Assembly: GCA_003218375.1 (NCBI GenBank)
Contig: QHNH01000010.1
Coordinates: forward strand, 24,597 to 88,596
Direction of reading: 5' to 3'
DNA: 64,000 nucleotides
Source: Verrucomicrobiota bacterium
GTDB taxonomy: Bacteria > Verrucomicrobiota > Verrucomicrobiia > Chthoniobacterales > UBA10450
Shown: in pieces, positions 1 to 64,000 of the stretch
Layout: the number at the start of each line of letters is the position of its first letter
Numbering within the stretch: position 1 is the first letter of the stretch
Position numbers and translations under genes: made by a program
The notes under the pieces: model-generated
The model's input: only the letters and a program-made list of their open reading frames with translations
Told to the model about the DNA's origin: nothing
The model's database searches: none

Positions 1-32
1 AGTGCGGTGAGCCATAGGTCGTGCACCTTAGC

Positions 33-90
33 GGAGGGACGTGATTCTTCACGTCCCAAATTAGTCGGACGAGCGGAAGCTCGTCCCTCC
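33..90. repeat. REP-like palindromic element, family C (copy C1)
   Basis: GGAGGGACGTG-attcttc-ACGTCCC hairpin, then CGGACGAGCggaaGCTCGTCCCTCC. Same architecture as 36174, 40300 and 45109. Confidence 0.8.
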
Positions 91-100
91 GAGGATGGGA

Positions 101-625
101 CTACAACCCGAACGGGTGCCGAGCTTCAAAACCGCGTGGCGTGCGCTCGGTGGGTTGCCACCGCGGCGCCCAGCGGCGCGAAGGATTATGCGGCGAAGTC
201 GTGTCGAGTCGAAGCCCGGCGATAATAGCGAAAGTGTGACCGTTCCGCGCGTAGACCGTGATCCATTTGCCCGGACCGCGGCTGCCAAAGGCGCGGAATT
301 CTTTCGAGCTCAGTGGGACGCTCACGAGACCGGCGCCGGCCAGCGCGTAGGAAACGGTGCCGGAACAATCGTAGGCGTTGTCGTGAAATGTTTTGTGCCC
401 GCCGCCGAAGCGATACGGTTTAGTGCGCAATTGATTCGCCGCCCAGATAGCCCGCTGCACGGAGACCGGCGCGTTCACTGGAGCCAAGGCCAGGCCGTTG
501 CGCAAAAGCGCCGCATTGCCCGGAGTGGTAGGACCCGACGAGGGGAAGGAGCTGGCGCGGCTAACCGATGCGGCTGCGATAAAAACGACGGCGCCTAGTA
601 ACAATGTTCGAACAGCAATTTTCAC
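101..625 (-). CDS. NlpC/P60 (C40) family peptidoglycan hydrolase-like secreted protein
   Basis: Signal peptide MKIAVRTLLLGAVVFIAAASVSRA. PYRFGGG..YDCSGTVSYAL Cys motif and a downstream GHTFAI His motif. Confidence 0.65.
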   Translation of the reverse strand: MKIAVRTLLLGAVVFIAAASVSRASSFPSSGPTTPGNAALLRNGLALAPVNAPVSVQRAIWAANQLRTKPYRFGGGHKTFHDNAYDCSGTVSYALAGAGLVSVPLSSKEFRAFGSRGPGKWITVYARNGHTFAIIAGLRLDTTSPHNPSRRWAPRWQPTERTPRGFEARHPFGL

Positions 626-723
626 GGGTTACCTCAATTCAGCGATTGGTATGCCTGCCGGGTGTTTTTCAAAAATCGTTGGGCCAGACAAGTACAATCT
701 TCCGTGGCAACTGGCGCAGAATA

Positions 724-792
724 CCCTCATCCTAACCTTCTCCCTCAGGGAGAAGGAACTTCCTCTCCCATTGGGAGAGGGCAGGGTGAGGG
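724..792. repeat. Nested palindromic element, family F (single copy in window)
   Basis: Outer CCCTCA...TGAGGG arms enclose hairpins CCTTCTCCCT-ca-GGGAGAAGG and CCTCTCCCA-tt-GGGAGAGG. Confidence 0.8.
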
Positions 793-846
793 CCGCGGGG
801 ACGCGCTTATTACGGTGAGGTGCCGATCAAGTCAACTATCGCTGCT

Positions 847-1452
847 TCAGTTTTTCTGCTGCAGCGCGCTGACTTTTTCCTGCGCGCGATTGACCTCGGC
901 TTTTCGCCCGCTACCCATGGCAAGCAATTTTTTCTGACGCTGGAGGTTCAACATCGCTGCATCCAGTTCCGCGTTCTCCTTTTTCGCCGTCGCTGATTCC
1001 GCCTCTTTCATCGCGGCAACGGCCAGCGATTGCGCGGTCTCGATTTCCACCTGAGAAATCTCGCCCGCCTCGAGCCGCGTCTGTTGCGCCGCCACGTTCT
1101 GATTGGCGAGCTCGAGTTTTGCCTCCGCTAAATCCGCTTCCAACCTGATCACTTTCAGCACCCGGCTTTCCGCGTCGACCTTTGCGATGATGCCACTTTT
1201 ATAGAGGCGCTCCCCGGAAGCGGCGCTCTTCTTCGCTTTCTCGAGCGCGGCGGCGATCTGGTCCGGATCCGGTAACGGCTTTGAGTCGGGCGTCCCGGGT
1301 GTGGTGTAAACGATGTTTCGGTTCGGCGCTTCCTGGATCAGCAACGGAGGCTCGATCTCCATCGGCTCGTTCGGATCGGTCGGGAGTTGTTCCTGCGCCG
1401 GCAAGGTCGCCGCGAAAGCGAAGACAAACAGCAATGCGACCGAACGCATCAT
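847..1452 (-). CDS. Secreted coiled-coil hypothetical protein
   Basis: Signal peptide MMRSVALLFVFAFAATLPAQ. Ala/Glu/Lys/Leu-rich heptad-like C-terminal half. Confidence 0.6.
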   Translation of the reverse strand: MMRSVALLFVFAFAATLPAQEQLPTDPNEPMEIEPPLLIQEAPNRNIVYTTPGTPDSKPLPDPDQIAAALEKAKKSAASGERLYKSGIIAKVDAESRVLKVIRLEADLAEAKLELANQNVAAQQTRLEAGEISQVEIETAQSLAVAAMKEAESATAKKENAELDAAMLNLQRQKKLLAMGSGRKAEVNRAQEKVSALQQKN

Positions 1453-1536
1453 CGCCGGACTTTATCACAAGTGGCGCCGGAGACAGAAGCGGAAATGCGA
1501 GCGCGCGAATGGTGACGCAGTCGCGATTCAACTGCG

Positions 1537-2136
1537 ATGGCTTTCGACGATCGTGGAGAAACGGGCGCTGAGGAAAAAACGACGCCGCCGTGTGGGCTCG
1601 CACCGCGGCTGCAACGACCGGCCGATATTAAATCGGTCGCGCTCATCGGCCTCTTCGTCCTGGCGGTGTTTTACACCATGTATTTCATGCGCGCGATGCT
1701 CCTGCCGCTGGTGCTGGCGTTGCTTCTCAGTTACCTGCTGGTCCCGCTCGTGCGTGTGCTCGCGATGCTTCGGATCCGACCCCTTTTTGGCGCCGCTATT
1801 GTCCTGGTGGCCCTGATTGGCGCGATTGGATATGGCATCTCGTTCCTGTCCGAGCCGGCCGCGAGCTGGATCGAAAAAGCGCCCTACAGTTTGCATCAAC
1901 TCCAGCAAAAACTGCGCTATATGCTCATCGCAATTCTGGAAGGAAACTTCATCACGCCCATGATTCTGGGCCGCTCGCTCACGTTAAACCCGGTGCTCAT
2001 TCTGATCGCGCTGGCGTTATGGGGATGGATGTGGGGGATTTCCGGGATGATTTTGGCCGTCCCGATCCTGGCGACGTTCAAGATCTTCTGCGACCACATC
2101 GAGTCGATGGCGCCGATCGCCGAGTTCATGACTTGA
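1537..2136 (+). CDS. AI-2E (PerM) family transporter, abnormally short (internal deletion suspected)
   Basis: C-terminal EGNFITPMILGRSLTLNPVLILIALALWGWMWGISGMILAVPILA is the typical AI-2E motif. Only 199 aa, versus about 350 usual. Confidence 0.55.
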   Translation: MAFDDRGETGAEEKTTPPCGLAPRLQRPADIKSVALIGLFVLAVFYTMYFMRAMLLPLVLALLLSYLLVPLVRVLAMLRIRPLFGAAIVLVALIGAIGYGISFLSEPAASWIEKAPYSLHQLQQKLRYMLIAILEGNFITPMILGRSLTLNPVLILIALALWGWMWGISGMILAVPILATFKIFCDHIESMAPIAEFMT

Positions 2137-2274
2137 GCGGGGAAAATAGACCATGTGAATAGCTTACTGGCGATTTAATTAGCCAAACGTAATTTAGATT
2201 TGGCCGGTTTTGCCCGTCCGAATCCGCTCGTCACGCCTCCGCGGACCTCGTTATCGTCAATCACGTCATTGCTT

Positions 2275-3234
2275 ATGAAATCAATTCACCACCTGATAAT
2301 CACCTTGAGCCTGGTCTTCGCCGGATCCGCGGGGGCGGAGACGGTGGTGCGGGTAGGCCACTTTCCAAACATCACTCATGCCCAGGGCTTGATAGCCCAT
2401 AATCTTTCGCGCCAGGGCAAAGGCTGGTTCGAGGAGCGTCTCGGCCCCGGCACCAAGATTGAGTGGTTCGTTTACAGCGCCGGCCCCAGCGCCATGGAAG
2501 CGATCTTCGCTCAATCGATCGATCTCACCTACGTCGGTCCGGGCCCGGCCTTGAATGCCTACACAAAGTCGAACGGCGCTGAAGTGCGTCTCATCGCCGG
2601 CTCCGCTAATGGCGGCGCCGCGCTCGTCGTCCAGCCCGATCAGAACCTGAAGACGGCCGCCGATTTTCGCGGCAAGAAAATCGCGACGCCTCAGCTCGGC
2701 AATACCCAGGACATTTCCTGTCGCGCGTGGTTGATGGCCAGCGGCCTGAAGATCACACAACTCGGCGGAGATGCGCAGGTTCTTCCGACGCAAAACCCGG
2801 ATCAGCTCCAGCTTTTCCAGCAAAAGAGGGTCGATGCGGTTTGGACCGTGGAACCATGGGTTTCGCGGTTGGAGAGAGAGTCCGGCGGAAAAATCCTGGT
2901 CGACGAAAAAGATGTCGCGACCACGGTGCTGGTCTCGAGCGCCAAGTTTCTCCGGGAACAGCGAGAGCTGGCCAAGAAATTTGCCGAAGCGCACGCCGCG
3001 CTCACCGATTGGATGGCGAAGAACCCGGACGAAGCGCAGAAATTGATCAGAGCGGAGTTGCTCGCGGAAACGAGAAGCGACATGGCGCCCGACCTGATTG
3101 CGCAATCGTGGAAGCGCATCGCGTTTACCGCGGAGGCTCCGCGCGCTTCCATCGAGAGCTTCATGCAGAACTCGCTCAAGTCCGGGTTCGTTAAAACCGC
3201 GCCCGATCTCTCGAAGCTTTTCGAAAAACCCTGA
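2275..3234 (+). CDS. ABC transporter substrate-binding protein (NitT/TauT, SsuA-like)
   Basis: Signal peptide MKSIHHLIITLSLVFAGSAGA. NMT1/SsuA-like sequence. First gene of a binding-protein/ATPase/permease operon. Confidence 0.7.
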   Translation: MKSIHHLIITLSLVFAGSAGAETVVRVGHFPNITHAQGLIAHNLSRQGKGWFEERLGPGTKIEWFVYSAGPSAMEAIFAQSIDLTYVGPGPALNAYTKSNGAEVRLIAGSANGGAALVVQPDQNLKTAADFRGKKIATPQLGNTQDISCRAWLMASGLKITQLGGDAQVLPTQNPDQLQLFQQKRVDAVWTVEPWVSRLERESGGKILVDEKDVATTVLVSSAKFLREQRELAKKFAEAHAALTDWMAKNPDEAQKLIRAELLAETRSDMAPDLIAQSWKRIAFTAEAPRASIESFMQNSLKSGFVKTAPDLSKLFEKP

Positions 3235-4037
3235 TGTCGCTGCAGGAGGAACTCCAGGGACTCCCGCCGGCAAAGCTGGCCGTGGAAAGCGTTTCGAAGT
3301 GGTTTCGCACCAGCCGCCAAAGCGTCCACGCCCTCGATAACATCTCGCTGGAGATCGCCGAGGGCGAGTTCGTTTGCCTCGTGGGGCCGAGCGGCTGCGG
3401 CAAATCGACCTTGCTCGATATCATTGCCGGGCTCGAAGTCCCCGACGAAGGGCGGGTGATGGCTGACAACGAGCCGGTCCTGAACCCCGGCCGTCACCGG
3501 CTGGTGATGTTTCAGGAAGCGGCGCTTTTTCCGTGGCTCGACGTTATTGGCAACGTCATGTTTGGATTGAAACTAAAGCCCGGCCTCAGGAACAAGGAGC
3601 GGTTGGAGGTGGCGAAGTTTTTCATCCAGCTCGTCGGGTTGGAAAAATTCTCTCACGCCCACGTCCACGAGCTTTCCGGCGGAATGAAGCAACGCGTCGC
3701 TCTCGCGCGGGCCTTGGCGCCGAACCCGCGGGTGCTGCTCATGGACGAGCCGTTCGCCGCTCTCGATGCTCTGACCCGCGAGCAGCTTTACAGCGATATC
3801 CAGCGCATCTGGCAGAAACGGCGCAAGACGATTTTGTTCGTCACCCACAACGTTCGCGAAGCTGTTTGCCTGGCCGATCGTGTCATCTTGTTCTCGCGAA
3901 ATCCGGGCCAGATTCGCGAGCAATTCGAAATCCCGCTCCCGCGTCCGCGGGACATTAATAGCATCGAGCTGGCCGAACATGCCGGTGAGATTACCCGGGC
4001 CTTGAAAGGTTATGTCACAGGGGAGGTAGCTGAGTAA
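3234..4037 (+). CDS. ABC transporter ATP-binding protein (NitT/TauT family)
   Basis: Walker A GPSGCGKST, signature LSGGMKQRV, Walker B LLMDEPF. Its start overlaps the upstream stop (TGATG). Confidence 0.9.
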   Translation: MSLQEELQGLPPAKLAVESVSKWFRTSRQSVHALDNISLEIAEGEFVCLVGPSGCGKSTLLDIIAGLEVPDEGRVMADNEPVLNPGRHRLVMFQEAALFPWLDVIGNVMFGLKLKPGLRNKERLEVAKFFIQLVGLEKFSHAHVHELSGGMKQRVALARALAPNPRVLLMDEPFAALDALTREQLYSDIQRIWQKRRKTILFVTHNVREAVCLADRVILFSRNPGQIREQFEIPLPRPRDINSIELAEHAGEITRALKGYVTGEVAE

Positions 4038-4804
4038 TGCGACGGTTTCTACTCGCGACCCTGTTCTTCGTCGTCTTGATTGCGATCTGGCACTTCCTGG
4101 TCAAGGCCGGCGTTTACTCCCCAGTGTTGTTACCTTCGCCGCAAAGTGTAGGTGAATACCTTGTCGGTGCGGCGCGAGATGGCACCTTGTTCCAGGCCAC
4201 TGGTGTTACCGTGCGCAGACTGTTGGTCGGTTACTTCATCGGCATCATGATAGGTCTGCCGCTGGGCTTGTTCACTTCCGCCTCCAAGTTCGTCGAAGAT
4301 ACGATCGGAGTCCTCGCCCTCGGCCTTCAAACCTTGCCTAGCGTCTGTTGGATTCCGCTCGCGTTACTTTGGTTTGGCCAGACCGAAAGCGCGATGTTGT
4401 TCGTGGTGGTTATGGGCACAGTCTGGTCCGTGGTGATCGCTACCGATACCGGGGTGCGAAACATCCCGCCTATCTTTGCCCGCGCCGCCAAGACCATGGG
4501 CTCAACTGGCCTGCATAAGTGGACCAAGGTAATCCTGCCTGCTTCGTTGCCTTTCCTCGTCAGCGGGATGAAGCAAGGCTGGGCCTTCGCCTGGCGCTCA
4601 CTGATGGCTGCGGAGATTTACGTTACTATCCTGACCGGCTTCGGCCTCGGCCACTTGCTTCACTACGGCCGGGAACTCAATGCCATGGAACAAGTCATCG
4701 GCGTGATGCTGGTAATCATCACCATCGGTCTTCTCACGGACAAGATCCTCTTCTCGCCGGTCGAACGGTTTCTGCATAACCGCTGGGGCACCGGGCTAAG
4801 ATAA
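4037..4804 (+). CDS. ABC transporter permease (NitT/TauT family)
   Basis: Six predicted TM segments with the BPD_transp_1-type loop AAKTMG. Translationally coupled (TAATG). Confidence 0.85.
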   Translation: MRRFLLATLFFVVLIAIWHFLVKAGVYSPVLLPSPQSVGEYLVGAARDGTLFQATGVTVRRLLVGYFIGIMIGLPLGLFTSASKFVEDTIGVLALGLQTLPSVCWIPLALLWFGQTESAMLFVVVMGTVWSVVIATDTGVRNIPPIFARAAKTMGSTGLHKWTKVILPASLPFLVSGMKQGWAFAWRSLMAAEIYVTILTGFGLGHLLHYGRELNAMEQVIGVMLVIITIGLLTDKILFSPVERFLHNRWGTGLR

Positions 4805-4914
4805 TACCGGGCGCCTCAGACAGCGAAGCGGCTCCAATTTTGTTCTCGCTTGCCCCAGGCTTCACTGAATAAGAATTGAGACGATGAAACATAAGATGGC
4901 TTTCGTAATAACGT

Positions 4915-5292
4915 TTGTCCTCGGCTCTCGTGTCACAGGTCCGGGGCGAAGAGATCACTCTCGAGACAGCGCGTCCGGTCGTGATTAAGTCCGCGCCAGA
5001 GGCTGGGGCGGAAGGGGTTGATCCTGGCACGACCCAGATCTCGGTGACGTTTAGCAAACAGATGCAGGGCGGCACCTGGTCGTGGTGTGTCCTAAGCAAA
5101 GAGAGTTATCCCGGGACTTCCGAGGCGCCGAAATACCTCGAGGACAAACGAACCTGTGTGTTGCCGGTGAAACTTCAGCCAGGAAGGACCTATGCCGTTT
5201 GGATTAACTCGGAAAAGTTCTACGAGTTCAAGGACACGAAGGGCCAGCCGGCAGTCCCCTACCTGTTAGTCTTCAGAACGAGAGAGCGGTAA
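4915..5292 (+). CDS. Ig-like (SbsA-type) domain hypothetical protein; N-terminus possibly frameshifted
   Basis: ORF with a TTG start. The motif VIKSAPEAGAEGVDPGTTQISVTFSKQM resembles a bacterial Ig-like domain. A signal-peptide-like ATG ORF lies in another frame at 4884. Confidence 0.5.
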   Translation: MSSALVSQVRGEEITLETARPVVIKSAPEAGAEGVDPGTTQISVTFSKQMQGGTWSWCVLSKESYPGTSEAPKYLEDKRTCVLPVKLQPGRTYAVWINSEKFYEFKDTKGQPAVPYLLVFRTRER

Positions 5293-5327
5293 GGTAGCCG
5301 GTCGGCAACAGTCGCAGCCGCTACCGA

Positions 5328-5780
5328 CTAATCCTTAATGCTGAGCAGCGTCTTGATCTCTTTCCACGCCTTCTTGCGCGAGCCCTCGTAGGCCTGGGCA
5401 TCGTTCTGCTTGCCGCTGGCGATGTAGTCCTTGAGGTCGTTGGCTTCGCGGACAACAAGGTCTAGTACCTCAACCGTGTTCTCAACAAATTGTGCATCAC
5501 TCTTACTAAGCGTATCGGCGTTCACTAACTTCGTCAGCTGTTCCTTCATCCCTTTGGTGACGTTGATATAAGTGTTGACGATGGTCGTGGCCTGCTCGGA
5601 TTTGTAAACCTTGCCGCCATAGGCGTCCGCCAGGGTGCCGACCGCCATGTGGGTGAGCAAAACCGATTGGCCGGTCGTGTAGCCGAGCGTACTCAGCAGA
5701 ACCGTGTCATCCGCGGCGCGGACCGAACCGGTGGCCAGGACGAGCGCGGAAAGGAGAGCGATAAGCAATTTGGAAGTCAT
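5328..5780 (-). CDS. Secreted hypothetical protein
   Basis: Internal Met gives the signal peptide MTSKLLIALLSALVLATGSVRA. Confidence 0.55.
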   Translation of the reverse strand: MTSKLLIALLSALVLATGSVRAADDTVLLSTLGYTTGQSVLLTHMAVGTLADAYGGKVYKSEQATTIVNTYINVTKGMKEQLTKLVNADTLSKSDAQFVENTVEVLDLVVREANDLKDYIASGKQNDAQAYEGSRKKAWKEIKTLLSIKD

Positions 5781-5884
5781 AAGGCGCGACCTTAGCCAGC
5801 CGCTTCCGCAAGCACAATGGAAAATCGCAGCGGAACGCCAGAAAATGCTCGACGCCACCCGGTTTAAGAGTTGAAAAAGCTCTC

Positions 5885-6328
5885 GTGGAAGCCGCGATGC
5901 AAGGGCAACCGGTGCCCGGATGGTGGAGCCGCAACTGGAAATGGTTTGTCCCCACGGGCTGCTGTCTCGGCACCTTGCTCTGCCTCATCCTGGCGGTGGC
6001 GGTGTTTGGCTTTAGCATTTTCGCCATCTTCTCCGGAGTATCCGCCGCGCTCAAGTCTTCGGAGCCGTACAAGGTAGCAGTGGCACGGGCCAGTGCGGAC
6101 GAGAAAGTCACCGCCGCCACCGGCACGCCCATCACGGAAGGATTCCCCAACGGCAGCATCAACACCAGTGGTAGCTCGGGCGAGGTCGATCTCACCATTC
6201 CAATCTCCGGTCCAAAAGGAAAGGGGACAATCTACGTGGTGGGGACCAGGTCCGGCGGAGTCTGGACCTACTCCAAAATGTCCGTGACGATTACCGGGAC
6301 CGGCGAGACGATCGATCTCAGTCCCTGA
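5885..6328 (+). CDS. Small N-terminally anchored membrane protein (Coa1-like by recollection)
   Basis: One TM segment (CCLGTLLCLILAVAVFGFSIF) followed by a soluble beta-rich domain. Confidence 0.5.
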   Translation: MEAAMQGQPVPGWWSRNWKWFVPTGCCLGTLLCLILAVAVFGFSIFAIFSGVSAALKSSEPYKVAVARASADEKVTAATGTPITEGFPNGSINTSGSSGEVDLTIPISGPKGKGTIYVVGTRSGGVWTYSKMSVTITGTGETIDLSP

Positions 6329-6332
6329 TGGT

Positions 6333-7781
6333 TTGGTTGCGGCCGATTGGCGTTTCGCAGAAACGCCCTACAATGGCGGCGTGAGCGAAGAATTAATCCC
6401 GGCGAGACTTGAGCTTTCCGCTGCTGAGATGCAACGGCTCGGATATCGCGTTGTCGATATCCTGGTCCAGCATTTCGCCGGGATGCGCGATGGGCCCGTC
6501 GGCGCGAAGGGCGCGCCCGACGAATTGATGGCGCGTTTGTCCAGACCTCCACCCGAAACACCGACCGATCCGCACGCGCTTCTGGCTCACCTGGAAAAAG
6601 AAGTTTTCCCAAACAACCTCCACGTCGATCACCCGCGGTTCTTCGCTTTCGTTCCAGGGCCGGGAAATTTTGTCAGCACAATGGCCGATACTCTTGCAGC
6701 CGGCTTCAATGTTTTTAACGGCACCTGGCTCGGTGGCTCGGCCGCGGCGGCGATCGAGCTAACCGTGATCGATTGGTTCCGCCGCTTCTGCGGTTTTCCG
6801 GAAACGGCCGGCGGACTTTTTGTGAGCGGTGGTTCCGCGGCGAACCTGACCGCGCTTCATGCGGCGCGTTGCGCAAGACTTGGCGACCGGATTGAAGGCG
6901 CGACGATTTATTTTTCAGACCAGACTCATTACTCGGTAGAACGAGCGCTGCGCGTAGTTGGTTTTGCTCGCGAACAGTTCCGGAAAATTCCTTCCGACGA
7001 TCGTTTTCGCCTGCCACTGGAATCGTTGCGCGAGGCGATCCGCGCCGACAAGAACGCCGGCCTGCGTCCTTTTTGCGTCGTCGCGAATGCCGGCACCACC
7101 AATACCGGCGCGGTGGATCCGCTTTCCGGCCTCGCGGACCTGTGCGCGGCGGAGGGACTCTGGCTTCACGCCGACGGCGCGTACGGAGCCGCGGCAATCA
7201 TCTGCCAGCGCGGCCGCGAAAAATTAAGGGGCCTTGAGCGCGTCGATTCGCTTTCGCTCGATCCGCACAAGTGGTTGTTTCAACCTTTCGAATGCGGATG
7301 CGTGCTCGCGCGCGATGCGGCCCATTTGAAATCCGCCTTCCAGTTGATGCCCGAGTATATGCGGGACGTGCATCGCAACACCGCCGAAACCAATCCCGCC
7401 GATTACGGTATCCAGCTCTCCCGCGGCTTTCGCGCGCTGAAGGTGTGGTTGTCGATGAATACCTTTGGGCTGGCGGCGTTTCGCGATGCGATCACCCGCG
7501 GCTTCGAGCTGGCGGAATTTGCGGAGCGCGAACTGCGGACGAGACACAATTGCGAAATCCTCTCGCCGGCTGAGATGGGGATCGTCGCGTTTCGCTTCGG
7601 CAACGACGACGCACTTCAGACCAAACTAGTCGATCTCATGTTGCGCGACCGCTTTGCCTTCCTAACCTCGACCACGCTCAAAGGCGTCACCGCGCTCCGT
7701 CTTTGCACGATCAATCCGCGCACGACCGAAGACGACATTAGCCAGACGATCGATCGCCTGGAAAAATTCGCCGCGGGCTGA
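6333..7781 (+). CDS. Pyridoxal-dependent (group II) amino-acid decarboxylase
   Basis: SLDPHKW PLP-lysine motif and HVDHPRFFAFVPGPG. Length about 480 aa. Exact start uncertain. Confidence 0.85.
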   Translation: MVAADWRFAETPYNGGVSEELIPARLELSAAEMQRLGYRVVDILVQHFAGMRDGPVGAKGAPDELMARLSRPPPETPTDPHALLAHLEKEVFPNNLHVDHPRFFAFVPGPGNFVSTMADTLAAGFNVFNGTWLGGSAAAAIELTVIDWFRRFCGFPETAGGLFVSGGSAANLTALHAARCARLGDRIEGATIYFSDQTHYSVERALRVVGFAREQFRKIPSDDRFRLPLESLREAIRADKNAGLRPFCVVANAGTTNTGAVDPLSGLADLCAAEGLWLHADGAYGAAAIICQRGREKLRGLERVDSLSLDPHKWLFQPFECGCVLARDAAHLKSAFQLMPEYMRDVHRNTAETNPADYGIQLSRGFRALKVWLSMNTFGLAAFRDAITRGFELAEFAERELRTRHNCEILSPAEMGIVAFRFGNDDALQTKLVDLMLRDRFAFLTSTTLKGVTALRLCTINPRTTEDDISQTIDRLEKFAAG

Positions 7782-7784
7782 TTT

Positions 7785-7865
7785 CTGTAGCCGCTTCGCT
7801 GTGCGAAGCGCCGGAATTTGCGCCCGATGCTGAAACTCACGCCGCCCACAGGGCGGCGGCTACAG
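7785..7865. repeat. REP-like palindromic element, family B (B1)
   Basis: CTGTAGCCGC...GCGGCTACAG outer arms with inner hairpins CGCTTCGC-tgtg-CGAAGCG and CGCCGCCC-aca-GGGCGGCG. Confidence 0.85.
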
Positions 7866-7869
7866 AAGA

Positions 7870-8244
7870 CTACGCCGTCTCGGTGCTCGCTGGCATGAAG
7901 CCCAGGAGCAGCGACACCGCCGCGATACCTACATGCAGCCAGGTATCAGCCATGTTATTGCTGATCAAGCCGAGCAGCATCGTATCGCCGCCTGCCATGA
8001 ATCCCATCACGGCGACCGCACCGTAGACGAGGCCGAAGATGCGGAAATACCAGCGGGACGCGCCCGCACCGCTCATCCCGCAAAGCAGCGCCACCACGCC
8101 CGAGAGCAGGTGCACCGCGTTATGGGCGGTGTTGACGTGAAAAATTCCCAGTAACATCTGGTCTTTCGTCACCGCCGGAACGAAGCCGAGAATTCCGACG
8201 ACGAGAAACACCACACCGAAGAGAACTGCCATTGTCTTAACCAT
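7870..8244 (-). CDS. DUF4383-like membrane protein
   Basis: Four TM segments. Contains LGFVP...HVNTAHNAVHLLSG. Confidence 0.55.
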   Translation of the reverse strand: MVKTMAVLFGVVFLVVGILGFVPAVTKDQMLLGIFHVNTAHNAVHLLSGVVALLCGMSGAGASRWYFRIFGLVYGAVAVMGFMAGGDTMLLGLISNNMADTWLHVGIAAVSLLLGFMPASTETA

Positions 8245-8305
8245 AGTTGTTCCTTTGTTTAGGAAGCACGATCTCAGTCCTCCGCGGTCGGGAAGTCAAG
8301 CCTCT

Positions 8306-8375
8306 GGAGACGGCACGCCCTCGTGCCGTGGAGATTGACATTGCTTCCCGAACGGCACGAGGGCGTGCCGTCTCC
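8306..8375. repeat. REPIN-like inverted doublet, family G
   Basis: GGAGACGGCACGCCCTCGTGCCGT ... ACGGCACGAGGGCGTGCCGTCTCC. The arm design parallels family A but the sequence is distinct. Confidence 0.85.
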
Positions 8376-8382
8376 ATCGTTG

Positions 8383-8796
8383 CTACATCGCCAGCAGATA
8401 GATCGCGGCCAGCGCCAGGAGGAAATACGGAACCAGCGTCGCCGCGCCGGGGTAATCCTTCGCCATCCGCTGGCCGAAGAAGAGCGCAAGAATCGCGAAG
8501 GCGGACGCTATCGCGCCATAGAATGCGAACGTGGAATCGCGCCGGAGAAAGATCAACAGGCAGCCGACGGCACTGAGAGCCCCCGCCACTAACTCAAGGA
8601 GAGTGATGATTGTCACCAGCGCCGGCACGAATCCGGCCAGCGGACTTTTCGCAAAATGGCCCTTGAGCCATTCCAAGTTGCCGCGCCGATCGACGACTTT
8701 ATCGATCCCCGACTGGAGAAAAAGAATCGCCAGGAATGCGGAAGCAAAGACCTGCATCCCATGGATCGCGCCGACGGTAGTATGGAGGTTGTGCAT
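8383..8796 (-). CDS. DoxX-family membrane protein
   Basis: Four TM segments, about 137 aa, with a DoxX-like FLQSGIDKV motif. Confidence 0.5.
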   Translation of the reverse strand: MHNLHTTVGAIHGMQVFASAFLAILFLQSGIDKVVDRRGNLEWLKGHFAKSPLAGFVPALVTIITLLELVAGALSAVGCLLIFLRRDSTFAFYGAIASAFAILALFFGQRMAKDYPGAATLVPYFLLALAAIYLLAM

Positions 8797-8839
8797 CGAC
8801 GCTATTGCTTCTCACGCCGTCGTGAGTTGCAAGGCTTTT

Positions 8840-8928
8840 CTGTAGCCGCTTCGCTGTGCGAAGCGTGAGGAAAGACGCGTTTGTTATCACGCTATGGATC
8901 CACGTCGCCCGCAGGGCGACGGCTACAG
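8840..8928. repeat. REP-like palindromic element, family B (B2)
   Basis: CTGTAGCCGCTTCGCTGTGCGAAGCG...CGTCGCCCGCAGGGCGACGGCTACAG. Confidence 0.85.
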
Positions 8929-8942
8929 AAGAGGGCGATCGG

Positions 8943-10724
8943 CTACGCGGCGGCGTGCGTATGCGCCTGGGCTTGCCGGCGCTGTTCCTGCGCGACGAAC
9001 GCCGGCGCGGAAGGCGTGTGAAACATCTCCAAGTCTTCGGTGTCGTGATCAGTCACCGGCGTGAGCGCCACATCCATGTATTCGAATCTTTTCGGATCTT
9101 CCTTGATGCGCTTGTAGATGCGCCGGATGCGGCCATACAAAATGGCGAGGCGCGCAAGTTTCACGGCCGATTCAATCCAGTAACGAGGGTAGAATATCCA
9201 GACGGGCTCGCGCGGCAGGCCGGGCCGACGGTCACGCCGGAATTTGAGGCGAAACACCCCGCTCTCGAGCGGATGAACGCCTTCGAGGTGGATCGCGCTC
9301 ATGAACCACATCATGAGGACGATGGCGTTCGCGGCGCGGCCGTTCTTGGCAACGAGCCGGCGCAGGATAGTCTCAATGTGGTCGAGCGTGTAGTAGGTCT
9401 TCCACGCCGTGAGATAGGCGCCTTCCCACTCTTCCTTCGACATTTTCGAGTGGGCGGTGCAGACGTGGTTCAAGTCGTACTTGTTCAGGTCGGGATCAAC
9501 CGGGACGCCGGCCTGGACGAGTTTCTGGTGGTCTTCGGAGCCGGGCAGAGGCGTAAGGAAAAAGAATTCCAGAACATCGAGCGGCAATTCTTTTTTCACG
9601 ATCTCAACGTCGCGCTTGATGGACTCGGCAGTGTCGTTAGGAAATCCGGTGATGTAACCGCAGTAGGTAATGATTTTGGCTTCCTTCCAGGCGAGAAGCA
9701 TCTTGCGGTATTCTGTGATCTTGTTCTGCCGCTTGTGCGCGGCGGCCAAGTTATCGGGGTTGATGTTTTCGAGCCCAATGAAGACGCGCCGCACACCGGC
9801 CCGCGCGCATTTTTCGATGAAGTTCGGCAGCTTGTGACAAAGCGTGTCGACCTGGATAAGAAAGCCGAGTTTCAGCTTCTCCACTTCCTTCAGGTGAATG
9901 ATGCGGTCCAGGATGGCTTCCCAATCCTTGTTCCGTGCAAAATTGTCGTCCGTGATGAAGAAGCTGCGAAGTCCCTGCTTCACGTTCTCGCGGATGATCT
10001 GCTCGATATCGTCCGGCGTCCGGCGGCGCGACTTCCGGCCCTGCACGTTGATGATGGTGCAGAAGGAACATTGGAACGGGCAACCGCGGCCGGCGTCGAA
10101 ACTGGTCACGTGACCGGCGGTGCGCTGGGCGCGTACCGAACTGATGAGCGGGATCGGCATTCCGTCGATGCCCGGCAGGTCCGCCATGAAATTGTAGAGC
10201 GGCTTCAGCTGCTTCTTATAAGCATCCTGGAGGACCATCTCGAGCCGGCCTTCTGCTTCGCCGGCGAAAAGCGAGATGCCCATCGCTTTCGCGCGATGAA
10301 TATCCGCGTCGTTGCCGCCGAGCATGCTCATCGTTCCCGAAACATGAAACCCGCCGACCGCGATCTGGATGCCATGCGCCAGGAGCGGCTTCGCGAGGTC
10401 GAGCGTGTGCGGAAATTGGTTCGACTGCACGCCGACGAACATCACCATGCCGTCGCCTGCTTCTTTGATCATCGCCGTGAGCCGTTCCGGGCGCAGGCGG
10501 CTGTTCGTTTCGTCGTAGGGATGGATCTCGATCTCGACGTCCTCCCCGAGGACATGGCGCTGCTGGCAATCGCGCGCCAGGCCGTAAAGCGCGGCGAGCG
10601 AGTTCGACGGGATCGTCGAGCGCAACCATTGGATCACGTAGCCGTCGTCGTCGTAGTGCGACGGCTTGAGGAGGATAAGGCAAAACCTCTTTTTCGCGGT
10701 CGTGGCTAGGGCAGGGGCATCCAT
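8943..10724 (-). CDS. B12-binding-domain radical SAM protein (function unknown)
   Basis: CPFQCSFC (CxxxCxxC) cluster motif. The N-terminal Rossmann-like part KRFCLILLKPSHYDDDGY...VGVQSNQF resembles a B12-binding domain. Start chosen at MDAP, downstream of repeat B3. Confidence 0.8.
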   Translation of the reverse strand: MDAPALATTAKKRFCLILLKPSHYDDDGYVIQWLRSTIPSNSLAALYGLARDCQQRHVLGEDVEIEIHPYDETNSRLRPERLTAMIKEAGDGMVMFVGVQSNQFPHTLDLAKPLLAHGIQIAVGGFHVSGTMSMLGGNDADIHRAKAMGISLFAGEAEGRLEMVLQDAYKKQLKPLYNFMADLPGIDGMPIPLISSVRAQRTAGHVTSFDAGRGCPFQCSFCTIINVQGRKSRRRTPDDIEQIIRENVKQGLRSFFITDDNFARNKDWEAILDRIIHLKEVEKLKLGFLIQVDTLCHKLPNFIEKCARAGVRRVFIGLENINPDNLAAAHKRQNKITEYRKMLLAWKEAKIITYCGYITGFPNDTAESIKRDVEIVKKELPLDVLEFFFLTPLPGSEDHQKLVQAGVPVDPDLNKYDLNHVCTAHSKMSKEEWEGAYLTAWKTYYTLDHIETILRRLVAKNGRAANAIVLMMWFMSAIHLEGVHPLESGVFRLKFRRDRRPGLPREPVWIFYPRYWIESAVKLARLAILYGRIRRIYKRIKEDPKRFEYMDVALTPVTDHDTEDLEMFHTPSAPAFVAQEQRRQAQAHTHAAA

Positions 10725-10798
10725 GAGTTTTTCGAAGTCCCCACCATACACAACCTGTCCCGTTTCGACAGGGAAAATTGCCGCCGGCCCTGCCTTTT

Positions 10799-10875
10799 CT
10801 GTAGCCGCTTCGCTGTGCGAAGCGTGAGGTTGCGGCATCGCTGATCCCACGCCGCCCACAGGGCGGCGGCTACAG
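10799..10875. repeat. REP-like palindromic element, family B (B3)
   Basis: Near-identical to B1. Lies between the two radical SAM paralogues. Confidence 0.85.
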
Positions 10876-10879
10876 AAGC

Positions 10880-12589
10880 CTACGCTACTGCCGCATGCTC
10901 GTGCGCATGCTGCCGGCGATGTTCCTGCGCGAGAAAAGCGGGCGCCGACGGCGTGTGAAACATCTCGAGATCCTCGTCGTCAGTGACCGGAGTCATCGCG
11001 AGATCCATATATTCGAGCTTCTTCGGGTCCTTCTTGGCGCGGACGTAGATCGCGCGCAGCCGCGCATAGAGCCTGCCCCATTTCGCCAGCTTCACCACCG
11101 ACTCGACTGCGTATTTAGGATAAAACTTCCAGATCGCCTCGATCGGCAGACCCGGCCGCCGATCGCGCCGGAATTTGTAGCGGAACAACCCGGTCTCGAG
11201 CGGATGGATCTTCTCGATCTGGATCGCGCCATAGAACCAGGCGATCAGCATGATCGCGTTACTCGCCGGCGCCTGTCTTGAGACGAGCCGGCGGATCACC
11301 GCGTCCTACTTGTTCAGGTCCGGATCGACCACCACCCCGGAATTCACCAGCGTCTGATGATCTTCCGAGCCGGGGAGCGGCGTCAGGAAAAAGAACTCGA
11401 GAATATCGAGCGGCAATTCCTTCTTCACGATCTCCACGTCGCGAATGATCGATTCCGGCGTGTCGCTTGGGAACCCGAGGATGTAGCCGCAATAAGTGAT
11501 GATCCGTGCTTCCTTCCACGCCTGAAGCATCTTGCGATACTCGGTGATCTTGTTCTGCCGCTTGTGCGCGCCCGCCAGACTGTCCGGGTTAATGTTCTCC
11601 AACCCGATGTAAACTCGCTTCACTCCGGCCGCCGCGCATTTCTTGATAAAATTCGGCAGCTTATGGCAGAGCGTGTCGACCTGGATCAGGAACGAAAGCT
11701 TGAGCCCGACTTTCAGGCGCAAATGAATCAGACGGTCGAGGATTTTTTCCCAATCCTTGTTCCGGGCGAAATTGTCGTCGGTAATAAAGAAGCGGTTCAA
11801 TCCCTGGGCCACGTTTTCCCGGATCAGCTTCTCGACATCGTCCGGCGAACGCCGGCGGGACTTGCGACCCTGAACATTGATGATCGTGCAGAACGAACAT
11901 TGGAACGGGCAACCGCGTCCCGCGTCGAAACTCGTCACTTCGCCCGCTGTGCGCGCCGCCCGAATCGCCGGAATGAGCGGCAACGGTTCGCCTTCGATGT
12001 TCGGCAGGTCCGCCATGAAATTGTAGAGCGGCTTGAGCTTGTTGGCGTAAGCGTCGTTGAGCACCAGCTCCATCCGCCCTTCAGCTTCCCCGGCAAAAAT
12101 CATCACTCCCATCGCCTTCGCCTTGTGAAGGTCGGCATCGTTCCCGCCCATCATGCTCAGGATCCCCGAGGCGTGGAACCCGCCGATCCCCACCTGAATT
12201 CCACGTTCGCGCAGCGGCTTCGCGAGATCGAGCGCATGCGGAAACTGGTTCGATTGCACTCCGATCAACATCACCATGCCCGCGCCCGCCTCCTCGATCA
12301 GGCGCGCGAGTTTCTCCGGCCGGATCCGCGTATTCGTTTCATCGAACGGATGAATCTCGATCGCCACATCCTCGCCGAGCGTATGCCGCAGCGCGCAATC
12401 CCTCGCCAGCCCATAGACCGCCGCCAGCGAATTCGACGGAATCGTCGAGCGGAACCACTGGATCACATACCCGTCGTCATCATAGTGCGACGGCTTAACT
12501 AGAATCAGACAAAAGCGCTTCTTCGCGCTCGCCGTAGCCGGGATCGTCGATTCCGGCCGATGGCCGTTGGAAGTGGTCTGGGTTTGCAT
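10880..12589 (-). pseudogene. Paralogous B12-binding radical SAM gene disrupted by an in-frame TAG and an internal deletion
   Basis: ORFs 11306..12589 and 10880..11299 are in the same frame, separated by TAG plus 2 codons. Compared with the downstream paralogue, about 34 codons (LNHVCTAHSK...LDHIE) are missing. Confidence 0.75.
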
Positions 12590-12681
12590 CGGGTTCTGAA
12601 GCGCACCTTATACACAATATCTCCGCTCCCGACAGCAATTTCTCGCCGGCTCCGCCGCTCCGAAATCCCTCGGTGCGCCCG

Positions 12682-13410
12682 TCACGCGCGAGTAGCCAGG
12701 GTCGGGAATTTCCAGGTCGCGCTCATGATCGGGAGGAGACCCTGGACGCGGAACAGGAGATAATTCGCGCTCAGGCTTTTTCCTTCCCAGCCGCTGCCTT
12801 CGAAGAATAACTGGATTTCCCGCTCCTGGCCCGGCGAGAGAAGGTCCCCTCGCGCGCTGCAACAGAAGTAAGCCAGCCGCGCCTCCTTTCCACGGTTATC
12901 CACGAGACCGAAGAATCGCTCAGTCAGATCGAGTTGGACCGGCAGCGTGCTTGTATTCTTGAGCGTCACCGTGATCTGAAAAATCTGGCGCCCGCCGCTA
13001 TCCCGTCCGAATGTCACTGCCGTCACCCGCAGGAAGTCATCGATCTTTTCCACCGCTGGCTGGCCCGGGTCACGTTCGTACTCGGTCCGCTCAATCATAT
13101 CCGGCCGATACTTGAACCTCGCGACGAAGCCCGTCGGCGGAGTTAACTCAGGCGCCGGGGTCTGCGTCCGGGTGTTTCCCGTCCCGGAAGTTTCCTGAGC
13201 CGGCGCAGTCGATTGCATCCTGGCCGCCACCAGGATCAACCCACAACCCACGACGAACACCACCAGCGAAGAGCCAGCGAGTTGGAATTCCATGCCGCCG
13301 ACCTTGATGGAATTCTTGCCGGAAATCCCGCGCTTCGCGAAAAGCGCGATGCCCGCCACGGCAAAGATCGCGCCGAGGATGAGAACAGTGATTTGGATCA
13401 TTGGATTCAT
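12682..13410 (-). CDS. Membrane-anchored hypothetical protein
   Basis: Two N-terminal TM segments, a Thr/Pro linker and a beta-rich C-terminal domain. Confidence 0.6.
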   Translation of the reverse strand: MNPMIQITVLILGAIFAVAGIALFAKRGISGKNSIKVGGMEFQLAGSSLVVFVVGCGLILVAARMQSTAPAQETSGTGNTRTQTPAPELTPPTGFVARFKYRPDMIERTEYERDPGQPAVEKIDDFLRVTAVTFGRDSGGRQIFQITVTLKNTSTLPVQLDLTERFFGLVDNRGKEARLAYFCCSARGDLLSPGQEREIQLFFEGSGWEGKSLSANYLLFRVQGLLPIMSATWKFPTLATRA

Positions 13411-13688
13411 CGGAAGAACCCAGTTCTAGCCAACGAAAAGAGTTTTGGACAGCCCGCATTGCAGGACGCGAACGGGGCGCTCCACCCTCAAAACCCTATT
13501 GATCCCTCGTTCCCAAGTTGTACTTGGGAACGGCCCTTGTCCCGGCAACTCCGTTGCAATCTCTGATCGCCCCATTTCGAATGCCCAAACTCCCCGGTTG
13601 CAGAATGCTGAGACTGGACTTTCAGGTAGTGGGTAGATGGCTACAATCTAAGACTGCCCTCATTCCCCCCGACCCAGAATGTCGCGAA

Positions 13689-13703
13689 TCACAGACTGAC
13701 CCC
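13689..13703 (-). repeat. Family E motif (GGGGTCAGTCTGTGA), copy E1
   Basis: The reverse complement reads GGAAAGGGGTCAGTCTGTGATTCGCGACATTCT, matching the copies at 15243 and 17459. Confidence 0.7.
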
Positions 13704-13762
13704 TTTCCGCCTTTCCGCGCGCTCAATTGAGATAACATATATCAATCGTGATTTTGCGCGGC

Positions 13763-13768
13763 TATAAT
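13763..13768 (+). promoter_or_regulatory. Candidate -10 box (TATAAT) 7 nt upstream of a GTG start (leaderless candidate)
   Basis: A perfect TATAAT hexamer ends 7 nt before the GTG at 13776. There is no room for a Shine-Dalgarno sequence. Confidence 0.3.
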
Positions 13769-13775
13769 CGACGGC

Positions 13776-14375
13776 GTGAAGCCACCACGGATCGAAGCGC
13801 AAATTAGGTTATTCAAACAGCTCGATTTCGCGCTCATAAACATGCGCCAATCACGCGAGCTCTGTTCACACTTGCATGAATACATTCAGGAATTCCCTGA
13901 GAAGATGGGAACCGCACTCTACGACGCGTGTATGACGGGAATTGTTGTGACGTACGCGCTCCCGTTTAAAGAGAACCAGCGCCTCGGGGCCTTGAAGGCG
14001 AAGTATCGAACGGGTTTGCCGTCTCAGCTGGCTGCTGAGACACATCGTGATTTGCTTCACCTGCGCGATACTATGTTTGCGCATCGCAATCTTGAACACG
14101 GAGAGAAGATACCCGCGAGTGATTCATCGGGCTTGCCGTTCTACACGAGCCGAGTTGAGATTGGTCCAGCATCAACGGCTGGGCTGGCGAGCTACATCAG
14201 AACCGAACCGGTCCTGCCTCATGTGTCGCCCAAGGATTTGCCTGACATCGCGGCGCTCCTCGAATTTCAGATCCAGCGGCTGCCGAGACATTGTGTAAAC
14301 TGGGTAAAGGGAAACCATACGCGCCGGGCACATATGTGGTCGGCGTCGATTTTCCATGACATATATCAATCGTGA
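13776..14375 (+). CDS. Hypothetical alpha-helical protein (contains one Rx5H string)
   Basis: ORF only. LRDTMFAHRN fits the Rx4-6H pattern, which is weak evidence. Flanked by 21-bp direct repeats. Confidence 0.5.
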   Translation: MKPPRIEAQIRLFKQLDFALINMRQSRELCSHLHEYIQEFPEKMGTALYDACMTGIVVTYALPFKENQRLGALKAKYRTGLPSQLAAETHRDLLHLRDTMFAHRNLEHGEKIPASDSSGLPFYTSRVEIGPASTAGLASYIRTEPVLPHVSPKDLPDIAALLEFQIQRLPRHCVNWVKGNHTRRAHMWSASIFHDIYQS

Positions 14376-14384
14376 TTTTTAGGT

Positions 14385-14816
14385 GTGAGGTGTGGTAACA
14401 TGATGATCGCCTTCCAAATGAGAATTACGCTTATTCGACTCGCGTGCGTCATCTTGGCCGCCACATTTTCATTCGCGGCCGCGCCGCCACAATCCGATAG
14501 GCACATCAGTTCGGATGAGATTCGCGCCAGGTTCATTGAAACCCCCAAACCGGATTATCCCGAGATAGCACGCCGGCTTCATCATACCGGGACGGGAGTT
14601 TATGGGTTATATTTTGACGTGCGAGGGGAGGTTTCCGGGATCAGGATTTTCAAGAGCACCGGCCACCCCGAATTGGATATTGCTGCGCTGAAAGGCCTTG
14701 TCCGGTGGCGCGCGAAACCCGGCCTAAAATGGAAGGTAAAACTCCCCGTGACGTTTACCCTCGACGAGCGGATGGAGACTTACGTAAATCCCTACCACTT
14801 CGATTACCATTTCTGA
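14385..14816 (+). CDS. Small TonB C-terminal-domain protein
   Basis: Signal/anchor sequence plus PDYPEIARRLHHTGTGVYGLYFDVRGEVSGIRIFKSTGHPELDIAALKGLVRWRAKPG. Confidence 0.7.
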   Translation: MRCGNMMIAFQMRITLIRLACVILAATFSFAAAPPQSDRHISSDEIRARFIETPKPDYPEIARRLHHTGTGVYGLYFDVRGEVSGIRIFKSTGHPELDIAALKGLVRWRAKPGLKWKVKLPVTFTLDERMETYVNPYHFDYHF

Positions 14817-14857
14817 ATTTATTCCGGGCACGATCGGAACGGCGCAGATGAAGGTGG

Positions 14858-15223
14858 ATGGGACAATTGTCCTGCGGCCAGATCCGACGCTTCACTGACC
14901 TCCGACTTCTGAAAACCAAGTCGATCATTTATTCCGCGGTTACCCTGATCGGCGCCGTCTGGATGTATCGCTTTCTTAACAGCGGCGGCTGGCTGACGCA
15001 TCATTATCAGCTCAACCAGCTCAACGATCCCGACAGCTTGAATCTTATTCCCGTGATCTTCGAGCCGATCGCGGTGCTTGGTGTCGCTGCTTACTGGGTC
15101 TGGCGAACGCGAGAGCTTTACCGGCTCCTTTTCTTTCTTTTCCTCGGCCAGCTCCTGATCGGGGCGAGTTACCTCGCCATGTTCCTCTTGTTCGTTCTTA
15201 CCTATAAGCCAAGGATGATGTGA
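14858..15223 (+). CDS. Hypothetical membrane protein
   Basis: Three predicted TM segments. Start uncertain. Confidence 0.45.
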   Translation: MGQLSCGQIRRFTDLRLLKTKSIIYSAVTLIGAVWMYRFLNSGGWLTHHYQLNQLNDPDSLNLIPVIFEPIAVLGVAAYWVWRTRELYRLLFFLFLGQLLIGASYLAMFLLFVLTYKPRMM

Positions 15224-15242
15224 AATTGGAGAAAAAAGAAAA

Positions 15243-15320
15243 GGGGTCAGTCTGTGATTCTCGCTGTTCTGAACGTTGGAAACAGCTCCGCGAGGGAATG
15301 CCGAGAATTACAGACTTGTA
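15243..15320. repeat. Family E inverted pair (E2)
   Basis: GGGGTCAGTCTGTGATTCTCGC (15243-) and GCCGAGAATTACAGACTTG (about 15299-15318) form an imperfect inverted repeat. Confidence 0.6.
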
Positions 15321-15543
15321 TCTTGGTTTTTGATGGGCGGCTGCGGGGCTGCTCATCAAAGTAAGCCGCCGAGGGAGAAGATCGTTCTAGACTAGAACCT
15401 CCCGAGTTCGTGGGTCAGCCCGATCCTCCCCCGGCGCATTGTTTCTACCTTGAACAGTTGCCGGAACCTCTGAGTTCGTATCGGCAAGTGGAAGGATAAA
15501 CAACCTCATAACCTCAAATCAACTCCAAACTCCTTCTAACCCT
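15321..15543 (+). ncRNA. Candidate IS110 bridge RNA / structured non-coding left end
   Basis: Non-coding stretch upstream of the transposase with several hairpins (TTGATGGGCGGCTGC..GCTGCTCATCAA; GTTCTAG-ac-TAGAAC). The call is by position only. Confidence 0.3.
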
Positions 15544-16460
<917 letters not shown>

Positions 16461-16467
16461 GACAGTT

Positions 16468-16509
16468 GCTGACCCCTTCTCGTTCTCTTCAGACTGACCC
16501 TTCTCGTTC
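16468..16509 (-). repeat. Family E motifs, two tandem copies (E3)
   Basis: TGCTGACCCCTTCTCGTTC and CAGACTGACCCTTCTCGTTC. The reverse complement reads GAACGAGAAGGGGTCAG. Confidence 0.65.
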
Positions 16510-16690
16510 TTTTCGTTCTTCTCGTTTCAATTGCTCGCTACGGGGTTTTCGAACTCGTTGGCGATGGCGAGGAATGAGCCATACTTCTCAGCCGTTCCAA
16601 TTCGAAATCGCGAGGATGGACGTACAGGTTCATCACCAGCGTCCAAGTCACGCCTGCGACAACCGCACATATGAGTATCAGCGAAATGAA

Positions 16691-17227
16691 TCAATGTTTC
16701 GCAAACCGATCTTTTAGGCTTGAAGAAGGAACGTAGTAGTCGTCGAGATCTTTTTTACTTGTCGATTTGTCATCCTGATTCGGCAATTTCTCAAGCGTTT
16801 GTAATAATCTCTGCATGAGCGGCGTTGCTTCGCTCGCGAAGTGGAGATTGATCGTTGAATCAGTCAACATGGCACGCTTTACGTGTTCAATAACCTCAAA
16901 AGCACTTACAGGCTTCGTCAGATAGTCGCACGCGCCTTGCTTGATCGCTCGGACTGCAGTTGCAACGTCGATCCGATATCCTGAGAACATGATAACACGA
17001 GTAGCGATGCCCTCTGCCTTGATGCGGGCGAGAACTTCGAAGCCGTCCAGCGCTGGCAGTTCAACATCCAGCAAGATAAGATCGGGCCGGCCTTCAGTCG
17101 CCTTAGAAATCGCTTCGCCCCCATCGAAGGCGAGTTCCACTTCACAATCCAAATTGCGCACCAAGATTGCTCGGATGTCTTTCGCCGAGCTCACGTGATC
17201 ATCAACGACGAGAAGCCGCCATTTCAT
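16691..17227 (-). CDS. Stand-alone response regulator receiver protein
   Basis: The CheY-like features LLVVDDH, DLILLDVELPALDG and KQGACDYLTKP are present. There is no output domain. Confidence 0.8.
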   Translation of the reverse strand: MKWRLLVVDDHVSSAKDIRAILVRNLDCEVELAFDGGEAISKATEGRPDLILLDVELPALDGFEVLARIKAEGIATRVIMFSGYRIDVATAVRAIKQGACDYLTKPVSAFEVIEHVKRAMLTDSTINLHFASEATPLMQRLLQTLEKLPNQDDKSTSKKDLDDYYVPSSSLKDRFAKH

Positions 17228-17458
17228 AGGTCAGAAAAACATGTGGGGCATCGGGCTGGGGAAATTCGGTAACAATAGAGAGAGCAGATTTGAAAGGCGA
17301 GAAGCAAATCCCGGCATCAAAGAAGGGACCTGAAGGATTCAGTCCATGATTCTCGACACGCGGAAAGGAAGAATACGGCGGCCGAAATAGCCTTCGCTGG
17401 GCTCGGGCTGGATTTCACGCGTCTCTGAGCGGATTTCGCGGGAGCGGGGCGGAACGAA

Positions 17459-17473
17459 GGGGTCAGTCTGTGA
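17459..17473 (+). repeat. Family E motif (E4)
   Basis: GAACGAAGGGGTCAGTCTGTGAATCTCGTCATTCT. Confidence 0.7.
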
Positions 17474-17629
17474 ATCTCGTCATTCTCTTGTCCGGATTCC
17501 TTCAGGCAATTTTCCTGCCGGCGGCAGTTTGTCCGAGGCGGAGGAATGTTTTGATGAATTTTCCCTTTGCCGCCGACGATCACGATTCCGCTCGGTTGCT
17601 CATGGCCCAAAGTAGGTAAAAAGTTGATT

Positions 17630-18070
17630 ATGACGAGGCGACTGGTTGCAGCTGTTTTGATATGCGTGGCTTCATCCACGTTGGTCGCCGAAACGCCGGC
17701 CTTTATTTCGAACGCTGTTGATGCGAAAGGGGTGCGCCATTCGGCGAGTGAATATCATGGCAAGAAGCCGCAGTGGGTCATTGATGCCATCCATGTCGTG
17801 CGACCTGATTATCCGTTGTGGGATCAAAGACGCGGATATCAAGGCCTGGGAGTGTTTCGGGTAAGGATTGATCCAACGACAGGCGCCGCCGGCGATGTAA
17901 CAATCGTGCGATCGACCGGCCACACCGACCTCGATCGCAAATCGCTTCTGGCGTTCAAGCAATGGCGGTGGAAACCCGGGACATGGAGTCAGGTGGATGT
18001 GCCTGTTGTCTTCGTAGCGTCGGGACTGGTTTACTTCCCCTCGGAAGCTGATCCGTTTTCGAATCGGTGA
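17630..18070 (+). CDS. Small TonB C-terminal-domain protein (paralogue)
   Basis: Signal peptide MTRRLVAAVLICVASSTLVA. Contains PDYPLWDQRRGYQGLGVFRVRIDPTTGAAGDVTIVRSTGHTDLD..KQWRWKPG. Confidence 0.7.
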   Translation: MTRRLVAAVLICVASSTLVAETPAFISNAVDAKGVRHSASEYHGKKPQWVIDAIHVVRPDYPLWDQRRGYQGLGVFRVRIDPTTGAAGDVTIVRSTGHTDLDRKSLLAFKQWRWKPGTWSQVDVPVVFVASGLVYFPSEADPFSNR

Positions 18071-18218
18071 GAGGCCGCGAGCAATCTGAGTCGGCAACCT
18101 GAGCCGTCGCCCTACAATAGTCTCCTTGAATCGTTTCCTAGTTTCCTGATTCATCGTTGTCGTTTGGGTGTCGAAATTGGCTGGCTTGCGAAGATGAGCT
18201 CAGGTAAAAAGTCTGAGT

Positions 18219-18521
18219 ATGATCAAGTTATTCTGCGGTATTCTCGCGGTCGCGATGATGGCCGGCATTGCGACGAGCGCGGCCGAGCCGGTCGGCATCG
18301 AGGTGCGGAAAAGGAGTGCTATTGGGAGGTTGGGCCTGGTTCGCGTCCAGGTCGCGGTAAAGACGGAAGCTGACGGAAGCCTGGTTGTGTCTTTCCAAGC
18401 GCCCGAAGCGGGAACGTACGTTCTGAATTACACGAGTGGTCCGGCTAAGGGGAAAGTCGCAACGGCCGTCAGAGTGGAAAAAGCGGGTCCGGTTACGACA
18501 AAGATCAAAAGCCGGCCGTAG
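18219..18521 (+). CDS. Small secreted hypothetical protein
   Basis: Signal peptide MIKLFCGILAVAMMAGIATSAA. Confidence 0.5.
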   Translation: MIKLFCGILAVAMMAGIATSAAEPVGIEVRKRSAIGRLGLVRVQVAVKTEADGSLVVSFQAPEAGTYVLNYTSGPAKGKVATAVRVEKAGPVTTKIKSRP

Positions 18522-18656
18522 TGGGAATCTGGGGAGGACGAAAGGGGTCAGTCCTCAAGGTGAGAGCTGGACTTTAGCTGGAACGTGGTGAACGGCAGGC
18601 GGGTTCTCAGCGAGGATAGAGAATCGAGGGTGGAGGATGGAAACAGGGGCCCCGCC

Positions 18657-18705
18657 ATCCTCTATCCTCTATCCTCTATCCTCCATCCTCCATCCTCCAT
18701 CCTCA
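18657..18705 (+). repeat. Heptanucleotide tandem repeat (ATCCTCY)x7
   Basis: ATCCTCT x3, ATCCTCC x3 and ATCCTCA x1. A partial inverted complement lies upstream (GAGGATAGAG..GGAGGATGG, about 18612-18640). Confidence 0.85.
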
Positions 18706-18745
18706 ATACGTTGAGGCGTGTATCGTCTAGCATGTGGAAATTCTC

Positions 18746-19306
18746 ATGCGCACGCTAGCCAGGGTTATCTCCGGTGGGCAGACGGGAGTGGACCAGGCCG
18801 CCTTGTGGGCGGCAAGAGATTGCGGGCTGGCGATAGGCGGATGGTGTCCGCCGGGACGCGGGTGTGATTCGGGCGTGATTCCGTTGGAGTTTCCACTTCA
18901 AGAAACGGAACACGAACGCAGCCCGGACGCGCCGGATGTTCCCCGATCGCAGCGGACGGAATGGAATGTTCGCGATTCGGATGCGACGTTGGTGATTAGA
19001 TCCGGGAAAGCGTCGCATAGCGACGCTGCTACAGAAGAGGCGGCTACAGAAGAGGAGCCCGATCTGGGAACGGATTGGGCGGTGCAATGCGCCGCGCGCT
19101 ACGAACGGCCGCTGCAGGTTTGCGATGTCGGCGATCCGAACGCGAAGGAGAAAATTCAGCAATGGCTGGCCGGATTGCCGATTCGCACCCTCAATGTTGC
19201 CGGCCCGGGCGAATCCACCGCGCCCGGTATCGGCCGGCGCGCGTATGAGTTGCTCCGGCGGGTCTTTGAAGAGAGTGACAAGCGACGCGAAGGCAATGGC
19301 AGGTGA
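18746..19306 (+). CDS. SLOG-superfamily 'putative molybdenum carrier' (YpsA/MoCo_carrier-like) protein
   Basis: VISGGQTGVDQAALWAARDCGLAIGGWCPPGR and QRTEWNVRDSDATLVI. Contains an in-frame 2x15-bp family B-derived insert. Confidence 0.65.
   Translation: MRTLARVISGGQTGVDQAALWAARDCGLAIGGWCPPGRGCDSGVIPLEFPLQETEHERSPDAPDVPRSQRTEWNVRDSDATLVIRSGKASHSDAATEEAATEEEPDLGTDWAVQCAARYERPLQVCDVGDPNAKEKIQQWLAGLPIRTLNVAGPGESTAPGIGRRAYELLRRVFEESDKRREGNGR
19025..19054 (+). repeat. Tandem 15-bp family B terminal half-sites inside a CDS
   Basis: GCTGCTACAGAAGAG followed by GCGGCTACAGAAGAG, translated AATEE-AATEE. Confidence 0.8.
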
Positions 19307-19327
19307 TTTGCTTTAAGACGACTGCCG

Positions 19328-19702
19328 ATGACTATCAACTTCAAGACGAACGTCAGAACCGTCATCCGATACAAAGGCCAGGAGTATTCGAGCGCGGACC
19401 AACTCCCGGCTGAGGCGCGCTCGGCGTATGAAGCGGCGCTGACCAAAGGAGTCGTGCCCGCGGCGACGCCGGGAGTGAAACAGCAGATCCTCCTTAACGG
19501 TCAGCATTTTGCTTCGCCGGACGAGATGTCAGCCGCCGAAAGAAAGCTTTACGACGACGCGATCGCTTTCGTCCGGGCTAGCACGACGGTTTCCGCGGCA
19601 GGCAATCCTCCTTCGGGCTGGTTAACAGCAACGCAACTACGTCTCGTTTTATTCTTCGCGGCGATCGCGGTAGTCGTCGTCCTCGTGCGCCTGCTTCATT
19701 AA
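19328..19702 (+). CDS. Hypothetical protein with C-terminal TM anchor
   Basis: ORF begins 22 nt after the SLOG gene. C-terminal LRLVLFFAAIAVVVVLVRLL. Confidence 0.5.
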   Translation: MTINFKTNVRTVIRYKGQEYSSADQLPAEARSAYEAALTKGVVPAATPGVKQQILLNGQHFASPDEMSAAERKLYDDAIAFVRASTTVSAAGNPPSGWLTATQLRLVLFFAAIAVVVVLVRLLH

Positions 19703-19862
19703 GCTAGCCGAAGATTGACGCCCCGCCGAGAAACAGTCCCGCTCGGCGCAACGACTCGCGCGTGACATGACATGATCGCCGGAACAAAGATAGTCAACGC
19801 CTGAGACATCGGGCGACTTGAAGCAATTAAAGAGCATCACGATCGATGCCGCGCCGCGTTGA

Positions 19863-20462
19863 TTACTTCTGCACCTTCAGAATCTTGAAGCGGAAGCGGA
19901 GTTTCCTGGCTTCGAGAAGACAGCGCCAATCGACGAAGAGGACGACGCTAATGACAATCAGCCCGGCGATGAGGGTTACTGCCGTTTGCCAATTCGCCTG
20001 GCCGTGAAGGGCGTCGCTGAAGTTCGCGCTGGCGTATTTTCCGGAAAACAAGAGAACGCCATCGGTGATCAGGCGGCCGAGAAAGAAAGCTGGCAGGATG
20101 TGCCAAGGGGTGATGCGCGCGGCCGCGACAGCAGTGAAGAGGGCCGTGGTGGAGAGAGGCGTCAGCGTGTAGAAGAAAACAAACATGGCTGACGACCACT
20201 TCGCCTGGGCCAGCTTGCTTCCGATGTAGCGCAAGTTTTTATCTTCGCGGCGGTTGACCACCGAGGATGAAACCTTCGGGATGTAGCGGGTGAGAATGTA
20301 ACGGCCGATCGTTGAACCGGTCACGCCTACCGCAACGGTCACCCACGGGTTCAGGTGAAATTTGACGAGGATAATAACAAACAGGATCCACGCTGGCGGC
20401 GCGAAGATCGGGATGGTATCGACGACGAGGGCTGCGACGAAAACGAGTAAGTACGGCCACAT
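19863..20462 (-). CDS. DedA/YqaA-like (VTT-domain) membrane protein
   Basis: Polytopic membrane protein. The N-terminal part reads YLLVFVAALVVDTIPIFAPPAW. Confidence 0.45.
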   Translation of the reverse strand: MWPYLLVFVAALVVDTIPIFAPPAWILFVIILVKFHLNPWVTVAVGVTGSTIGRYILTRYIPKVSSSVVNRREDKNLRYIGSKLAQAKWSSAMFVFFYTLTPLSTTALFTAVAAARITPWHILPAFFLGRLITDGVLLFSGKYASANFSDALHGQANWQTAVTLIAGLIVISVVLFVDWRCLLEARKLRFRFKILKVQK

Positions 20463-20572
20463 ATCAGGAACGCTGCCTCGGTTAATCGAGCGCTGCCGGG
20501 CTTAGAAGTCGATGGCGAAATTTCAGAGGTCGTGCTGGAAATCCAGGATGCTAAGGGCAAAATGGGAGACAG

Positions 20573-21559
20573 ATGAAAAGATGGTTGTGCTTCCTGTCAT
20601 TGCTGGCGTCGACTGCGGCCGGCGCGCCGGTGAATCTCAATGCGGTTCGGGCTGCGGCGGCGTATTCAGCGAGCAGTGGCGGGACGTCATTTCTGGCGGT
20701 GCAAAACGGGCAGGCGTTGCTGGAGCAATCGGCGGGAGAACCGCGCAAGATTTATAGCGGCACCAAGGCTTTCTGGGGATTGGCGGCGCTCGCCGCGGAC
20801 GACGATGGATTGCTCAGCCTGGACGAGCATGTGGCCGATACCATTCCTTCCTGGAAAGCCGATCCGCGCAAAGCACGAGTGACGATCCGGCAGCTTCTCG
20901 ATTTCTCCTGCGGACTCGATCCCGTTTTCCATTTGCACAACAACGATCCCGGGGATCGCGACAGCATCGCGATCAGAGCGCCTCTCGTGGCGAATCCGGG
21001 AAGCGCTTTCATCTATGGGCCGGGCGCGCTTCAAGTCTTTCACGCAATCCTTAAACAAAAGTTGCACGGAGAATCGCCGACTCATTATCTGGAGCGACGT
21101 GTTCTGCATCGCCTCGGCCTTGGATCGCAACGTTATCTAGCGGACAGCGCCGGGAACCCATTGCTGGCGGCCGGCTGGCTCCTCAGTGCGCGGCAGTGGG
21201 CGAAGCTCGGTGAAGTTGCACTGAACGGCGGCGCTCCGATCGTCAGCGCTAGCTCGATGTCTCAGTGCTGGCGTGGGTCGGGCGTGAACCCGGCCTTCTC
21301 GTTAGGCTGGTGGAACAATCGGCGAGCGCCGGGAGGTCGTGAGTTCGATATCGAATCGATGCTGGTTCCGAAGTGGCAGCGCCAGAGTTGGGGAGGGACA
21401 GTTCTCTGTCGTAATGCTCCGAGTGATGTCGTCGCGTGTATCGGCTCAGGTTATCAGCGCCTGTATGTTATTCCTTCGCAGAACCTGGTCGTGGTGCGAC
21501 ACGGTTCCGGAAGCCGCTTCTCCGACGCGCGCTTCCTGAGCTTGCTCGCGGGCAAATAG
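20573..21559 (+). CDS. Serine hydrolase (beta-lactamase family)
   Basis: Signal peptide and the SxxK motif YSGTKAFW. Confidence 0.65.
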   Translation: MKRWLCFLSLLASTAAGAPVNLNAVRAAAAYSASSGGTSFLAVQNGQALLEQSAGEPRKIYSGTKAFWGLAALAADDDGLLSLDEHVADTIPSWKADPRKARVTIRQLLDFSCGLDPVFHLHNNDPGDRDSIAIRAPLVANPGSAFIYGPGALQVFHAILKQKLHGESPTHYLERRVLHRLGLGSQRYLADSAGNPLLAAGWLLSARQWAKLGEVALNGGAPIVSASSMSQCWRGSGVNPAFSLGWWNNRRAPGGREFDIESMLVPKWQRQSWGGTVLCRNAPSDVVACIGSGYQRLYVIPSQNLVVVRHGSGSRFSDARFLSLLAGK

Positions 21560-22633
21560 CTACTTCGGAGTTGCGACGATCAGCGACGAGCGGCTGGGTT
21601 GCCACTGGTAACCGAAGCTGAAAGGCAGGGGCGGAGGCGCCGCGGCGGCATTGTCCTTCGCCAGGTCGAGCTGCCCATTTTTCAGGAAGCGTTTGATCGG
21701 GCCGAGATAACGACCGTAAAAGCGCACCTCCCATTTGTCTTTCGAGAAGAAGCGATAGGGAATCCCGGAATCGTCCTGCACGATCACCTTGCTATGAGCC
21801 AGGAGATACCCGCGCACCTTCGAAAAATTATCCGAATGCATGAGGTAGGAAGCTGCCTTTAGTAGCGTCACCCCCTGGCCCTGTTGTTCGCAGAACGCTC
21901 CAAAGTTCGGATTCACCTTGATGGCCCAGTCAGCCAGGTCGGTGGTGAAGTAGTAGAGTGTTTGCGGGCGGCCGGCCGGACCGGTGAAGGTAATCTTGAC
22001 TCCTGGCGTGGTTCCTTTGCCTGCAGGAACAAAAGCGCCGGTCTTATCGATGGCCACAGTCTCAACCGAGTCGATCGTGCAGCCGGCGCGCGCGAGAAAA
22101 ACGTAGAGGACAGGCAGGGTGCCGCTAAGCTGCACCTGGCGCAGGTCCACCTTCATTTTTTTGGTGATGAAGAAGCTCAAGCTCAGGACCGAATCGAGGG
22201 ATCTGCGCAAGTTCGCGAGAGCGGAGGGAAGGACGTGTTGCGGAATCTTGGCGATATCGGGAATAGGCCCGACCGGTTCGGTCCCGCAAAGGATGTAAGT
22301 GCTGGCGTTAGGAAAGAAAGCGTTGGCGTAGAGGAAATCCGGGCCACTGAACATGTAATACATTGGTCCGGTATCCTGATAGGCGGGGCCGAGGACTTGC
22401 GGCGCCCAAACGCGAATCTTCGCGAGCTGCCGGTCATCGAACTGTTTCCACGCGCGATCGAGCTCGGTGGCGTGCGTCTTCCAGCCGGGCGCATTTGCGT
22501 AGCTCTCCATCGGCGTGCCGTTCACGGGTAAGCCGGCCAGGAATTTAGCCGTAGCGTCCGGGGTCGGGTCCGCGCCCAGGAGAGGGAGACTCGGGCTTAG
22601 CCAACAAAGGAGAAGAAGAGTTCGACGACGCAA
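21560..22633 (-). CDS. Secreted hypothetical protein (tandem paralogue 1)
   Basis: Signal peptide. Collinear similarity to 22670..23686 (MYYMFSGPDFLYANAFFP.., GTLPVLYVFLARAGCT). Confidence 0.65.
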   Translation of the reverse strand: MRRRTLLLLCWLSPSLPLLGADPTPDATAKFLAGLPVNGTPMESYANAPGWKTHATELDRAWKQFDDRQLAKIRVWAPQVLGPAYQDTGPMYYMFSGPDFLYANAFFPNASTYILCGTEPVGPIPDIAKIPQHVLPSALANLRRSLDSVLSLSFFITKKMKVDLRQVQLSGTLPVLYVFLARAGCTIDSVETVAIDKTGAFVPAGKGTTPGVKITFTGPAGRPQTLYYFTTDLADWAIKVNPNFGAFCEQQGQGVTLLKAASYLMHSDNFSKVRGYLLAHSKVIVQDDSGIPYRFFSKDKWEVRFYGRYLGPIKRFLKNGQLDLAKDNAAAAPPPLPFSFGYQWQPSRSSLIVATPK

Positions 22634-22669
22634 AGTGTTAGGAGGCGGATTGGGTTAGTGGGGTAACGT

Positions 22670-23686
22670 CTACTTTCGCGTGGCCAGCATAAGGAGACCG
22701 CGCTCTCTTTGCCAGTGGTAACCGAAGGCGAAGCCCAGCTCGGCCGGCGGCGGTTCCTGGTTGTAGATCGCAGCCAGGTCCGGTTGATGGTATTTGCCGA
22801 ACATTTCCGCATGCGGCACATAACGTCCGTAGCAATCGACCTTCCAGGTCTTCGGGAAACCTCGCAGCGGAATCCCGGAATCGTCCTGGATAATGACGCG
22901 GCTGTTGTTCAGAAGGAAATTCCGCACTCCGGAAAAACCTTCGGTATGCATAAGGTAGGAAGCAGCCTTTAGCAGGCTAACTCCCGGACCTTGCCCGGCG
23001 CACCACTTTAAGAAGGGACTGGGGCCCCCGGAAAGATCGGTCTTAAAGTAATACAACGTCTGCTGGCTGCCGTCGCGGGTGAAATTGATCTTCACACCTT
23101 CCGCGGGACTCTTTACGTAGGTCGTGTCGAGGACGGTGCAGTTCATGCGAGCTAGAAACACGTAGAGGATGGGGAGGGTGCCGCCAAGATTGGCGTGAGT
23201 AAGGTCCATCCGCATGTCCTTGGTGATAAAGTAGTGCGTCTGCAGGACTGTGTGCATGGAATCGCGTAAGGCATTCAAGTCAGTGCGTAGCGCCGCCGGA
23301 TCCATGCGGTTCAAGTCGGGGACTTGTCCCACGGGTTCCAAACCGGCCAGGATATAGGTCTTGGCCCGCGGGAAAAAGAGGTTGGCGTAGAGAAAGTCCG
23401 GGCCGCCGAACATGTAGAACATCGTGTCTGTACTGGAGTACGGCCCCGGCGCATTCTCCAGCATCCAGGCGCGAATGGGCCGAACCTGGAAATAATCTTT
23501 CTTGACCCACGCGCTATCGAGATTGCGAGCATGATCCTGCCAGGCCGGGTCGTGCGTGAGGGATGCGAGCGGTCCGCCGACGGGAATGCCGGCCAGGAAA
23601 CGGGCGGTGTCATCGAGGGTGGCGCGTTGCGCGAAAGCCGGGGTTACCCACAGAAGTGCCAGCAAGAGAAGCAAAAGTCGTTTCAT
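22670..23686 (-). CDS. Secreted hypothetical protein (tandem paralogue 2)
   Basis: Signal peptide MKRLLLLLLALLWVTPAFA. Contains MFYMFGGPDFLYANLFFP and GTLPILYVFLARMNCT. Confidence 0.65.
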   Translation of the reverse strand: MKRLLLLLLALLWVTPAFAQRATLDDTARFLAGIPVGGPLASLTHDPAWQDHARNLDSAWVKKDYFQVRPIRAWMLENAPGPYSSTDTMFYMFGGPDFLYANLFFPRAKTYILAGLEPVGQVPDLNRMDPAALRTDLNALRDSMHTVLQTHYFITKDMRMDLTHANLGGTLPILYVFLARMNCTVLDTTYVKSPAEGVKINFTRDGSQQTLYYFKTDLSGGPSPFLKWCAGQGPGVSLLKAASYLMHTEGFSGVRNFLLNNSRVIIQDDSGIPLRGFPKTWKVDCYGRYVPHAEMFGKYHQPDLAAIYNQEPPPAELGFAFGYHWQRERGLLMLATRK

Positions 23687-23703
23687 GAATGCGCGTAAGA
23701 CGA

Positions 23704-25020
23704 TCACGCCGTCCTTGTTTTCGGCGAAAGAAAATAGACGGCAAGGCCGAGAACCATGAGCGCGACCCCGCGGAGCGACGGCGTGCGCGTGTCGGGATCG
23801 GCCAGCATATGCTCCAGCATCCAAAGGCTAATGACGAGGAAGATCAGCGGCGTAATCGGGTAGCCCCAGGTGCGATAAGGCCGGGGCAAATCTGGTCGGC
23901 GCCAGCGCAAGACGAAGACCCCCACTACCGCCAGAGCCGAACAAAGGGTGAGGCTGAATTGAACGAGGTTCACGGCCGTTTGAAAGGTAGTCGTCAGAAG
24001 AAGGATGATTACGATGGTGAATTGGGTGAGGATCGCGGTCGTGGGAACGCCGTGGACGTTGCGCCGCGCCAGCCAATTCAGCGCGCGCAAATCTTCCCCC
24101 ATCGCCGCCGTGATGCGAGGACCGATCCACATCATTGCGCTCACCGTGGAAACCAGGCCCAAACAAATAAAAAGGCTTACAACTTTCGCGCCCGCGCCCC
24201 CAAAGATATGGCTGCCCGCGATGACGGCTACTTGCTGTTTGCCGACCATCTCAGCGACCGGCGTTGTCCGCAGGAAAACGGCGTTCATGGCAAGGTAGAG
24301 CACCATCACCACGACCGTGCCCAGGCCGACCGAAAGCGGGATCGTGCGCGACGGGTTGCGCAATTCGCCGACGATATACGTGGAAGCATTCCAGCCAGAG
24401 TAAGCATACATGACCCAATACAGGCTGACGGCGAACGGCGCGCTGAGAATCAACGCGCCATCGGTTTTCGTCGGAAGAAACGAGACCGGCTCGCTCGATC
24501 TCACGGCAAATCCCGCCACGATAATCACGAGGATGAGCGCGATCTTCAAAATCGTGGAGCCATTTTGAAATGCGCTGCCGAGCTGCAGATCGCGGAGCAA
24601 AACGAGCGTGCAAATCGTCACCACTGCCAGAGAGAGCACCAGCGGGTTCAATCCCGGCATCACCTCGGCGAAGTAGGTGCCGAAGGCGATGGCCGCGATC
24701 GCCACCGGCGCCGCGAACCCCACCGTGGCCGAGATCCAGCCCGCGAGAAATCCCACAGCCGGATGGTAGATCACGCCGAGAAAATGATATTCGCCTCCCG
24801 ACCGCGGGAGCGCCGCGCCCAGCTCCGCATAGGAAAGCGCGCCGCAGAGCGCGCAAATGCCGCCCGCCACCCAGATCGCCATGATCGCGAAACCGGTAGG
24901 CACGCCGGCCACCTGAAATCCGAGACTCGTGAAAATCCCAGTGCCGACCATGTTGGCCACGACGATGCAAGTCGCGGTCAACGGCGAAATTGTATGTTTG
25001 CCTTCCGCGACTACAGCCAT
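23704..25020 (-). CDS. APC-family amino acid permease
   Basis: Twelve TM segments. N-terminal VVANMVGTGIFTSLG and ELGAALPRSGGEYHF motifs. Confidence 0.8.
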   Translation of the reverse strand: MAVVAEGKHTISPLTATCIVVANMVGTGIFTSLGFQVAGVPTGFAIMAIWVAGGICALCGALSYAELGAALPRSGGEYHFLGVIYHPAVGFLAGWISATVGFAAPVAIAAIAFGTYFAEVMPGLNPLVLSLAVVTICTLVLLRDLQLGSAFQNGSTILKIALILVIIVAGFAVRSSEPVSFLPTKTDGALILSAPFAVSLYWVMYAYSGWNASTYIVGELRNPSRTIPLSVGLGTVVVMVLYLAMNAVFLRTTPVAEMVGKQQVAVIAGSHIFGGAGAKVVSLFICLGLVSTVSAMMWIGPRITAAMGEDLRALNWLARRNVHGVPTTAILTQFTIVIILLLTTTFQTAVNLVQFSLTLCSALAVVGVFVLRWRRPDLPRPYRTWGYPITPLIFLVISLWMLEHMLADPDTRTPSLRGVALMVLGLAVYFLSPKTRTA

Positions 25021-25137
25021 TCGGCGATTGATGTAGAGGCTGCGAGCGATCGAGTCAATGGCGGCGCAATTGCGAGTGCATTGCTGGATTCTGCTGGCGT
25101 TCGAACGGCTCGCGCCGTAAAGGGGTTAAGGTCGCTC

Positions 25138-25551
25138 ATGTTTCGGCGGAAAGAGAATCGCACTGCTCGCGAACTGTTTACACGGGTGGCAGATGTGTCT
25201 GGGCGTGCGGTGTTACAGCTGAAGGTTCGAAGCGCATTGAATCCCACTCTGTGGCTCTGTGGTATTGTGACCTTGCCGGCGGCGGGTCTTGCGACGGTTG
25301 TCAACGGATCACTTCAGGTCGCTTTGATCGCGTTGGCCTTCATACCCGTGGTGTTGTTTGGCCTCAGCGAGATTTATCTCCTGGTACGAGATCCTGACAA
25401 ATTACAATCGGAGGATTACCAGATTCGAAAGCGCGCGTTGGATCTAATTGAGCAAAAGGGAGGTGCCATCCCGATCGAGGTCACTTCAATCGAAACAATA
25501 GCAAAGCCCGAATTCGTCCGATTATCCCAACCAAGAACGGAAGACCAATAA
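25138..25551 (+). CDS. Hypothetical membrane protein
   Basis: ATG-initiated tail of the otherwise antisense ORF 23689..25551. Two TM segments. By eye the DNA is more AT-rich than its neighbours. Confidence 0.45.
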   Translation: MFRRKENRTARELFTRVADVSGRAVLQLKVRSALNPTLWLCGIVTLPAAGLATVVNGSLQVALIALAFIPVVLFGLSEIYLLVRDPDKLQSEDYQIRKRALDLIEQKGGAIPIEVTSIETIAKPEFVRLSQPRTEDQ

Positions 25552-25553
25552 AG

Positions 25554-26069
25554 GTGAAGGCATTTTTTCTGGTTTTCAGCGATCGCTTTGGCACTGCCGC
25601 GGAGGTGCAAGGATATCTCGACACTGTTCCAGAGGTCGGGTTCTGGTTTCGCTGTTTTCCCAATGGCATTTTTTTGACAAGCTCGATTGATGGCAAGCAG
25701 CTTGGTCGACGGCTGCAGGCCCGGTTCACCGCGTCGTCGGGAACAGGACGCTTTATCCTTCTCCCGGTGGATGAGAACGAATCGTGGGGAGTAATGCCTT
25801 TCCAAGCATGGAAGCTGGTTCAAGAACCCGATGCCCCTAAATTGACCCCCCGTGACGAAGTGGTCGCGGCGTACTATAGCAAGGGAAAGACTGGCGGTGC
25901 CGGAGAAATCAAGGTCACAACAGATAACGAGGGAAAAAGCGTAGCGACTTTAATGATGGACGGGAAAATCGTGGGGCAAATCGAATTGAATGATGAGAAC
26001 AAAAGCATCATTAAGAACCTGCAAGAGCTTGTTCCAGGCCGGACCAAAAGCCTAGGCTGGGTCGAATGA
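25554..26069 (+). CDS. Hypothetical protein
   Basis: ORF begins 3 nt after the previous stop. No motif recognised. Confidence 0.45.
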   Translation: MKAFFLVFSDRFGTAAEVQGYLDTVPEVGFWFRCFPNGIFLTSSIDGKQLGRRLQARFTASSGTGRFILLPVDENESWGVMPFQAWKLVQEPDAPKLTPRDEVVAAYYSKGKTGGAGEIKVTTDNEGKSVATLMMDGKIVGQIELNDENKSIIKNLQELVPGRTKSLGWVE

Positions 26070-26103
26070 CGCGAGCAGCTCCCTTGGGCTCTTGCCCGGG
26101 GAA

Positions 26104-26178
26104 TGGCTCCAGAGGTAGGATTCGAACCTACGACCAATCGGTTAACAGCCGACCGCTCTACCACTGAGCTACTCTGGA
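26104..26178 (-). tRNA. tRNA-Asn (GTT)
   Basis: TCCAGAGTAGCTCAGTGGTAGAGCGGTCGGCTGTTAACCGATTGGTCGTAGGTTCGAATCCTACCTCTGGAGCCA folds as a cloverleaf. CCA is encoded. Confidence 0.9.
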
Positions 26179-26241
26179 ATGATGATGGGCGCCGATGAGC
26201 GGCGTACAGTTTGCCCAAGCGAAAGCGCGCGGCAAGTGATT

Positions 26242-26318
26242 TGGTTGCGGGGGCGGGATTTGAACCCGCGGCCTTCAGGTTATGAGCCTGACGAGCTACC
26301 AGGCTGCTCCACCCCGCG
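26242..26318 (-). tRNA. Initiator tRNA-fMet (CAT)
   Basis: CGCGGGGTGGAGCAGCCTGGTAGCTCGTCAGGCTCATAACCTGAAGGCCGCGGGTTCAAATCCCGCCCCCGCAACCA has the C1:A72 mismatch typical of initiator tRNA. Confidence 0.9.
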
Positions 26319-26416
26319 TCTTGAGCCGTGATTATGCCGCATCGAGTGCCGAACGCAACTGCAAAAAAACGGAGGACGATTTACTTTCGGCGCGAAACCG
26401 AATCGAATCGGAGCGA

Positions 26417-27346
26417 GTGAAGGCAAAAGCGAAATCGAAAATCCTGGTCGGCACGGCGAGCTGGTCGGACCCGGGGTTTGTCGAGCATTGGTATCCGAAG
26501 AGGATGCCGGCCGGCGAGAGGCTGGCGTGGTACGCGCAGCATTTTGAGATGGTCGAGGTGAACTCGAGTTTTTACTCGGTGCCGGACGCGCGCCTGGTGG
26601 AACGCTGGTGCCACAGCACGCCGGATGATTTTGTGTTCGATGTGAAATTGCACCAGTTGCTTTCGCGGCATTCGGCGAACCTGAAGTTGTTGCCGCCGGC
26701 GTTGCAGAAGATGGCGGAAGCGGACGCCCGGGGCAGGGTGAAGCTCACTTCGAAAATCGAAATGGCTATGATCGACGAATTTCGCGGGCCGCTGGAAATT
26801 CTGCGCGCCGCCGGCAAGCTGGGCGCCTTGCTGCTGCAGTTGTCGCCCGGGTTTTCGCCGAAGAAACATCAGCTGGACGAGCTCGACGACTTGTTAGGCG
26901 GGCTGGCTAATTACCGGGTCGCGGTCGAGCTGCGAAACCGAAATTGGGTGGAAGGTGAGAACCTGGAACCGACGCTAAGCTTTTTCCGCAAGCATTCCGC
27001 CACGCTCGTTTCGGTGGATGCTCCCGCGGAACGGCATTTCACGATCATGCCATCGGACTTGAATGCGATCACGAACCCGGAGCTGGCGTATCTTCGCCTG
27101 CATGGACGTGATGCGCATGCTTACACAACCGGCAAAACGGTGGCCGCGCGTTTCAATTACGATTACAGCGATGAAGAGATCGACGAGGTCGCCGAGCGCG
27201 CACGTGAACTCCGCCGGGAAGCGAAAGAAGTCCACGTCATTTTCAACAACAACGCGCTCGATTATGCGCCGCACGCCGCCCTCCGGATGCGAAAGGCGCT
27301 GGGCCAAATGATTCCATCCACGGCGCGACAAACGGAGCTATTCTAG
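26417..27346 (+). CDS. DUF72 (UPF0759) family protein
   Basis: ILVGTASWSDPGFVEHWYP..YAQHFEMVEVNSSFYS. GTG start chosen downstream of the tRNA. Confidence 0.7.
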   Translation: MKAKAKSKILVGTASWSDPGFVEHWYPKRMPAGERLAWYAQHFEMVEVNSSFYSVPDARLVERWCHSTPDDFVFDVKLHQLLSRHSANLKLLPPALQKMAEADARGRVKLTSKIEMAMIDEFRGPLEILRAAGKLGALLLQLSPGFSPKKHQLDELDDLLGGLANYRVAVELRNRNWVEGENLEPTLSFFRKHSATLVSVDAPAERHFTIMPSDLNAITNPELAYLRLHGRDAHAYTTGKTVAARFNYDYSDEEIDEVAERARELRREAKEVHVIFNNNALDYAPHAALRMRKALGQMIPSTARQTELF

Positions 27347-27349
27347 CCC

Positions 27350-27895
27350 ATGGCCGATCCGCGCCTCGACGAAGCGAAACAGAGCCAGACAACCACCGGC
27401 GGCGAGCCGCGCGTGAGTCTTTGGCGCCGGTTCAAACGCTGGATGCGCGCGCATCACATGACGCTCATGACCCTGCCGGACACGCCGCATTCGATCGCGC
27501 TCGGTTCGGCCATCGGGATGTTCTTCGGATTTACTCCACTTTTCGGGCTGAAAACTTTGCTTTCGCTCGCCGTCGCGTGGTTGTTGAAAGGAAACAAAAT
27601 TGCCGCCTTCATTGCCGTTACTCTGCACGATCTCATCCTTCCGTTTTGGCCGGCAATTTTTTTCTGGGAATACAAGATGGGGATGTGGACGTTGCATCGC
27701 CGGCTTCCCTTGCTGCCCGGGTTTCGTCACGTGCCGCTGCGCGATTACATGGAATGGACGACGTTTTTTACCGTCGGCCAGCCGCTCCTGGTCGGGTCGC
27801 TCTTTCTCGCTTTGCCGGCGGCGGTGGTGGTCTATTTTGGTTTGCGCGCGGTCCTGATTCGCGCCCGGGCGGGAAATGAAAAGCCGACGGGTTGA
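27350..27895 (+). CDS. DUF2062-like membrane protein
   Basis: TPHSIALGSAIGMFFGFTPLFGLKTLL. Confidence 0.55.
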   Translation: MADPRLDEAKQSQTTTGGEPRVSLWRRFKRWMRAHHMTLMTLPDTPHSIALGSAIGMFFGFTPLFGLKTLLSLAVAWLLKGNKIAAFIAVTLHDLILPFWPAIFFWEYKMGMWTLHRRLPLLPGFRHVPLRDYMEWTTFFTVGQPLLVGSLFLALPAAVVVYFGLRAVLIRARAGNEKPTG

Positions 27896-27936
27896 ATCTG
27901 CTTCCGTAAGGCACGTCCCGCCGCTAGGGTGAAATT

Positions 27937-28446
27937 ATGAAAATGAAAACGATCGCGCTGTTCGTCATGCTCACGGTTTCTCTCGCTGGCCTCCTCCAGG
28001 CCAAGACCCTGAAGTTCCCGAAAGATAATCCGCAGTTCAGCGTGACCTTCACGAGCGATTGGAAGGCTGAGATTACGGACGCGGGCATCATCAGCGCGCA
28101 ACCGAAAGGCGCGGCCTACGCGATCAGTATTTTTCCGGTGCAGGCGACGAACGCCAAGGGGGCGATCGAGGAAACGATGAAGGAAGTCGAGAAACGTTTC
28201 GAGAGCATCAAGGGGAGCGATCCGTCCGAGTTCAAGACCGAGAACGGCATCAAGTTTCTCGAGCGCGATCTTACCGCGAAAGATAAAGGCTCGCCGCGGG
28301 CGCTCGCGATCCTAGCCTTCAGCCTGGATAAGCAAACTTACTTCGCGATTTTCCAGGCCGGCACCCCGGAGGCGGACAAAAAATACACCGAGGATGTCGC
28401 CGTCATCGTGAAATCGATCACCGCTCTTAAGAGCGACGACGACTAA
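27937..28446 (+). CDS. Secreted hypothetical protein
   Basis: Signal peptide MKMKTIALFVMLTVSLAGLLQA. Confidence 0.55.
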   Translation: MKMKTIALFVMLTVSLAGLLQAKTLKFPKDNPQFSVTFTSDWKAEITDAGIISAQPKGAAYAISIFPVQATNAKGAIEETMKEVEKRFESIKGSDPSEFKTENGIKFLERDLTAKDKGSPRALAILAFSLDKQTYFAIFQAGTPEADKKYTEDVAVIVKSITALKSDDD

Positions 28447-28469
28447 GCCAGGCGCAAACAATTCTGGTT

Positions 28470-28544
28470 TGGCAGCGCGTACGGGAATCGAACCCGTCTT
28501 TCGGCCTTGAGAGGGCCATGTCCTAACCGATAGACGAACGCGCC
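28470..28544 (-). tRNA. tRNA-Glu (CTC)
   Basis: GGCGCGTTCGTCTATCGGTTAGGACATGGCCCTCTCAAGGCCGAAAGACGGGTTCGATTCCCGTACGCGCTGCCA. Confidence 0.85.
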
Positions 28545-28630
28545 AGAATTGCGTCGGCGAAAATCCTAGCGGCAAATCCCGATTCGGCAAGCCGCCTTCT
28601 TCGGGAGCGACCAGTCGTTAGGCCTGGGCT

Positions 28631-29176
28631 TCAGGGCGTGGCGCTCGGCGTGGCGGTCGGTTCCGGGCGGACATGCGGTTGAGCGAGATTATTGAGCGAG
28701 TCCTTTTTCCTTTGCTCGAGATACGCCTTTATTTCGGGAGTTTCGGCGAGCGCCTGCATGCGGGCATAAAAAATCTTGTAGTAAGCGCGCATCAGGTTGC
28801 GCTTATCCGCGTCGGTGCGTCCGGTCTCGATCGCCTTTTTCGCGGCGATCACTTCGGGATCGGCGCTGGCGCGGTTCTTGAGCTTGCGCCATTCCAGGTG
28901 GAGCCGTTGCTCTTCGACGGCCGCGCCTAACGAGGAATGCTGGAAGGCCGCATCGAGCTCGGAAAGGGAGGGCACGTTCTTCTTTGGTGCGGGCGACGTG
29001 TTCGGGACGAGCGGTGACGGTTCCACCGTCATCGGGATATCCGGGATCTCAAGCTGCGGCCGCGCGCTCGGGCTCGGCGCCGGGGTTTCGGTCGCGGATG
29101 GCAACGGCGGTTCCTGCGCGCGGAGGAGCATGGCGCCCAGGATTAACGCTGCCATGGTGGCGGAAAGAAATTTCAT
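28631..29176 (-). CDS. Secreted hypothetical protein
   Basis: Signal peptide MKFLSATMAALILGAMLLRA. Pro-rich N-terminal region. Confidence 0.55.
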   Translation of the reverse strand: MKFLSATMAALILGAMLLRAQEPPLPSATETPAPSPSARPQLEIPDIPMTVEPSPLVPNTSPAPKKNVPSLSELDAAFQHSSLGAAVEEQRLHLEWRKLKNRASADPEVIAAKKAIETGRTDADKRNLMRAYYKIFYARMQALAETPEIKAYLEQRKKDSLNNLAQPHVRPEPTATPSATP

Positions 29177-29194
29177 TCGCTGTCACTATCGCGA

Positions 29195-29245
<51 letters not shown>

Positions 29246-29249
<4 letters not shown>

Positions 29250-29482
29250 TTGAGGTTGTTGAGTTCATCGCGCCCTCGCCCTGTTTTGTAATATCGTTCT
29301 TTCAAGAGCGCTTCGGATCGGGTCTCGAACTGTTCGGTGTGGACCAGGATCCACGGCACCCCGTGCTTGGTCGCTTTGGATTCGCCGCGGTTATGCCGGC
29401 CAAGCCGATCATTCATGTCCTCACAAGAGCCAACATATCGCCGGCCAGTTTTCCCACTTTTCAAAACATACACATAAAACAT
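29246..29482 (-). CDS. Small GIY-YIG nuclease-family protein
   Basis: MFYVYVLKSGKTGRRYVGSCEDMNDRLGRHN... has the GIY-(x10)-YVG motif and the R..H. Its stop codon overlaps the tRNA fragment. Confidence 0.75.
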
Positions 29483-29516
29483 TTCAGCTCGTTGAGCTAA
29501 TCGGTTTGATGGGAAA

Positions 29517-29590
<74 letters not shown>

Positions 29591-29643
29591 AGATTCCTTG
29601 ATGCTTATCATGCGCGAGAGGGCTCCGCATGCGGAAACTGAGA

Positions 29644-29719
29644 GACCTGTCGCCGCGGCGACCGCTTTACCAAGTTCGCCCCGGCGAATCCGTCCTTTGG
29701 CGGACTAAGCTACACCCCG
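29644..29719 (-). other. 5' portion of a disrupted tRNA-Pro-like gene with a 31-nt D-loop insertion
   Basis: Reverse complement: CGGGGTGTAGCTTAG[TCCGCCAAAGGACGGATTCGCCGGGGCGAAC]TTGGTAAAGCGGTCGCCGCGGCGACAGGTC. Confidence 0.65.
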
Positions 29720-29781
29720 CAATGTTTCGTGATGCTTATCACGCGTCGCACCGCCACGCATGCAAAAGTTCCGCGCGACCT

Positions 29782-32700
29782 TCACCGCTCCAGGTTTGGC
29801 CCGAGCCACCTCTCGATGTATTCGATACTGGCGTTTTTTCGCGCGGCGTAATCGCGCACCTGGTCGTCGCCAATTTTTCCGACTCCGAAATACTTCGAAT
29901 CCGGGTGGGAAAAATAGAGACCGCTTACGCTGGCACCCGGATGCATGGCAAACGATTCCGTAAGCGTGATGCGGGTCGTCTTTTCCGCCCCCAGCAAGTC
30001 GAACAGGGTGCGCTTCTCGGTGTGGTCCGGTGAGGCCGGATAGCCGGCGGCCGGGCGGATGCCGCGGTATTTCTCGCGGATCAATTCATCCTGCGAAAGT
30101 TTTTCATCATCGCCAAATCCCCAGGCGATGCGGGCTTCGCGGTGAAGAAACTCAGCGAATGCTTCCGCGAGCCGGTCCGCGAGCGCCTTTGTCAGGATGG
30201 CGTTGTAGTCGTCGTGATCGGCCGCGAACTTCGCCGCCAGTTCGTCCGCCCCGATGCCCGCGGTCACGGCAAAGCCGCCGAGGTAATCGATCGCGTCGGG
30301 CGCGATGTAATCGGCCAGGCAATGATTGAACTGTGCTGTCGGCTTTTTCATTTGCTGGCGCAGAAAATGGAATGTCGCCAGCGGCTCGCGCCGCGTTTCG
30401 TCCGTGTAAATTTCAACGTCGTCACCGATCGCCTTCGCTGGCCAGAAAGCAAAAGTGCCACGAGCAATCAGGAGTTTTTCGGCGCGAATGCGCTGCAGCA
30501 ATTTTTGCGCATCGTCAAAAAGTTCCTGTGCCTGTGTGCCTACGACTGGATCATTGAAGATCGCCGGATACCGCCCCCGCAATTCCCAGGTGTGAAAGAA
30601 CGGCGACCAATCGATGTAAGGGATCAAGTCATCGAGCGTGATGAGTCTCTTCTGGGGAGCGCACGCGCCTCGCGTGCTGGTTTCGGCGCCCCGCCGAAAC
30701 GCATCTTCCTCTGCCAGCAAAGTCCGCGATGGCGAGGCGCCATCGCCGGCACGCGAGGCGCGTGCGCTCCCCAGATCACTTGCATACACGCGCGCGCCCA
30801 AAAACTCCGGCTTCGGCGGCGTATAACTTGTCCAATCAATCGGCGTCCGGTTCGCTCGCGCTTCTTCCAGCGTAATCAGCTTCTTCTCTTTTGACTTCGC
30901 CGCGTGCTCTTCCCGGAGTCGCGCATAGTCATCACGCGTTTGCTTGTCGAAGGCCTCTCTCGATTCGTCGCTCAACAAACTGCTCACTACGCCGACGGCG
31001 CGTGATGCATCCAGGACGTGCACCGTGCTCGCGCGATAATGTTGGGCGATCTTCACGGCGGTATGCGCTCGACTGGTCGTCGCGCCGCCAATCAGCAGCG
31101 GCAGCGAGAAGCCTTCGCGTTCCATCTCCTGCGCCACGTGCACCATTTCATCGAGCGACGGCGTGATGAGTCCGCTCAACCCGATCACATCCGCTTTCCG
31201 TTCCCGTGCCGTCTCCAGAATCTTCGCCGCCGGCACCATCACGCCGAGATCGATCACTTCGTAATTGTTACATTGCAGCACCACGCCCACGATGTTTTTG
31301 CCGATGTCGTGGACGTCGCCTTTCACGGTCGCCATGACAATCCGCGCCTGCGGTTTCGCATCAGCGCGTTTCTCCGCCTCCATGAACGGAAGCAGATAGG
31401 CGACCGCCTTCTTCATCACCCGCGCACTCTTTACCACCTGCGGCAAAAACATTTTGCCCGCGCCGAACAAATCGCCCACGACGCTCATCCCCGCCATGAG
31501 CGGCCCTTCGATCACTTGCAAGGGCCGGCTGAATTTCTGGCGCGCTTCCTCCGTGTCGGCCTCGATGAAATCGACGATGCCCTTCACGAGCGCATGTGAA
31601 AGCCGCTCTTCGACCGGCGCGTGCCGCCACGCCTCTTTTTCGACCGGTGTTTTCTCGCCGCCCTTGACCCGTTCCGCGAATTCGACCAGCCGTTCGGTCG
31701 CATCATCCCGCCGGTTGAGGAGGACATCTTCCACCCGAGTTTTCAGCTCCGGCTCGATCTCTTCGTAAACGGCGAGTTGGCCGGCGTTGACGATCGCCAT
31801 GTCGAGGCCGGCCTGGATGGCGTGAAATAGAAACGCGGCGTGCATCGCCTCGCGGACCGCGTTGTTGCCCCGGAAGGAAAAGGAAATGTTGCTTACCCCG
31901 CCGCTGGTTCGCGCTCCGGGCAGGTTCGTCTTGATCCAACGCACGGACTCGATGAAATCGACCGCGTAGTTGCGATGTTCCTCCAGGCCGGTCGCGACTG
32001 TCAGGATGTTTGGGTCGAATATGATGTCGTTAGGCGAAATGCCCGCGCGCTCAGTCAGGAGTCGATAAGCGCGCGCGCAAACCTCGATCCGCCGCTGGTA
32101 GCTGTCGGCCTGGCCGGTTTCATCGAATGCCATCACGATGACCGCCGCGCCATAACGCCGGACCAGCGCCGCCTGCCGCAGGAATTCCTCTTCGCCGTTT
32201 TTCAGGCTGATCGAGTTCACGACGGCTTTGCCCTGGACGCATTTCAGGCCAGCCTCGATCACGCTCCACTTCGAGCTGTCGATCATCATCGGAATGCGCG
32301 CGATTTCCGGCTCGCTCCCGATCAGGTGCAGAAACTTCGTCATCGACGCTTCGGAATCGATCATCCCTTCGTCCATGTTGACGTCGAGAATGTTCGCCCC
32401 GCCGCTGACCTGCTGGCGTGCCACCGCGAGCGCCGCCTCGAAATCCCCCGCCAGGATCAGTTTCGAAAATTTCGGAGAGCCCGTGATGTTGGTCCGTTCG
32501 CCCACCACCACGAACCCCATTTCCGGCGTGATGTTCAGCGGCTCGAGCCCTGATAATTGTAATGCTCCCGCCTCCGCGCGATCGCTCTTTCCGGGGAGCG
32601 CACGCGCCTCGCGTGCCGTCTTCGGCGCCCCCGCCGAAGACCCCTCCGGTGTCCACAACCAGGGATAATCCTCGCCCTGTTCGACAAGTCCGGCATCCCA

Positions 32701-34260
32701 CGGATTCCCGCAAATATACTCAAACTTTTCCTGCAGGTCCGATTCGGACCGAATCAGACGATCGAACGATTCTTTTTCCCAAAGCGGCCCCGTCGTTTCG
32801 GCCGCCTTATTGATGCGGTGAGCCGTCGATGATTTGATCGCCTGCAGGATCTCGCTCAAGGAGCAGAACAGCGTCGCACCAGCCGAATCTTCACCTTTCA
32901 CCTGCGGCTCAAAGAGCAAGTGAACGTGGTCCGGCATCACGCAGCACACGTACAACTCGTATTGGCCGTGTTCATAGCCATGCAGCACGCTTCGCAAAAC
33001 GATGTCTCTTTCCGCTGGGGCTAATTGACGACGCTCGCGAGTCGAAAAAGTAACTGCGTATTTTGCCCGCGGCCGCTCGAAGTGAGGGAGATGGCGTTTT
33101 GAATACGATACGTCGGCAGAGATTTCGGCGGGGGCGCCGAAATCAGCACGCGAGGCGCGTGCGCTCCCCAGATTGCGTGATTCTACGCGGCGCGGCGGAA
33201 GGTCGCGCACCTTCTCCGCGATCAATCGGATATGATCTGGGGTCGTCCCGCAGCAGCCGCCGACAATGTTCAGCCAGCCGTTCCGCGCCCATCTCTCGAG
33301 TTGCGGGGCAAGGCTTTCCGGCGTCTCGGGAAAACCGGTCGGAGACAACGGATCGGGCAGCCCGGCGTTCGGATACGCGCTTACGTATCGGTTGGTGCCA
33401 TGCGCGAGCTCTTCGATGTACGGCTCCATCTCGCCGGGCCCGAGCGCGCAGTTCAATCCCACCACGAGCGGATCCGCGTGGGCGATCGACGTCAGAAATG
33501 CTTCGACCGTTTGTCCGCTCAGGATTCGCCCGGAGCGATCGGTCACCGTTCCGGAAATGATAAGCGGAACTCTCCGGCCCAATTTTTCGAACAGTTCGGT
33601 AATGGCCGCGATCGCTGCTTTTGCATTCAGGGTGTCGAAAATAGTTTCGACCATCAGCAGATCTACGCCGCCCTCCAGCAAAGCGGCAGCCTGTTCGCTG
33701 TAGCTTTTTCGAATCTGATCGAACGTGACCGCGCGAAAACTGGGATCGTTTACATCGGGAGACAGCGAAGCCGTGACTGGCAATGGGCCGAGCGAACCGC
33801 CGACGAAACGCCGGCGTCCTGTCTCGTTCGAGACCGTGTCCGCCGCATGACGCGCCACGCGGGCCGCGTTGAGATTGATCTCCGCCACCAGGTCGCAATA
33901 CTCCCGGTCGTCCACGACGCGCTGGAAAAACTCGGCGTCTTTGCGTCCGCTGTCCGGCTCGCCCTGAAAAAGAAAGTCATGAAGACCGATGGTCGTGCCG
34001 CTGAAGGTGTTGGTTTCGATGATGTCCGCGCCGGCTTCGAGATAACGCCGGTGGATTTCGTCGATGAGATCGGGTTTCGTGAGGAGCAGGATCTCGAGAC
34101 AGCCCTTGAGGTCTTTTCCTTTCCAATCCTGGAAGCGGTCGCCGCGATAACCGGCTTCGCTGAGTTTGTATTGCTGGACCATCGTCCCCATGGCCCCGTC
34201 GAGCACGACGATGCGCTCGCGCATGAGCGCTTCGAGAGGATGGAGAGTATCGGCCGGCAT
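29782..34260 (-). CDS. metH: Cobalamin-dependent methionine synthase carrying two in-frame palindromic-element insertions
   Basis: [11 protein letters not shown] (Hcy domain), GERTNITGS (pterin domain), [10 protein letters not shown] (DxHxxG, B12 domain), [13 protein letters not shown] and [12 protein letters not shown] (AdoMet domain). 1492 codons versus about 1230 canonical. Confidence 0.9.
30654..30772. repeat. Family A REPIN-like element (A1), in frame within metH
   Basis: GGGGAGCGCACGCGCCTCGCGTGC...GCACGCGAGGCGCGTGCGCTCCCC with two inner hairpins. Confidence 0.9.
32593..33169 (-). mobile_element. Family A element carrying a RAYT (REP-associated Y1/HUH transposase), in frame within metH
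   Basis: Same 24-nt inverted arms as A1. The internal translation has the HUH motif (HVHLL) and [14 protein letters not shown]...YPW. Confidence 0.8.
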
Positions 34261-34366
34261 GGTGAACCAGAACTAAACCGCAGTTCCCCGTGCACGGCAA
34301 GGAACAAATTGACGCATCATGATGCGTAGATGTGTTGTTCCTCGTGCTCGTAATCGATTGTTTCTT

Positions 34367-34475
34367 CTGTAGCCGCGTCCCTGTGGGACGCGTGAGAGCA
34401 TACGTCGACGACAGTTCGACCCGTTAATCGGAATGGAGCGCAGACCCGAGCGGCCCACAGGGCCGCTGCTACAAG
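34367..34475. repeat. REP-like palindromic element, family B variant (B5)
   Basis: CTGTAGCCGCGTCCCTGTGGGACGCG...GCGGCCCACAGGGCCGCTGCTACAAG. Confidence 0.75.
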
Positions 34476-34494
34476 CAAGGGATCACGACCAGGA

Positions 34495-34881
34495 TTAAGA
34501 GGAAGAAGACCGCAGCCGCGCCAGGAACGATTCGCCATGGCCCTGCAGCTTCTCCTCCAGCTGCACCGTGCAATCGCAATCGCAGCATGCCCACGCCTCG
34601 GTGCCGTTCTCATGCCGGCAATTGCGCCGCGAGTGGGCGTCCTTCACGACTAGGAGTTCGAAATACTTCTCCCAATAAGGCCGCTCTTCTTCCAATGGCG
34701 GATCGCAGAAACAGGTTTCTACCCAGGTGGCCACGCCAGACGGATTGATCCGCGCCTGTTTCATGTTGTGCTGATATTCGTCGCCGGCGATCGAGCCTTT
34801 GCCGAGCGTGTCGCCAATGATTGCGCCCAGCAGCGGCTGCTCCTGACCCGGTTTCACACGGGCTTTCACCAAATAGCGCAT
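34495..34881 (-). CDS. Hypothetical Cys-rich protein
   Basis: ORF with a CxC-rich C-terminus (WACCDCDCTV). No family recognised. Confidence 0.5.
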   Translation of the reverse strand: MRYLVKARVKPGQEQPLLGAIIGDTLGKGSIAGDEYQHNMKQARINPSGVATWVETCFCDPPLEEERPYWEKYFELLVVKDAHSRRNCRHENGTEAWACCDCDCTVQLEEKLQGHGESFLARLRSSSS

Positions 34882-34941
34882 CCCGACGCAAGGTAATCGA
34901 GACTTTCCAGTTCGCAGCGAGGAAAGTTAGATTCGCCCGAA

Positions 34942-36171
34942 ATGGAAACGCTCCGCCTTTTCAAATCGCTCACTCCCGAGCAGCGGAACACCTTCGTGGC
35001 CTGTTTCCTCGGCTGGGCCCTGGACGCGCTCGATTTTTTCCTGGTCACTTTTGTGCTCGGGCAGCTCTCGCAAGATTTTGGCAGAACGATTCCGCAAGTC
35101 GCCTTTTCCATTACGCTGACCCTGATGATGCGCCCGCTCGGCGCCTTCATCTTCGGTTTGTTAGGCGACAAGTTCGGCCGCCGCGTTCCCCTGATGATCG
35201 ATATCGTTTTCTACTCGGTCATGGAATTGCTGACCGCGTTCGCTCCGAACTTTACCGTTTTCCTGATCCTGCGCGCGCTTTTCGGCATCGGGATGGGCGG
35301 CGAGTGGGGCCTGGGAGCATCGCTCGCGATGGAATCGCTGCCCACAAAAGCCCGCGGGTTATTCTCCGGAATTCTGCAACAAGGCTACGCCGTCGGGTAT
35401 CTCTTGGCGGCGCTGGTCTACTGGATCGTGTTTCCCCACTTTGGATGGCGCGGACTTTTCATCGCGGGCGCGCTTCCGGCGCTGCTGGTCATCTACATTC
35501 GCGCCCGTGTTCCCGAATCGCCGGTTTGGCAGCGCGATCGGGCGCAGCCCCGGCCTCGGCTGAAGCTTGCCGCGCTCGTCAGGCAACACGGCCGCCTCTT
35601 CCTTTACGCGGCGCTCCTGATGACCGCGTTCAATTACATGTCGCACGGGACCCAGGACCTTTACCCGACGTATCTCGAGAAACAGCGCGGCTTTGGCGTA
35701 AGCGCGAAGTCCATGATCAGTATCGTTTATGCGCTGGGAGCGATTTGCGGTGGCGTAGTCATCGGTCATCTTTCGCAACATTGGGGCCGCCGCCGCGTGA
35801 TCATCTTCTCCGCAATCGGCGGAATGTTGCTGATCCCGCTTTGGATTTTCGCGCCGAGCACGGCCTTGCTCATCGTCGGTGGATTTCTGATTCAATTCAT
35901 GGTGCAGGGAGCTTGGGGCGTTGTTCCCGTCCACTTGAATGAATTGTCGCCGCCCGATCTGCGCGGCACTTTTCCCGGCCTCGCTTATCAGCTGGGAAAT
36001 TTCGCCGCGGCTTACGCGGCCCAACAGCAGGCCTGGCTGGCGGGAGAATTTCGAATGGCGAACGGCGAGCCGAACTACGCGCTTACCATGGCGCTGGTGC
36101 AAAGTGTCGTCTTTGTCGCGATTATTATTTTGGCTGCGATAGGGCGGGAAAAACGCGGGATCGAGTTTTAG
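34942..36171 (+). CDS. MFS transporter
   Basis: Twelve TM segments with the GLLGDKFGRR motif. Confidence 0.8.
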   Translation: METLRLFKSLTPEQRNTFVACFLGWALDALDFFLVTFVLGQLSQDFGRTIPQVAFSITLTLMMRPLGAFIFGLLGDKFGRRVPLMIDIVFYSVMELLTAFAPNFTVFLILRALFGIGMGGEWGLGASLAMESLPTKARGLFSGILQQGYAVGYLLAALVYWIVFPHFGWRGLFIAGALPALLVIYIRARVPESPVWQRDRAQPRPRLKLAALVRQHGRLFLYAALLMTAFNYMSHGTQDLYPTYLEKQRGFGVSAKSMISIVYALGAICGGVVIGHLSQHWGRRRVIIFSAIGGMLLIPLWIFAPSTALLIVGGFLIQFMVQGAWGVVPVHLNELSPPDLRGTFPGLAYQLGNFAAAYAAQQQAWLAGEFRMANGEPNYALTMALVQSVVFVAIIILAAIGREKRGIEF

Positions 36172-36173
36172 CC

Positions 36174-36267
36174 AGGTAGGGACGCTTTTCCGAAGCGTCC
36201 GTCGAATCTTCACAGGCCGGCACTCACGACGGAAATAGTCGGACGCTTCGGAAAAGCGTCCCTACCT
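36174..36267. repeat. REP-like palindromic element, family C variant (C2)
   Basis: AGGTAGGGACGCTTTTCCGAAGCGTCC...GGACGCTTCGGAAAAGCGTCCCTACCT. Confidence 0.8.
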
Positions 36268-36277
36268 GAAGTGAAAT

Positions 36278-36976
36278 CTACTGCCCGTGTTCCGATGAGG
36301 TCGCGGCCGCGTCGGACGTGCTCGCGGGCGCGCGATAGGTTCCCTTGCCGTAGCGCTCATCCACGATCGCCTCGGCAATTTTATCCGCCAGATCGTCGCG
36401 GCGACTGGCGCTGCGGGCGGCGGCGCCTTCCTTGCGGTTGCTCAGGAATCCGCACTCGACCAGAACGGCGGGATACGTCGCTTTTCGCAGGACCCGAAAA
36501 TTCGCGGTCTTCACGCCACGGTTCACGGCGCCGGGCAACGTCATGATGTGCTGTTGGATCCGATAGGCGAGAGTCCGCGCCACGGGCGAATGGTAATACG
36601 TTTCAAACCCACGAATCCCGCGCCGGCCGGAATCGTTGAAATGAACGCTGACGAAGATGGCGTTGCGCTGCCGGTTCGAGATGGCGGCCCGTTCATCCAG
36701 TGGAATGAAAACGTCGTTCGACCGAGTCATGACGACATGGAACTGGGACTCGCGCAACTTGGCCGCGAGCCGTGTTGCCACGTCGAGAGTCGCGTTTTTC
36801 TCCGCACCACCGAAGCGGCGAAAAGCTCCGTTGTCTTTACCACCATGTCCCGCATCGACGACGACGGTGGTGAAGGTGCGCGTCGTATCCCTGACGTTAA
36901 GGGAAGGACCGGTGCCGCAACTGGTGAGGAAAACGGCTCCAGCGGCCATCGAGAGGACTGACAAGAATCGGGGCAT
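36278..36976 (-). CDS. N-acetylmuramoyl-L-alanine amidase (AmiC-type) lipoprotein
   Basis: Lipobox FLTSC. Contains VVVDAGHGGKDNGA and SVHFN. Confidence 0.8.
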   Translation of the reverse strand: MPRFLSVLSMAAGAVFLTSCGTGPSLNVRDTTRTFTTVVVDAGHGGKDNGAFRRFGGAEKNATLDVATRLAAKLRESQFHVVMTRSNDVFIPLDERAAISNRQRNAIFVSVHFNDSGRRGIRGFETYYHSPVARTLAYRIQQHIMTLPGAVNRGVKTANFRVLRKATYPAVLVECGFLSNRKEGAAARSASRRDDLADKIAEAIVDERYGKGTYRAPASTSDAAATSSEHGQ

Positions 36977-37034
36977 GGGCACTCGTAGCGCAAAGGCGAA
37001 TGCGCGCCACCGATTTTTCTCTGCCTTCGGCGCC

Positions 37035-37137
37035 GGAACATAGACTTCCAGTCTGTGCGCCCTGCGGAGTTGTACTCCGCTGAGAAGGTTAGCGGACAAC
37101 ATGTCCGCTGGACGCACAGGCAGGATGCCTATGTTCC
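37035..37137. repeat. Four-hairpin palindromic element, family D (D1, diverged)
   Basis: GGAACATAGACTTCCAGTCTGTGCG...CGCACAGGCAGGATGCCTATGTTCC. Confidence 0.8.
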
Positions 37138-37222
37138 GGGCGAAGCGGCTCCAGAAGAGCGGCTGCAATCCAAAAACCGCTTGTAATTTTCGCGCCTCCA
37201 CTTAAAGCGCTTTACCGCATTT

Positions 37223-38776
37223 ATGCTTACTCGATTCGCATTTCTTCCTCTGTTTTTGGCGCTCGGCCTGGCGAGCTGCAAAAAAATTTCCAGCATTGCC
37301 GCCACGAACCCGACGGATCAAACCAAGACCGCCGCGGCTTCGGCGACACCAAACGCAGCCATCTCGGCAGCGGCCGCCACGCCTTCTGCGCCTCCGGTTA
37401 TCAGCAAACCGGTCGTGGACCAGAACGCCCAGGTCGTCATTTTCGGTTACCACCGTTTCGTGAACAACGTGAAGCACCCCGACACCGAGATCACGCCGGC
37501 CGCTTTCGAAGCGCAGATGCAGGAGCTGAAGAACAAGAACATCAGCGTGATTCCCATGCAGGATTTTCTCGCCTGGCGGCGAGGCGAGAAAGCGATCCCG
37601 GCGAAGAGCGCCATCATCACATTCGACGACGGCTGGAAATCGCAACACGAAGTCGCCTGGCCGATCATGAAAAAATTTAACTATCCGTTCACGCTCTTCA
37701 TTTACACAGAGGGCATAAAGCCGGGGCATTTCAGCGGCGGCGAATCGATGAGCTGGGAGCAGCTCGCGGAGATGCGCGACGCCGGCGTCGATATTCAAGG
37801 GCACACCGCGACCCATTCGGATTTGCGCAAGCCGTACGACAAGGTGGCGAAGAAAAAATTGAACCCACAGGAATACGAGGAGTGGCTCAACAAGGAAATC
37901 GTCGGCTCGAAGCAGATGATCGAGCAGAAGCTCGGCGTAAAGGTGAACTGCTTCGCGGTTCCCTACGGATTTCACAACGACCACATCCGCGATGTGGTGA
38001 TGAAGGCGGGCTATGAAGCAGTCTTCACCGTTTACGGGCAGCCCATCACAATGCACACGCCGCTTAGTTCGGTCGGCCGTTATCTGATGGAGGCGAACAA
38101 ACCGAAGACATTCACCGATGCCGTGGCCGCCATCGCTACGACTGCGGTGGGCCCCTCAGTCGCGGAAGTGGCGCCGTCGAACCTGCAGACCCAGCCGGCG
38201 GACGGCGAGATGATCAAGAACGCGTTGCCGCTGATCAAGGCGAACATCGCGTCGCTCGGGACGATCGATCCCGGCTCCGTCGAGATGCGGGTTAGCGGCC
38301 TCGGCAAGGTCGATGCCAGTTTCGATCCCAAGAGCAACACGGTGGCGTATCAGGTCACGCAGCGACTCAAGGACAAGACCTGCACGGTCATTGTGTCCGA
38401 TGCCGTCCGTCGCGGCGACGAGCGCGCCGACCGTAGCCCCAACTGCGGCGAAGCCGAAGAAAAAGAAAAAGTAAGCTGCGATCATGATTTCTCTGGGGAG
38501 CGCACGCGCCTCGCGTGCTGGCGATCGCGCCCTCGCGATCGCGGACTTTTTCGGTTTCGAAGCCGGAACTCAAAGCACAAGATTGTTTCGGCGAGGCGCC
38601 GAAACCAGCACGCGAGGCGCGTGCACTCCCCGGATTTAGAGCACCATGTTTTCGCAGCTCGGCGACAAGCTTCAGGACATCTTCAAGGACCTTCGCGGTC
38701 ACGGGACGATCAGCGAAGCGAACATCAACGACGCGTTGCGCCAGGTGCGCCTCGCGTTGCTCGAAGCCGACGTTGA
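37223..38776 (+). CDS. Polysaccharide deacetylase (NodB-type) lipoprotein; 3' end doubtful
   Basis: Lipobox LGLASC and the ITFDDGW motif. The ORF runs through repeat A3 and 130 nt into ffh, which suggests a late frameshift. Confidence 0.7.
   Translation: MLTRFAFLPLFLALGLASCKKISSIAATNPTDQTKTAAASATPNAAISAAAATPSAPPVISKPVVDQNAQVVIFGYHRFVNNVKHPDTEITPAAFEAQMQELKNKNISVIPMQDFLAWRRGEKAIPAKSAIITFDDGWKSQHEVAWPIMKKFNYPFTLFIYTEGIKPGHFSGGESMSWEQLAEMRDAGVDIQGHTATHSDLRKPYDKVAKKKLNPQEYEEWLNKEIVGSKQMIEQKLGVKVNCFAVPYGFHNDHIRDVVMKAGYEAVFTVYGQPITMHTPLSSVGRYLMEANKPKTFTDAVAAIATTAVGPSVAEVAPSNLQTQPADGEMIKNALPLIKANIASLGTIDPGSVEMRVSGLGKVDASFDPKSNTVAYQVTQRLKDKTCTVIVSDAVRRGDERADRSPNCGEAEEKEKVSCDHDFSGERTRLACWRSRPRDRGLFRFRSRNSKHKIVSARRRNQHARRVHSPDLEHHVFAARRQASGHLQGPSRSRDDQRSEHQRRVAPGAPRVARSRR
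38495..38631. repeat. Family A REPIN-like element (A3)
   Basis: Same 24-nt arms as A1 (one mismatch). Inner hairpins GGCGATCGCG-ccc-TCGCGATCGC and GTTTCGGCG-agg-CGCCGAAAC. Confidence 0.9.
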
Positions 38777-39965
38777 TTTCCAGGTCGCGAAGAATTTCAT
38801 CGGCCGAGTCAAAGAGAAGGCGCTCGGTGAAGAAGTCCTGCGCAGTGTCACGCCCGGCCAGCAGATCGTTAAGATTTTTTATGACGAATTGACGGCGCTG
38901 CTGGGCGGTAACGCCGCGCCGCTGAATCTGGAAAAACCGGCGCGCATTTTGATGGTGGGCTTGAACGGCGCGGGGAAAACAACATCGTCGGCCAAGCTGG
39001 CCCGGTATCTCAAGAAGCAGGGGCGCGCGCCGCTCCTCATCGCCTGCGATTTGCAACGGCCGGCGGCCATCGAGCAACTGGCCACGCTCGGCCGCCAGGT
39101 CGAGGTCCCGGTTTACACTCCTGATTCGCAGGAAAAAAATGTGCGCCGCTCGGCCGCCGCGAGCCTTGATTGGGCCGCGGAACAAAGCGGCAACGTCCAG
39201 ATTTTCGATACCGCGGGCCGCCAGGAAATCGATACGGCGCTCATCGAAGAAATCAAAGAGCTGAAGGAATTCCTGAAACCGCAGGAGGTCCTGCTCGTTG
39301 CTGACGCGGCGACGGGGCAACAAGCGGTCAGCGTTGCCACCCATTTTCATGAAGCGCTCGGCATCACCGGGATCGTGCTGACGAAACTCGATGGCGACGC
39401 GCGCGGTGGCGCCGCACTTTCGATGCGCGAAGTGACGCAGCGGCCGATCAAGTTCGCGGGCGTCGGGGAGAAGCTGGATCAATTCGAGCTGTTCGTGCCG
39501 GATCGTCTCGCAGGACGGATCCTCGGGATGGGCGACATCGTCGGGCTCGTCGAGAAAGCCGCGGAAGCAGTCGACGAAGAAGAAGCGCTCCGGTTGCAGC
39601 GGAAGCTGAAGAGCGCGTCGTTCGATTTCAACGATTTCCTGGCCCAATTCAAAATCATGAAGAAGATGGGTCCGCTGGAGAATATTCTTGGCATGATCCC
39701 CGGGATGAGTAACGTGCAGGGCCTCTCCGTGGACGAGAAGCAGCTCAAGCGGACGGAAGCGATTGTGCTTTCCATGACGCAGGAGGAGAGATCGCGGCCC
39801 GACATTCTGAATGCCCGGCGCCGCCAACGAATCGCCCGCGGCAGCGGTAGCAGCGTCACCGAAGTGAACGATCTGCTCCAGCGTTTCAATCAGATGCGAA
39901 AGATGATGAAGAACGCCGGGAAAATGAAAAGAATGATGGCGCAAATGGCGCGGATGAAAAATTAA
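38646..39965 (+). CDS. ffh: Signal recognition particle protein
   Basis: [14 protein letters not shown] and [10 protein letters not shown] motifs, plus a Met-rich C-terminal domain. Confidence 0.95.
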
Positions 39966-39969
39966 CGAT

Positions 39970-40290
39970 ATGGCAGTTTCAATCAGATTACGCAGAGAAG
40001 GCGCCCTGAACCGGCCCTACTACAAGGTGGTCGTGGCCGATAGCCGCAGCCCGCGCGACGGCAAATTCATCGAGATCATCGGCACCTACGACCCGAAGAA
40101 GCCGGGGCATAACAGCACGCTGAAGATGGACCGGATCGAGCATTGGATTTCCAAGGGCGCACAGCCCTCGGACACGGTCCGCAGCTTGATCAAGAAGAAC
40201 CGGAAGCAGAGTGCGAGCACGCCGGCGGAAGAGCCTGCGCCAGCACCCGCTCCCGCCGAAGCAGCAGCAGCCGCTCCGGCGACGGAGTAA
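39970..40290 (+). CDS. rpsP: 30S ribosomal protein S16
   Basis: [35 protein letters not shown]. Confidence 0.95.
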
Positions 40291-40299
40291 TTTCTTCCC

Positions 40300-40379
40300 G
40301 GAGGGACGTGCTTCTGCACGTCCCATTCTGTTTGCGATGGCCGCGAAGAGAAATCGGACGTGCAGAAGCACGTCCCTCC
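40300..40379. repeat. REP-like palindromic element, family C (C3)
   Basis: GGAGGGACGTGCTTCTGCACGTCCC...GGACGTGCAGAAGCACGTCCCTCC. Confidence 0.85.
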
Positions 40380-40428
40380 GTTTGAAAGACTCTTCAAGTC
40401 CTTGCGCTCAGAGCGTCGCTCTAACCAA

Positions 40429-41064
40429 ATGAAGCGATTCTTTCTCCTGATCTCTTTCGCCGCGCTCGCGGTTCCCGCATTCGCTCAAACCGTTTGGGTG
40501 AAGGACGGCAACATCCAGTTCACCGACAAAGCCGGACAAACGACGGCACTCACCTCGAGCGGCCGCGATTCCGGGCCCGTCCTAGCTCCCGACGGCAAAT
40601 GGGTCGCCTTCGTGCGCAAAGTGGATGGCAAGAAAATCGCCACGGGCTCCGATGAAGTGGATCCGACCGAGCTCTGGCAGGTCCGCACCGACCGCAAGGA
40701 AGCGAGCCTGCTTATCAAATGTCGCGCCTCGGAAAAACCGGAGTCTGTGATCGCCGGGTTCGAGAACCTGCAATTCTCCTCGAATGGGAAGCTGCTTTAT
40801 TTCGTGACGCCGGCGTGGGCCACTTCGGGTGCCGTGCACGTAGTCGATACCACGAACAGAAAGGAACGATACCTTTTTCCTGGCAACGACCTGAAGATCG
40901 TTGCTTCGGGCGAATACAAGGATTGTCTTCTCGTCCAGCAACACAAGTATTTCGTCGGTGGCGGTTCCTACGATTGGTATTGGCTCCTGCGCGCTGATGG
41001 GAAGGAAGTCGGCCCGGTCGGCGAGGACACGGAGACTTTTGCGGCGACCTACGGCAAGGAGTAG
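40429..41064 (+). CDS. Secreted hypothetical protein (TolB-like beta-propeller flavour)
   Basis: Signal peptide MKRFFLLISFAALAVPAFA. Contains SGRDSGPVLAPDGKWVAFV. Confidence 0.55.
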   Translation: MKRFFLLISFAALAVPAFAQTVWVKDGNIQFTDKAGQTTALTSSGRDSGPVLAPDGKWVAFVRKVDGKKIATGSDEVDPTELWQVRTDRKEASLLIKCRASEKPESVIAGFENLQFSSNGKLLYFVTPAWATSGAVHVVDTTNRKERYLFPGNDLKIVASGEYKDCLLVQQHKYFVGGGSYDWYWLLRADGKEVGPVGEDTETFAATYGKE

Positions 41065-41168
41065 GAACACAGACTTGCAGTCTGTGCGGCCAGCGGGCTT
41101 GCAGCCCGCTGAATCTTTGGCAGCGGATCAGATATCCGCTGGCCGCACAGGCTAAAAGCCTGTGTTCC
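41064..41168. repeat. Four-hairpin palindromic element, family D (D2)
   Basis: GGAACACAGACTTGCAGTCTGTGCGGCCAGCGGGCTTGCAGCCCGCTG...CAGCGGATCAGATATCCGCTGGCCGCACAGGCTAAAAGCCTGTGTTCC. It starts on the last base of the upstream TAG. Confidence 0.9.
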
Positions 41169-41216
41169 TTTCAGCAGACTTGCGGCCTCCGCATAAGATC
41201 GGTATTTTCGCACGTC

Positions 41217-41447
41217 GTGAAAGAGTTCCTCGAATTCGTCATTCGCCAGCTCGTCGAGTTTCCCGACGAGATGATGCTCTCGGAAATTCCATCGGGGAAG
41301 ACGACGATCTTTCGGGTGCAACTTCGCCAAACCGACGTCGGCCGGATCATTGGTCGCAACGGCCAGACGATCCAGGCCATCCGAGCCTTGCTCGCCAGCT
41401 CCGCCGCCCGCCACGGCCAACGCGCCACCCTCGAGATCGTGGAGTAA
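41217..41447 (+). CDS. KH-domain RNA-binding protein (YlqC/UPF0109)
   Basis: [17 protein letters not shown] (GxxG loop). Conserved position between rpsP and trmD. Confidence 0.8.
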
Positions 41448-41502
41448 TCTTCATTCGATATTGGACGTTGGGCGTTGGGCGTTCGACGTTTTCTTCTGCC
41501 GA

Positions 41503-42201
41503 ATGCGCATCGATATCCTCACTCTCTTTCCCGAGGTCTGCCGCGCACCGCTCAGCGAAAGCATGATGAAGCGGGCGCAGGAAAGCGGTGTCCTCGACTT
41601 ACGCATTCACAATTTGCGCGATTGGGCGACGGACAAACACCACGTGGTGGATGACGCGCCGTTCGGCGGCGGGCAGGGAATGGTGATGAAGCCGGAGCCG
41701 ATTTTTGCCGCGGTCGAAGATTTGAAATCGAAAATCGAAAATCGAAAATCCAAAATCATTTTAATGTCGCCGGCGGGGCGACGATTTGATCAGGAGATGG
41801 CAACGGAGTTTTCGAAAGAGGAGCACCTCATAATTATCTGCGGCCATTACGAAGGTGTGGATCATCGCGTGATCGAGCACTTGGTCGACGCGGAGATTTC
41901 CATCGGCGATTACGTGCTCACGAATGGCGCGATCGCGGCGGTGGTTTTCGTGGATGCCGTCGTGCGTTTGTTGCCTGGGGTTCTCGGCCATGAGCAGTCG
42001 GCCGTTGATGACAGCTTCAGTGGCGGATTATTGGAAGGTCCGCAATACACCCGGCCCTCGGATTTTCGCGGATGGAAAGTGCCCGATGTGCTGTTATCCG
42101 GAAATCACGGCGAGATTGCGAAATGGCGAAAAGATCAGGCCCGGCAACGCACTCACGAGAATCGGCCCGATCTTTTGGGTGACGATGCGGCAGACTTGTG
42201 A
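41503..42201 (+). CDS. trmD: tRNA (guanine37-N1)-methyltransferase
   Basis: [21 protein letters not shown] and [13 protein letters not shown]. Confidence 0.9.
41723..41757 (+). repeat. Heptanucleotide tandem repeat (CGAAAAT)n inside trmD
   Basis: TGAAAT CGAAAAT CGAAAAT CGAAAAT CCAAAAT, encoding [12 protein letters not shown]. Confidence 0.85.
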
Positions 42202-42203
42202 TT

Positions 42204-42328
42204 GGGGAGCGCACGCGCCCTCGCGTGCTGGCGATGGCGCCCTCGCCATCGCGAACTTCATACTCGGGAAGAAAAGATTGTTTCGGCGAGGGCGCCCAAA
42301 CCAGCACGCGAGGGCGCGTGCGCTCCCC
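42204..42328. repeat. Family A REPIN-like element (A4)
   Basis: Arms GGGGAGCGCACGCGCCCTCGCGTGC / GCACGCGAGGGCGCGTGCGCTCCCC. Fills the gap between the convergent trmD and ketosynthase genes. Confidence 0.9.
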
Positions 42329-42339
42329 AATCAATTCCT

Positions 42340-43581
42340 CTACACTCGCCCCAGGATCACGCAGGAATTGATGCCGCCGAAGCCGAAGGAATTACTCAGG
42401 ACATAATTCAAATCGGCGTCGCGACCGTGATGCGGGATGACGTCGAGATCGCAGGCCGGATCGGGATTCTCCCGGTTCAAGGTCGGCGGCGCCCATTTCC
42501 GCTCGATGGCCAGCGCGCAAATCGCGGCCTCGATTGCCCCCGTGGCGCCGAGCGGATGACCGGTATATGCCTTGGTCCCGCTCACGAGCAAGCGCTTCGC
42601 GTAATCGCCGAAGACCTGCTTGATGGCCAGGGTTTCCGTGTTGTCGTTCATCTGCGTCGAACTGGCGTGGGCGTTGATGTAATCGATCTGGTCCGGCGTG
42701 AGGCCCGCGTCGGCCAGCGCCTCGCGCATCGCCCGGATGCAGGCTTCGCCGCTCGGCAACGGCGAGGTCATATGAAAAGCGTCGTTGTTCAGGCTGTAGC
42801 CGAGCACCTCTGCGAAAATGTGGGCACCCCGTTTTCGGGCATGCTCCAGCTCTTCAATTACCAGGGTCGCCGCGCCTTCGCCGATGACGAACCCGTCGCG
42901 TTTCAAGTCGAACGGCCGGCAGGCCAGGGCCGGATCGCCGATCCATTGGCTCATCGATTTGATAATGGCGAACGCGCCGAAGGTGAGGGGACTGAGCGGC
43001 GCTTCGGCGCCTCCGGCGACAACTACGTCGGCGAAATCGTCGCGGATGTAGCGCATGGCTTCGCCCACCGCGACCGTGCCGCTCGCGCAACTGTTCGAGT
43101 TCGTCGTGCCCACGCCGCGAAAGCCGAATTCAATCGCGATGTTCGAATGGGCCGAGCCGCCGAACACCTGGAGCGCCAGCGTCTGGTTTACGCCACGCGT
43201 TCCTTTCTTGAGGTAATGAGCATGCTGATATTCCGCGTTCGCGATCCCGCCGAGCGCCGTTCCGAAACTCACGCCGACGCGGTCCTGTGGTTTTTCCCGC
43301 GAAAAGGGAATGCCCGCATCGTCGAGCGCCATCCTGGCGGAGGCGACGGCGAACTGCGCGTAGCGGTCGAGGCGCTTCAGCCGATGGGGCGGAAAATAAT
43401 CTTCCGGGATCCAATCCCGAATTTCGCCGCCGCAATGCGCATTGAACTCGGACGTATCGAAACCCGAGATCGTTTGAATGCCGCTCTTTTCCGCGAGGAG
43501 TCCGCGCCAAAAATTCTCCCGCCCGATCCCGATGCAGGTAATCGGGCCGATGCCGGTGATGACAGTGCGGCGCCTAGCCAT
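42340..43581 (-). CDS. Beta-ketoacyl-ACP synthase II-like ketosynthase
   Basis: Active-site Cys in NSNSCASG. HMTSP and GHPLGATG His motifs. Confidence 0.85.
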   Translation of the reverse strand: MARRRTVITGIGPITCIGIGRENFWRGLLAEKSGIQTISGFDTSEFNAHCGGEIRDWIPEDYFPPHRLKRLDRYAQFAVASARMALDDAGIPFSREKPQDRVGVSFGTALGGIANAEYQHAHYLKKGTRGVNQTLALQVFGGSAHSNIAIEFGFRGVGTTNSNSCASGTVAVGEAMRYIRDDFADVVVAGGAEAPLSPLTFGAFAIIKSMSQWIGDPALACRPFDLKRDGFVIGEGAATLVIEELEHARKRGAHIFAEVLGYSLNNDAFHMTSPLPSGEACIRAMREALADAGLTPDQIDYINAHASSTQMNDNTETLAIKQVFGDYAKRLLVSGTKAYTGHPLGATGAIEAAICALAIERKWAPPTLNRENPDPACDLDVIPHHGRDADLNYVLSNSFGFGGINSCVILGRV

Positions 43582-44017
43582 TTTGATTTTCCAGATATGT
43601 TTTCATGCAGCGAAGAGTCTTGCTCGCGACCGGATGGATGAACCCGTTGCCGATAATCGGCTCGACCAGTGGCGCGAGGAAGGGAATTCGAAAGCGAAGA
43701 TCGTGCACGATCTCCACCACGACCCCGGCCGGCGTTTCTTTGAATGTCCAGACCACGTCCATTCCTTTCGTCCACGCTTTCAAATGATGGAAACGAATTT
43801 CGAATCTGGTCCGGTCGATCACTTGTTCCGAGGTCCAGGAAATCGGGATGCCGGCGCGGACTGCGGCCATGACCACGAGATTGCGATCGACGCCGCGCTT
43901 GAGGTAACGGATGCAACGATAGTGCGGCAAAATTTTCGGCCAAAGCTCGAGGTTCGCCGCGGTCTCGAAGATCGCGGTTTTCGGGGCGTGAATGATGATT
44001 GAATTGCCGGTATGCAT
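43574..44017 (-). CDS. SRPBCC (polyketide cyclase/dehydrase-like) protein
   Basis: 147 aa. Overlaps the ketosynthase start by 8 nt. The call rests on general sequence character. Confidence 0.5.
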   Translation of the reverse strand: MHTGNSIIIHAPKTAIFETAANLELWPKILPHYRCIRYLKRGVDRNLVVMAAVRAGIPISWTSEQVIDRTRFEIRFHHLKAWTKGMDVVWTFKETPAGVVVEIVHDLRFRIPFLAPLVEPIIGNGFIHPVASKTLRCMKTYLENQNG

Positions 44018-44097
44018 GAGCGGAGGAAAGAGGCTGGGCCGATCTGTTCTTCAGGCTAAGCTGCGGTGAAACCGGGCAACAACAGGAAAAAGTAACA

Positions 44098-44292
44098 ATG
44101 GCGTTACAAATGAAATCCGCCTGCGAGAAATGCGGGCGACCGCTCGATCCGCCAGGCGAAGCTTACATCTGCACTTACGAGTGCACCTTTTGCCGCGAGT
44201 GCGCCGAGGCGATGGCAGCGGTGTGTCCGAACTGCGGCGGCGAACTGGTGCGTCGCCCGCGGGCCGGGAAATCCGGCGCGCCCTTGTTGTAG
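44098..44292 (+). CDS. DUF1272-like zinc-ribbon protein
   Basis: CEKCG..CTYECTFCRECA..CPNCGGELV. Confidence 0.6.
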   Translation: MALQMKSACEKCGRPLDPPGEAYICTYECTFCRECAEAMAAVCPNCGGELVRRPRAGKSGAPLL

Positions 44293-44308
44293 CCGCCCGG
44301 TTAGGGAA

Positions 44309-44415
44309 GGAACACAGACTTGCAGTCTGTGCGGCCAGCGGACTTAAAGTCCGCTGAGAACCTTCTACGGCGGACAACATGTCCGCCGGCCGCACAGGCA
44401 GAATGCCTGTGTTCC
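44309..44415. repeat. Four-hairpin palindromic element, family D (D3)
   Basis: GGAACACAGACTTGCAGTCTGTGCGGCCAGCGGACTTAAAGTCCGCTG...GGCGGACAACATGTCCGCCGGCCGCACAGGCAGAATGCCTGTGTTCC. Confidence 0.9.
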
Positions 44416-44420
44416 GTTTG

Positions 44421-45221
44421 CTAGCGGCGGCGATGCTTGATCCGGTAAGTCAGGAAACATTCCTCACCTACGGTTCGCATTTCGGTGAGGGTGCAGCGAA
44501 CGCTACGTGGCAGGAAATCTTTGCTCAGGCCGGTCAGGGTGGGCGCAGTCGCGCCGCCGAAGAGGTAGGGCGCGATGGTGAGGTTGAGTTGATCGACCAA
44601 ATCGTGTTCGAGCAGGGCGCGGAAAAGAGTGGCGCCTCCTTCGCAGGCGACGGTGCGAACGCCGTAATCGCGCCGCAGTTGTTGCAGCATCCAGGCGAGA
44701 TCGACCGAGCGGGCATCACTCAGATGCAAGGTGGCTTTCTTCCGCAACGCGTCCTGGTAGCGCTTCGGCATTCGGACGGTGGAGAAAATTACGATCGGCG
44801 AGATATCGGTCTGGAAGATTTTCAGCGAAGGGTCGATGCGGCCTTCGTTTGAGACGATCACACGCAACGGATACGGCGTCTGGCCGCGAGCGATTCGCGC
44901 CTCGCGCATCTTCGGGTCGGGCAACCCGAGGCGGACGTTGTCGTGCTTCAACGTGCTGTGGCCAATCAGGACCGCGTCCCCCAGCGCGCGCTGCCGAAAC
45001 AAATGCGTTTTGTCTTCGCGCGAAGTGAAATCGACCGGTGTGAAATTCTTTGTGGTGATCTTGCCGTCCACCGTCATTGCGAAGGTGACGGCGACGAATG
45101 GACGTTTCGGAGGGACGTGCTTCCGCACGTCCTTGTTGTGACGAGGCGCTCTGAAAGATTTGGGACGTGCGGAAGCACGTCCCTCCGAACGAGGCTTATT
45201 CCTCCTGCTCGCTGATTTCAT
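44421..45221 (-). CDS. RibD C-terminal-domain / dihydrofolate reductase-like reductase (start uncertain)
   Basis: FVAVTFAMTVDGKIT...VACEGGATLFRALL. The annotated N-terminus runs through repeat C4. Confidence 0.65.
   Translation of the reverse strand: MKSASRRNKPRSEGRASARPKSFRAPRHNKDVRKHVPPKRPFVAVTFAMTVDGKITTKNFTPVDFTSREDKTHLFRQRALGDAVLIGHSTLKHDNVRLGLPDPKMREARIARGQTPYPLRVIVSNEGRIDPSLKIFQTDISPIVIFSTVRMPKRYQDALRKKATLHLSDARSVDLAWMLQQLRRDYGVRTVACEGGATLFRALLEHDLVDQLNLTIAPYLFGGATAPTLTGLSKDFLPRSVRCTLTEMRTVGEECFLTYRIKHRRR
45109..45186. repeat. REP-like palindromic element, family C (C4)
   Basis: GGAGGGACGTGCTTCCGCACGTCC...GGGACGTGCGGAAGCACGTCCCTCC. Confidence 0.85.
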
Positions 45222-46251
45222 GCTCGAGGGTGGCGAATTCTTTTTGCATCTCGCTCATCTTCACATGGGCGATGGCGCCGCTGGGCCGGTAAAAGAAATA
45301 GACGATGCCGCCCGGCAAACAGCAGAGCAGGATGACGGTGAAGCCGGTCAGACCAATCAGCCTGGCCGTGGCGAACCAGTAGTCGACGGGCGCGCCGGCG
45401 GGCACCGCGCACAGATTCGACAACATGATTTGCAGAATGTATTCGCGCGTTCCCACTCCGGCGAAACTGATCGGGAGCGATGAAATCGTGCGCTCGACCG
45501 GCATGATGGCGAAGAAATCGACGGGCGCGATATTGGCCCGAAACGCGTAGGCCACGCAAAGGAACGTGGCGAACGTCCCGAGATGGCAGACGAGCGACGC
45601 TCCGAAAGCGCCCGACGTCGCCCGCCAATGGCGCGCGTAAAGATGATAGGCGGCGGAGATCTCCAGCATTTTTTCCCGGCCGGGAAAACGATCGGGCAGT
45701 TTGTGGAAAAGATTGAAGCCGCTCACGATGAAACTCGTTACGACGAAAAGGACAGACGCGCCGAAGACGACGAGCACGAACCCGACGTACGGGCGCGTCG
45801 CCGGAGCGCTCGTCAGCCAGTCATAGCGCAGAAAAATGAGCACGCCGGTGATGATGATCAGCGCGATTAAGCCGATCATGCGATCGAACATGACGGCGAG
45901 AAGCGCGCCCGGCTTTTTGGTCGGAGTTTCCTTCCAGAGGAGGTAGGTCTTGACGATGTCGCCGCCGGTGCCGCCGGGCAGGAACTGGTTGTAGAACATG
46001 CCGATAAAGAAAAGCGCGGCGATGCGCGCGTTGCTCAGGTTGATGCCCTGGACTTTGAGAAGGATTTGCCAGCGAACGATGGCCGCAAATTCCACCACGA
46101 CGTACATGAGGATGGCCGCGCCGATCCAGCGATAGTCCGCGTCGCGGATCGCCACCGCCATGGCCTCGCGCACTTTCGGGTCGTGGAAAACCCAGTAGAG
46201 AAGCGCGCCGGTGACGAGCAGTTGAACGACGGTAAGGAGCGTTTTCTTCAT
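45196..46251 (-). CDS. UPF0104 / lysylphosphatidylglycerol-synthase-TM-like 'flippase-like' membrane protein
   Basis: Polytopic protein with the FLPGGTGGDIVKTYLL motif. Start ATG overlaps the upstream stop (ATGA). Confidence 0.65.
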   Translation of the reverse strand: MKKTLLTVVQLLVTGALLYWVFHDPKVREAMAVAIRDADYRWIGAAILMYVVVEFAAIVRWQILLKVQGINLSNARIAALFFIGMFYNQFLPGGTGGDIVKTYLLWKETPTKKPGALLAVMFDRMIGLIALIIITGVLIFLRYDWLTSAPATRPYVGFVLVVFGASVLFVVTSFIVSGFNLFHKLPDRFPGREKMLEISAAYHLYARHWRATSGAFGASLVCHLGTFATFLCVAYAFRANIAPVDFFAIMPVERTISSLPISFAGVGTREYILQIMLSNLCAVPAGAPVDYWFATARLIGLTGFTVILLCCLPGGIVYFFYRPSGAIAHVKMSEMQKEFATLEHEISEQEE

Positions 46252-47159
46252 TCGCCGAACCGCTCTTTCCACCGGCTCACGGATAATCGGATTTCGTCGA
46301 CGGTTCGGCGCGGGCTCATTTCCCAGACAAATAAGCAGTTCGCCGGAAGGAGCGGAACAAGTTTCTCCAGGTCCACCATGCCCGTGAAGGGCGCTTGATG
46401 ATCCTGCCCGGGCCATCTGCAATCCTGGAGATGGCAGCCGAATGCGCGCGGGCCGATCTGGCGGAGCCATTCCGCGTGGTTCACAAAGCCGAGGTTCTCC
46501 TTGATCTGGAGGTGCCCCATGTCGTGCCAGTAACCGAACTGCGGTGAATTCAACTCGTCGAGGAGCGCGGGCAGCTCGCGTTCGCTCGGGATTTCTTCGT
46601 AACCGCGGCGGCCTTCCACGCCGAGCAGGATGTTCTTCTTCGCCGCATATTCCGCAATGCGTTTCAGCGAATCTTTCACCCGTTCGAGATACGGCGGCGC
46701 GGCGGCTTCGCGCGTCTGCACCGCCTTAACTTTAAGGCGGACATATTCGCGGGAAAGCATCTCGCCCTTCTTGGCCAGGGCGAGTAACTCGTCGGTGATC
46801 GGATTCATCGCGACTTCGCCGCAATGGAGCACGACATACGGCGCGCCGAGGCGCTGCGCGAAATCGATGGTCTGAAAAGTCTGGCGGATGGCGCGCTCGC
46901 GTTCCTTCGAATACGCGGCCGAGATTTGGTAGCAATCCGGCGAGGCCTGCATGATTTCGACCGGCAACGGACAGAAATTGTGCAGGCTCGTGAACTCGAC
47001 TTCGCCAGCCTCGAACATTTTCTGGATCCCCGGCATGAGCGAGATGCGGATCCCGTGACCAAGCTCGATGCGATCGAAGCCGAGATCGAGGATTTCCTGA
47101 AGCATTTCGGCGCCGTCGGTGTGACGGCCGGAGTTCCAGCAGGTCGAGAACGCAATCAC
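46248..47159 (-). CDS. Sugar phosphate isomerase/epimerase (xylose-isomerase-like TIM barrel)
   Basis: FSTCWNS..GFDRIELGH..VVLHCG..HDMGH. GTG start 2 nt after the MFS stop. Confidence 0.65.
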   Translation of the reverse strand: MIAFSTCWNSGRHTDGAEMLQEILDLGFDRIELGHGIRISLMPGIQKMFEAGEVEFTSLHNFCPLPVEIMQASPDCYQISAAYSKERERAIRQTFQTIDFAQRLGAPYVVLHCGEVAMNPITDELLALAKKGEMLSREYVRLKVKAVQTREAAAPPYLERVKDSLKRIAEYAAKKNILLGVEGRRGYEEIPSERELPALLDELNSPQFGYWHDMGHLQIKENLGFVNHAEWLRQIGPRAFGCHLQDCRWPGQDHQAPFTGMVDLEKLVPLLPANCLFVWEMSPRRTVDEIRLSVSRWKERFGE

Positions 47160-47161
47160 AA

Positions 47162-48451
47162 TTAAACAGTGGCTGCGACTGGCGGCGCCGGCGTTCCACT
47201 CGGTTTCGCCTCGCTCAACGGCGGTTCGCAACATTGCCGGCGGAATCGGCCCAGAATGAAGAGCGTGATCACGCCGAAGGTGACGGCAGCAATTACCAGC
47301 GCGGTCGGCATTCCAATTACGTCCGACAAACCCGTGACCCCGAGTGCGGCGAACGGCACCATGCCGACAAAGCTCAACATGAAGACGGCCGAGACCCGGC
47401 CACGCAAATAATCCGGCGCGCGTTCCTGCACAATCGTGCTGCAAAGGCCGAAGTTGGTCGCCAGGCCTAACGAATTAATAATCATTAGCCCAGTGGCAAC
47501 ATAAAAGCTCGGCGCGCGCGACAATCCGAAGATCGCCACCGTCACTGCCGCCGCGTTGATCATCATCAGCGGGACGCGTTTCTCGCGAGGGAGCCCAATC
47601 AAGAAAAGTGAGCCTACAACCGAACCAACCGCCGACGCGCCCATCAAGTATCCGACCTGATCCGCGCCGAGGTGCAGGATAAGGCGGCCGTAAAGCGGCA
47701 TCATGACCGTGATGATCGGGAAAATGCAGAGCGATTGCGTCGCGATTAGCACAAGCATGGCCAGGCTGGGTCTGTCGTTGGCGATGTAACGAAAACCATC
47801 CTTGATTCCGCTCGCGCGCTTTTCTTCTTCCTCGGCCGTTCCGCGCCGCCGCGGTGGCAATGACAAGATCGCAATGATCAACGCGACGAATGAAACCGCG
47901 TTAGCGAAAAATGCCGAAGCCATGCCCCAGGTTTTGATCGCAATGCCGGCAAGGGAGAATCCGACCATTCGTGATCCATGGAAGACGGAGCGATCGAGCG
48001 AAATCGCGCTTTGAAATTGTTCGCGCTCGACCAGCTCTGGAACGAGCGCGGAAAGCGTCGGCATTTCGAATGAATTTGAAACGCCCTGGATGGCCGCGAA
48101 AATAAACACCTGCCAGATCGCGATGTGCTTGGTCCAGATCAACAATCCAATCGAAACCGCGATTCCAATCTGGACGTATTGCGTGATCAGCAAAATCTTG
48201 CGTTTATCGAATTTGTCCGCAGCTGAGCCTCCAACCATTGTCAATGCCAGCATTGGCAGTCCCGAGCAAAGCTGCGCCAACCCAAGCATGAAAGCCGAAG
48301 TCGTCAGCGTGGTCATGACCCAGGCTTGCGCCATCACCTGCATCCACGTGCCGGTGTCGGAAATCGCCGAGCCGATGATGTAACGGCGAAATGGTCCGTT
48401 GCGCAAAACGCCCAACGCATTGCCGACACTCGGTCTTATTTCCGCGCTCAT
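47162..48451 (-). CDS. MFS transporter (EntS/MFS_3-like)
   Basis: Twelve TM segments. N-terminal part reads LRNGPFRRYIIGSAISDTGTWMQ. Confidence 0.8.
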   Translation of the reverse strand: MSAEIRPSVGNALGVLRNGPFRRYIIGSAISDTGTWMQVMAQAWVMTTLTTSAFMLGLAQLCSGLPMLALTMVGGSAADKFDKRKILLITQYVQIGIAVSIGLLIWTKHIAIWQVFIFAAIQGVSNSFEMPTLSALVPELVEREQFQSAISLDRSVFHGSRMVGFSLAGIAIKTWGMASAFFANAVSFVALIIAILSLPPRRRGTAEEEEKRASGIKDGFRYIANDRPSLAMLVLIATQSLCIFPIITVMMPLYGRLILHLGADQVGYLMGASAVGSVVGSLFLIGLPREKRVPLMMINAAAVTVAIFGLSRAPSFYVATGLMIINSLGLATNFGLCSTIVQERAPDYLRGRVSAVFMLSFVGMVPFAALGVTGLSDVIGMPTALVIAAVTFGVITLFILGRFRRQCCEPPLSEAKPSGTPAPPVAATV

Positions 48452-48499
48452 CGCCGAGACTCATACGCGGAGAGCGGAGCTCCCGCAACGCGTCTGCCC

Positions 48500-49414
48500 T
48501 TATTGCGATGGCGGGTGGAGCGAGTAATCCGACCACCAGCGGATCTCGTGAATCTGCCATTCGCCATTGTCATCGCCGACGATCAACATCATTTGGATCC
48601 GGCTCCGCTGCCCCATCCCGGATGATGTCATCGTCCCGTCACTCGCCAGTTTGAGCGGAAACCAGTACCGGACGCGAAGCGAACCGAATAGTGAAGGCTC
48701 GTGAATGTCGTGGACGTCGCCAGCTCCCATGGTCGCGTCCTGGAGAAAATGGGTGAGCTCGGCTCGTCCCCCCGCGTTTTTGAGCAAACGGTCGCTGGCG
48801 TGATCGAGCAGGAACTCAGTGTCGTGGTCGGTAAAGATTCGCCGGAACGCGGTGTCTGCGAACTCGCGCGCTTCGCGTTCCAAGCCGGCCCTGTGTCCGA
48901 CCAATCCGAAAATCCCTGCGACGAGCGTCCCAAACAGGACCAGAAAAACACACGCGATCGCGAGCGATTCGCCGCGGCGCACCGTCTCGCGCTGGCGTTT
49001 CGCAAAAAAATAAACCGATGGCGCGAAGGCCATATAACAACCGACGACAAATGAATAAACGCCAATGATCCCGCTGATTGCGTTGGTGTCCCTGAATCCC
49101 CAGATGATGAGCGCGAATCCATAGAGCGCGCTCAACCCACCGTTGAACCAGCGCACCCAATGAATCCCAATCCAGATGAAATAGAACTGGAGCCAGAAAA
49201 GGAGCGCGAAAATCCCCTGAACGAAGACGAACTCGATGTATCCCGCGACAATCCCGCTGATCACGACCAAGCCCTGGGACAAAAGCGACAGGATCGCTAC
49301 CGCCAACAAAAACAAGCGCCCGCGCCGCCAGGGCTCGGGGTCGCCGATAACGACTTCGCGCCAGAGCGGGGTTGCTTCGGGAGCAGTCACGCAAATAGTT
49401 CGTGGGAAAGGCAA
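48500..49414 (-). CDS. Hypothetical membrane protein
   Basis: Five or six TM segments followed by a soluble C-terminal domain. Confidence 0.55.
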   Translation of the reverse strand: MPFPRTICVTAPEATPLWREVVIGDPEPWRRGRLFLLAVAILSLLSQGLVVISGIVAGYIEFVFVQGIFALLFWLQFYFIWIGIHWVRWFNGGLSALYGFALIIWGFRDTNAISGIIGVYSFVVGCYMAFAPSVYFFAKRQRETVRRGESLAIACVFLVLFGTLVAGIFGLVGHRAGLEREAREFADTAFRRIFTDHDTEFLLDHASDRLLKNAGGRAELTHFLQDATMGAGDVHDIHEPSLFGSLRVRYWFPLKLASDGTMTSSGMGQRSRIQMMLIVGDDNGEWQIHEIRWWSDYSLHPPSQ

Positions 49415-49425
49415 CCGGAGGTTGC

Positions 49426-49940
49426 CTAACGAGCGGTGTTCGGTTCCAACGCGGGATCAGTCAGCTTCCAGAGGCGCGACAACAGCATGACGCCAATAAT
49501 TCCGGCAAAGGGAGAAGTGAACAGGCCGGGAAAGTAGCCGCCGGTGGCGAGGGAAAGGAGAGGATGCCAGAGGGCGTTGCCGACCATGCCGATGGCGAAA
49601 AACCAGAGCGGGAAAAATGCGGTGCGCATCCCGCGTTTCACTCCAACCGCGGCGAGCAGCCACAACGCAATCCAGACCAGGTTGAAGATCACGAAAAATT
49701 CGCTCGGCCAGGCCACGAGCCCGAGAAATTCCGGCGCGCGAACGTAAAAGCGGGTTACGTATTCCTCGGTGAAATGGAGGCACTGGAAGGCGATGCCGAC
49801 CAGTAAAGGCGAATGATGGCGTCGATCGCGTCGGCTGAATTCCTTGCGGGGCGACGAATGATCGTGAGCAGCATTGCGATCGCCGCCACGCCGTAGAGCA
49901 CGGAGGGCCCGAGAATCATGCTGCGCGCGCTCTCGCTCAT
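49426..49940 (-). pseudogene. HXXEE-domain membrane protein paralogue, frameshifted
   Basis: Collinear with 50780..51295. It reads CAG-TAAAGG at about 49801 where the intact copy has CAGGTAAAGG. The N-terminus MSESARSMILGPSVLYG lies in another frame. Confidence 0.75.
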
Positions 49941-50309
49941 GTTTGGGCGAAGGCCTTGGTCCAATGCCAGTGCGGGCAATGAGGACAGCGTTCGTAGCGC
50001 GTGGCGCCGAAGTTGACGGCAAACATGATAAGCACCATCCGGGCGAAGACCAACGATACGCTTAACACTGACCCTCTCTGGATCGCCGAGCCGATGGTGC
50101 AACGCCGAAAGGGCCCTTGGCGCAGCACAGCCAGCGCGCGACTCGCAAAATTTTTCTCCTGGACGCTCATCGCCCAGACTCATACGCGGAGAGCAGCGGC
50201 GCAATCCGTTGCCGCGCCCTGCTGCGACCGGATTGCCCCCAAAGGTTTCGAAGCTCGGAGCATCCATCCAGTCTTTGACAATAGGAATGGAAATGGATAC
50301 ACCAGTCTG

Positions 50310-50783
50310 GTGGTTTCCCGTTCTCGCACCATCCTCGCGCTGCCGATCATCGTGTGGCTCGCGGTCGCAGCCCAGGTCGATGCGCGCGTCGATGTGCACG
50401 AATTCAAGGCCATCGTGTTTAAGAAAGGCTCACCTGACCTTGGCGAAAAGATACCCCAGAAACAGCTAAGGGAATTCATAACCAGGACTTCAGTGCCTGA
50501 CTACCGCGAGAACGAGGTGCTACGCAAGTTGACGGGCATCGGCGTTTTTGATCTTCGAATAAACCCGGCAACCGGAGAAACGACAGGCGTTCGCATCTTA
50601 AAGAGTACTGGTCACAGCGAACTCGATGCCTCGGCCCTGAAGGCTCTAATCAATTGGCGATTTAAGCCCGGAACTCTGAGTCGGGCGATTTTCCCCTTTA
50701 TGTTCGCGCACTTCCGCGATGACTGGCCCGTAACCCCAGGAGCTTTTATAGACCGCGATTACTTGCTTAGACCTCCACGTTAA
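50310..50783 (+). CDS. Small TonB C-terminal-domain protein (third paralogue)
   Basis: A GTG start gives the signal sequence VVSRSRTILALPIIVWLAVAAQVDA. Contains PDYRENEVLRKLTGIGVFDLRINPATGETTGVRILKSTGHSELD..INWRFKPG. Confidence 0.6.
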   Translation: MVSRSRTILALPIIVWLAVAAQVDARVDVHEFKAIVFKKGSPDLGEKIPQKQLREFITRTSVPDYRENEVLRKLTGIGVFDLRINPATGETTGVRILKSTGHSELDASALKALINWRFKPGTLSRAIFPFMFAHFRDDWPVTPGAFIDRDYLLRPPR

Positions 50784-51295
50784 TCCCGCTGGATTGGCGC
50801 GGCGGCTGGCTCAGTCAGCCTCCGAAGACGTGATAGCAAAAGGACGCCGATAATTCCCGCGAAGGGTGAGGTGAACAGGCCCGGAAAGTAGCCGCCGGTG
50901 GCGAGGCAAAGGAGAGGATGCCAGATGGCGTTGCCGACCATGCCGATGGCGAAAAACCAGAGCGGGAAAAATGCGACGCGCATCCCGCGTTTCACTCCAA
51001 CCGCGGCGAACAGCCACAACGCAATCCAGACCAGGTTGAAGATCACGAAGAACTCGCTCGGCCAGGCGACGAGCCCGAGAAATTCAGGCGCGCGCACGTA
51101 AAACCGGGTCACGTATTCCTCGGTGAAATGGAGGCACTGGAAGGCGATGCCGATCAGGTAAAGGCGAATGATGGTGTCGATCGCGTCGGGCGAATTTTTC
51201 GCCGGCCGACGAACGATCGTGAGCACGAGCGCGACCGCCGCCACTCCGTAGAGCACGGAAGGTCCAAGGATCATGCTGCGCGCGCTTTCGCTCAT
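50780..51295 (-). CDS. HXXEE-domain membrane protein
   Basis: FQCLHFTEEYVTRFY and four or five TM segments. Confidence 0.6.
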   Translation of the reverse strand: MSESARSMILGPSVLYGVAAVALVLTIVRRPAKNSPDAIDTIIRLYLIGIAFQCLHFTEEYVTRFYVRAPEFLGLVAWPSEFFVIFNLVWIALWLFAAVGVKRGMRVAFFPLWFFAIGMVGNAIWHPLLCLATGGYFPGLFTSPFAGIIGVLLLSRLRRLTEPAAAPIQRD

Positions 51296-52152
51296 GTCTG
51301 GCTAAAGGCTTTCGTCCAGTGCCAGTGCCGGCAATGGGGACAGCGTTCGTAGCGCGTGAGACCGAAGTTGATGGCGAACATCGGCGCGTCGTATTCGGTG
51401 ATGCATTCCGGGCAGCGTCGGCGACCGAAGAGCGCCCGGCCCGGGCTGAACCGGCCGAACGTGAAATAGGAGAGCAATGCGAGACTGGTCACGAAGAAGA
51501 GCAGCAGCCAGATTTGATTGATCGTTGTCCAGAATATTTTGCCGAGGCCGCCCGCGTTCCACGCCAGGAGCAGGATCGGAAAGTTGAGGAGCCAATGGAG
51601 CGCCATTGCTCCCGCCAGCCCCAGGAGAAAGCGCGAGCGTAAACGCCAAAGCGAGACTGAAACAAACGCGCCATGCAGCAGACAGGTCACCAGCCGCTCT
51701 CCGATGTAGCCGCCAAATAGGTAGAACGGCAACGCCGCGAAAGCCGGCACCCGCGCGACGAAATGGGCGATCAGCCACATTTCGCCGATGGCGAACCCGA
51801 ATCCGATGGCGAGCGCGTAACGGACGAAGTTTGCAACGCCAAGATCGCGTCGGATGGCGGGAATGAGCAGCGGAAGCAACTCGGCCGGCTCTTCAGTGAG
51901 CGGCGCATAAAACGAAGTCACCCACTGGTAGGTTGTCGACCCGGAGCCGCCCAGCTGGGCCACGAGCCAATGGTCGAGCGGAACGCGAACGAAATAAAAG
52001 GCGAGCGGTTGCAGCGGCACCGCGATTGCCGCTGCGAGCCACACCAGCCACTCGTTGGCCGGCATTTTCAGCCGATGGATCACCGGGACAAAAATCGCAG
52101 CGGCGATCCCGGTCGTAATAATTTCGGCGAGGTAAATTCCCTGCATGCGCAT
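51292..52152 (-). CDS. Polytopic membrane protein with C-terminal zinc ribbon
   Basis: Seven or eight TM segments. C-terminal CPEC...CPHCRHWHW. Confidence 0.55.
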   Translation of the reverse strand: MRMQGIYLAEIITTGIAAAIFVPVIHRLKMPANEWLVWLAAAIAVPLQPLAFYFVRVPLDHWLVAQLGGSGSTTYQWVTSFYAPLTEEPAELLPLLIPAIRRDLGVANFVRYALAIGFGFAIGEMWLIAHFVARVPAFAALPFYLFGGYIGERLVTCLLHGAFVSVSLWRLRSRFLLGLAGAMALHWLLNFPILLLAWNAGGLGKIFWTTINQIWLLLFFVTSLALLSYFTFGRFSPGRALFGRRRCPECITEYDAPMFAINFGLTRYERCPHCRHWHWTKAFSQT

Positions 52153-53509
52153 GGATCAATCGCTCCAAAGGATTAAGCAGGAATCGAAAGTGGAATGCGA
52201 GACTCAAAGAGAGTTGTGGGATGGCAACTTACGCGGCACCCCACAAACTCTGCCCGGCGGCACAAGTTTTGCGACTCCGCGTCGAGTGAAGTCTTTCTGC
52301 CCTGGACCCTGCACCATCGCAATTCTGACCGCGTGTTCCCTTTTCGGATCGGGGAAAATTGACGGTGCGCAAATTGACGACGTTCTCGCGGACATGACGC
52401 GGGTTTCTCCCCAGGAGCTGGAACTCTCCTTGTCGAAGCAACAACCGCAGCAACTCCAGCTCATTGCGCAACGACTCGAGGCGGCGTCGCCCGGCTCAGG
52501 AAGTGCCGAGAAAATCGGAGTCTTTTTCAAGGCTTGGGCGCGGGTCGATGCGACCTCAGCGTTTGCTGGCGCAATTCACCTCAAAAACGCTTCGCTCCGA
52601 ACCAAAGCGCTCGCCAGCGTGACGGAAACAACAGGTGCTGCGGGGGCAAAACCGCTGGTCGCTAGCTTGAGCGCGTTGCCGACGGAAGTCCTGCCGATGT
52701 CGCAGCGCGGCTTTCTAATTTCAACGGCTCTCGTAATATGGAGCGAAGCCGACCCGGGCGCCGCAGCCGCGTATCTGGAATCGATCTCACCGCAAGGGCC
52801 CGATTACTACATGGCTTGGAGCCAGATCGCCCGGCGTTGGGCATTGAAGGATCCGCCAGCGGCCTTGCGCTGGGCAGAGGCCCGCGGCGGCAACGAACGC
52901 GGACATATCGTGCTCTTCGGCGTGATCAGCGGCTGGTGGGAAAAGGAGCCGGGTTCGGCTGAGGCGTACGTCTTCGCCCGCCTCGATAGTTTTGAAGGAC
53001 AGAGAATGCTCGCGGCCCTCGTAAAGGACATGTTCGATGCCAGCCCGGAAAAAGCGGTCCGATGGGTGACGCAGCTCACAAACGGGCAAGCTCGCCAGAA
53101 TAGCTGCATGGCGGTCGGCGTTCTTTGGGCGAACAACGACCCGAAGGCAGCGTGCGCCTGGGCCTTAAGTTTGCCCGCTGATTTGCGGTCGCGCGTCTTA
53201 AATGCAGCGATGGGAGCGTGGACGACTAACGATCCGCAAAGTGCCGGGCAGTGGTTGACCGAGCTGGAAGGTGAAGGCCGCGACGTGGCCGTCGATGCTT
53301 ATTGCGCCGCGACCGTGATGATCAATCCGGCCACCGCCATGCAATGGGCTGACACAATTGCCGACGCGCCTCTTCGGCAGCGCGTTATGAATCGCGTCGC
53401 CAGTCTCTGGATGGCACAGGACCCAGATGCCGCGGTCGCGTGGATCCAAAGCGGTGGCTTTCCCGCAAGTGAGCAAGCGGCTTTGATGAGCGTCCGTTCT
53501 CCCCGCTAA
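52145..53509 (+). CDS. Repeat protein (W-x3-DP-x2-A-x2-W helical repeats)
   Basis: At least six units, for example WSEADPGAAAAYL, WALKDPPAALRWA, WANNDPKAACAWA, WTTNDPQSAGQWL and WMAQDPDAAVAWI. Start uncertain. Confidence 0.55.
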   Translation: MRMDQSLQRIKQESKVECETQRELWDGNLRGTPQTLPGGTSFATPRRVKSFCPGPCTIAILTACSLFGSGKIDGAQIDDVLADMTRVSPQELELSLSKQQPQQLQLIAQRLEAASPGSGSAEKIGVFFKAWARVDATSAFAGAIHLKNASLRTKALASVTETTGAAGAKPLVASLSALPTEVLPMSQRGFLISTALVIWSEADPGAAAAYLESISPQGPDYYMAWSQIARRWALKDPPAALRWAEARGGNERGHIVLFGVISGWWEKEPGSAEAYVFARLDSFEGQRMLAALVKDMFDASPEKAVRWVTQLTNGQARQNSCMAVGVLWANNDPKAACAWALSLPADLRSRVLNAAMGAWTTNDPQSAGQWLTELEGEGRDVAVDAYCAATVMINPATAMQWADTIADAPLRQRVMNRVASLWMAQDPDAAVAWIQSGGFPASEQAALMSVRSPR

Positions 53510-53594
53510 CAGGACTTCCTGCATCGACAGCAATGTCGGAGCCGGGACAAACACGCCCGGTTGCGCAAACAAGCGCGAAGCTTAGCTGTTAGCT

Positions 53595-56165
53595 ATGCGG
53601 CCGGATAAATTTACGCAGAAGATGCAGGAGGCGCTCCAGGCGGCGCAGGAGGTGGCGTCGCAGTTCAGCCAGCAGGAAATTTCCAATGAACATTTTCTGC
53701 TCGCATTGCTCGACCAGACCGATGGCGTGACGCGGCCGTTGCTCGAGAAGATGGGCGTCGCGATCCCGGATTTGCAGACGGCGCTCAAACAGGAGTTGGA
53801 GCGGCGGCCGAAGGTCCAGGGCGGCAATGTTGATCAGCGGATCGGGAATGAACTGCGCGCGACGATCGACGCGGCGGAAAAAGAGATGGCGAAGCTGAAG
53901 GATGAGTTCCTTAGCGCCGAACATTATCTGCTGGCGCTCGCGGATTCGAAAGGTGCCGCAGCGAAATTGCTGCGGATCGGCGGCGCAACGCGTGACAAAC
54001 TGATGCAGGCGTTGCAACAGGTCCGCGGTTCGCAGCGGGTGACGGACCAAAATCCGGAAGGGAAATATCAGACGCTGGAAAAGTATGGGCGCGACCTGAC
54101 GGAGATGGCGCGGCGCGGGAAGATCGATCCTGTTATCGGACGCGATAACGAGATCCGACGGGTGATGCAGGTGATCTCGCGGCGGACGAAGAACAATCCG
54201 GTGTTGATCGGCGAACCGGGCGTGGGAAAGACGGCGATCGTGGAAGGACTCGCGCGACGCATCATCAGCGGGGACGTGCCGGAGTCGCTGAAACAAAAGC
54301 GAATCATCGCGATGGATATCGGTTCCATGGTGGCCGGTGCGAAGTTCCGGGGCGAATTCGAAGACCGGTTGAAGGCCTTCCTCAAGGAAGTCACCGATTC
54401 GCAGGGCGAAATAATTTTGTTCATCGACGAGTTGCACACCATCGTCGGCGCGGGCGCAGCGGAAGGTTCGGTGGACGCGTCGAACTTGTTGAAGCCGCAA
54501 CTGGCGCGCGGCGAGCTGCGCACGATCGGTGCGACGACGCTCGACGAGTATCGCAAGTATATCGAGAAAGACGCGGCGCTGGAACGGCGCTTCCAGCCGG
54601 TGATGGTGGATGAGCCGACGGTGGAAGACACGATCGCGATCCTGCGCGGATTGAAGGAACGCTACGAAGTGCACCACGGCGTTCGGATCCAGGACGCGGC
54701 GCTCGTGGCGGCGGCGGTCTTGTCGCACCGTTACATCAGCGATCGATTCCTGCCGGACAAGGCGGTTGATCTGGTCGATGAAGCGGCGTCGCGCCTGAAG
54801 ATCGAGCTCGATTCGATGCCGACCGAGATCGACGTGATCGAACGCGAAGTCATGCAGCGCGAGATGGAGCGGCAGGCGTTGAAGAAGGAGAAAGACGCGG
54901 CCAGCAAGGAGCGGTTGAAGAAGCTGGAGAAGGAACTGGCGGAATTGAAGGAGAAATCCTCGGCGCTGAAGGCGGAATGGCAAAAAGAGAAGGCGGTGAT
55001 CGACGAGCAGCGAAAGCTGAAGGAAGAACTCGACCAGGCGCGGACGCAATTGGAGCGGGCGCAACGCCGCGGCGAGCTGGCGCCGGCGAGCGAACTGCAA
55101 TACGGCCGGATCCCGGAGCTGGAAAAAAAGCTGCGCGACGTCGAAGAGAAGATCAAAGAGGGCGGCAATCGTCTGCTGCGCGAAGAAGTCACCGAGGAAG
55201 ACATCGCGCAGGTCGTCTCGAGCTGGACGCACATTCCGGTCTCCCGATTGCAGGAAGGTGAGCGCGAGAAATTGTTGCGGCTCGAGGAACATCTGCACCA
55301 GCGCGTCATCGGCCAGGACACCGCGATCAAAGCGGTGGCGAATGCGATTCGTCGATCGCGCGCGGGGTTGCAGGACGAGAACCGCCCGATCGGTTCCTTC
55401 ATTTTTCTCGGGCCGACGGGCGTCGGCAAAACGGAACTGTCGCGGGCGCTGGCGGAGTTTTTGTTCGACGACGAGCAAGCCATGATCCGAATCGACATGA
55501 GCGAATACATGGAGAAACACACGGTCTCGCGCCTGATCGGTGCGCCTCCGGGTTATGTGGGTTATGAGGAAGGCGGCCAGCTCAGCGAAGCCGTTCGGCG
55601 CAAGCCCTATTCGGTGGTGCTCTTCGACGAGATTGAGAAAGCGCACCAGGATGTTTTCAACGTGTTGCTGCAAGTGCTCGATGACGGCCGGATCACGGAC
55701 GGGCAGGGGAGAACGGTCGATTTCAAGAACACCGTCATCATCATGACGTCGAACATCGGCTCTCAATACATCATGGAGGAATCGTCGCATGAAGCGCGTG
55801 AGCGCTTGGTCATGGAAGCGTTGCGGCAACATTTCCGGCCCGAATTTTTGAACCGAATCGACGACATCATCATCTTCGACCGGCTCACCGAGGAGGAGCT
55901 GAAGAAGATCGTCGAGATCCAACTCAAGCGCCTGGTGCGCCGGCTGGAGAACCAGAAGATCACGCTGGAACTTTCGGATGCGGCGAAGGCGTTCGTTGCC
56001 AGCCATGGTTACGATCCGGTCTATGGCGCCCGGCCGTTGAAGCGGGCCATCCAGAAATTTATCCTCGATCCGTTGAGCCTGGAGATTCTCGAAGGGAAAA
56101 TCCGCGAAGGCCAAAAAATCAGGGTTGACGTCGCCGGCGAAATGCTGAAATTCAGCGCCGCTTAA
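53595..56165 (+). CDS. clpB: ATP-dependent chaperone ClpB
   Basis: Two AAA+ modules (GEPGVGKTA and GPTGVGKTE) and a long coiled-coil middle domain. 856 aa. Confidence 0.95.
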
Positions 56166-56198
56166 ACTGCAAGACAACTTAACCTGATTTCCCAGAAC

Positions 56199-56876
56199 AT
56201 GAAAAACAGAATCCCTTTCGGCGCCGTTAGCGCCTTCGCCTTGACCCTCGCCACGTCCGCTCCAGCAGCGCAGAGCAAAGGCGAGTGGGTCCGCATTCCC
56301 ACCAATTGGTTGCTCCATCGGTTTGTTCGGCCCTCGTCGGCGCCCGCTCATACTTATCGCGTCGCCCTGAGTGTCGCGGCTGGCTCGCAGCAACCGCGAG
56401 TCGCCCAATCCTCCGGTTTAAGCGACGTGGATCAATTAGCCGCCGAATACGCCTTGGTATCGATCGATAACAATGCGCCTCTCAAGGCGCTGGCCAAATC
56501 CAAGGAGCTCTATTTTCAATTCGTGGTCACGCCGCCGATGCTGGATATTAAGATGCGCACTCCCGAAGGTCAGCGCCCGATACCCGCGGGCAAAGAACTG
56601 TATACGCCAAGCGCCGAGACTTTTTATACTTCGGCCAACCAGAACGAGACTACTTCGCGCCAGGGCAAGCTGGTCGTGATTTTTCCGCCGCAGGGCGGCT
56701 ATGCGTCGGAAGCGCTGGTAACCTTATCGACTGGGAATCCTGCGGTGGACCGGTATTACCTGCATACCGCCGCCTTAAACTGGCAGACCTCCCGCAAATC
56801 TTCCGCCTTTCAGGTTTTGCGAACGACATTTGGCGCCCGGGCGCCAACGCGCTGGGAATCCGTCCTCGATCGATAA
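56199..56876 (+). CDS. Secreted hypothetical protein
   Basis: Signal peptide MKNRIPFGAVSAFALTLATSAPA. Confidence 0.55.
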   Translation: MKNRIPFGAVSAFALTLATSAPAAQSKGEWVRIPTNWLLHRFVRPSSAPAHTYRVALSVAAGSQQPRVAQSSGLSDVDQLAAEYALVSIDNNAPLKALAKSKELYFQFVVTPPMLDIKMRTPEGQRPIPAGKELYTPSAETFYTSANQNETTSRQGKLVVIFPPQGGYASEALVTLSTGNPAVDRYYLHTAALNWQTSRKSSAFQVLRTTFGARAPTRWESVLDR

Positions 56877-56948
56877 GGCTCTCCGTGAGGAACGCGGCGG
56901 CCGGAGAATTTGAACGACAAAAAGGACGTGATGTCTTAGCTTTGCACT

Positions 56949-57275
56949 ATGACGAAACTTACTGGATTGGCTTTGATGGCGGCGGCGGCCTTGGCCGTGA
57001 CCTCGGCGTATGCCGGCGACAAGGAGAAGGACGGCGGCTGCTGCGCGAAGAACGCGAAGATGGATTGCTCACAGACCTACGCGAAGCTGAACCTCTCGAC
57101 CGACCAAAAGACGAAGATGGATGCGCTCGTCGTGAAGTGTAACAAGGAGGGCTGCACGAAGGAGAGCATGGAGGCATTCATGAAGTCGGCGGCAGGCGTC
57201 CTCTCGAAGGAGCAAATGGCGACTCTGAAGACCGAGTGCAGCAGGATGCAGGAGAAGAAGGACGCGAAGGCGTAA
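56949..57275 (+). CDS. Small secreted Lys/Cys-rich hypothetical protein
   Basis: Signal peptide MTKLTGLALMAAAALAVTSAYA. Confidence 0.55.
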   Translation: MTKLTGLALMAAAALAVTSAYAGDKEKDGGCCAKNAKMDCSQTYAKLNLSTDQKTKMDALVVKCNKEGCTKESMEAFMKSAAGVLSKEQMATLKTECSRMQEKKDAKA

Positions 57276-57296
57276 CCGCCAGGTAACGCAATTTTG

Positions 57297-57334
57297 AAAC
57301 GGCGATTCGGCGAAAGTCGGATCGCCGTTTTCGC
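57297..57334. terminator. Candidate bidirectional intrinsic terminator
   Basis: AAACGGCGAT-(14 nt)-ATCGCCGTTT followed by TTTTCG. Lies between convergent genes. Confidence 0.5.
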
Positions 57335-57365
57335 ATAGGTCACATTCGACCTATGCGTCGTATGC

Positions 57366-58502
57366 TCACTTCAACGCCTGTTCCAGCACGTCGGCCAGGC
57401 GCCAGCCGGCCTTATGCAATTGGTCGCGGACGACGCGGCCAGACCAATCGTAGTAGGACATGCCGTCGGCCGATTTCTTCTCCTCGAGAAATCCAGCGGC
57501 CACGACCGAGCCGTCCTCCATTCGTTTCGCGGCGATGTCTTTGAACTGGAGACGTTCGTGCGCTTCCCGCGCGAGCGGCAGGATTTCGTTCGCCCAAGCT
57601 TCGGCGTAATCCTTCAAGGCAACGCCCGAACCAAGGCGCCAGTTTTTGGGTTCGCGCGCAACGAATTCACGGACCAGCTCCGTCTTTGCAGCATCGGTTT
57701 TGACGCGTCGTTCTTCCTTCGGCATTGTTTCCGGCAACGCCGGCAAATTCGCCGCCACCGTCTCGCTGTCCCAAAAATAATGAAATTTTGCGTGGCGGGT
57801 GGCTTCGGTTCCGCCGCTGGCCAGATTCAACGTCAGAGTGTTTCCGCCCTGGTCCTCGAGGCTCTCGGCCGTCTTGCCCGGGTTAATGGGGCGACCCTCC
57901 TTATCGAAAAACTCCGCGCCGACATGGAGCGGCTGGTGAATATCGCCCACAAAATGAGCCAGGAGAATCACCGCGATCGGCTTCGTGATCTTGCGCGGGT
58001 TATCTTCCGGCACCTCGTCTTTCAGGACCGCGATGCAGTAGGGGATCATGTGGACGATGTCCCATTTCGAGCGGCCGACTTTTCCATCCCCATACTTTTC
58101 CCCACCGACAATCGGGACGTCGGTGTAATGAAACCAATGATGCGAGGGCGTGAGAGAGTTCAGGTCTTTGGTGGGCGGATTCGCGTGCCAGTAATCACGC
58201 AGCTGGGCATCGATGCGCGGATGGGCGGAGTAATGGAAAATGCCCGGATCGTCCGGGCCGGTTTTGTCCCAACCCCTGATCTCATCTGGAATCACGGAGA
58301 CTTTTTCCAAGGTCATCCCGTCAAGCAGGGCCGCGACCTTTTTGCCGGTCTCGCTCCCGGCGAGTTTATCATCCGCCACCGCGCCGACGATTTGGTGGCC
58401 GATGGGGCCGTAGGCCAGCGCCAGGTTCACCCAAACAAGGGCCGCAAATAAAATACCGAGACGGACGAAAGAACGAGCGCAAACGGTTGAGGGAAAACTC
58501 AT
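57366..58502 (-). CDS. S1/P1-family nuclease (secreted)
   Basis: Signal peptide. Contains YGPIGHQIVG, HWFHYTDVP and HFVGDIHQPLH. Confidence 0.7.
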   Translation of the reverse strand: MSFPSTVCARSFVRLGILFAALVWVNLALAYGPIGHQIVGAVADDKLAGSETGKKVAALLDGMTLEKVSVIPDEIRGWDKTGPDDPGIFHYSAHPRIDAQLRDYWHANPPTKDLNSLTPSHHWFHYTDVPIVGGEKYGDGKVGRSKWDIVHMIPYCIAVLKDEVPEDNPRKITKPIAVILLAHFVGDIHQPLHVGAEFFDKEGRPINPGKTAESLEDQGGNTLTLNLASGGTEATRHAKFHYFWDSETVAANLPALPETMPKEERRVKTDAAKTELVREFVAREPKNWRLGSGVALKDYAEAWANEILPLAREAHERLQFKDIAAKRMEDGSVVAAGFLEEKKSADGMSYYDWSGRVVRDQLHKAGWRLADVLEQALK

Positions 58503-58506
58503 AGCT

Positions 58507-60705
58507 TTATTTCTCCTGTAACAGGGCGGTCCGATTGACGCGTTCGCCCTTCATGAACACAGCCGACACCGAAGAAAGCGCCCGGACATCCTGGAGCGGG
58601 TTGCCGTCCACGATCAGCAGCGTCGCCTCTTTGCCCTTTTCCACCGTCCCCATGCGCGAATCGGCTCGCAGCAGCTTCGCGCTGTTCAAAGTCGCCGCCT
58701 GCAGAGCGACCTCCACCGGAATGCCGGCGGCAACCCAGAGCTCGACTTCGCGTTGCACCGTCGGCCCGTGCAGGACGAGAAAATTTCCGGCGTCCGAGCC
58801 CGTCACGAGCGGCACCCCGGCGCGCCATGCTTTCAACAGGTTCTTGCTCCCGATATCGAGCGACATCGGATAATGCTTCAAGCCTTCGCGCATGCCATCG
58901 AGCTCGTGCTTTGAAGCCGACCTTTCTGTTCCATCCAGCAGCTCCTTCTGCGTCACCTGTTGAACCAGCGAGCGCTTGAGGAGGCTCATGTCGCCCCGCG
59001 CGAAGCTGGTGAAACCTTCCACGACGGACAGCGTCGGGTCGTAGGCGATTCCTTTTGCTTTCATCTCGGCAATGGTCGCATCGGAGATTTCGTCCGCAAA
59101 AGAACCGTGCTCGACCGAGTCCGTCGGGAGCGAAACCGCATCGACCACGTCCTGCGCGTTCCCAGTATGGACCGCCACCGGCAGATTCTTCGCGTGCGCC
59201 TCTTCCGTCACTGCGCGCAGAATGTTCACGTCCATCCGATTGAACGAATAACCCGGCGCGCCCGCCTCGAGGACGCCCTTGATCGCATCGATGCGTTGCG
59301 AAGCGAGCGCATCCACCTGCTTGCGCGCTTCCTCGGCCGATTTCGGCGTCCGGACGAACTGCGCGATGAACGCGGGCCGCAAAGGTTCCGGCAAGAACTT
59401 CCCGTACTCGGTGCCGTGTCCGCCTTCCGCGGTGAAGAGCGGGCCGCAAAGGAACAATTCCGTCCCGAGTTTTTCGCCGCTGCCGAAAAGCTTGCGAACC
59501 TTGAGCATATCGTCGACGGCGTCGCCGGCACTCCGCACTGAAGTGACACCGCAGAAAAGGTAGGCCCTCATTTCCCGCTCGATCGCCTTCTTCGCATCGA
59601 ACTTCGTCCAGTCCTCGATGAAACCGCCGGTCGCGCCCAAATGCACGTGCACATCGATCAGGCCGGGCAGGACCGTTTTACCCGCGGCTTCGAACACATC
59701 GGCCTTCAGCGTTTTCGCATCCGGTGCGTTGCCTTCGTAAATCTCGGCGATCTTTCCGCCTTTGATCAGGATCGAAGCGGATTCGATCACTTTGCCGTTC
59801 CCGACGAAAACGCGGGCGTTCTGGATTAGCAGCGTCTTTCCGCGCTCCATGTCGCGGGCAAGGATCTTCGCCTTCGCCAGATCCTGCCGGCTCCAGGATT
59901 GATAGATGCCGAGGATGAGAAAGGGCGCGAGCGCAGCCAGCACCCAGAGTTTGGCCGAATTGCGCAGCTTCTCTTCCTTTTCCCAGCGAAAAAGCTTGGT
60001 CGCGATGAACAGGCCGACCACTGCTGTTACCAAAAGCGCAATGACAGCCTGCCAATTGTGCAGGACCGATTCGGCATGCTGAAGTATACCGGCGATCCCG
60101 ATCATGAGGTAAGTCGCGGGAATGAACTGCGTCACGATTTGAAGCCAGTCAGGGAAGAAACTAAGCGGAAAAGTCGCGCCGCTCAGAAACAGCATCGCCA
60201 TGTAAAGAGGCTGGATAAGGATCAAGCTTTCCTGCGATGAATTTACGACCGCGGCGATGATCAAGCCCATCGCGCGAAAGGCGACGCAGGCGATGATCGC
60301 AAAGAGAAAGAGGGAGCCTAGATTCGAGGGGATCGCCATCCCGAAAAGGCGGTTCGCCAGGATTAGGGTCAAGATCAAACCTGGCAAGTAAAGGATTACG
60401 CCGGTGACCATCGACGCCGCCAGCAACGGCACCGGCGTGATCGGCGTCACCTTGTAACGGCGCAGGACATCGGTCTCGCGGTCCTGCACCGCGCGCATCC
60501 CGGCGCCGAACAAGCCGTTCCCGAGAATGCCGATAACCGTGACCATCGTGATGACGTGGATGATTCGCGACCCCTGTTCGGCATTCATCGAATAGCCGAA
60601 GACGAAGAAGAAGATGAGCGGGAAGAAGTAGTTGAAGAACAGGACCGAGCGATTTCGCAACGCGAGCTTCAGGTCGATCCGGGCCAGGGCGAGAAACGCT
60701 TTCAT
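58507..60705 (-). CDS. Fusion protein: ABC-2-type permease (N-terminal part) plus amidohydrolase-superfamily domain (C-terminal part)
   Basis: The N-terminal ~260 aa form a six-TM ABC-2 permease, followed by an extra TM segment. The C-terminal part has VLPGLIDVHVHLG and other amidohydrolase-like stretches. Confidence 0.7.
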   Translation of the reverse strand: MKAFLALARIDLKLALRNRSVLFFNYFFPLIFFFVFGYSMNAEQGSRIIHVITMVTVIGILGNGLFGAGMRAVQDRETDVLRRYKVTPITPVPLLAASMVTGVILYLPGLILTLILANRLFGMAIPSNLGSLFLFAIIACVAFRAMGLIIAAVVNSSQESLILIQPLYMAMLFLSGATFPLSFFPDWLQIVTQFIPATYLMIGIAGILQHAESVLHNWQAVIALLVTAVVGLFIATKLFRWEKEEKLRNSAKLWVLAALAPFLILGIYQSWSRQDLAKAKILARDMERGKTLLIQNARVFVGNGKVIESASILIKGGKIAEIYEGNAPDAKTLKADVFEAAGKTVLPGLIDVHVHLGATGGFIEDWTKFDAKKAIEREMRAYLFCGVTSVRSAGDAVDDMLKVRKLFGSGEKLGTELFLCGPLFTAEGGHGTEYGKFLPEPLRPAFIAQFVRTPKSAEEARKQVDALASQRIDAIKGVLEAGAPGYSFNRMDVNILRAVTEEAHAKNLPVAVHTGNAQDVVDAVSLPTDSVEHGSFADEISDATIAEMKAKGIAYDPTLSVVEGFTSFARGDMSLLKRSLVQQVTQKELLDGTERSASKHELDGMREGLKHYPMSLDIGSKNLLKAWRAGVPLVTGSDAGNFLVLHGPTVQREVELWVAAGIPVEVALQAATLNSAKLLRADSRMGTVEKGKEATLLIVDGNPLQDVRALSSVSAVFMKGERVNRTALLQEK

Positions 60706-60725
60706 CGCATTACTCGGTCGGTCTT

Positions 60726-60809
60726 CTGTAGCCGTCGCCCTGTGGGCGACGCGAGATTACGTGTTGCCACAGCGTTCTCTCGGCGCTTCGCATAGCGAAG
60801 CGGCTACAG
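60726..60809. repeat. REP-like palindromic element, family B (B6, opposite orientation)
   Basis: CTGTAGCCGTCGCCCTGTGGGCGACG...CGCTTCGCATAGCGAAGCGGCTACAG. Confidence 0.85.
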
Positions 60810-60855
60810 AAGATGCAGCTCAGCGTCAGGGTCGTCATTTGGCGCGCGTGATTCA

Positions 60856-61803
60856 TCAATCCCGGAGCTTCTTTCCCGTTAGTTCAATGAAGACGTCTTC
60901 GAGCGTGGGACGCTTGAGATGCACGTCCTCCAACTCGATCCGCTGGGCGTCGATCCACTTCACCATTTCCACTAACGTGCGGGCCGAATGCTCGGAGGTT
61001 ACTTTGATCTGCCTGCCGTCCTCACTCAATGTGCTGCGGACGGCGTGCGGCCATGTCGGCAGCTCGCCGCTCCACGGTTGCGCGAGCGCGATTTCGATCG
61101 CGGCCTGGTTGGCGCTTTTCGCCTGCAGTTCGCGCGGCGTGCCGCTGGCGATGATCTCGCCGGAATCGATGATCGCCACGCGGTCGCAGAGCCGCTCCGC
61201 TTCCTCGATGTAATGCGTCGTCATCACGATCGTCCGCTTCTCGGCCTTCAGCTCCTCGATCAAATCACGAATCTCGAGCCGGACCTGCGGATCGAGACCA
61301 GTCGTGGGCTCGTCGAGAAAGAGCAGCTGCGGATCGTTGATCAACGCGAGCGCAATCGCGAGGCGCTGTTTCTGTCCGCCGGAAAGCGTGGCGTAACCGG
61401 CATCTTTTTTTTCCCAGAGCTGCAAACGTTTCAGCAACGCGTCGCCGTCGATGTTGCGGGTGTAGAAAGCGCCGAAGAGCTGGAGCGCTTCGTGCACCGT
61501 GATCTTATCGGGAAGGTTCGTGGCTTGCAGGCAAACGCCGATCCGGTCCTTGAGCCGTTGTTTCTGCCGATCGGGATCGAAGTCGAGGACCTTCACATCG
61601 CCCGCCGTCCGTGCTCGCAAACCTTCGAGAATCTCGACCGTGGTCGTCTTGCCGGCGCCGTTCGGGCCGAGCAAGCCGAAAACTTCCCCCGGCCGCACTT
61701 CGAAGTCGATCCCTTTGACCGCCTCGAAATTGCCGTAGGATTTGCGCAGCCCGCGCACGTAGATGGCGAATTCGTGGTCAGTGGCCATTGCGATGGGCAA
61801 CAC
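60856..61803 (-). CDS. ABC transporter ATP-binding protein (ABC-2/DrrA-like)
   Basis: GPNGAGKTT, LSGGQKQRL and LFLDEPTTGLD. Confidence 0.9.
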   Translation of the reverse strand: MLPIAMATDHEFAIYVRGLRKSYGNFEAVKGIDFEVRPGEVFGLLGPNGAGKTTTVEILEGLRARTAGDVKVLDFDPDRQKQRLKDRIGVCLQATNLPDKITVHEALQLFGAFYTRNIDGDALLKRLQLWEKKDAGYATLSGGQKQRLAIALALINDPQLLFLDEPTTGLDPQVRLEIRDLIEELKAEKRTIVMTTHYIEEAERLCDRVAIIDSGEIIASGTPRELQAKSANQAAIEIALAQPWSGELPTWPHAVRSTLSEDGRQIKVTSEHSARTLVEMVKWIDAQRIELEDVHLKRPTLEDVFIELTGKKLRD

Positions 61804-61828
61804 GAATAGCGAAGGGCGACCCTGCGCG

Positions 61829-63568
61829 CTACAACTTTCGCCGCCGCGCGAACGACCGCACTGCGAGAACCAGGAACGTCAAAATCGTGATCGCGAGACA
61901 GGTGTGCGCGAGCAGCTCGCCATGCTGCACGTAAAACGTCGGCTCGGGATTCGCCGCAATCGCGACCCGGCCGGTCAGGGTGCCTTGCGTGAACGTGCTT
62001 CCGTTTTCGTCGACGAGCATTTGGGTGACGTTCCCGAATTCGTTGATGAAACAAGTCACGCCGGTGTTGGCCGCGCGCACCATCGGCAGGCGCGTCTCGA
62101 CACAGCGAAAAACCGCGTTCGCCAAATGTTGCCGCGAACCCGCCGAGCGCAGGAACCAGCCGTCGTTCGTGACGTTCACGAGAAGGTTCGCGCCGGCCAA
62201 GACAAATTGCCGTGTGAGATCGCCGATCGTGTCTTCGAAACAAATCAACGGGGCGACCCTCGCCTTGTCGTTCGTCAGTTTGAAAATCGTGTATTCCCTG
62301 CCGAAGGCGAAATCGTCCGGCACCTGGTCGCCGACCACGCGGGCGAGCAGGGGAATGGTGTGGCGGCCGGGGACATATTCGCCGAACGGCACGAGGTGGA
62401 CTTTGCGATAAATCTGCAAGTGCCTGCCGGCGTCCGCGACCAGCATCGCGGCGTTGTAAGCGTGAGTCTCATCCTGGTCGATCGTGCCCAGGAGCAGATC
62501 GGTTTTCGCGGACGCGGAAAAATCCATGACGAATTTGTGACTCAGCTCATCGCCAAGGACCGGGCCCGGCATCGAGCTTTCCGGCCAGACGAGCAGATCC
62601 GCGCGCGCGTTTCCTTCCACCGAAGGACGACTGAGCCGCGTGAACAGATCGAAAGTCTTCGTCGCATACTCGACCGTGAATTTTTCTTCGCGCGGGATGT
62701 TGGGCTGGACCAGGGCGACATTCAACGGCCTGGTCTCGCGGCGAACGTTCAGGGAATGAATCCCGAATCCCATCAAGCCCACGATGCCAGCCATGGTCAG
62801 GGTGAGATCGAAATGCGGGCGCATCGGCTTGACCTGCGCCTCGAGAATGAAGCGCCGCACCGTGGCCAGAAGAATGACGTTCGTGAAAACCACCATGAAC
62901 GACAGGCCCGCGACACCGGTAAACTCAGCGATCTGAATCACCACCAGTTGGCGGTGCAAAGCCGAGCCCAGCGTGTTCCAACCCCAACCGGAAAAGACGA
63001 TGCTGCGCAGAAACTCGTGCGCGACCCATGCCGCCGCGAGAAGGAACGCGAGCCGAAGATTGTTTACGGAGCTTAGCCACGGTGATCGGCGCGCAGGCGA
63101 ATCCAGCGATATCTCGGACCCGGTGGTCGCTGCTATCTCAGGAAGCAAACCGTGTTCGGCCGCATATTTTTCATTGAGCCGCCGCGAGACGGCATCCAAT
63201 CCCTCGATCGGTTTTTCGCGCACTTTTCGCAGCCCGGGCCGGAGCAAGCCGCACAACCAACTCCAGGCCGCGAAGTAGAGCGCCATGTAGGCGCCGACCA
63301 AAATCCAGCCAGGGACCGTGACGGTGTGCAGCCACGAAAACACCACCCAGAAAAATGCGAGGCCTGCGACGTAGCCCAGCAGAATGTCGCGGGCCCAGCG
63401 CCGCTTCGGTTCTCCGCCGGAAAACCAAATCGCCGCCAGGAGTGGCGTCAGCGCGATCCAGCAAAGCCACTCATAATTAAATGGCGCGAAGCAACCGGCG
63501 GCGAGCAGGCCCGTCGCGATGGCTGCGAGCCAGGGCCAAAGCCGCAGCACTTTGCTCGCGCGCGCCAC
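61829..63568 (-). CDS. lnt: Apolipoprotein N-acyltransferase
   Basis: Polytopic N-terminal part plus a CN-hydrolase domain (VWPES, LVPFGEYVP, LICFED). Confidence 0.8.
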   Translation of the reverse strand: MARASKVLRLWPWLAAIATGLLAAGCFAPFNYEWLCWIALTPLLAAIWFSGGEPKRRWARDILLGYVAGLAFFWVVFSWLHTVTVPGWILVGAYMALYFAAWSWLCGLLRPGLRKVREKPIEGLDAVSRRLNEKYAAEHGLLPEIAATTGSEISLDSPARRSPWLSSVNNLRLAFLLAAAWVAHEFLRSIVFSGWGWNTLGSALHRQLVVIQIAEFTGVAGLSFMVVFTNVILLATVRRFILEAQVKPMRPHFDLTLTMAGIVGLMGFGIHSLNVRRETRPLNVALVQPNIPREEKFTVEYATKTFDLFTRLSRPSVEGNARADLLVWPESSMPGPVLGDELSHKFVMDFSASAKTDLLLGTIDQDETHAYNAAMLVADAGRHLQIYRKVHLVPFGEYVPGRHTIPLLARVVGDQVPDDFAFGREYTIFKLTNDKARVAPLICFEDTIGDLTRQFVLAGANLLVNVTNDGWFLRSAGSRQHLANAVFRCVETRLPMVRAANTGVTCFINEFGNVTQMLVDENGSTFTQGTLTGRVAIAANPEPTFYVQHGELLAHTCLAITILTFLVLAVRSFARRRKL

Positions 63569-63573
63569 TCGTC

Positions 63574-63888
63574 TTAGCGGCGCCGCAACCGTTCGGCCCG
63601 TTCGCGCTCGCGTTTCCGGCTCGGATTCACCGCCTCCTGCAAATCTTTCGAGTGGGCCGGATTCACTCGGAAAAACGCCTTCTCGACGTCTTCCATCAAC
63701 CGAATGTTGACCTTGTTCGAAATGACATAGCCCTGGTCGATCAATCCGCAGAGCGTGTCGAGAAACTCGCCCTTCTCCATTTCCTCGATCCGATCGACCA
63801 GCAATTTCCCGAAAAGCGGCGAGCCGGAGAGCCCGATCTTTTTCAGGATGGTGATTTCACCGCCGTCGAGCTTGATTTCGCGACCCAT
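63574..63888 (-). CDS. Hypothetical protein
   Basis: ORF immediately upstream of lnt. Basic C-terminal tail. Confidence 0.5.
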   Translation of the reverse strand: MGREIKLDGGEITILKKIGLSGSPLFGKLLVDRIEEMEKGEFLDTLCGLIDQGYVISNKVNIRLMEDVEKAFFRVNPAHSKDLQEAVNPSRKRERERAERLRRR

Positions 63889-63926
63889 GAGAAAACTTTC
63901 CTTTGCTTCGGCTGGATGTCGAGACT

Positions 63927-64000
63927 TTATGCCGCGGCACGGGCCGTCGCGTCATCCCGCAGCCACTGCCAAAGCTTCTGCAAGCGAACGTCCACTTCGC
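63927..64000 (-). CDS. 3' end of a gene truncated by the window edge
   Basis: The reverse strand reads ...EVDVRLQKLWQWLRDDATARAAA followed by a stop (TAA at 63927-63929). Confidence 0.3.
   Translation of the reverse strand, partial: EVDVRLQKLWQWLRDDATARAAA

Follow-up and report, generated by a model that had tools for sequence, protein, structure and literature searches.

The metH gene of the window (the whole 64-kb stretch of DNA analyzed here) raises the question of what a foreign block in the linker between the homocysteine-binding (Hcy) and pterin domains of an essential enzyme is, and how it persists there. We consider it probable that the block is a REP-RAYT-REP unit persisting as an in-frame passenger domain of that enzyme. 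The MetH of 1492 aa carries all five modules (Hcy, pterin, cap, B12, and activation) by Pfam, and the pLDDT of its Hcy domain in the AlphaFold model was mostly 80 to 97. The ORF scored 1622 bits against TIGR02082 (cutoff, 1011) and 1954 bits against the NCBIfam methionine synthase model PRK09490 (cutoff, 1497); the latter match was split in three stretches, consistent with two insertions in metH. The coordinates of all features are listed in Table 1.

Table 1. Features of the metH locus and its REP elements, in window coordinates
Feature	Position	Strand	Details
metH ORF	29782..34260	-	1492 codons + stop; open through both insertions
MetH homocysteine-binding domain	33208..34209	-	residues 18-351; S-methyl_trans PF02574, E 1.6e-84
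In-frame foreign block, REP-RAYT-REP	32593..33171	-	codons 364-556, 193 aa, Hcy/pterin linker; stop-free
Upstream REP arm (coding sense)	33146..33169	-	GGGGAGC, then hairpin GCACGCG-CCT-CGCGTGC; peptide GSARASRA
Inner hairpin, upstream end	33122..33143	-	ATTTCGGCG-CCCC-CGCCGAAAT
RAYT catalytic core	32659..33084	-	MetH residues 393-534; RHLPHF, HUH motif, catalytic Tyr (FEYICGNPW)
Inner hairpin, downstream end	32619..32640	-	TCTTCGGCG-GGGG-CGCCGAAGA
Downstream REP arm (coding sense)	32593..32616	-	hairpin GCACGCG-AGG-CGCGTGC, then GCTCCCC; peptide ..AREARALP
MetH pterin-binding domain	31786..32502	-	residues 587-825; Pterin_bind PF00809, E 4.7e-59
MetH cap + B12-binding domains	31072..31614	-	residues 883-1063; B12-binding_2 883-956, B12-binding 973-1063
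Second in-frame insertion in metH, REPIN	30654..30772	-	B12/activation linker; two inverted 24-nt arms, 71 nt apart
MetH activation (AdoMet) domain	29833..30636	-	residues 1209-1476; Met_synt_B12 PF02965, E 2.2e-119
Third REPIN, same family	38495..38631	.	arms with 0 and 1 mismatch

The unit measures 577 nt from GGGG to CCCC (32593-33169), and the protein passes from NL to GSARA at its upstream junction and from RALP to GKS at its downstream one. At the Hcy/pterin linker, the window exceeds a syntenic empty-site orthologue (L082) by 588 nt (196 codons), which is the clean gap that had been expected in an orthologue alignment. Exact copies of the 24-mer GGGGAGCGCACGCGCCTCGCGTGC lie at 32593-32616 (+) and 33146-33169 (-); the 64-kb window holds 6 copies of it, compared to 0.00 expected from 100 shuffles. 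The inverted repeat formed by the block ends reaches 58 nt with 86% complementarity, and each end folds into the REP hairpin plus a second, inner hairpin of the TTCGGCG..CGCCGAA type. When folded as single-stranded DNA (ssDNA), the two ends gave dG values of -22.9 and -26.5 kcal/mol (z of -3.7 and -4.7), and the termini GGGGAGCGC and GCGCTCCCC recur in 58 RAYT-size pairs among the genome loci and the window. The original prediction of a 193-codon block with 24-nt inverted arms and double hairpins at each end was thus borne out by the ORF, the exact matches, and folding, as was its claim of a complete REP-RAYT-REP unit at this linker that shares strand and frame with metH and has no stop codon.

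The identity of the enzyme within the block was addressed by profile, motif, and structure comparisons. The block scored 89.5 bits against the NCBIfam model NF047646 (REP_Tyr_transpos; cutoff, 80) over profile positions 4 to 145 of 146 and 38 bits against the Pfam model Y1_Tnp (cutoff, 23; residues 399 to 497), so the expected Y1/RAYT profile matches were obtained above both cutoffs. In the alignment with E. coli TnpA-REP (4ER8), PDHVHLL and FEYICGNPW correspond to its HmH and dYIyiNP motifs. Among the clade sequences, the two HUH histidines are kept in 85/86 and 86/86 and the catalytic tyrosine in 84/86. AlphaFold gave the RAYT core a pLDDT of about 78 to 92 in one prediction and of 85 to 96 in another. 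The predicted RAYT fold had 4ER8_A, E. coli TnpA-REP, as its best PDB match in Foldseek (E of 8.7e-7; target-normalized TM of 0.67), and the ISDra2 and IS608 TnpA proteins also matched it (E of 1e-5 to 1e-4). These comparisons confirm the product of the block as a RAYT whose HUH and Tyr motifs are intact, a predicted REP-ssDNA transposase. An IS200/IS605 insertion sequence was rejected as a candidate, given that the block reached only 24.4 bits against TnpA_IS200 (NF033573; cutoff, 55) and that a second ORF would not fit in the 577-nt unit.

The REPs of the block also occur outside it. The second in-frame insertion in metH, absent from the original prediction, has the same 24-nt arms as the RAYT block, is translated in frame with metH, and folds as ssDNA with a dG of -66 kcal/mol (z of -13). 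In relatives, the B12/activation linker is empty or holds REPINs of at least four families, and some MetH sequences carry a full second RAYT copy there. The third REPIN (dG of -62 kcal/mol; z of -9.7) is located in the interval that separates ffh from the conserved part of a polysaccharide deacetylase gene. Both elements are REPINs in the defined sense, being composed of inverted REPs that form one long hairpin and occurring in several copies. Soil metagenomes contain at least 119 REPINs with exact arms; of 80 that were sampled, only 11 have an open frame of at least 80 codons on each side. These REPINs are therefore mostly extragenic, and the intragenic placement is thus specific to the RAYT-bearing copy. 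REPIN density near RAYT loci is modest.

How the RAYT is expressed from within metH depends on where its translation begins. As predicted for ATG and GTG, no in-frame ATG, GTG, or TTG is present in the window between the left REP and the RHLPHF of the RAYT core, and none is conserved ahead of the core in 14 aligned clade members. The Val/Ile position ahead of YSKR is GTA in the window, which is no start codon, and the RAYT reading frame passes through both flanking REPs. In nonfused relatives (n = 13), the ORF start is variable and lies upstream of the left REP, with the ORF ending just past the right REP. One nonfused copy (L016) lies in an operon gap, where its start is overlapped by the end of the upstream gene, and related free copies show an ATGA stop/start overlap with the downstream gene. 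Stand-alone RAYTs of 40 to 45% identity have their own Met 4 to 20 residues ahead of the YRRNLPH motif. This RAYT clade has been shown to be without the start codon that its stand-alone relatives possess, and the designation of the metH RAYT as autonomous does not apply to its expression.

Two splicing routes were considered and rejected. Protein splicing was set aside because Pfam detected no Hint or intein domain in the metH ORF and because junction nucleophiles and a splicing motif are missing. RNA splicing by an IStron or a group I or II intron was set aside because Rfam, at gathering thresholds, found no intron around the RAYT at 28000-40000, where two tRNAs were the sole matches.

The lack of start codons in the window and in the 14 aligned members, the GTA codon, and the fact that no embedded copy has a stop codon between RAYT and host all weigh against the idea that the RAYT works as a separate protein, with the fusion being merely a carrier or by-product. 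Noncanonical internal initiation or re-initiation would produce such a protein, or else proteolysis would release it at the linkers that the REPs encode. We regard this as unlikely, even though known RAYTs are small stand-alone proteins and the REP-encoded segments (residues 361-394 and 540-583; pLDDT below 50 by AlphaFold) are predicted to be disordered and could be open to proteases. It also draws on the split variants, in which the RAYT is joined to the upstream Hcy domain only, so that the downstream link is dispensable. In at least one lineage, a real stop codon follows the right REP and the remaining MetH restarts as a second ORF, so an uninterrupted downstream fusion is not obligatory.

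The metH case is not singular. An in-frame RAYT is present at the Hcy/pterin linker in 37 of 121 aligned MetH sequences (the window protein and its 120 best homologues), and the RAYT clade, found in soil Verrucomicrobiota, was located at 80 genome loci: 38 in AlaRS, 27 in MetH, 10 in ThrRS, and about 7 free. Cluster representatives add RecG, PriA, PurH, ValRS, shikimate kinase, BirA, and a PFL-like enzyme as hosts. Insertion sites are domain linkers or surface loops, and the RAYT lies almost always within another gene's frame. A single genome may hold several RAYTs in different host genes, a single gene may hold two, and RAYT clades mostly follow host gene and site. Among the 27 MetH genome loci, 18 have one uninterrupted frame; the other 9 show frame changes and are mostly long-read MAGs, in which the shifts are spread over the length of the gene. 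The RAYT in metH is accordingly one case of an architecture conserved in a Verrucomicrobiota clade and shared by other housekeeping hosts. We found no description in the literature of a transposase lodged in frame in housekeeping genes without a start of its own.

MetH sequences 95 to 98% identical to one another include both filled and empty alleles in an interleaved pattern; loss or exchange of the RAYT among near-identical MetH is frequent. One relative (L083) keeps a left-REP remnant at the insertion site, and scar-like remnants (GPGSARAPQ and PGSAGAPHK) are found at linker 2 in others. Judging from these alleles and the syntenic empty site in L082, excision or loss of the insert clearly occurs. 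IS200/IS605-family Y1 transposases excise precisely, and the same observations could fit an excision-dependent switch, in effect a DNA-level intein, in which the inserted allele encodes a poor or inactive MetH and precise RAYT-mediated excision from ssDNA restores metH in a subpopulation. We consider such a switch improbable. The insert is in frame and stop-free even between lineages with saturated synonymous sites (dS of 1.3 to 1.8); excision before expression would not need an open frame, so a frame kept this long counts against it. Inserts in AlaRS and ThrRS keep to the frame in the same way; the genes for these enzymes are normally single copy and essential, and there the "off" state should be lethal. 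In addition, the L083 scar represents an imprecise deletion rather than a precise excision. The data can be accounted for without the switch offered as one reading in the original prediction, although its premise that excision or loss takes place clearly stands.

Selection on the fusion was estimated as median dN/dS (NG86) over 10 loci with the insertion. The RAYT core gave a dN/dS of 0.089 (dS, 1.7), compared to 0.10 for the Hcy domain, 0.077 for the pterin to B12 region, and 0.086 for the activation domain. The peptides encoded by the upstream REP (dS, 0.32; dN/dS, 0.59) and the downstream REP (dS, 0.19; dN/dS, 0.74) had a dS of only 0.19 to 0.32, compared to about 1.7 in the flanks, and the REPs are therefore constrained as DNA. 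By these estimates, purifying selection on the RAYT core is shown to be as strong as that on MetH, metH past the insert is shown to be still under purifying selection, and the REPs are shown to be conserved as nucleic acid and not as peptide.

Selection equal to that on the host domains might also be expected if the HUH domain had been co-opted for a host function (nucleic acid binding, localization, or regulation) and had lost its role in REPIN mobility. Long-term persistence, clades that follow host gene and site, and the fact that several hosts bind nucleic acids (aminoacyl-tRNA synthetases, RecG, and PriA) would suit this reading. We nonetheless find it very improbable, given that the hosts (MetH, PurH, shikimate kinase, BirA, and others) are functionally unrelated, the catalytic HUH and Tyr residues are kept, the flanking REPs are conserved at the nucleotide level and are exact matches to dispersed REPINs, and near relatives manage without the insert. 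The unusual protein length, the frameshifts at some MAG loci, and the capacity of palindromic repeats to mislead assemblers might suggest a dead metH, as the original prediction had allowed, or an assembly chimera, but this is scarcely worth entertaining, since a dead gene is refuted by the dN/dS of 0.077 to 0.086 past the insert across insertion-bearing orthologues and by the full scores of every MetH domain, and mis-assembly is not credible when the exact 1492-aa protein is on record in three contigs of different length classes and dozens of independent assemblies, as well as 37 of 121 aligned MetH sequences, show this architecture too.

A tolerated linker insertion is the best supported of the three readings first proposed, and we suggest the following course for a REP-RAYT-REP passenger domain. 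Ribosomes starting at the metH AUG would read across the whole unit, from the left REP through the RAYT to the right REP, and yield a MetH::RAYT fusion, in which the Gly/Ser/Ala/Arg/Pro-rich REP peptides, predicted to be disordered, would serve as flexible linkers and the HUH/Y1 domain would fold next to the two MetH barrels and leave them functional. MetH requires large domain movements, and its activity could drop with 193 extra residues separating the Hcy barrel from the pterin barrel. The RAYT domain, either fused or freed by proteolysis, would act in trans on the ssDNA REP hairpins of a REPIN population that would include both REPINs of the window. An essential, always-expressed host gene would provide the promoter, ribosome binding site, and start codon, and residence there would shield the RAYT from loss because only in-frame deletions would be viable. 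The unit may occasionally be excised, and its conserved flanks may let it spread between relatives via homologous recombination.

To our knowledge, all described members of the RAYT family are stand-alone genes with their own translation start. RAYT/REPIN systems have reportedly been studied by Nunvar in 2010, Bertels and Rainey in 2011, and Ton-Hoang in 2012. The metH unit shares with such systems, including E. coli TnpA-REP/YafM (PDB 4ER8) and the RAYTs of Pseudomonas fluorescens SBW25 (PMC3116915, PMC5581495), an HUH/Y1 catalytic domain, a gene placed between inverted REP hairpins, the dispersal of the same REPs as inverted doublets (REPINs) with long hairpins, and a mostly vertical inheritance. 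In descriptions of known RAYTs, the gene stands alone with a start of its own and the REPs are extragenic (PMC3116915, PMC5581495), whereas the metH RAYT has no start, has both REPs translated, and lies in frame in a housekeeping gene. The HUH/Y1 fold is also common to IS200/IS605 TnpA; unlike those elements, the metH unit has no TnpB partner, and its ends are REP hairpins common to REPINs.

In-frame palindromic repeats within ORFs are known from the Rickettsia RPEs and from GTAG/CGTC REPs located within genes, as in Opitutus terrae among others (Di Nocera et al. 2013, PMC3733652). There, short palindromic repeats and their dimers have entered genes without breaking the frame, and the proteins concerned, tRNA synthetases and repair enzymes among them, are functional; one of the richest cases of intragenic REPs is a verrucomicrobium (PMC3733652). 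The REPIN at 30654-30772 belongs to this already described type. The RPE and intragenic REP inserts are 20 to 80 aa long and encode no enzyme, whereas the metH block supplies a whole catalytic domain of 150 aa under purifying selection, and its REPs begin with GGGGAGC and are not GTAG or CGTC tagged.

IStrons, in which an IS200/605- or IS607-type transposon is fused to a group I intron and self-spliced from the mRNA (bioRxiv 10.1101/2023.11.20.567912), likewise place a Y1-family transposon inside genes and make the insertion phenotypically silent. At metH no intron was detected, and silence would come from in-frame translation at a permissive linker. Inteins with homing endonucleases are in-frame residents of conserved essential genes as well, occur sporadically among close relatives, rely on host transcription and translation signals, and are protected because imprecise loss is lethal. 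Unlike an intein, with its Hint domain, junction nucleophiles, and splicing motif, the metH insert is expected to stay in the mature protein.

The block embedded in the metH ORF is a REP-associated tyrosine transposase (RAYT) by its sequence, its motifs, its predicted fold, and its REP flanks. When translated alone, it scored 89.5 bits against the NCBI curated REP-associated tyrosine transposase model (cutoff 80), covering profile positions 4-145 of 146, and stayed below the cutoff of the IS200 transposase model (24 bits versus 55). The profile search proposed in the original prediction returned both a RAYT match above cutoff and a Y1_Tnp match within the ORF (see the table). The HUH and Tyr motifs of the block can be aligned to the corresponding motifs of E. 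coli TnpA-REP. A PDB sequence search gave one weak match, 4ER8 (TnpA-REP bound to a REP hairpin; E 0.0026), and the same entry was, more clearly, the best PDB fold match of the AlphaFold model of the block. The core of this model is confident and well folded, and the adjoining REP-encoded peptides are predicted to be disordered.

Features of the metH region, with MetH domains in residues of the 1492-aa ORF
Feature	Location	Strand	Source
metH ORF, 1492 aa	29782..34260	-	ORF call
S-methyl_trans	residues 18-351		Pfam
Y1_Tnp	residues 399-497		Pfam
Pterin_bind	residues 587-825		Pfam
B12-binding_2	residues 883-956		Pfam
B12-binding	residues 973-1063		Pfam
Met_synt_B12	residues 1209-1476		Pfam
REP arm 24-mer GGGGAGCGCACGCGCCTCGCGTGC	32593-32616	+	exact match
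REP arm 24-mer GGGGAGCGCACGCGCCTCGCGTGC	33146-33169	-	exact match
REPIN, 119 nt, same 24-nt arms, in frame in metH between the B12 and activation domains	30654-30772		
REPIN between the deacetylase gene and ffh	38495-38631		
tRNA	29517-29590	-	Rfam
tRNA	28473-28544	-	Rfam

All five MetH modules were present in order in the Pfam annotation of the 1492-aa ORF, and the NCBIfam methionine synthase model matched in three stretches, which is compatible with two insertions in MetH. Codons 364-556 (32593-33171) are stop-free and keep the metH frame, and no in-frame ATG, GTG, or TTG occurs in the window sequence upstream of the transposase core inside the block. A hidden RAYT start codon was ruled out, given that none is conserved among the window sequence and its aligned relatives. 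The arm sequence is present in six copies in the window, forming three inverted pairs where chance would give none, and both ends of the block fold as two ssDNA hairpins each. The observation behind the original prediction, a stop-free and start-less foreign block in frame in metH between exact 24-nt inverted arms, was thus confirmed in every detail of ORF, domains, and arms, and its interpretation as an embedded RAYT unit is supported overall. An intein or intron was ruled out, given that Pfam found no Hint domain in the 1492-aa protein and Rfam found no introns or riboswitches in 28-40 kb, where two tRNAs were the sole matches. A second RAYT was not found in the 64 kb by tblastn. Immediately 3' of metH and adjoining a tRNA gene lies a 103-aa ORF with a GIY-YIG domain (29246-29557, minus strand), assigned to PF01541 in the precomputed annotation of an identical contig.

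The same RAYT clade was found in frame in several unrelated host genes. A genome scan with one genome per species yielded no fewer than 505 confirmed loci. We analyzed the best 80; most of these carry Verrucomicrobiota labels (Chthoniobacterales, Limisphaerales, and Udaeobacter), and a few come from other or unclassified bins. In 75 of these best 80 loci, the frame that holds the RAYT stays open for hundreds of codons to each side of it, save for contig-end cuts and frame breaks in some copies, and the hosts among them are alanyl-tRNA synthetase (AlaRS; 38 loci), MetH (27), and threonyl-tRNA synthetase (ThrRS; 10). An exhaustive search of cluster representatives added RecG, PriA, PurH, ValRS, another class I synthetase, shikimate kinase, BirA, and a glycyl-radical enzyme. 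The RAYT phylogeny forms clades that mostly track host gene and insertion site, and single MAGs can carry RAYTs in different host genes (MetH and AlaRS in CAVWVT01; ThrRS and AlaRS in CAZMOZ01 and DAONTI01). Two copies from different clades can even share one host ORF, either at the two MetH linkers or at two AlaRS sites (loci L014, L061, L064, and L073; proteins P0142, P0145, and P0163). The elements at loci L002-L081 all begin with GGGGAGCGC and finish with GCGCTCCCC, usually with YCY before and RGA after. The REP stems differ by RAYT subfamily through compensatory changes (GCACGCG/CGCGTGC, GCGCCCG/CGGGCGC, GCGGGCG/CGCCCGC, and GCGACCG/CGGTCGC), which suggests that each RAYT co-evolves with its own REP. 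Among 86 clade members, one HUH histidine is retained in 85 and the other in all 86, and 84 members have the catalytic Tyr.

These patterns bear on two other accounts of the block. A pure excision-dependent switch of metH, one of the readings offered in the original prediction, is unlikely, given that it would not need the frame to stay open across such divergence, or in AlaRS and ThrRS. Co-option of the RAYT domain by its host is also unlikely, since the hosts are unrelated and the catalytic residues are kept.

Selection was estimated pairwise (NG86) across 10 MetH::RAYT loci. The RAYT core had a median dN/dS of 0.089 (median dS 1.7), close to the values for the Hcy domain (0.10; dS 1.7), the pterin-to-B12 region (0.077; dS 1.3), and the activation domain (0.086; dS 1.8). 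The left and right REP peptides gave median dN/dS values of 0.59 and 0.74 at median dS values of 0.32 and 0.19. These values indicate that the transposase is conserved as protein, that the REPs are conserved as nucleic acid, and that metH is still alive 3' of the insert. The proposal of a dead metH therefore fails, given the dN/dS of 0.077-0.086 for the MetH domains 3' of the insert. A metH pseudogene or an assembly artifact was rejected on the basis of dN/dS, recurrence across assemblies, and the identical 1492-aa protein recorded on three contigs.

We aligned the window MetH with its 120 best homologues. In 37 of the 121 sequences, at 71-87% overall identity to the window, a RAYT lies in frame at the linker between the Hcy and pterin domains (linker 1). 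Three have an additional RAYT in the linker that joins the B12 domain to the activation domain (linker 2), exactly the spot of the window REPIN. Other relatives have nothing at linker 2, or have in-frame repeats there that belong to at least four families, one of which also occurs at linker 1. We also noted at least three other in-frame repeat families at the two linkers in MetH proteins P0121-P0240, with the peptides LGSAGCQPAVAGSLPAT..LAACAPQ, VIPSEVEESR..STSLRSAQDD, and LGSARLRRAGFGILPKQ..PQACAPQ, as well as short scar-like remnants (GPGSARAPQ, PGSAGAPHK, and DLGSADKA). The comparison with orthologues called for in the original prediction revealed the gap at linker 1: the syntenic orthologue L082 has an empty linker and is 588 nt shorter there, and L083 retains only CTGGGGAGCGCACGCGC, a left-REP scar. 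Filled and empty alleles are intermixed among MetH sequences that are 95-98% identical, with differing linker cassettes, and RAYT and MetH distances, compared as a check on strict co-phylogeny, correlate only moderately (rho 0.63 overall and just 0.24 within the shallow clade). RAYT loss from metH is frequent, and allelic exchange by homologous recombination is possible.

Frame changes occurred in 9 of the 27 MetH genome loci, most of which are long-read MAGs with shifts spread along the whole gene. At locus L007 (6001-6600), the metH ORF stops at ...ARALPSKDA, five codons beyond the right REP. Two bases later (TGATATG) a second ORF opens with MNALELSGLEPL, giving an Hcy::RAYT fusion and a separate pterin-B12-activation protein. 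Independent JGI proteins show the same split; P0007, P0010, and P0013 share this end, and P0003 and P0008, which end in ARALPDQNAREQ, are further split variants. Given that the split lineage keeps the RAYT joined to the Hcy domain, RAYT translation still appears to rely on the metH start.

The few "free" copies of the clade also have an ORF that spans both REPs, with its start codon 5' of the left REP. The nonfused copies L011, L016, L020, L021, and L026 share one conserved position. At L016 the RAYT fills an operon gap, and its ORF starts within the end of the preceding 307-aa gene. At L011, L016, and L021, the next gene, which starts MxWVRxHYE, has its ATG overlapping the RAYT stop; a similar M-D-W gene start lies a few bases past the stop at L020 and L026. 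This arrangement suggests that these free copies are translationally coupled within the operon. More distant stand-alone RAYTs, of 160-170 aa and at 40-45% identity, possess a Met of their own directly ahead of the YRRNLPH motif, indicating that the embedded clade lost its start.

Two REPINs (two inverted REPs folding as one long hairpin) in the window have arms identical to those of the block, so the RAYT has cognate REPINs close by. Both fold as ssDNA into long hairpins, with z-scores of -13 within metH and -9.7 upstream of ffh. Soil-metagenome REPINs of the same family are mostly extragenic: of 80 sampled, only 11 are flanked on each side by 80 or more open codons in frame; intragenic placement is thus a trait of the RAYT-bearing copy and not of the repeat family. 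REP density around the loci was taken from exact 9-mer REP termini counted in 12-kb flanks and is a rough estimate only. At the REPIN upstream of ffh, the polysaccharide deacetylase ORF, as called mechanically (37223-38776, plus strand; PF01522, residues 126-267), runs stop-free through the repeat and ends 130 nt into ffh (38646-39965, plus strand), out of frame with that gene. A Lys-rich tail, with a TAA at 38472-38474, occupies a frame different from the deacetylase ORF; this REPIN, at the 3' end of the gene, may have altered the deacetylase C-terminus, or a frameshift may be present.

We consider it probable that the block is the passenger of a MetH::RAYT fusion, with the REPs as linkers, service in trans to REPINs, and protection by the host gene. 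Ribosomes starting at the metH start would produce the fusion, in which the Gly/Ser/Ala/Arg/Pro-rich REP-encoded stretches would act as linkers and the HUH domain could act in trans for the REPIN population. The essential host gene would provide expression signals and shield the RAYT from deletion, and conserved host flanks could let it spread via homologous recombination. With somewhat less confidence, we favor extending this reading to the start-less clade in soil Verrucomicrobiota as a translated in-frame passenger domain of essential housekeeping enzymes (MetH, AlaRS, ThrRS, ValRS, RecG, PriA, PurH, AroK, BirA, and others), occupying an intein-like niche without splicing, with REP hairpins doubling as linkers.

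The textbook example of a vertically inherited transposase and its nonautonomous repeats is the RAYT/REPIN system, described as a stand-alone gene with extragenic repeats. The block breaks this implicit rule, since its RAYT is not a stand-alone gene and its REPs are not extragenic. In-frame REPs/RPEs have been described before, one host being the verrucomicrobium Opitutus terrae (PMC3733652), and the REPIN at linker 2 is a new member of this kind. Our full-text literature search, with most subscription journals outside its reach, found such repeats and no account of a RAYT placed in frame within a host gene. At least one Y1-superfamily survey excluded proteins that were longer than expected, treating them as fusions or misannotations (PMC6006769), and in-frame RAYTs may thus have gone unseen.

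Collectively, our findings point to a general and apparently undescribed lifestyle in which a transposase clade resides in frame in housekeeping genes. One sequence would serve two uses, as a DNA signal and as a peptide linker, and the dependence of RAYT dosage on housekeeping gene expression becomes testable. The sites in MetH, AlaRS, ThrRS, and other hosts form a natural catalog of positions that tolerate a 190-aa domain insertion, which is useful in protein engineering. To judge from the alignments, a transposase with kept catalytic residues that is read through at a permissive linker of essential enzymes, and is long-lived given that synonymous sites are saturated, would represent a new route of persistence. 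This route would stand beside those of inteins and IStrons, whose niche is alike, although inteins depend on protein splicing and IStrons on RNA splicing, and the block does without either.

Follow-up and report, generated by a model that had tools for sequence, protein, structure and literature searches.

A Probable REPIN-Type Palindrome Read in Frame Within metH of a Verrucomicrobiota Bacterium, at a Site Colonised Repeatedly in Related Bacteria

The 119-bp palindrome at positions 30654-30772 of the window (the whole stretch of 64,000 nucleotides analysed here) is very probably a REPIN-type non-autonomous element, belonging to the REP family of a RAYT that is embedded in the same gene, metH, and inserted in frame at a permissive site. 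Translated mobile palindromes of this kind are already known; what stands out here is that the same spot of metH has been colonised repeatedly in related bacteria. The element family is termed family A, and the metH positions of the RAYT and of the 119-bp element are termed site 1 and site 2, respectively.

Structure of the Palindromic Element

The bounds of the element are set by two 24-nt arms, an exact copy of GGGGAGCGCACGCGCCTCGCGTGC at 30654-30677 on the forward strand and its exact reverse complement at 30749-30772 on the reverse strand, lying 71 nt apart. Six matches to this arm occur in the 64-kb window where shuffled sequences predict none, upholding the preliminary description of a palindrome with exact inverted arms. 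Each arm, or REP unit, consists of GGGGAGC followed by its own 7-bp hairpin, GCACGCG-cct-CGCGTGC. Both of the inner hairpins previously described are present, GTTTCGGCG-ccc-CGCCGAAAC at 30680-30700 and GCGATGGCG-agg-CGCCATCGC at 30726-30746, and between them lies a variable centre at 30701-30725 encoding approximately RTLLAEEDA. The inverted repeat runs 3 nt further on each side (30651-30775), the additional TCY/RGA being kept in 90-112 of 118 flanks. The 119-bp element folds at -59.7 kcal/mol as single-stranded DNA (z = -10.1) and at -104 kcal/mol as coding-sense mRNA (z = -9.8). An inverted pair of REP units with a short spacer, able to form a single long hairpin, together with identical arms at 32593-32616 and 33146-33169 that enclose a RAYT in the same genome, corresponds to the arrangement of a REPIN.

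A classical MITE of a DDE transposon was considered and rejected, as inverted repeats are present but a target-site duplication is absent; across 59 elements and boundary offsets of 0-4, flanking direct repeats of 2-5 nt were no more frequent than expected. No target motif was found outside the arms, TCY/RGA being part of the inverted repeat itself. The GTAG tetranucleotide (GYAG/GTRG) is likewise absent beside the stem, where the arm reads GGGGAGC-GCACGCG... with positions 1-7 conserved at 96-100%, and membership of family A in the GTAG-tagged REP superfamily (Di Nocera 2013) is thereby ruled out. GTAG is present in other doublets of the window. The exact insertion boundaries cannot be fixed, given that 119, 125, and 577 bp are all non-multiples of 3 and that the flanking linker residues vary by allele.

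The Partner RAYT and the Distribution of Family A

The autonomous partner is a 577-bp family A element at 32593-33169 (reverse strand), 1.9 kb upstream of the site-2 element, which contributes MetH residues ~364-556 and carries a RAYT that lies in frame within metH and is without a start codon of its own. Its arms are identical to those of the 119-bp element, in agreement with the earlier view of the latter as a non-autonomous copy of a family represented in the same gene, and a hairpin of the first inner type also lies directly inside both of them. The RAYT protein scores 90.5 bits against the NCBIfam model NF047646, 'REP-associated tyrosine transposase' (cutoff 80), and its HVH and YICGNP align in register with HMH and YIYINP of E. 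coli TnpA-REP (4ER8), the HUH and YxxxNP motifs. Its omega is 0.05-0.15 and its dS resembles that of metH, in support of purifying selection and of inheritance together with the host gene; presence of the RAYT at site 1 is patchy (37 of 121 MetH sequences).

Four family A copies occur in the window, two of them intergenic: a 137-bp copy at 38495-38631, between a polysaccharide-deacetylase-like ORF and ffh, and, flanked by trmD and a fabF-like gene, a 125-bp variant at 42204-42328 whose arm loop carries one extra base. The exact 24-mer arm was found at no fewer than 118 loci in soil Verrucomicrobiota MAGs labelled Chthoniobacterales, Udaeobacter, or Spartobacteria, where paired elements (n = 58) form two size classes of 95-177 bp and 575-580 bp; among the short pairs from related MAGs, about 45 of 52 lie outside verified genes. 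The association of its arms with the RAYT, together with work on other RAYTs, suggests that family A may be mobilised by the RAYT.

The Host Gene and the Translated Insert

metH, encoding cobalamin-dependent methionine synthase, occupies 29782-34260 on the reverse strand as an intact 1492-aa ORF, and the translation given earlier for the region around the insert was recovered from this ORF. The possibility that metH is decaying or inactive and open only by chance, its inserts representing damage, might be raised by the presence of two large inserts in a single gene and by frame breaks in metH of related long-read MAGs (L088 and L073), but it is highly unlikely. The 1492 codons are uninterrupted and all five MetH Pfam domains score strongly; omega is ~0.06 against four relatives; the translation itself shows GDVHDIG of the B12 motif, the cysteines of the zinc site, and RPAAGYPA at the AdoMet site; and the same architecture recurs in many independent assemblies.

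Read on the reverse strand, the element corresponds to MetH residues ~1163-1203, entering at codon position 3 and leaving at codon position 1. The claim that it contributes 40 codons holds as far as frame is concerned, but the 119 bp do not divide by three, and the net insertion amounts to 40-41 codons (120-123 nt, a multiple of three) depending on which empty allele is taken as reference. Subtraction of 40 and 193 codons from 1492 leaves 1259 aa, within the 1247-1267 aa of orthologues without inserts, so that the suggestion of a near-canonical length was well founded. The insert is rich in Gly, Ser, Ala, and Arg, begins Gly-Ser-Ala, and ends Pro-Gln followed by Lys.

Since the metH frame runs through unbroken and there is no sign of removal, the ~40 residues are most likely present in the MetH protein, judging from the sequence and on the assumption that translation proceeds through the -104 kcal/mol mRNA hairpin. 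An intron-like or intein-like excision from the transcript or the protein would fit the in-frame location within a conserved enzyme and the homing-like spread over relatives, but is extremely unlikely: an Rfam scan that included intron families returned nothing on the element (only four tRNAs reached gathering score), the structure is a plain hairpin, and the intein nucleophile and His-Asn features are missing. Inteins begin with Cys, Ser, or Thr, end in His-Asn followed by Cys, Ser, or Thr, and contain a splicing domain of at least about 130 residues; the 40-residue length and the terminal residues, Gly at the start and Gln then Lys at the end, rule out this identity. A promoter and terminator scan of metH found nothing above shuffle expectation.

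Position of Site 2 in the MetH Fold

Alignment to E. coli MetH places site 2 at a two-residue turn ~38 residues inside the 897-1227 activation fragment. Because the 48 residues of the window MetH at this place face only 2 in E. coli, site 2 is, on this alignment, a beta-turn between two short strands at the start of the activation domain and not strictly an interdomain linker. The earlier placement in an interdomain linker therefore stands by Pfam borders only. In an AlphaFold model, the check proposed for an extruded loop, the insert is the lowest-confidence and structure-free stretch and is flanked by strands on both sides; as the model is poor overall (mean pLDDT 55, from a shallow alignment), it weakly suggests a disordered loop and can be pressed no further.

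Recurrent Occupation of Site 2 in Related Bacteria

Site 2 was classified in 120 MetH orthologues and the window sequence. Among these 121 sequences, 33 are empty, 5 carry footprints, 14 carry family A in one orientation (A+; 13 orthologues and the window) and 2 in the other (A-), 22 carry family B, 6 family C, and 29 family D, 3 hold a RAYT, and 7 are unclassified. The occupants other than family A thus include at least three further palindrome families, a second RAYT, and footprints of 7-10 aa. These states are scattered over the MetH tree, and the closest relative (L113, 90% aa identity) carries a different family at the site. The empty allele reads GAT GCG GGA ACA ATC. Footprints such as GSARAPQ and GSAGAPH keep the arm ends and look like internal deletions between arms, as far as their sequences allow.

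Because site 2 is empty in 33 of 120 orthologues and occupied elsewhere by mobile elements or their footprints, it is, on the evidence of these alignments, a recurrent landing pad and not a native linker. Homologous residues in orthologues were the outcome that the preliminary description had named as refuting it, and 14 of 121 MetH sequences do have them at this position, but these shared residues are those of the mobile element itself, so that the comparison favours the preliminary description. We give essentially no credence to a native linker, peculiar to this lineage, whose likeness to other copies would be coincidental or compositional: identical 24-nt arms stand at three further positions of the window and at the 118 or more loci mentioned above, against none expected by chance, the insert is absent from the empty orthologues and from E. 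coli, and the substitutions follow the pattern of a DNA element and not that of a coding segment. Arm recurrence and the orthologue states already refute it.

The preliminary description had argued for selection for tolerated positions or for a target preference, and occupation of both metH sites by multiple families, recurrently and in both orientations, fits that argument. A target preference beyond selection alone, in the form of homing to a motif or to REP remnants at site 2, is possible and compatible with a REPIN-type insertion at a permissive site, although we lean against it. At least five element types occupy exactly this one turn, with both orientations represented; arm ends persist in the footprints, and some 'empty' alleles, such as that of L120, carry the element terminus GGGAGCGCA; two sequences (P0025 and P0105) have nested or adjacent elements at the site; REPs have been reported as targets of other insertions (PMC1525189); and the four copies of the window all lie within 9.5 kb of the RAYT, with a calculated chance of ~0.03. 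Against this, conservation ends with TCY, which the inverted repeat already includes, no arm-like sequence is present in the cleanest empty allele (L119), the sites in uvrA, dnaE, mnmA, and other genes have no obvious common motif, and survivorship in an essential gene would alone gather the survivors in permissive loops.

In the REPIN-type explanation that we favour, the element consists of an inverted pair of REP units, an inner hairpin beside each, and a short variable centre, and the RAYT would act as its HUH/Y1 single-strand DNA transposase. A copy inserted without target-site duplication into the tight turn between two short beta-strands, where the insert, as the model hints, may be extruded as a disordered surface loop that MetH tolerates. 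Copies that broke the metH frame would have been purged by selection, and the permissiveness of the turn and the attraction of new insertions by resident REP sequences may act together.

Substitution Patterns in Arms and Centre

Third-position identity is 0.84-0.94 in the arms and 0.56 in the metH core. dS in the arms is 0-0.25; for neighbouring metH sequence it is 0.57-0.89 when the 40 adjacent codons are taken and 1.1-2.0 when 100 codons are taken, with one comparison in each range saturated. In the centre (30701-30725), dN approximates dS between orthologous copies, indicating neutral drift. Because the arms hold close to the family consensus whatever the codon position, in contrast to the neutral drift of the centre, it is a DNA element and not a peptide that is conserved, as far as substitution patterns can tell. 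The arms of intergenic copies are equally conserved, although the loci surveyed were collected by exact arm match and arm conservation across genomes is thus biased by ascertainment; conservation is therefore a property of the family and not of site 2. The low dS of the arms could stem from a re-insertion in the recent past or from gene conversion instead of from selection at site 2, and arm conservation in general may derive from RAYT recognition, from hairpin structure, or from homogenisation against other copies. Compensatory changes in the arm hairpin were set aside as evidence, the 10 compensated and 20 broken cells among 218 arms reflecting too little variation in an ascertainment-biased set.

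These patterns also bear on co-option, whereby the loop would tune MetH domain movements or the mRNA hairpin would control translation or mRNA stability. Arm conservation far above neutral expectation within a coding gene, the very stable mRNA hairpin, and the persistence of 40-codon A+ copies of identical length where metH synonymous sites are saturated would all be compatible with such a role. We nevertheless regard co-option as improbable, given the patchy presence of the insert, with close relatives empty or carrying unrelated elements, the near equality of dN and dS in the centre, the equal conservation of intergenic arms as a family property, and the occurrence of the same elements in unrelated proteins.

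Reading Phase, Stop Codons, and Length

It had been noted previously that both metH inserts avoid stops. They are stop-free, but this carries no weight: the absence of stops is uninformative because none of the six frames of the site-2 element contains one, and a typical copy has four to six open frames. The accompanying caution that high GC content makes stop-free frames common was apt, as 77% of the copies outside verified genes are free of stops when read in phase 2. Stop-codon avoidance was accordingly dismissed as a sign of selection.

Reading phase is more informative. In-gene copies are not distributed at random over frames, the GSARASR phase being used at 9 of 11 independent in-gene sites (binomial P ~1.4e-3 against a one-in-three expectation, calculated from the counts), which strengthens the earlier case; judged from these sequences, the bias is real. 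The hosts read in this phase are metH (two sites), uvrA (three sites), uvrD, dnaE, mnmA, and a gene for an Eco57I/MmeI-type methylase. The RAYT ORF reads its own arm in the GSARASR phase, in embedded and stand-alone copies alike, and the GSARASRA... phase may be harmless to host proteins because it is the one that the RAYT ORF uses.

A broader proposal, which we entertain only tentatively, is that family A is a mobile element adapted to translation, with arms that encode the tails of the RAYT, a start-codon-free RAYT module, and derivatives that colonise enzyme turns and stay active. If this were true, the N- and C-terminal tails of the RAYT would be arm-encoded and the RAYT made as an internal module of MetH; the short derivatives in surface turns of large housekeeping enzymes, read in the same phase, would be live REPIN members with conserved sequence and not scars; and MetH turns and linkers would serve as long-term safe harbours with continual turnover, an intein-like outcome without splicing.

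Other candidate signatures yielded little. Element lengths modulo 3 (residues 2, 1, and 0) are distributed 22/13/10 outside genes and 6/1/0 within genes, a suggestive trend that was rejected as a signature because the numbers are small and the boundaries not fixed. Hydrophobicity of the centre is 0.33 in in-gene and 0.27 in intergenic copies, no useful difference. Long ORFs running over elements in other phases (L085, L036, L024, L028, and L029) are without Pfam support and were considered spurious.

Relation to Known Systems

Family A resembles the REPIN-RAYT systems (Bertels & Rainey 2011, PMC3116915; Nunvar 2010, PMC2817692; Ton-Hoang 2012, PMC3333891) in its inverted pair of REP hairpins with a short spacer, in REPs that flank a Y1/HUH transposase (which here passes the curated RAYT model), in apparently having many short copies per transposase, in the lack of target duplication, and in long persistence in one clade. 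It differs in that the GTAG tag is absent and GGGGAGC precedes the hairpin, in a second, inner hairpin in each half, and in a RAYT ORF that runs through both of its own arms and here lies within a host gene without a start codon; a sizeable minority of family A copies also appear, from their sequence context, to be intragenic and translated. IS200/IS605-derived palindrome-associated elements and MITEs are similarly small, non-autonomous, and ended by hairpins, and are mobilised in trans as family A probably is, but IS200/IS605 ends are asymmetric whereas the family A element is symmetric, and classical DDE MITEs combine terminal inverted repeats with the target-site duplications that family A lacks.

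REP dimers that lie in frame in genes for known proteins, where they code for tens of residues, have been described (Di Nocera et al. 2013, PMC3733652). According to the passages of that paper retrieved, the verrucomicrobium Opitutus terrae has the largest number, with both of its uvrA genes among the hosts, the host genes are enriched for repair and replication functions (uvrA twice, DNA ligase, dnaE2, and an N6 methylase), and the authors had already proposed neutral placement in flexible linkers or loops. The host classes of family A match those in these passages, but family A is another REP family, from another clade (Chthoniobacterales-type MAGs). No entry for 'methionine synthase' or metH was found by term search in the supplementary tables, and multi-family turnover at one orthologous site, conservation of arm DNA, and phase bias are absent from the retrieved passages. 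With the present observations, the known range of translated REP/REPIN insertions takes in a large group of uncultured soil Verrucomicrobiota.

Rickettsia palindromic elements (Ogata et al. 2000/2002) are, in the parts of later accounts drawn on here (PMC10969869, PMC3733652), ~100-150 bp insertions that keep the reading frame of the housekeeping genes they occupy, are translated, and are considered compatible with the fold of the protein. Their likeness to family A as in-frame palindrome insertions is functional only; they occur in AT-rich obligate intracellular hosts, have no identified transposase, and probably belong to an unrelated sequence family. The palindrome in metH, in contrast, can be linked to a recognisable transposase within that gene.

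The orthologue series displays the stages of insertion, from the empty site through the full element in either orientation to replacement by other families and footprints, and so illustrates how a conserved enzyme can acquire new loop sequence from mobile DNA. Arms conserved as DNA beside a neutrally drifting centre provide a simple signature that separates such inserts from genuine linker evolution. For annotation, odd segments of the type 'GSARASR...ACAPQ' or 'VIPSEVE...RSAQDD' in proteins from this group of bacteria should be treated as read-through of mobile elements and not as domains.

The Palindrome and Its Transposase Partner

The element at 30654-30772 of the window is a 119-bp palindrome with 24-nt arms (GGGGAGCGCACGCGCCTCGCGTGC), each the exact reverse complement of the other. 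The palindrome is real. An arm search returned six matches within the window against none expected from 100 shuffles. It lies in metH (34260..29782, minus strand, 1492 codons), the product of which contains all five MetH domains recognized by Pfam together with a Y1 transposase domain at residues 399-497. Both inner hairpins named in the preliminary description were found, and the 40 residues it gave are the exact translation across the element; each arm additionally has a 7-bp hairpin of its own. Folding energies were -59.7 kcal/mol as DNA (z = -10.1) and -104 kcal/mol as coding-sense mRNA (z = -9.8). The element starts at a third and ends at a first codon position, 119 not being divisible by three, and the inverted repeat extends three bases further on each side (TCY...RGA), an extension shared by 90-112 of the 118 flanks from related copies. 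Avoidance of stop codons had been proposed as a sign of selection; this argument fails, since all six frames of the element are free of stops and four to six open frames are typical of related copies.

The same arms bound a 577-bp element at 32593-33169, in frame in metH at residues ~364-556, that encodes a REP-associated tyrosine transposase (RAYT). The protein scored 90.5 bits against the curated NCBIfam model for such transposases (cutoff 80), and in an alignment with 4ER8, the structure of TnpA-REP from Escherichia coli, its HUH and YxxxNP motifs are in register. No ATG, GTG, or TTG belonging to the RAYT itself precedes the conserved N-terminus. An exact-match scan covering one genome per species placed the 24-mer arm at at least 118 loci and, among the matches listed, these came almost entirely from soil metagenome-assembled genomes (MAGs) labelled Verrucomicrobiota, Chthoniobacterales, Candidatus Udaeobacter, or Spartobacteria. 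Paired elements, numbering 58 among the matches listed and the window, fell into size classes of 95-177 bp and of 575-580 bp, the latter with the transposase inside. No target-site duplication was found at any plausible boundary, which argues against a classical MITE and fits the single-strand mechanism of Y1/HUH enzymes. Together with the shared arms and the size classes, this identifies the 119-bp element, at the level of sequence, as a REPIN-type non-autonomous partner of the RAYT. Unlike textbook REPs, this family (family A) lacks a GTAG tag, its stem is preceded by GGGGAGC, and each half of the element has a second, inner hairpin. The arm also occurs on contigs labelled "uncultured Bifidobacterium sp.," "Acidobacteria," and "Prosthecobacter sp." (L049, L084, and L036), which are probably mis-binned; L049 also carries a Verrucomicrobia-type metH.

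Occupancy of the Downstream metH Site

When aligned with the E. coli MetH fragments 1K7Y and 1MSK, 48 residues of the window protein correspond to two E. coli residues (...RLGVQEV-EA-SIETLRNYIDWTPFF). The insert lies ~38 residues inside the 897-1227 activation fragment, directly before the start of the Pfam Met_synt_B12 model. Its assignment to the linker between the B12 and AdoMet domains thus holds approximately; strictly, the alignments place it at a turn joining two short strands. Modelling of residues 881-1492 with AlphaFold gave a poor overall result (mean pLDDT 55), in which the insert was the stretch of lowest confidence (pLDDT 27-44). It lacked secondary structure and was situated between two predicted strands, a weak but consistent indication of an extruded loop.

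The window's MetH was aligned with the 120 MetH proteins closest to it (72-90% identity, 1229-1692 aa), and the state of the site was read from ...RVYxSD up to a 14-residue downstream block. The site was empty (3-8 residues, e.g., AGT or GSADKA) in 33 of the 121 sequences, and five had footprints consisting of arm ends only (GSAGAPH, GSARAPQ, GS..AACAPP). Family A was present in the window orientation in 14, the window included, and in the opposite orientation in two. Other families accounted for 22 (GSAGCQPAVAGSLPAT...RLAACAPQ), six (GSARLRRAGFGILPKQS...PQACAPQ), and, with the unrelated VIPSEVEG...RSAQDD, 29; three carried a complete second RAYT in frame, and seven were unclassified. These states are scattered over a neighbor-joining tree of the rest of the protein, and the closest genome found (L113, MetH 90% identical) has the same upstream RAYT but a VIPS-type element at the downstream site. 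The DNA sequence of an empty allele is GAT GCG GGA ACA ATC, and that of the window allele is GAT CTG [GGG...CAG] AAG AGA CTC ATC. A native linker would predict homologous residues in orthologs; the empty alleles, the scattered states, and the different family in L113 instead show the segment to be mobile DNA, and the site is one of recurrent occupation. The overall interpretation in the preliminary description was essentially right. The upstream site behaves similarly: 37 of the 121 sequences, scattered over the tree, have a RAYT there, and the others have different palindromes or short sequences.

In L120 (3880-3985), which represents the MetH ortholog P0028 and its relatives, the "empty" GSADKA is encoded by GGG AGC GCA GAC AAA GCC, the first nine bases of which are an element terminus; this allele may represent an ancient footprint and not a site that was never occupied. 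One MAG (L088) has RAYT elements at both sites (2799-3373 and 5189-5765). They come from two sister families, distinguished by paired changes in the arm hairpins (GCACGCG/CGCGTGC and GCACGCC/GGCGTGC). The metH of this MAG has frame breaks, which could stem from errors in long-read assembly or mark a pseudogene.

Substitution Pattern

The metH DNA was compared with loci carrying family A in the same (L121, L122) or opposite (L123) orientation, empty loci (L119, L120), and one with another family (L113). Identity at codon positions 1/2/3 was 0.92/0.94/0.56 in the metH core (omega ~0.06), with dS of 1.1-1.25 in most pairs and 0.55 against L113, the closest relative. The embedded RAYT gave 0.85/0.92/0.57 and is under purifying selection (omega 0.05-0.15), with dS (~1.3) like that of its host gene. 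The arms and inner hairpins reached 0.94-0.97/0.97-1.0/0.84-0.94 and dS of only 0-0.25, compared with 0.57-0.89 for the adjacent 40 host codons and 1.1-2.0 for the adjacent 100 (one comparison saturated in each case). In the central eight codons, identities were 0.25-0.75/0.63-0.88/0.63-0.75, and dN was close to dS in two of three pairs. Host gene and transposase are thus conserved as proteins and the palindrome arms as DNA, while the center drifts freely. Family A copies at this site have a uniform length of 40 codons and related centers, suggesting that family A inserted once, long ago, and was then inherited or passed between lineages, rather than hitting the site many times independently; insertions of the other families and in the opposite orientation occurred separately.

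It is highly probable that a REPIN of the RAYT family inserted into a permissive surface turn of MetH and survived because its net length preserves the reading frame and the protein tolerates the encoded loop. The arms would be held close to the family consensus by DNA-level forces, and the insert would finally decay to short footprints. In addition to plain survivorship, a target preference for resident REP remnants may contribute to the recurrence of insertion. We infer that the insert-bearing MetH is translated and active and that the element is mobile.

Copies in Other Genes and Reading Phase

Short paired elements and single arms lying in long ORFs of the fetched loci were surveyed, with a Pfam check of the hosts. 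Confirmed hosts were metH (two sites), uvrA, uvrD, dnaE, mnmA, an Eco57I/MmeI-type methylase gene, and thiC. In uvrA, family A occupies three orthologous sites in frame, in as many as four MAGs (L117:678-793, 1887-1910, 3768-3880; L040:166-281, 1393-1546; L070:1358-1473; L048:1118; L003:525). Copies in dnaE, uvrD, mnmA, the methylase gene, thiC, and a DNA ligase region lie, taken together, at L050:5833; L068:3471-3615; L052:4440-4579; L093:5657, L106:759; L101:6842-6977; and L044:5925. The ligase copy is in the ORF of an ATP-dependent enzyme, possibly 5' of its true start. Long ORFs that cross elements in other phases were not supported by Pfam and look spurious.

Nine of 11 independent in-gene sites enter the arm in the L/P-GSARASR phase (binomial P ~1.4e-3, calculated from these counts against an expectation of one in three). 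The exceptions are thiC, whose first arm is read in another phase, and the ligase. The RAYT ORF reads its own left arm in the L/P-GSARASR phase, both in the metH-embedded copies and in ~120 stand-alone homologs (P0121-P0240, 179-329 aa), which typically begin 8-20 codons 5' of the left arm and usually terminate a few codons past the right. The arms have presumably long been coding in this phase, so that read-through in it would be harmless. Subsets of the stand-alone homologs have common short N-terminal leaders (M..K.DA..F), suggestive of fixed orthologous locations.

Comparison With Published Cases

REPIN-RAYT biology is already well described, and REPs and REP dimers have been reported inside genes (Di Nocera et al., 2013; PMC3733652). 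In-frame intragenic insertions of this type are therefore known, the classic case being the Rickettsia palindromic elements (summarized in PMC10969869), and the metH element adds another example. The published intragenic REP dimers were most numerous in Opitutus terrae. [quoted passage not shown] Searched by term, the available portions of these papers contained no mention of multi-family turnover at one orthologous MetH turn, a contrast of DNA and protein conservation, a phase bias linked to the frame that the RAYT itself uses, or a start-less RAYT embedded in a housekeeping enzyme. A literature search of restricted reach found nothing on Udaeobacter, or on methionine synthase, in a REP context.

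Genomic Surroundings

A fourth family A copy lies at 42204-42328, between trmD and a fabF-like gene; it escaped the mismatch search because the loop of its arm is CCCT, one base longer than CCT. The window's four family A elements all fall between 30.6 and 42.3 kb, at most 9.5 kb from the RAYT, which may reflect local spread. The genome is rich in palindromic repeats from several families. Seven or more further REPIN-like inverted doublets (36173-36268; 40299-40380, 45106-45189; 41063-41169; 8305-8376; 7783-7867, 10797-10877) belong to another four or five families, and some carry a GTAG tag. Four tRNA genes (26107-26318, 28473-28544, 29517-29590; minus strand) are located just downstream of metH, and the gene order near metH (deacetylase, amidase, MFS transporter, metH, DUF2062, DUF72) is kept in relatives.
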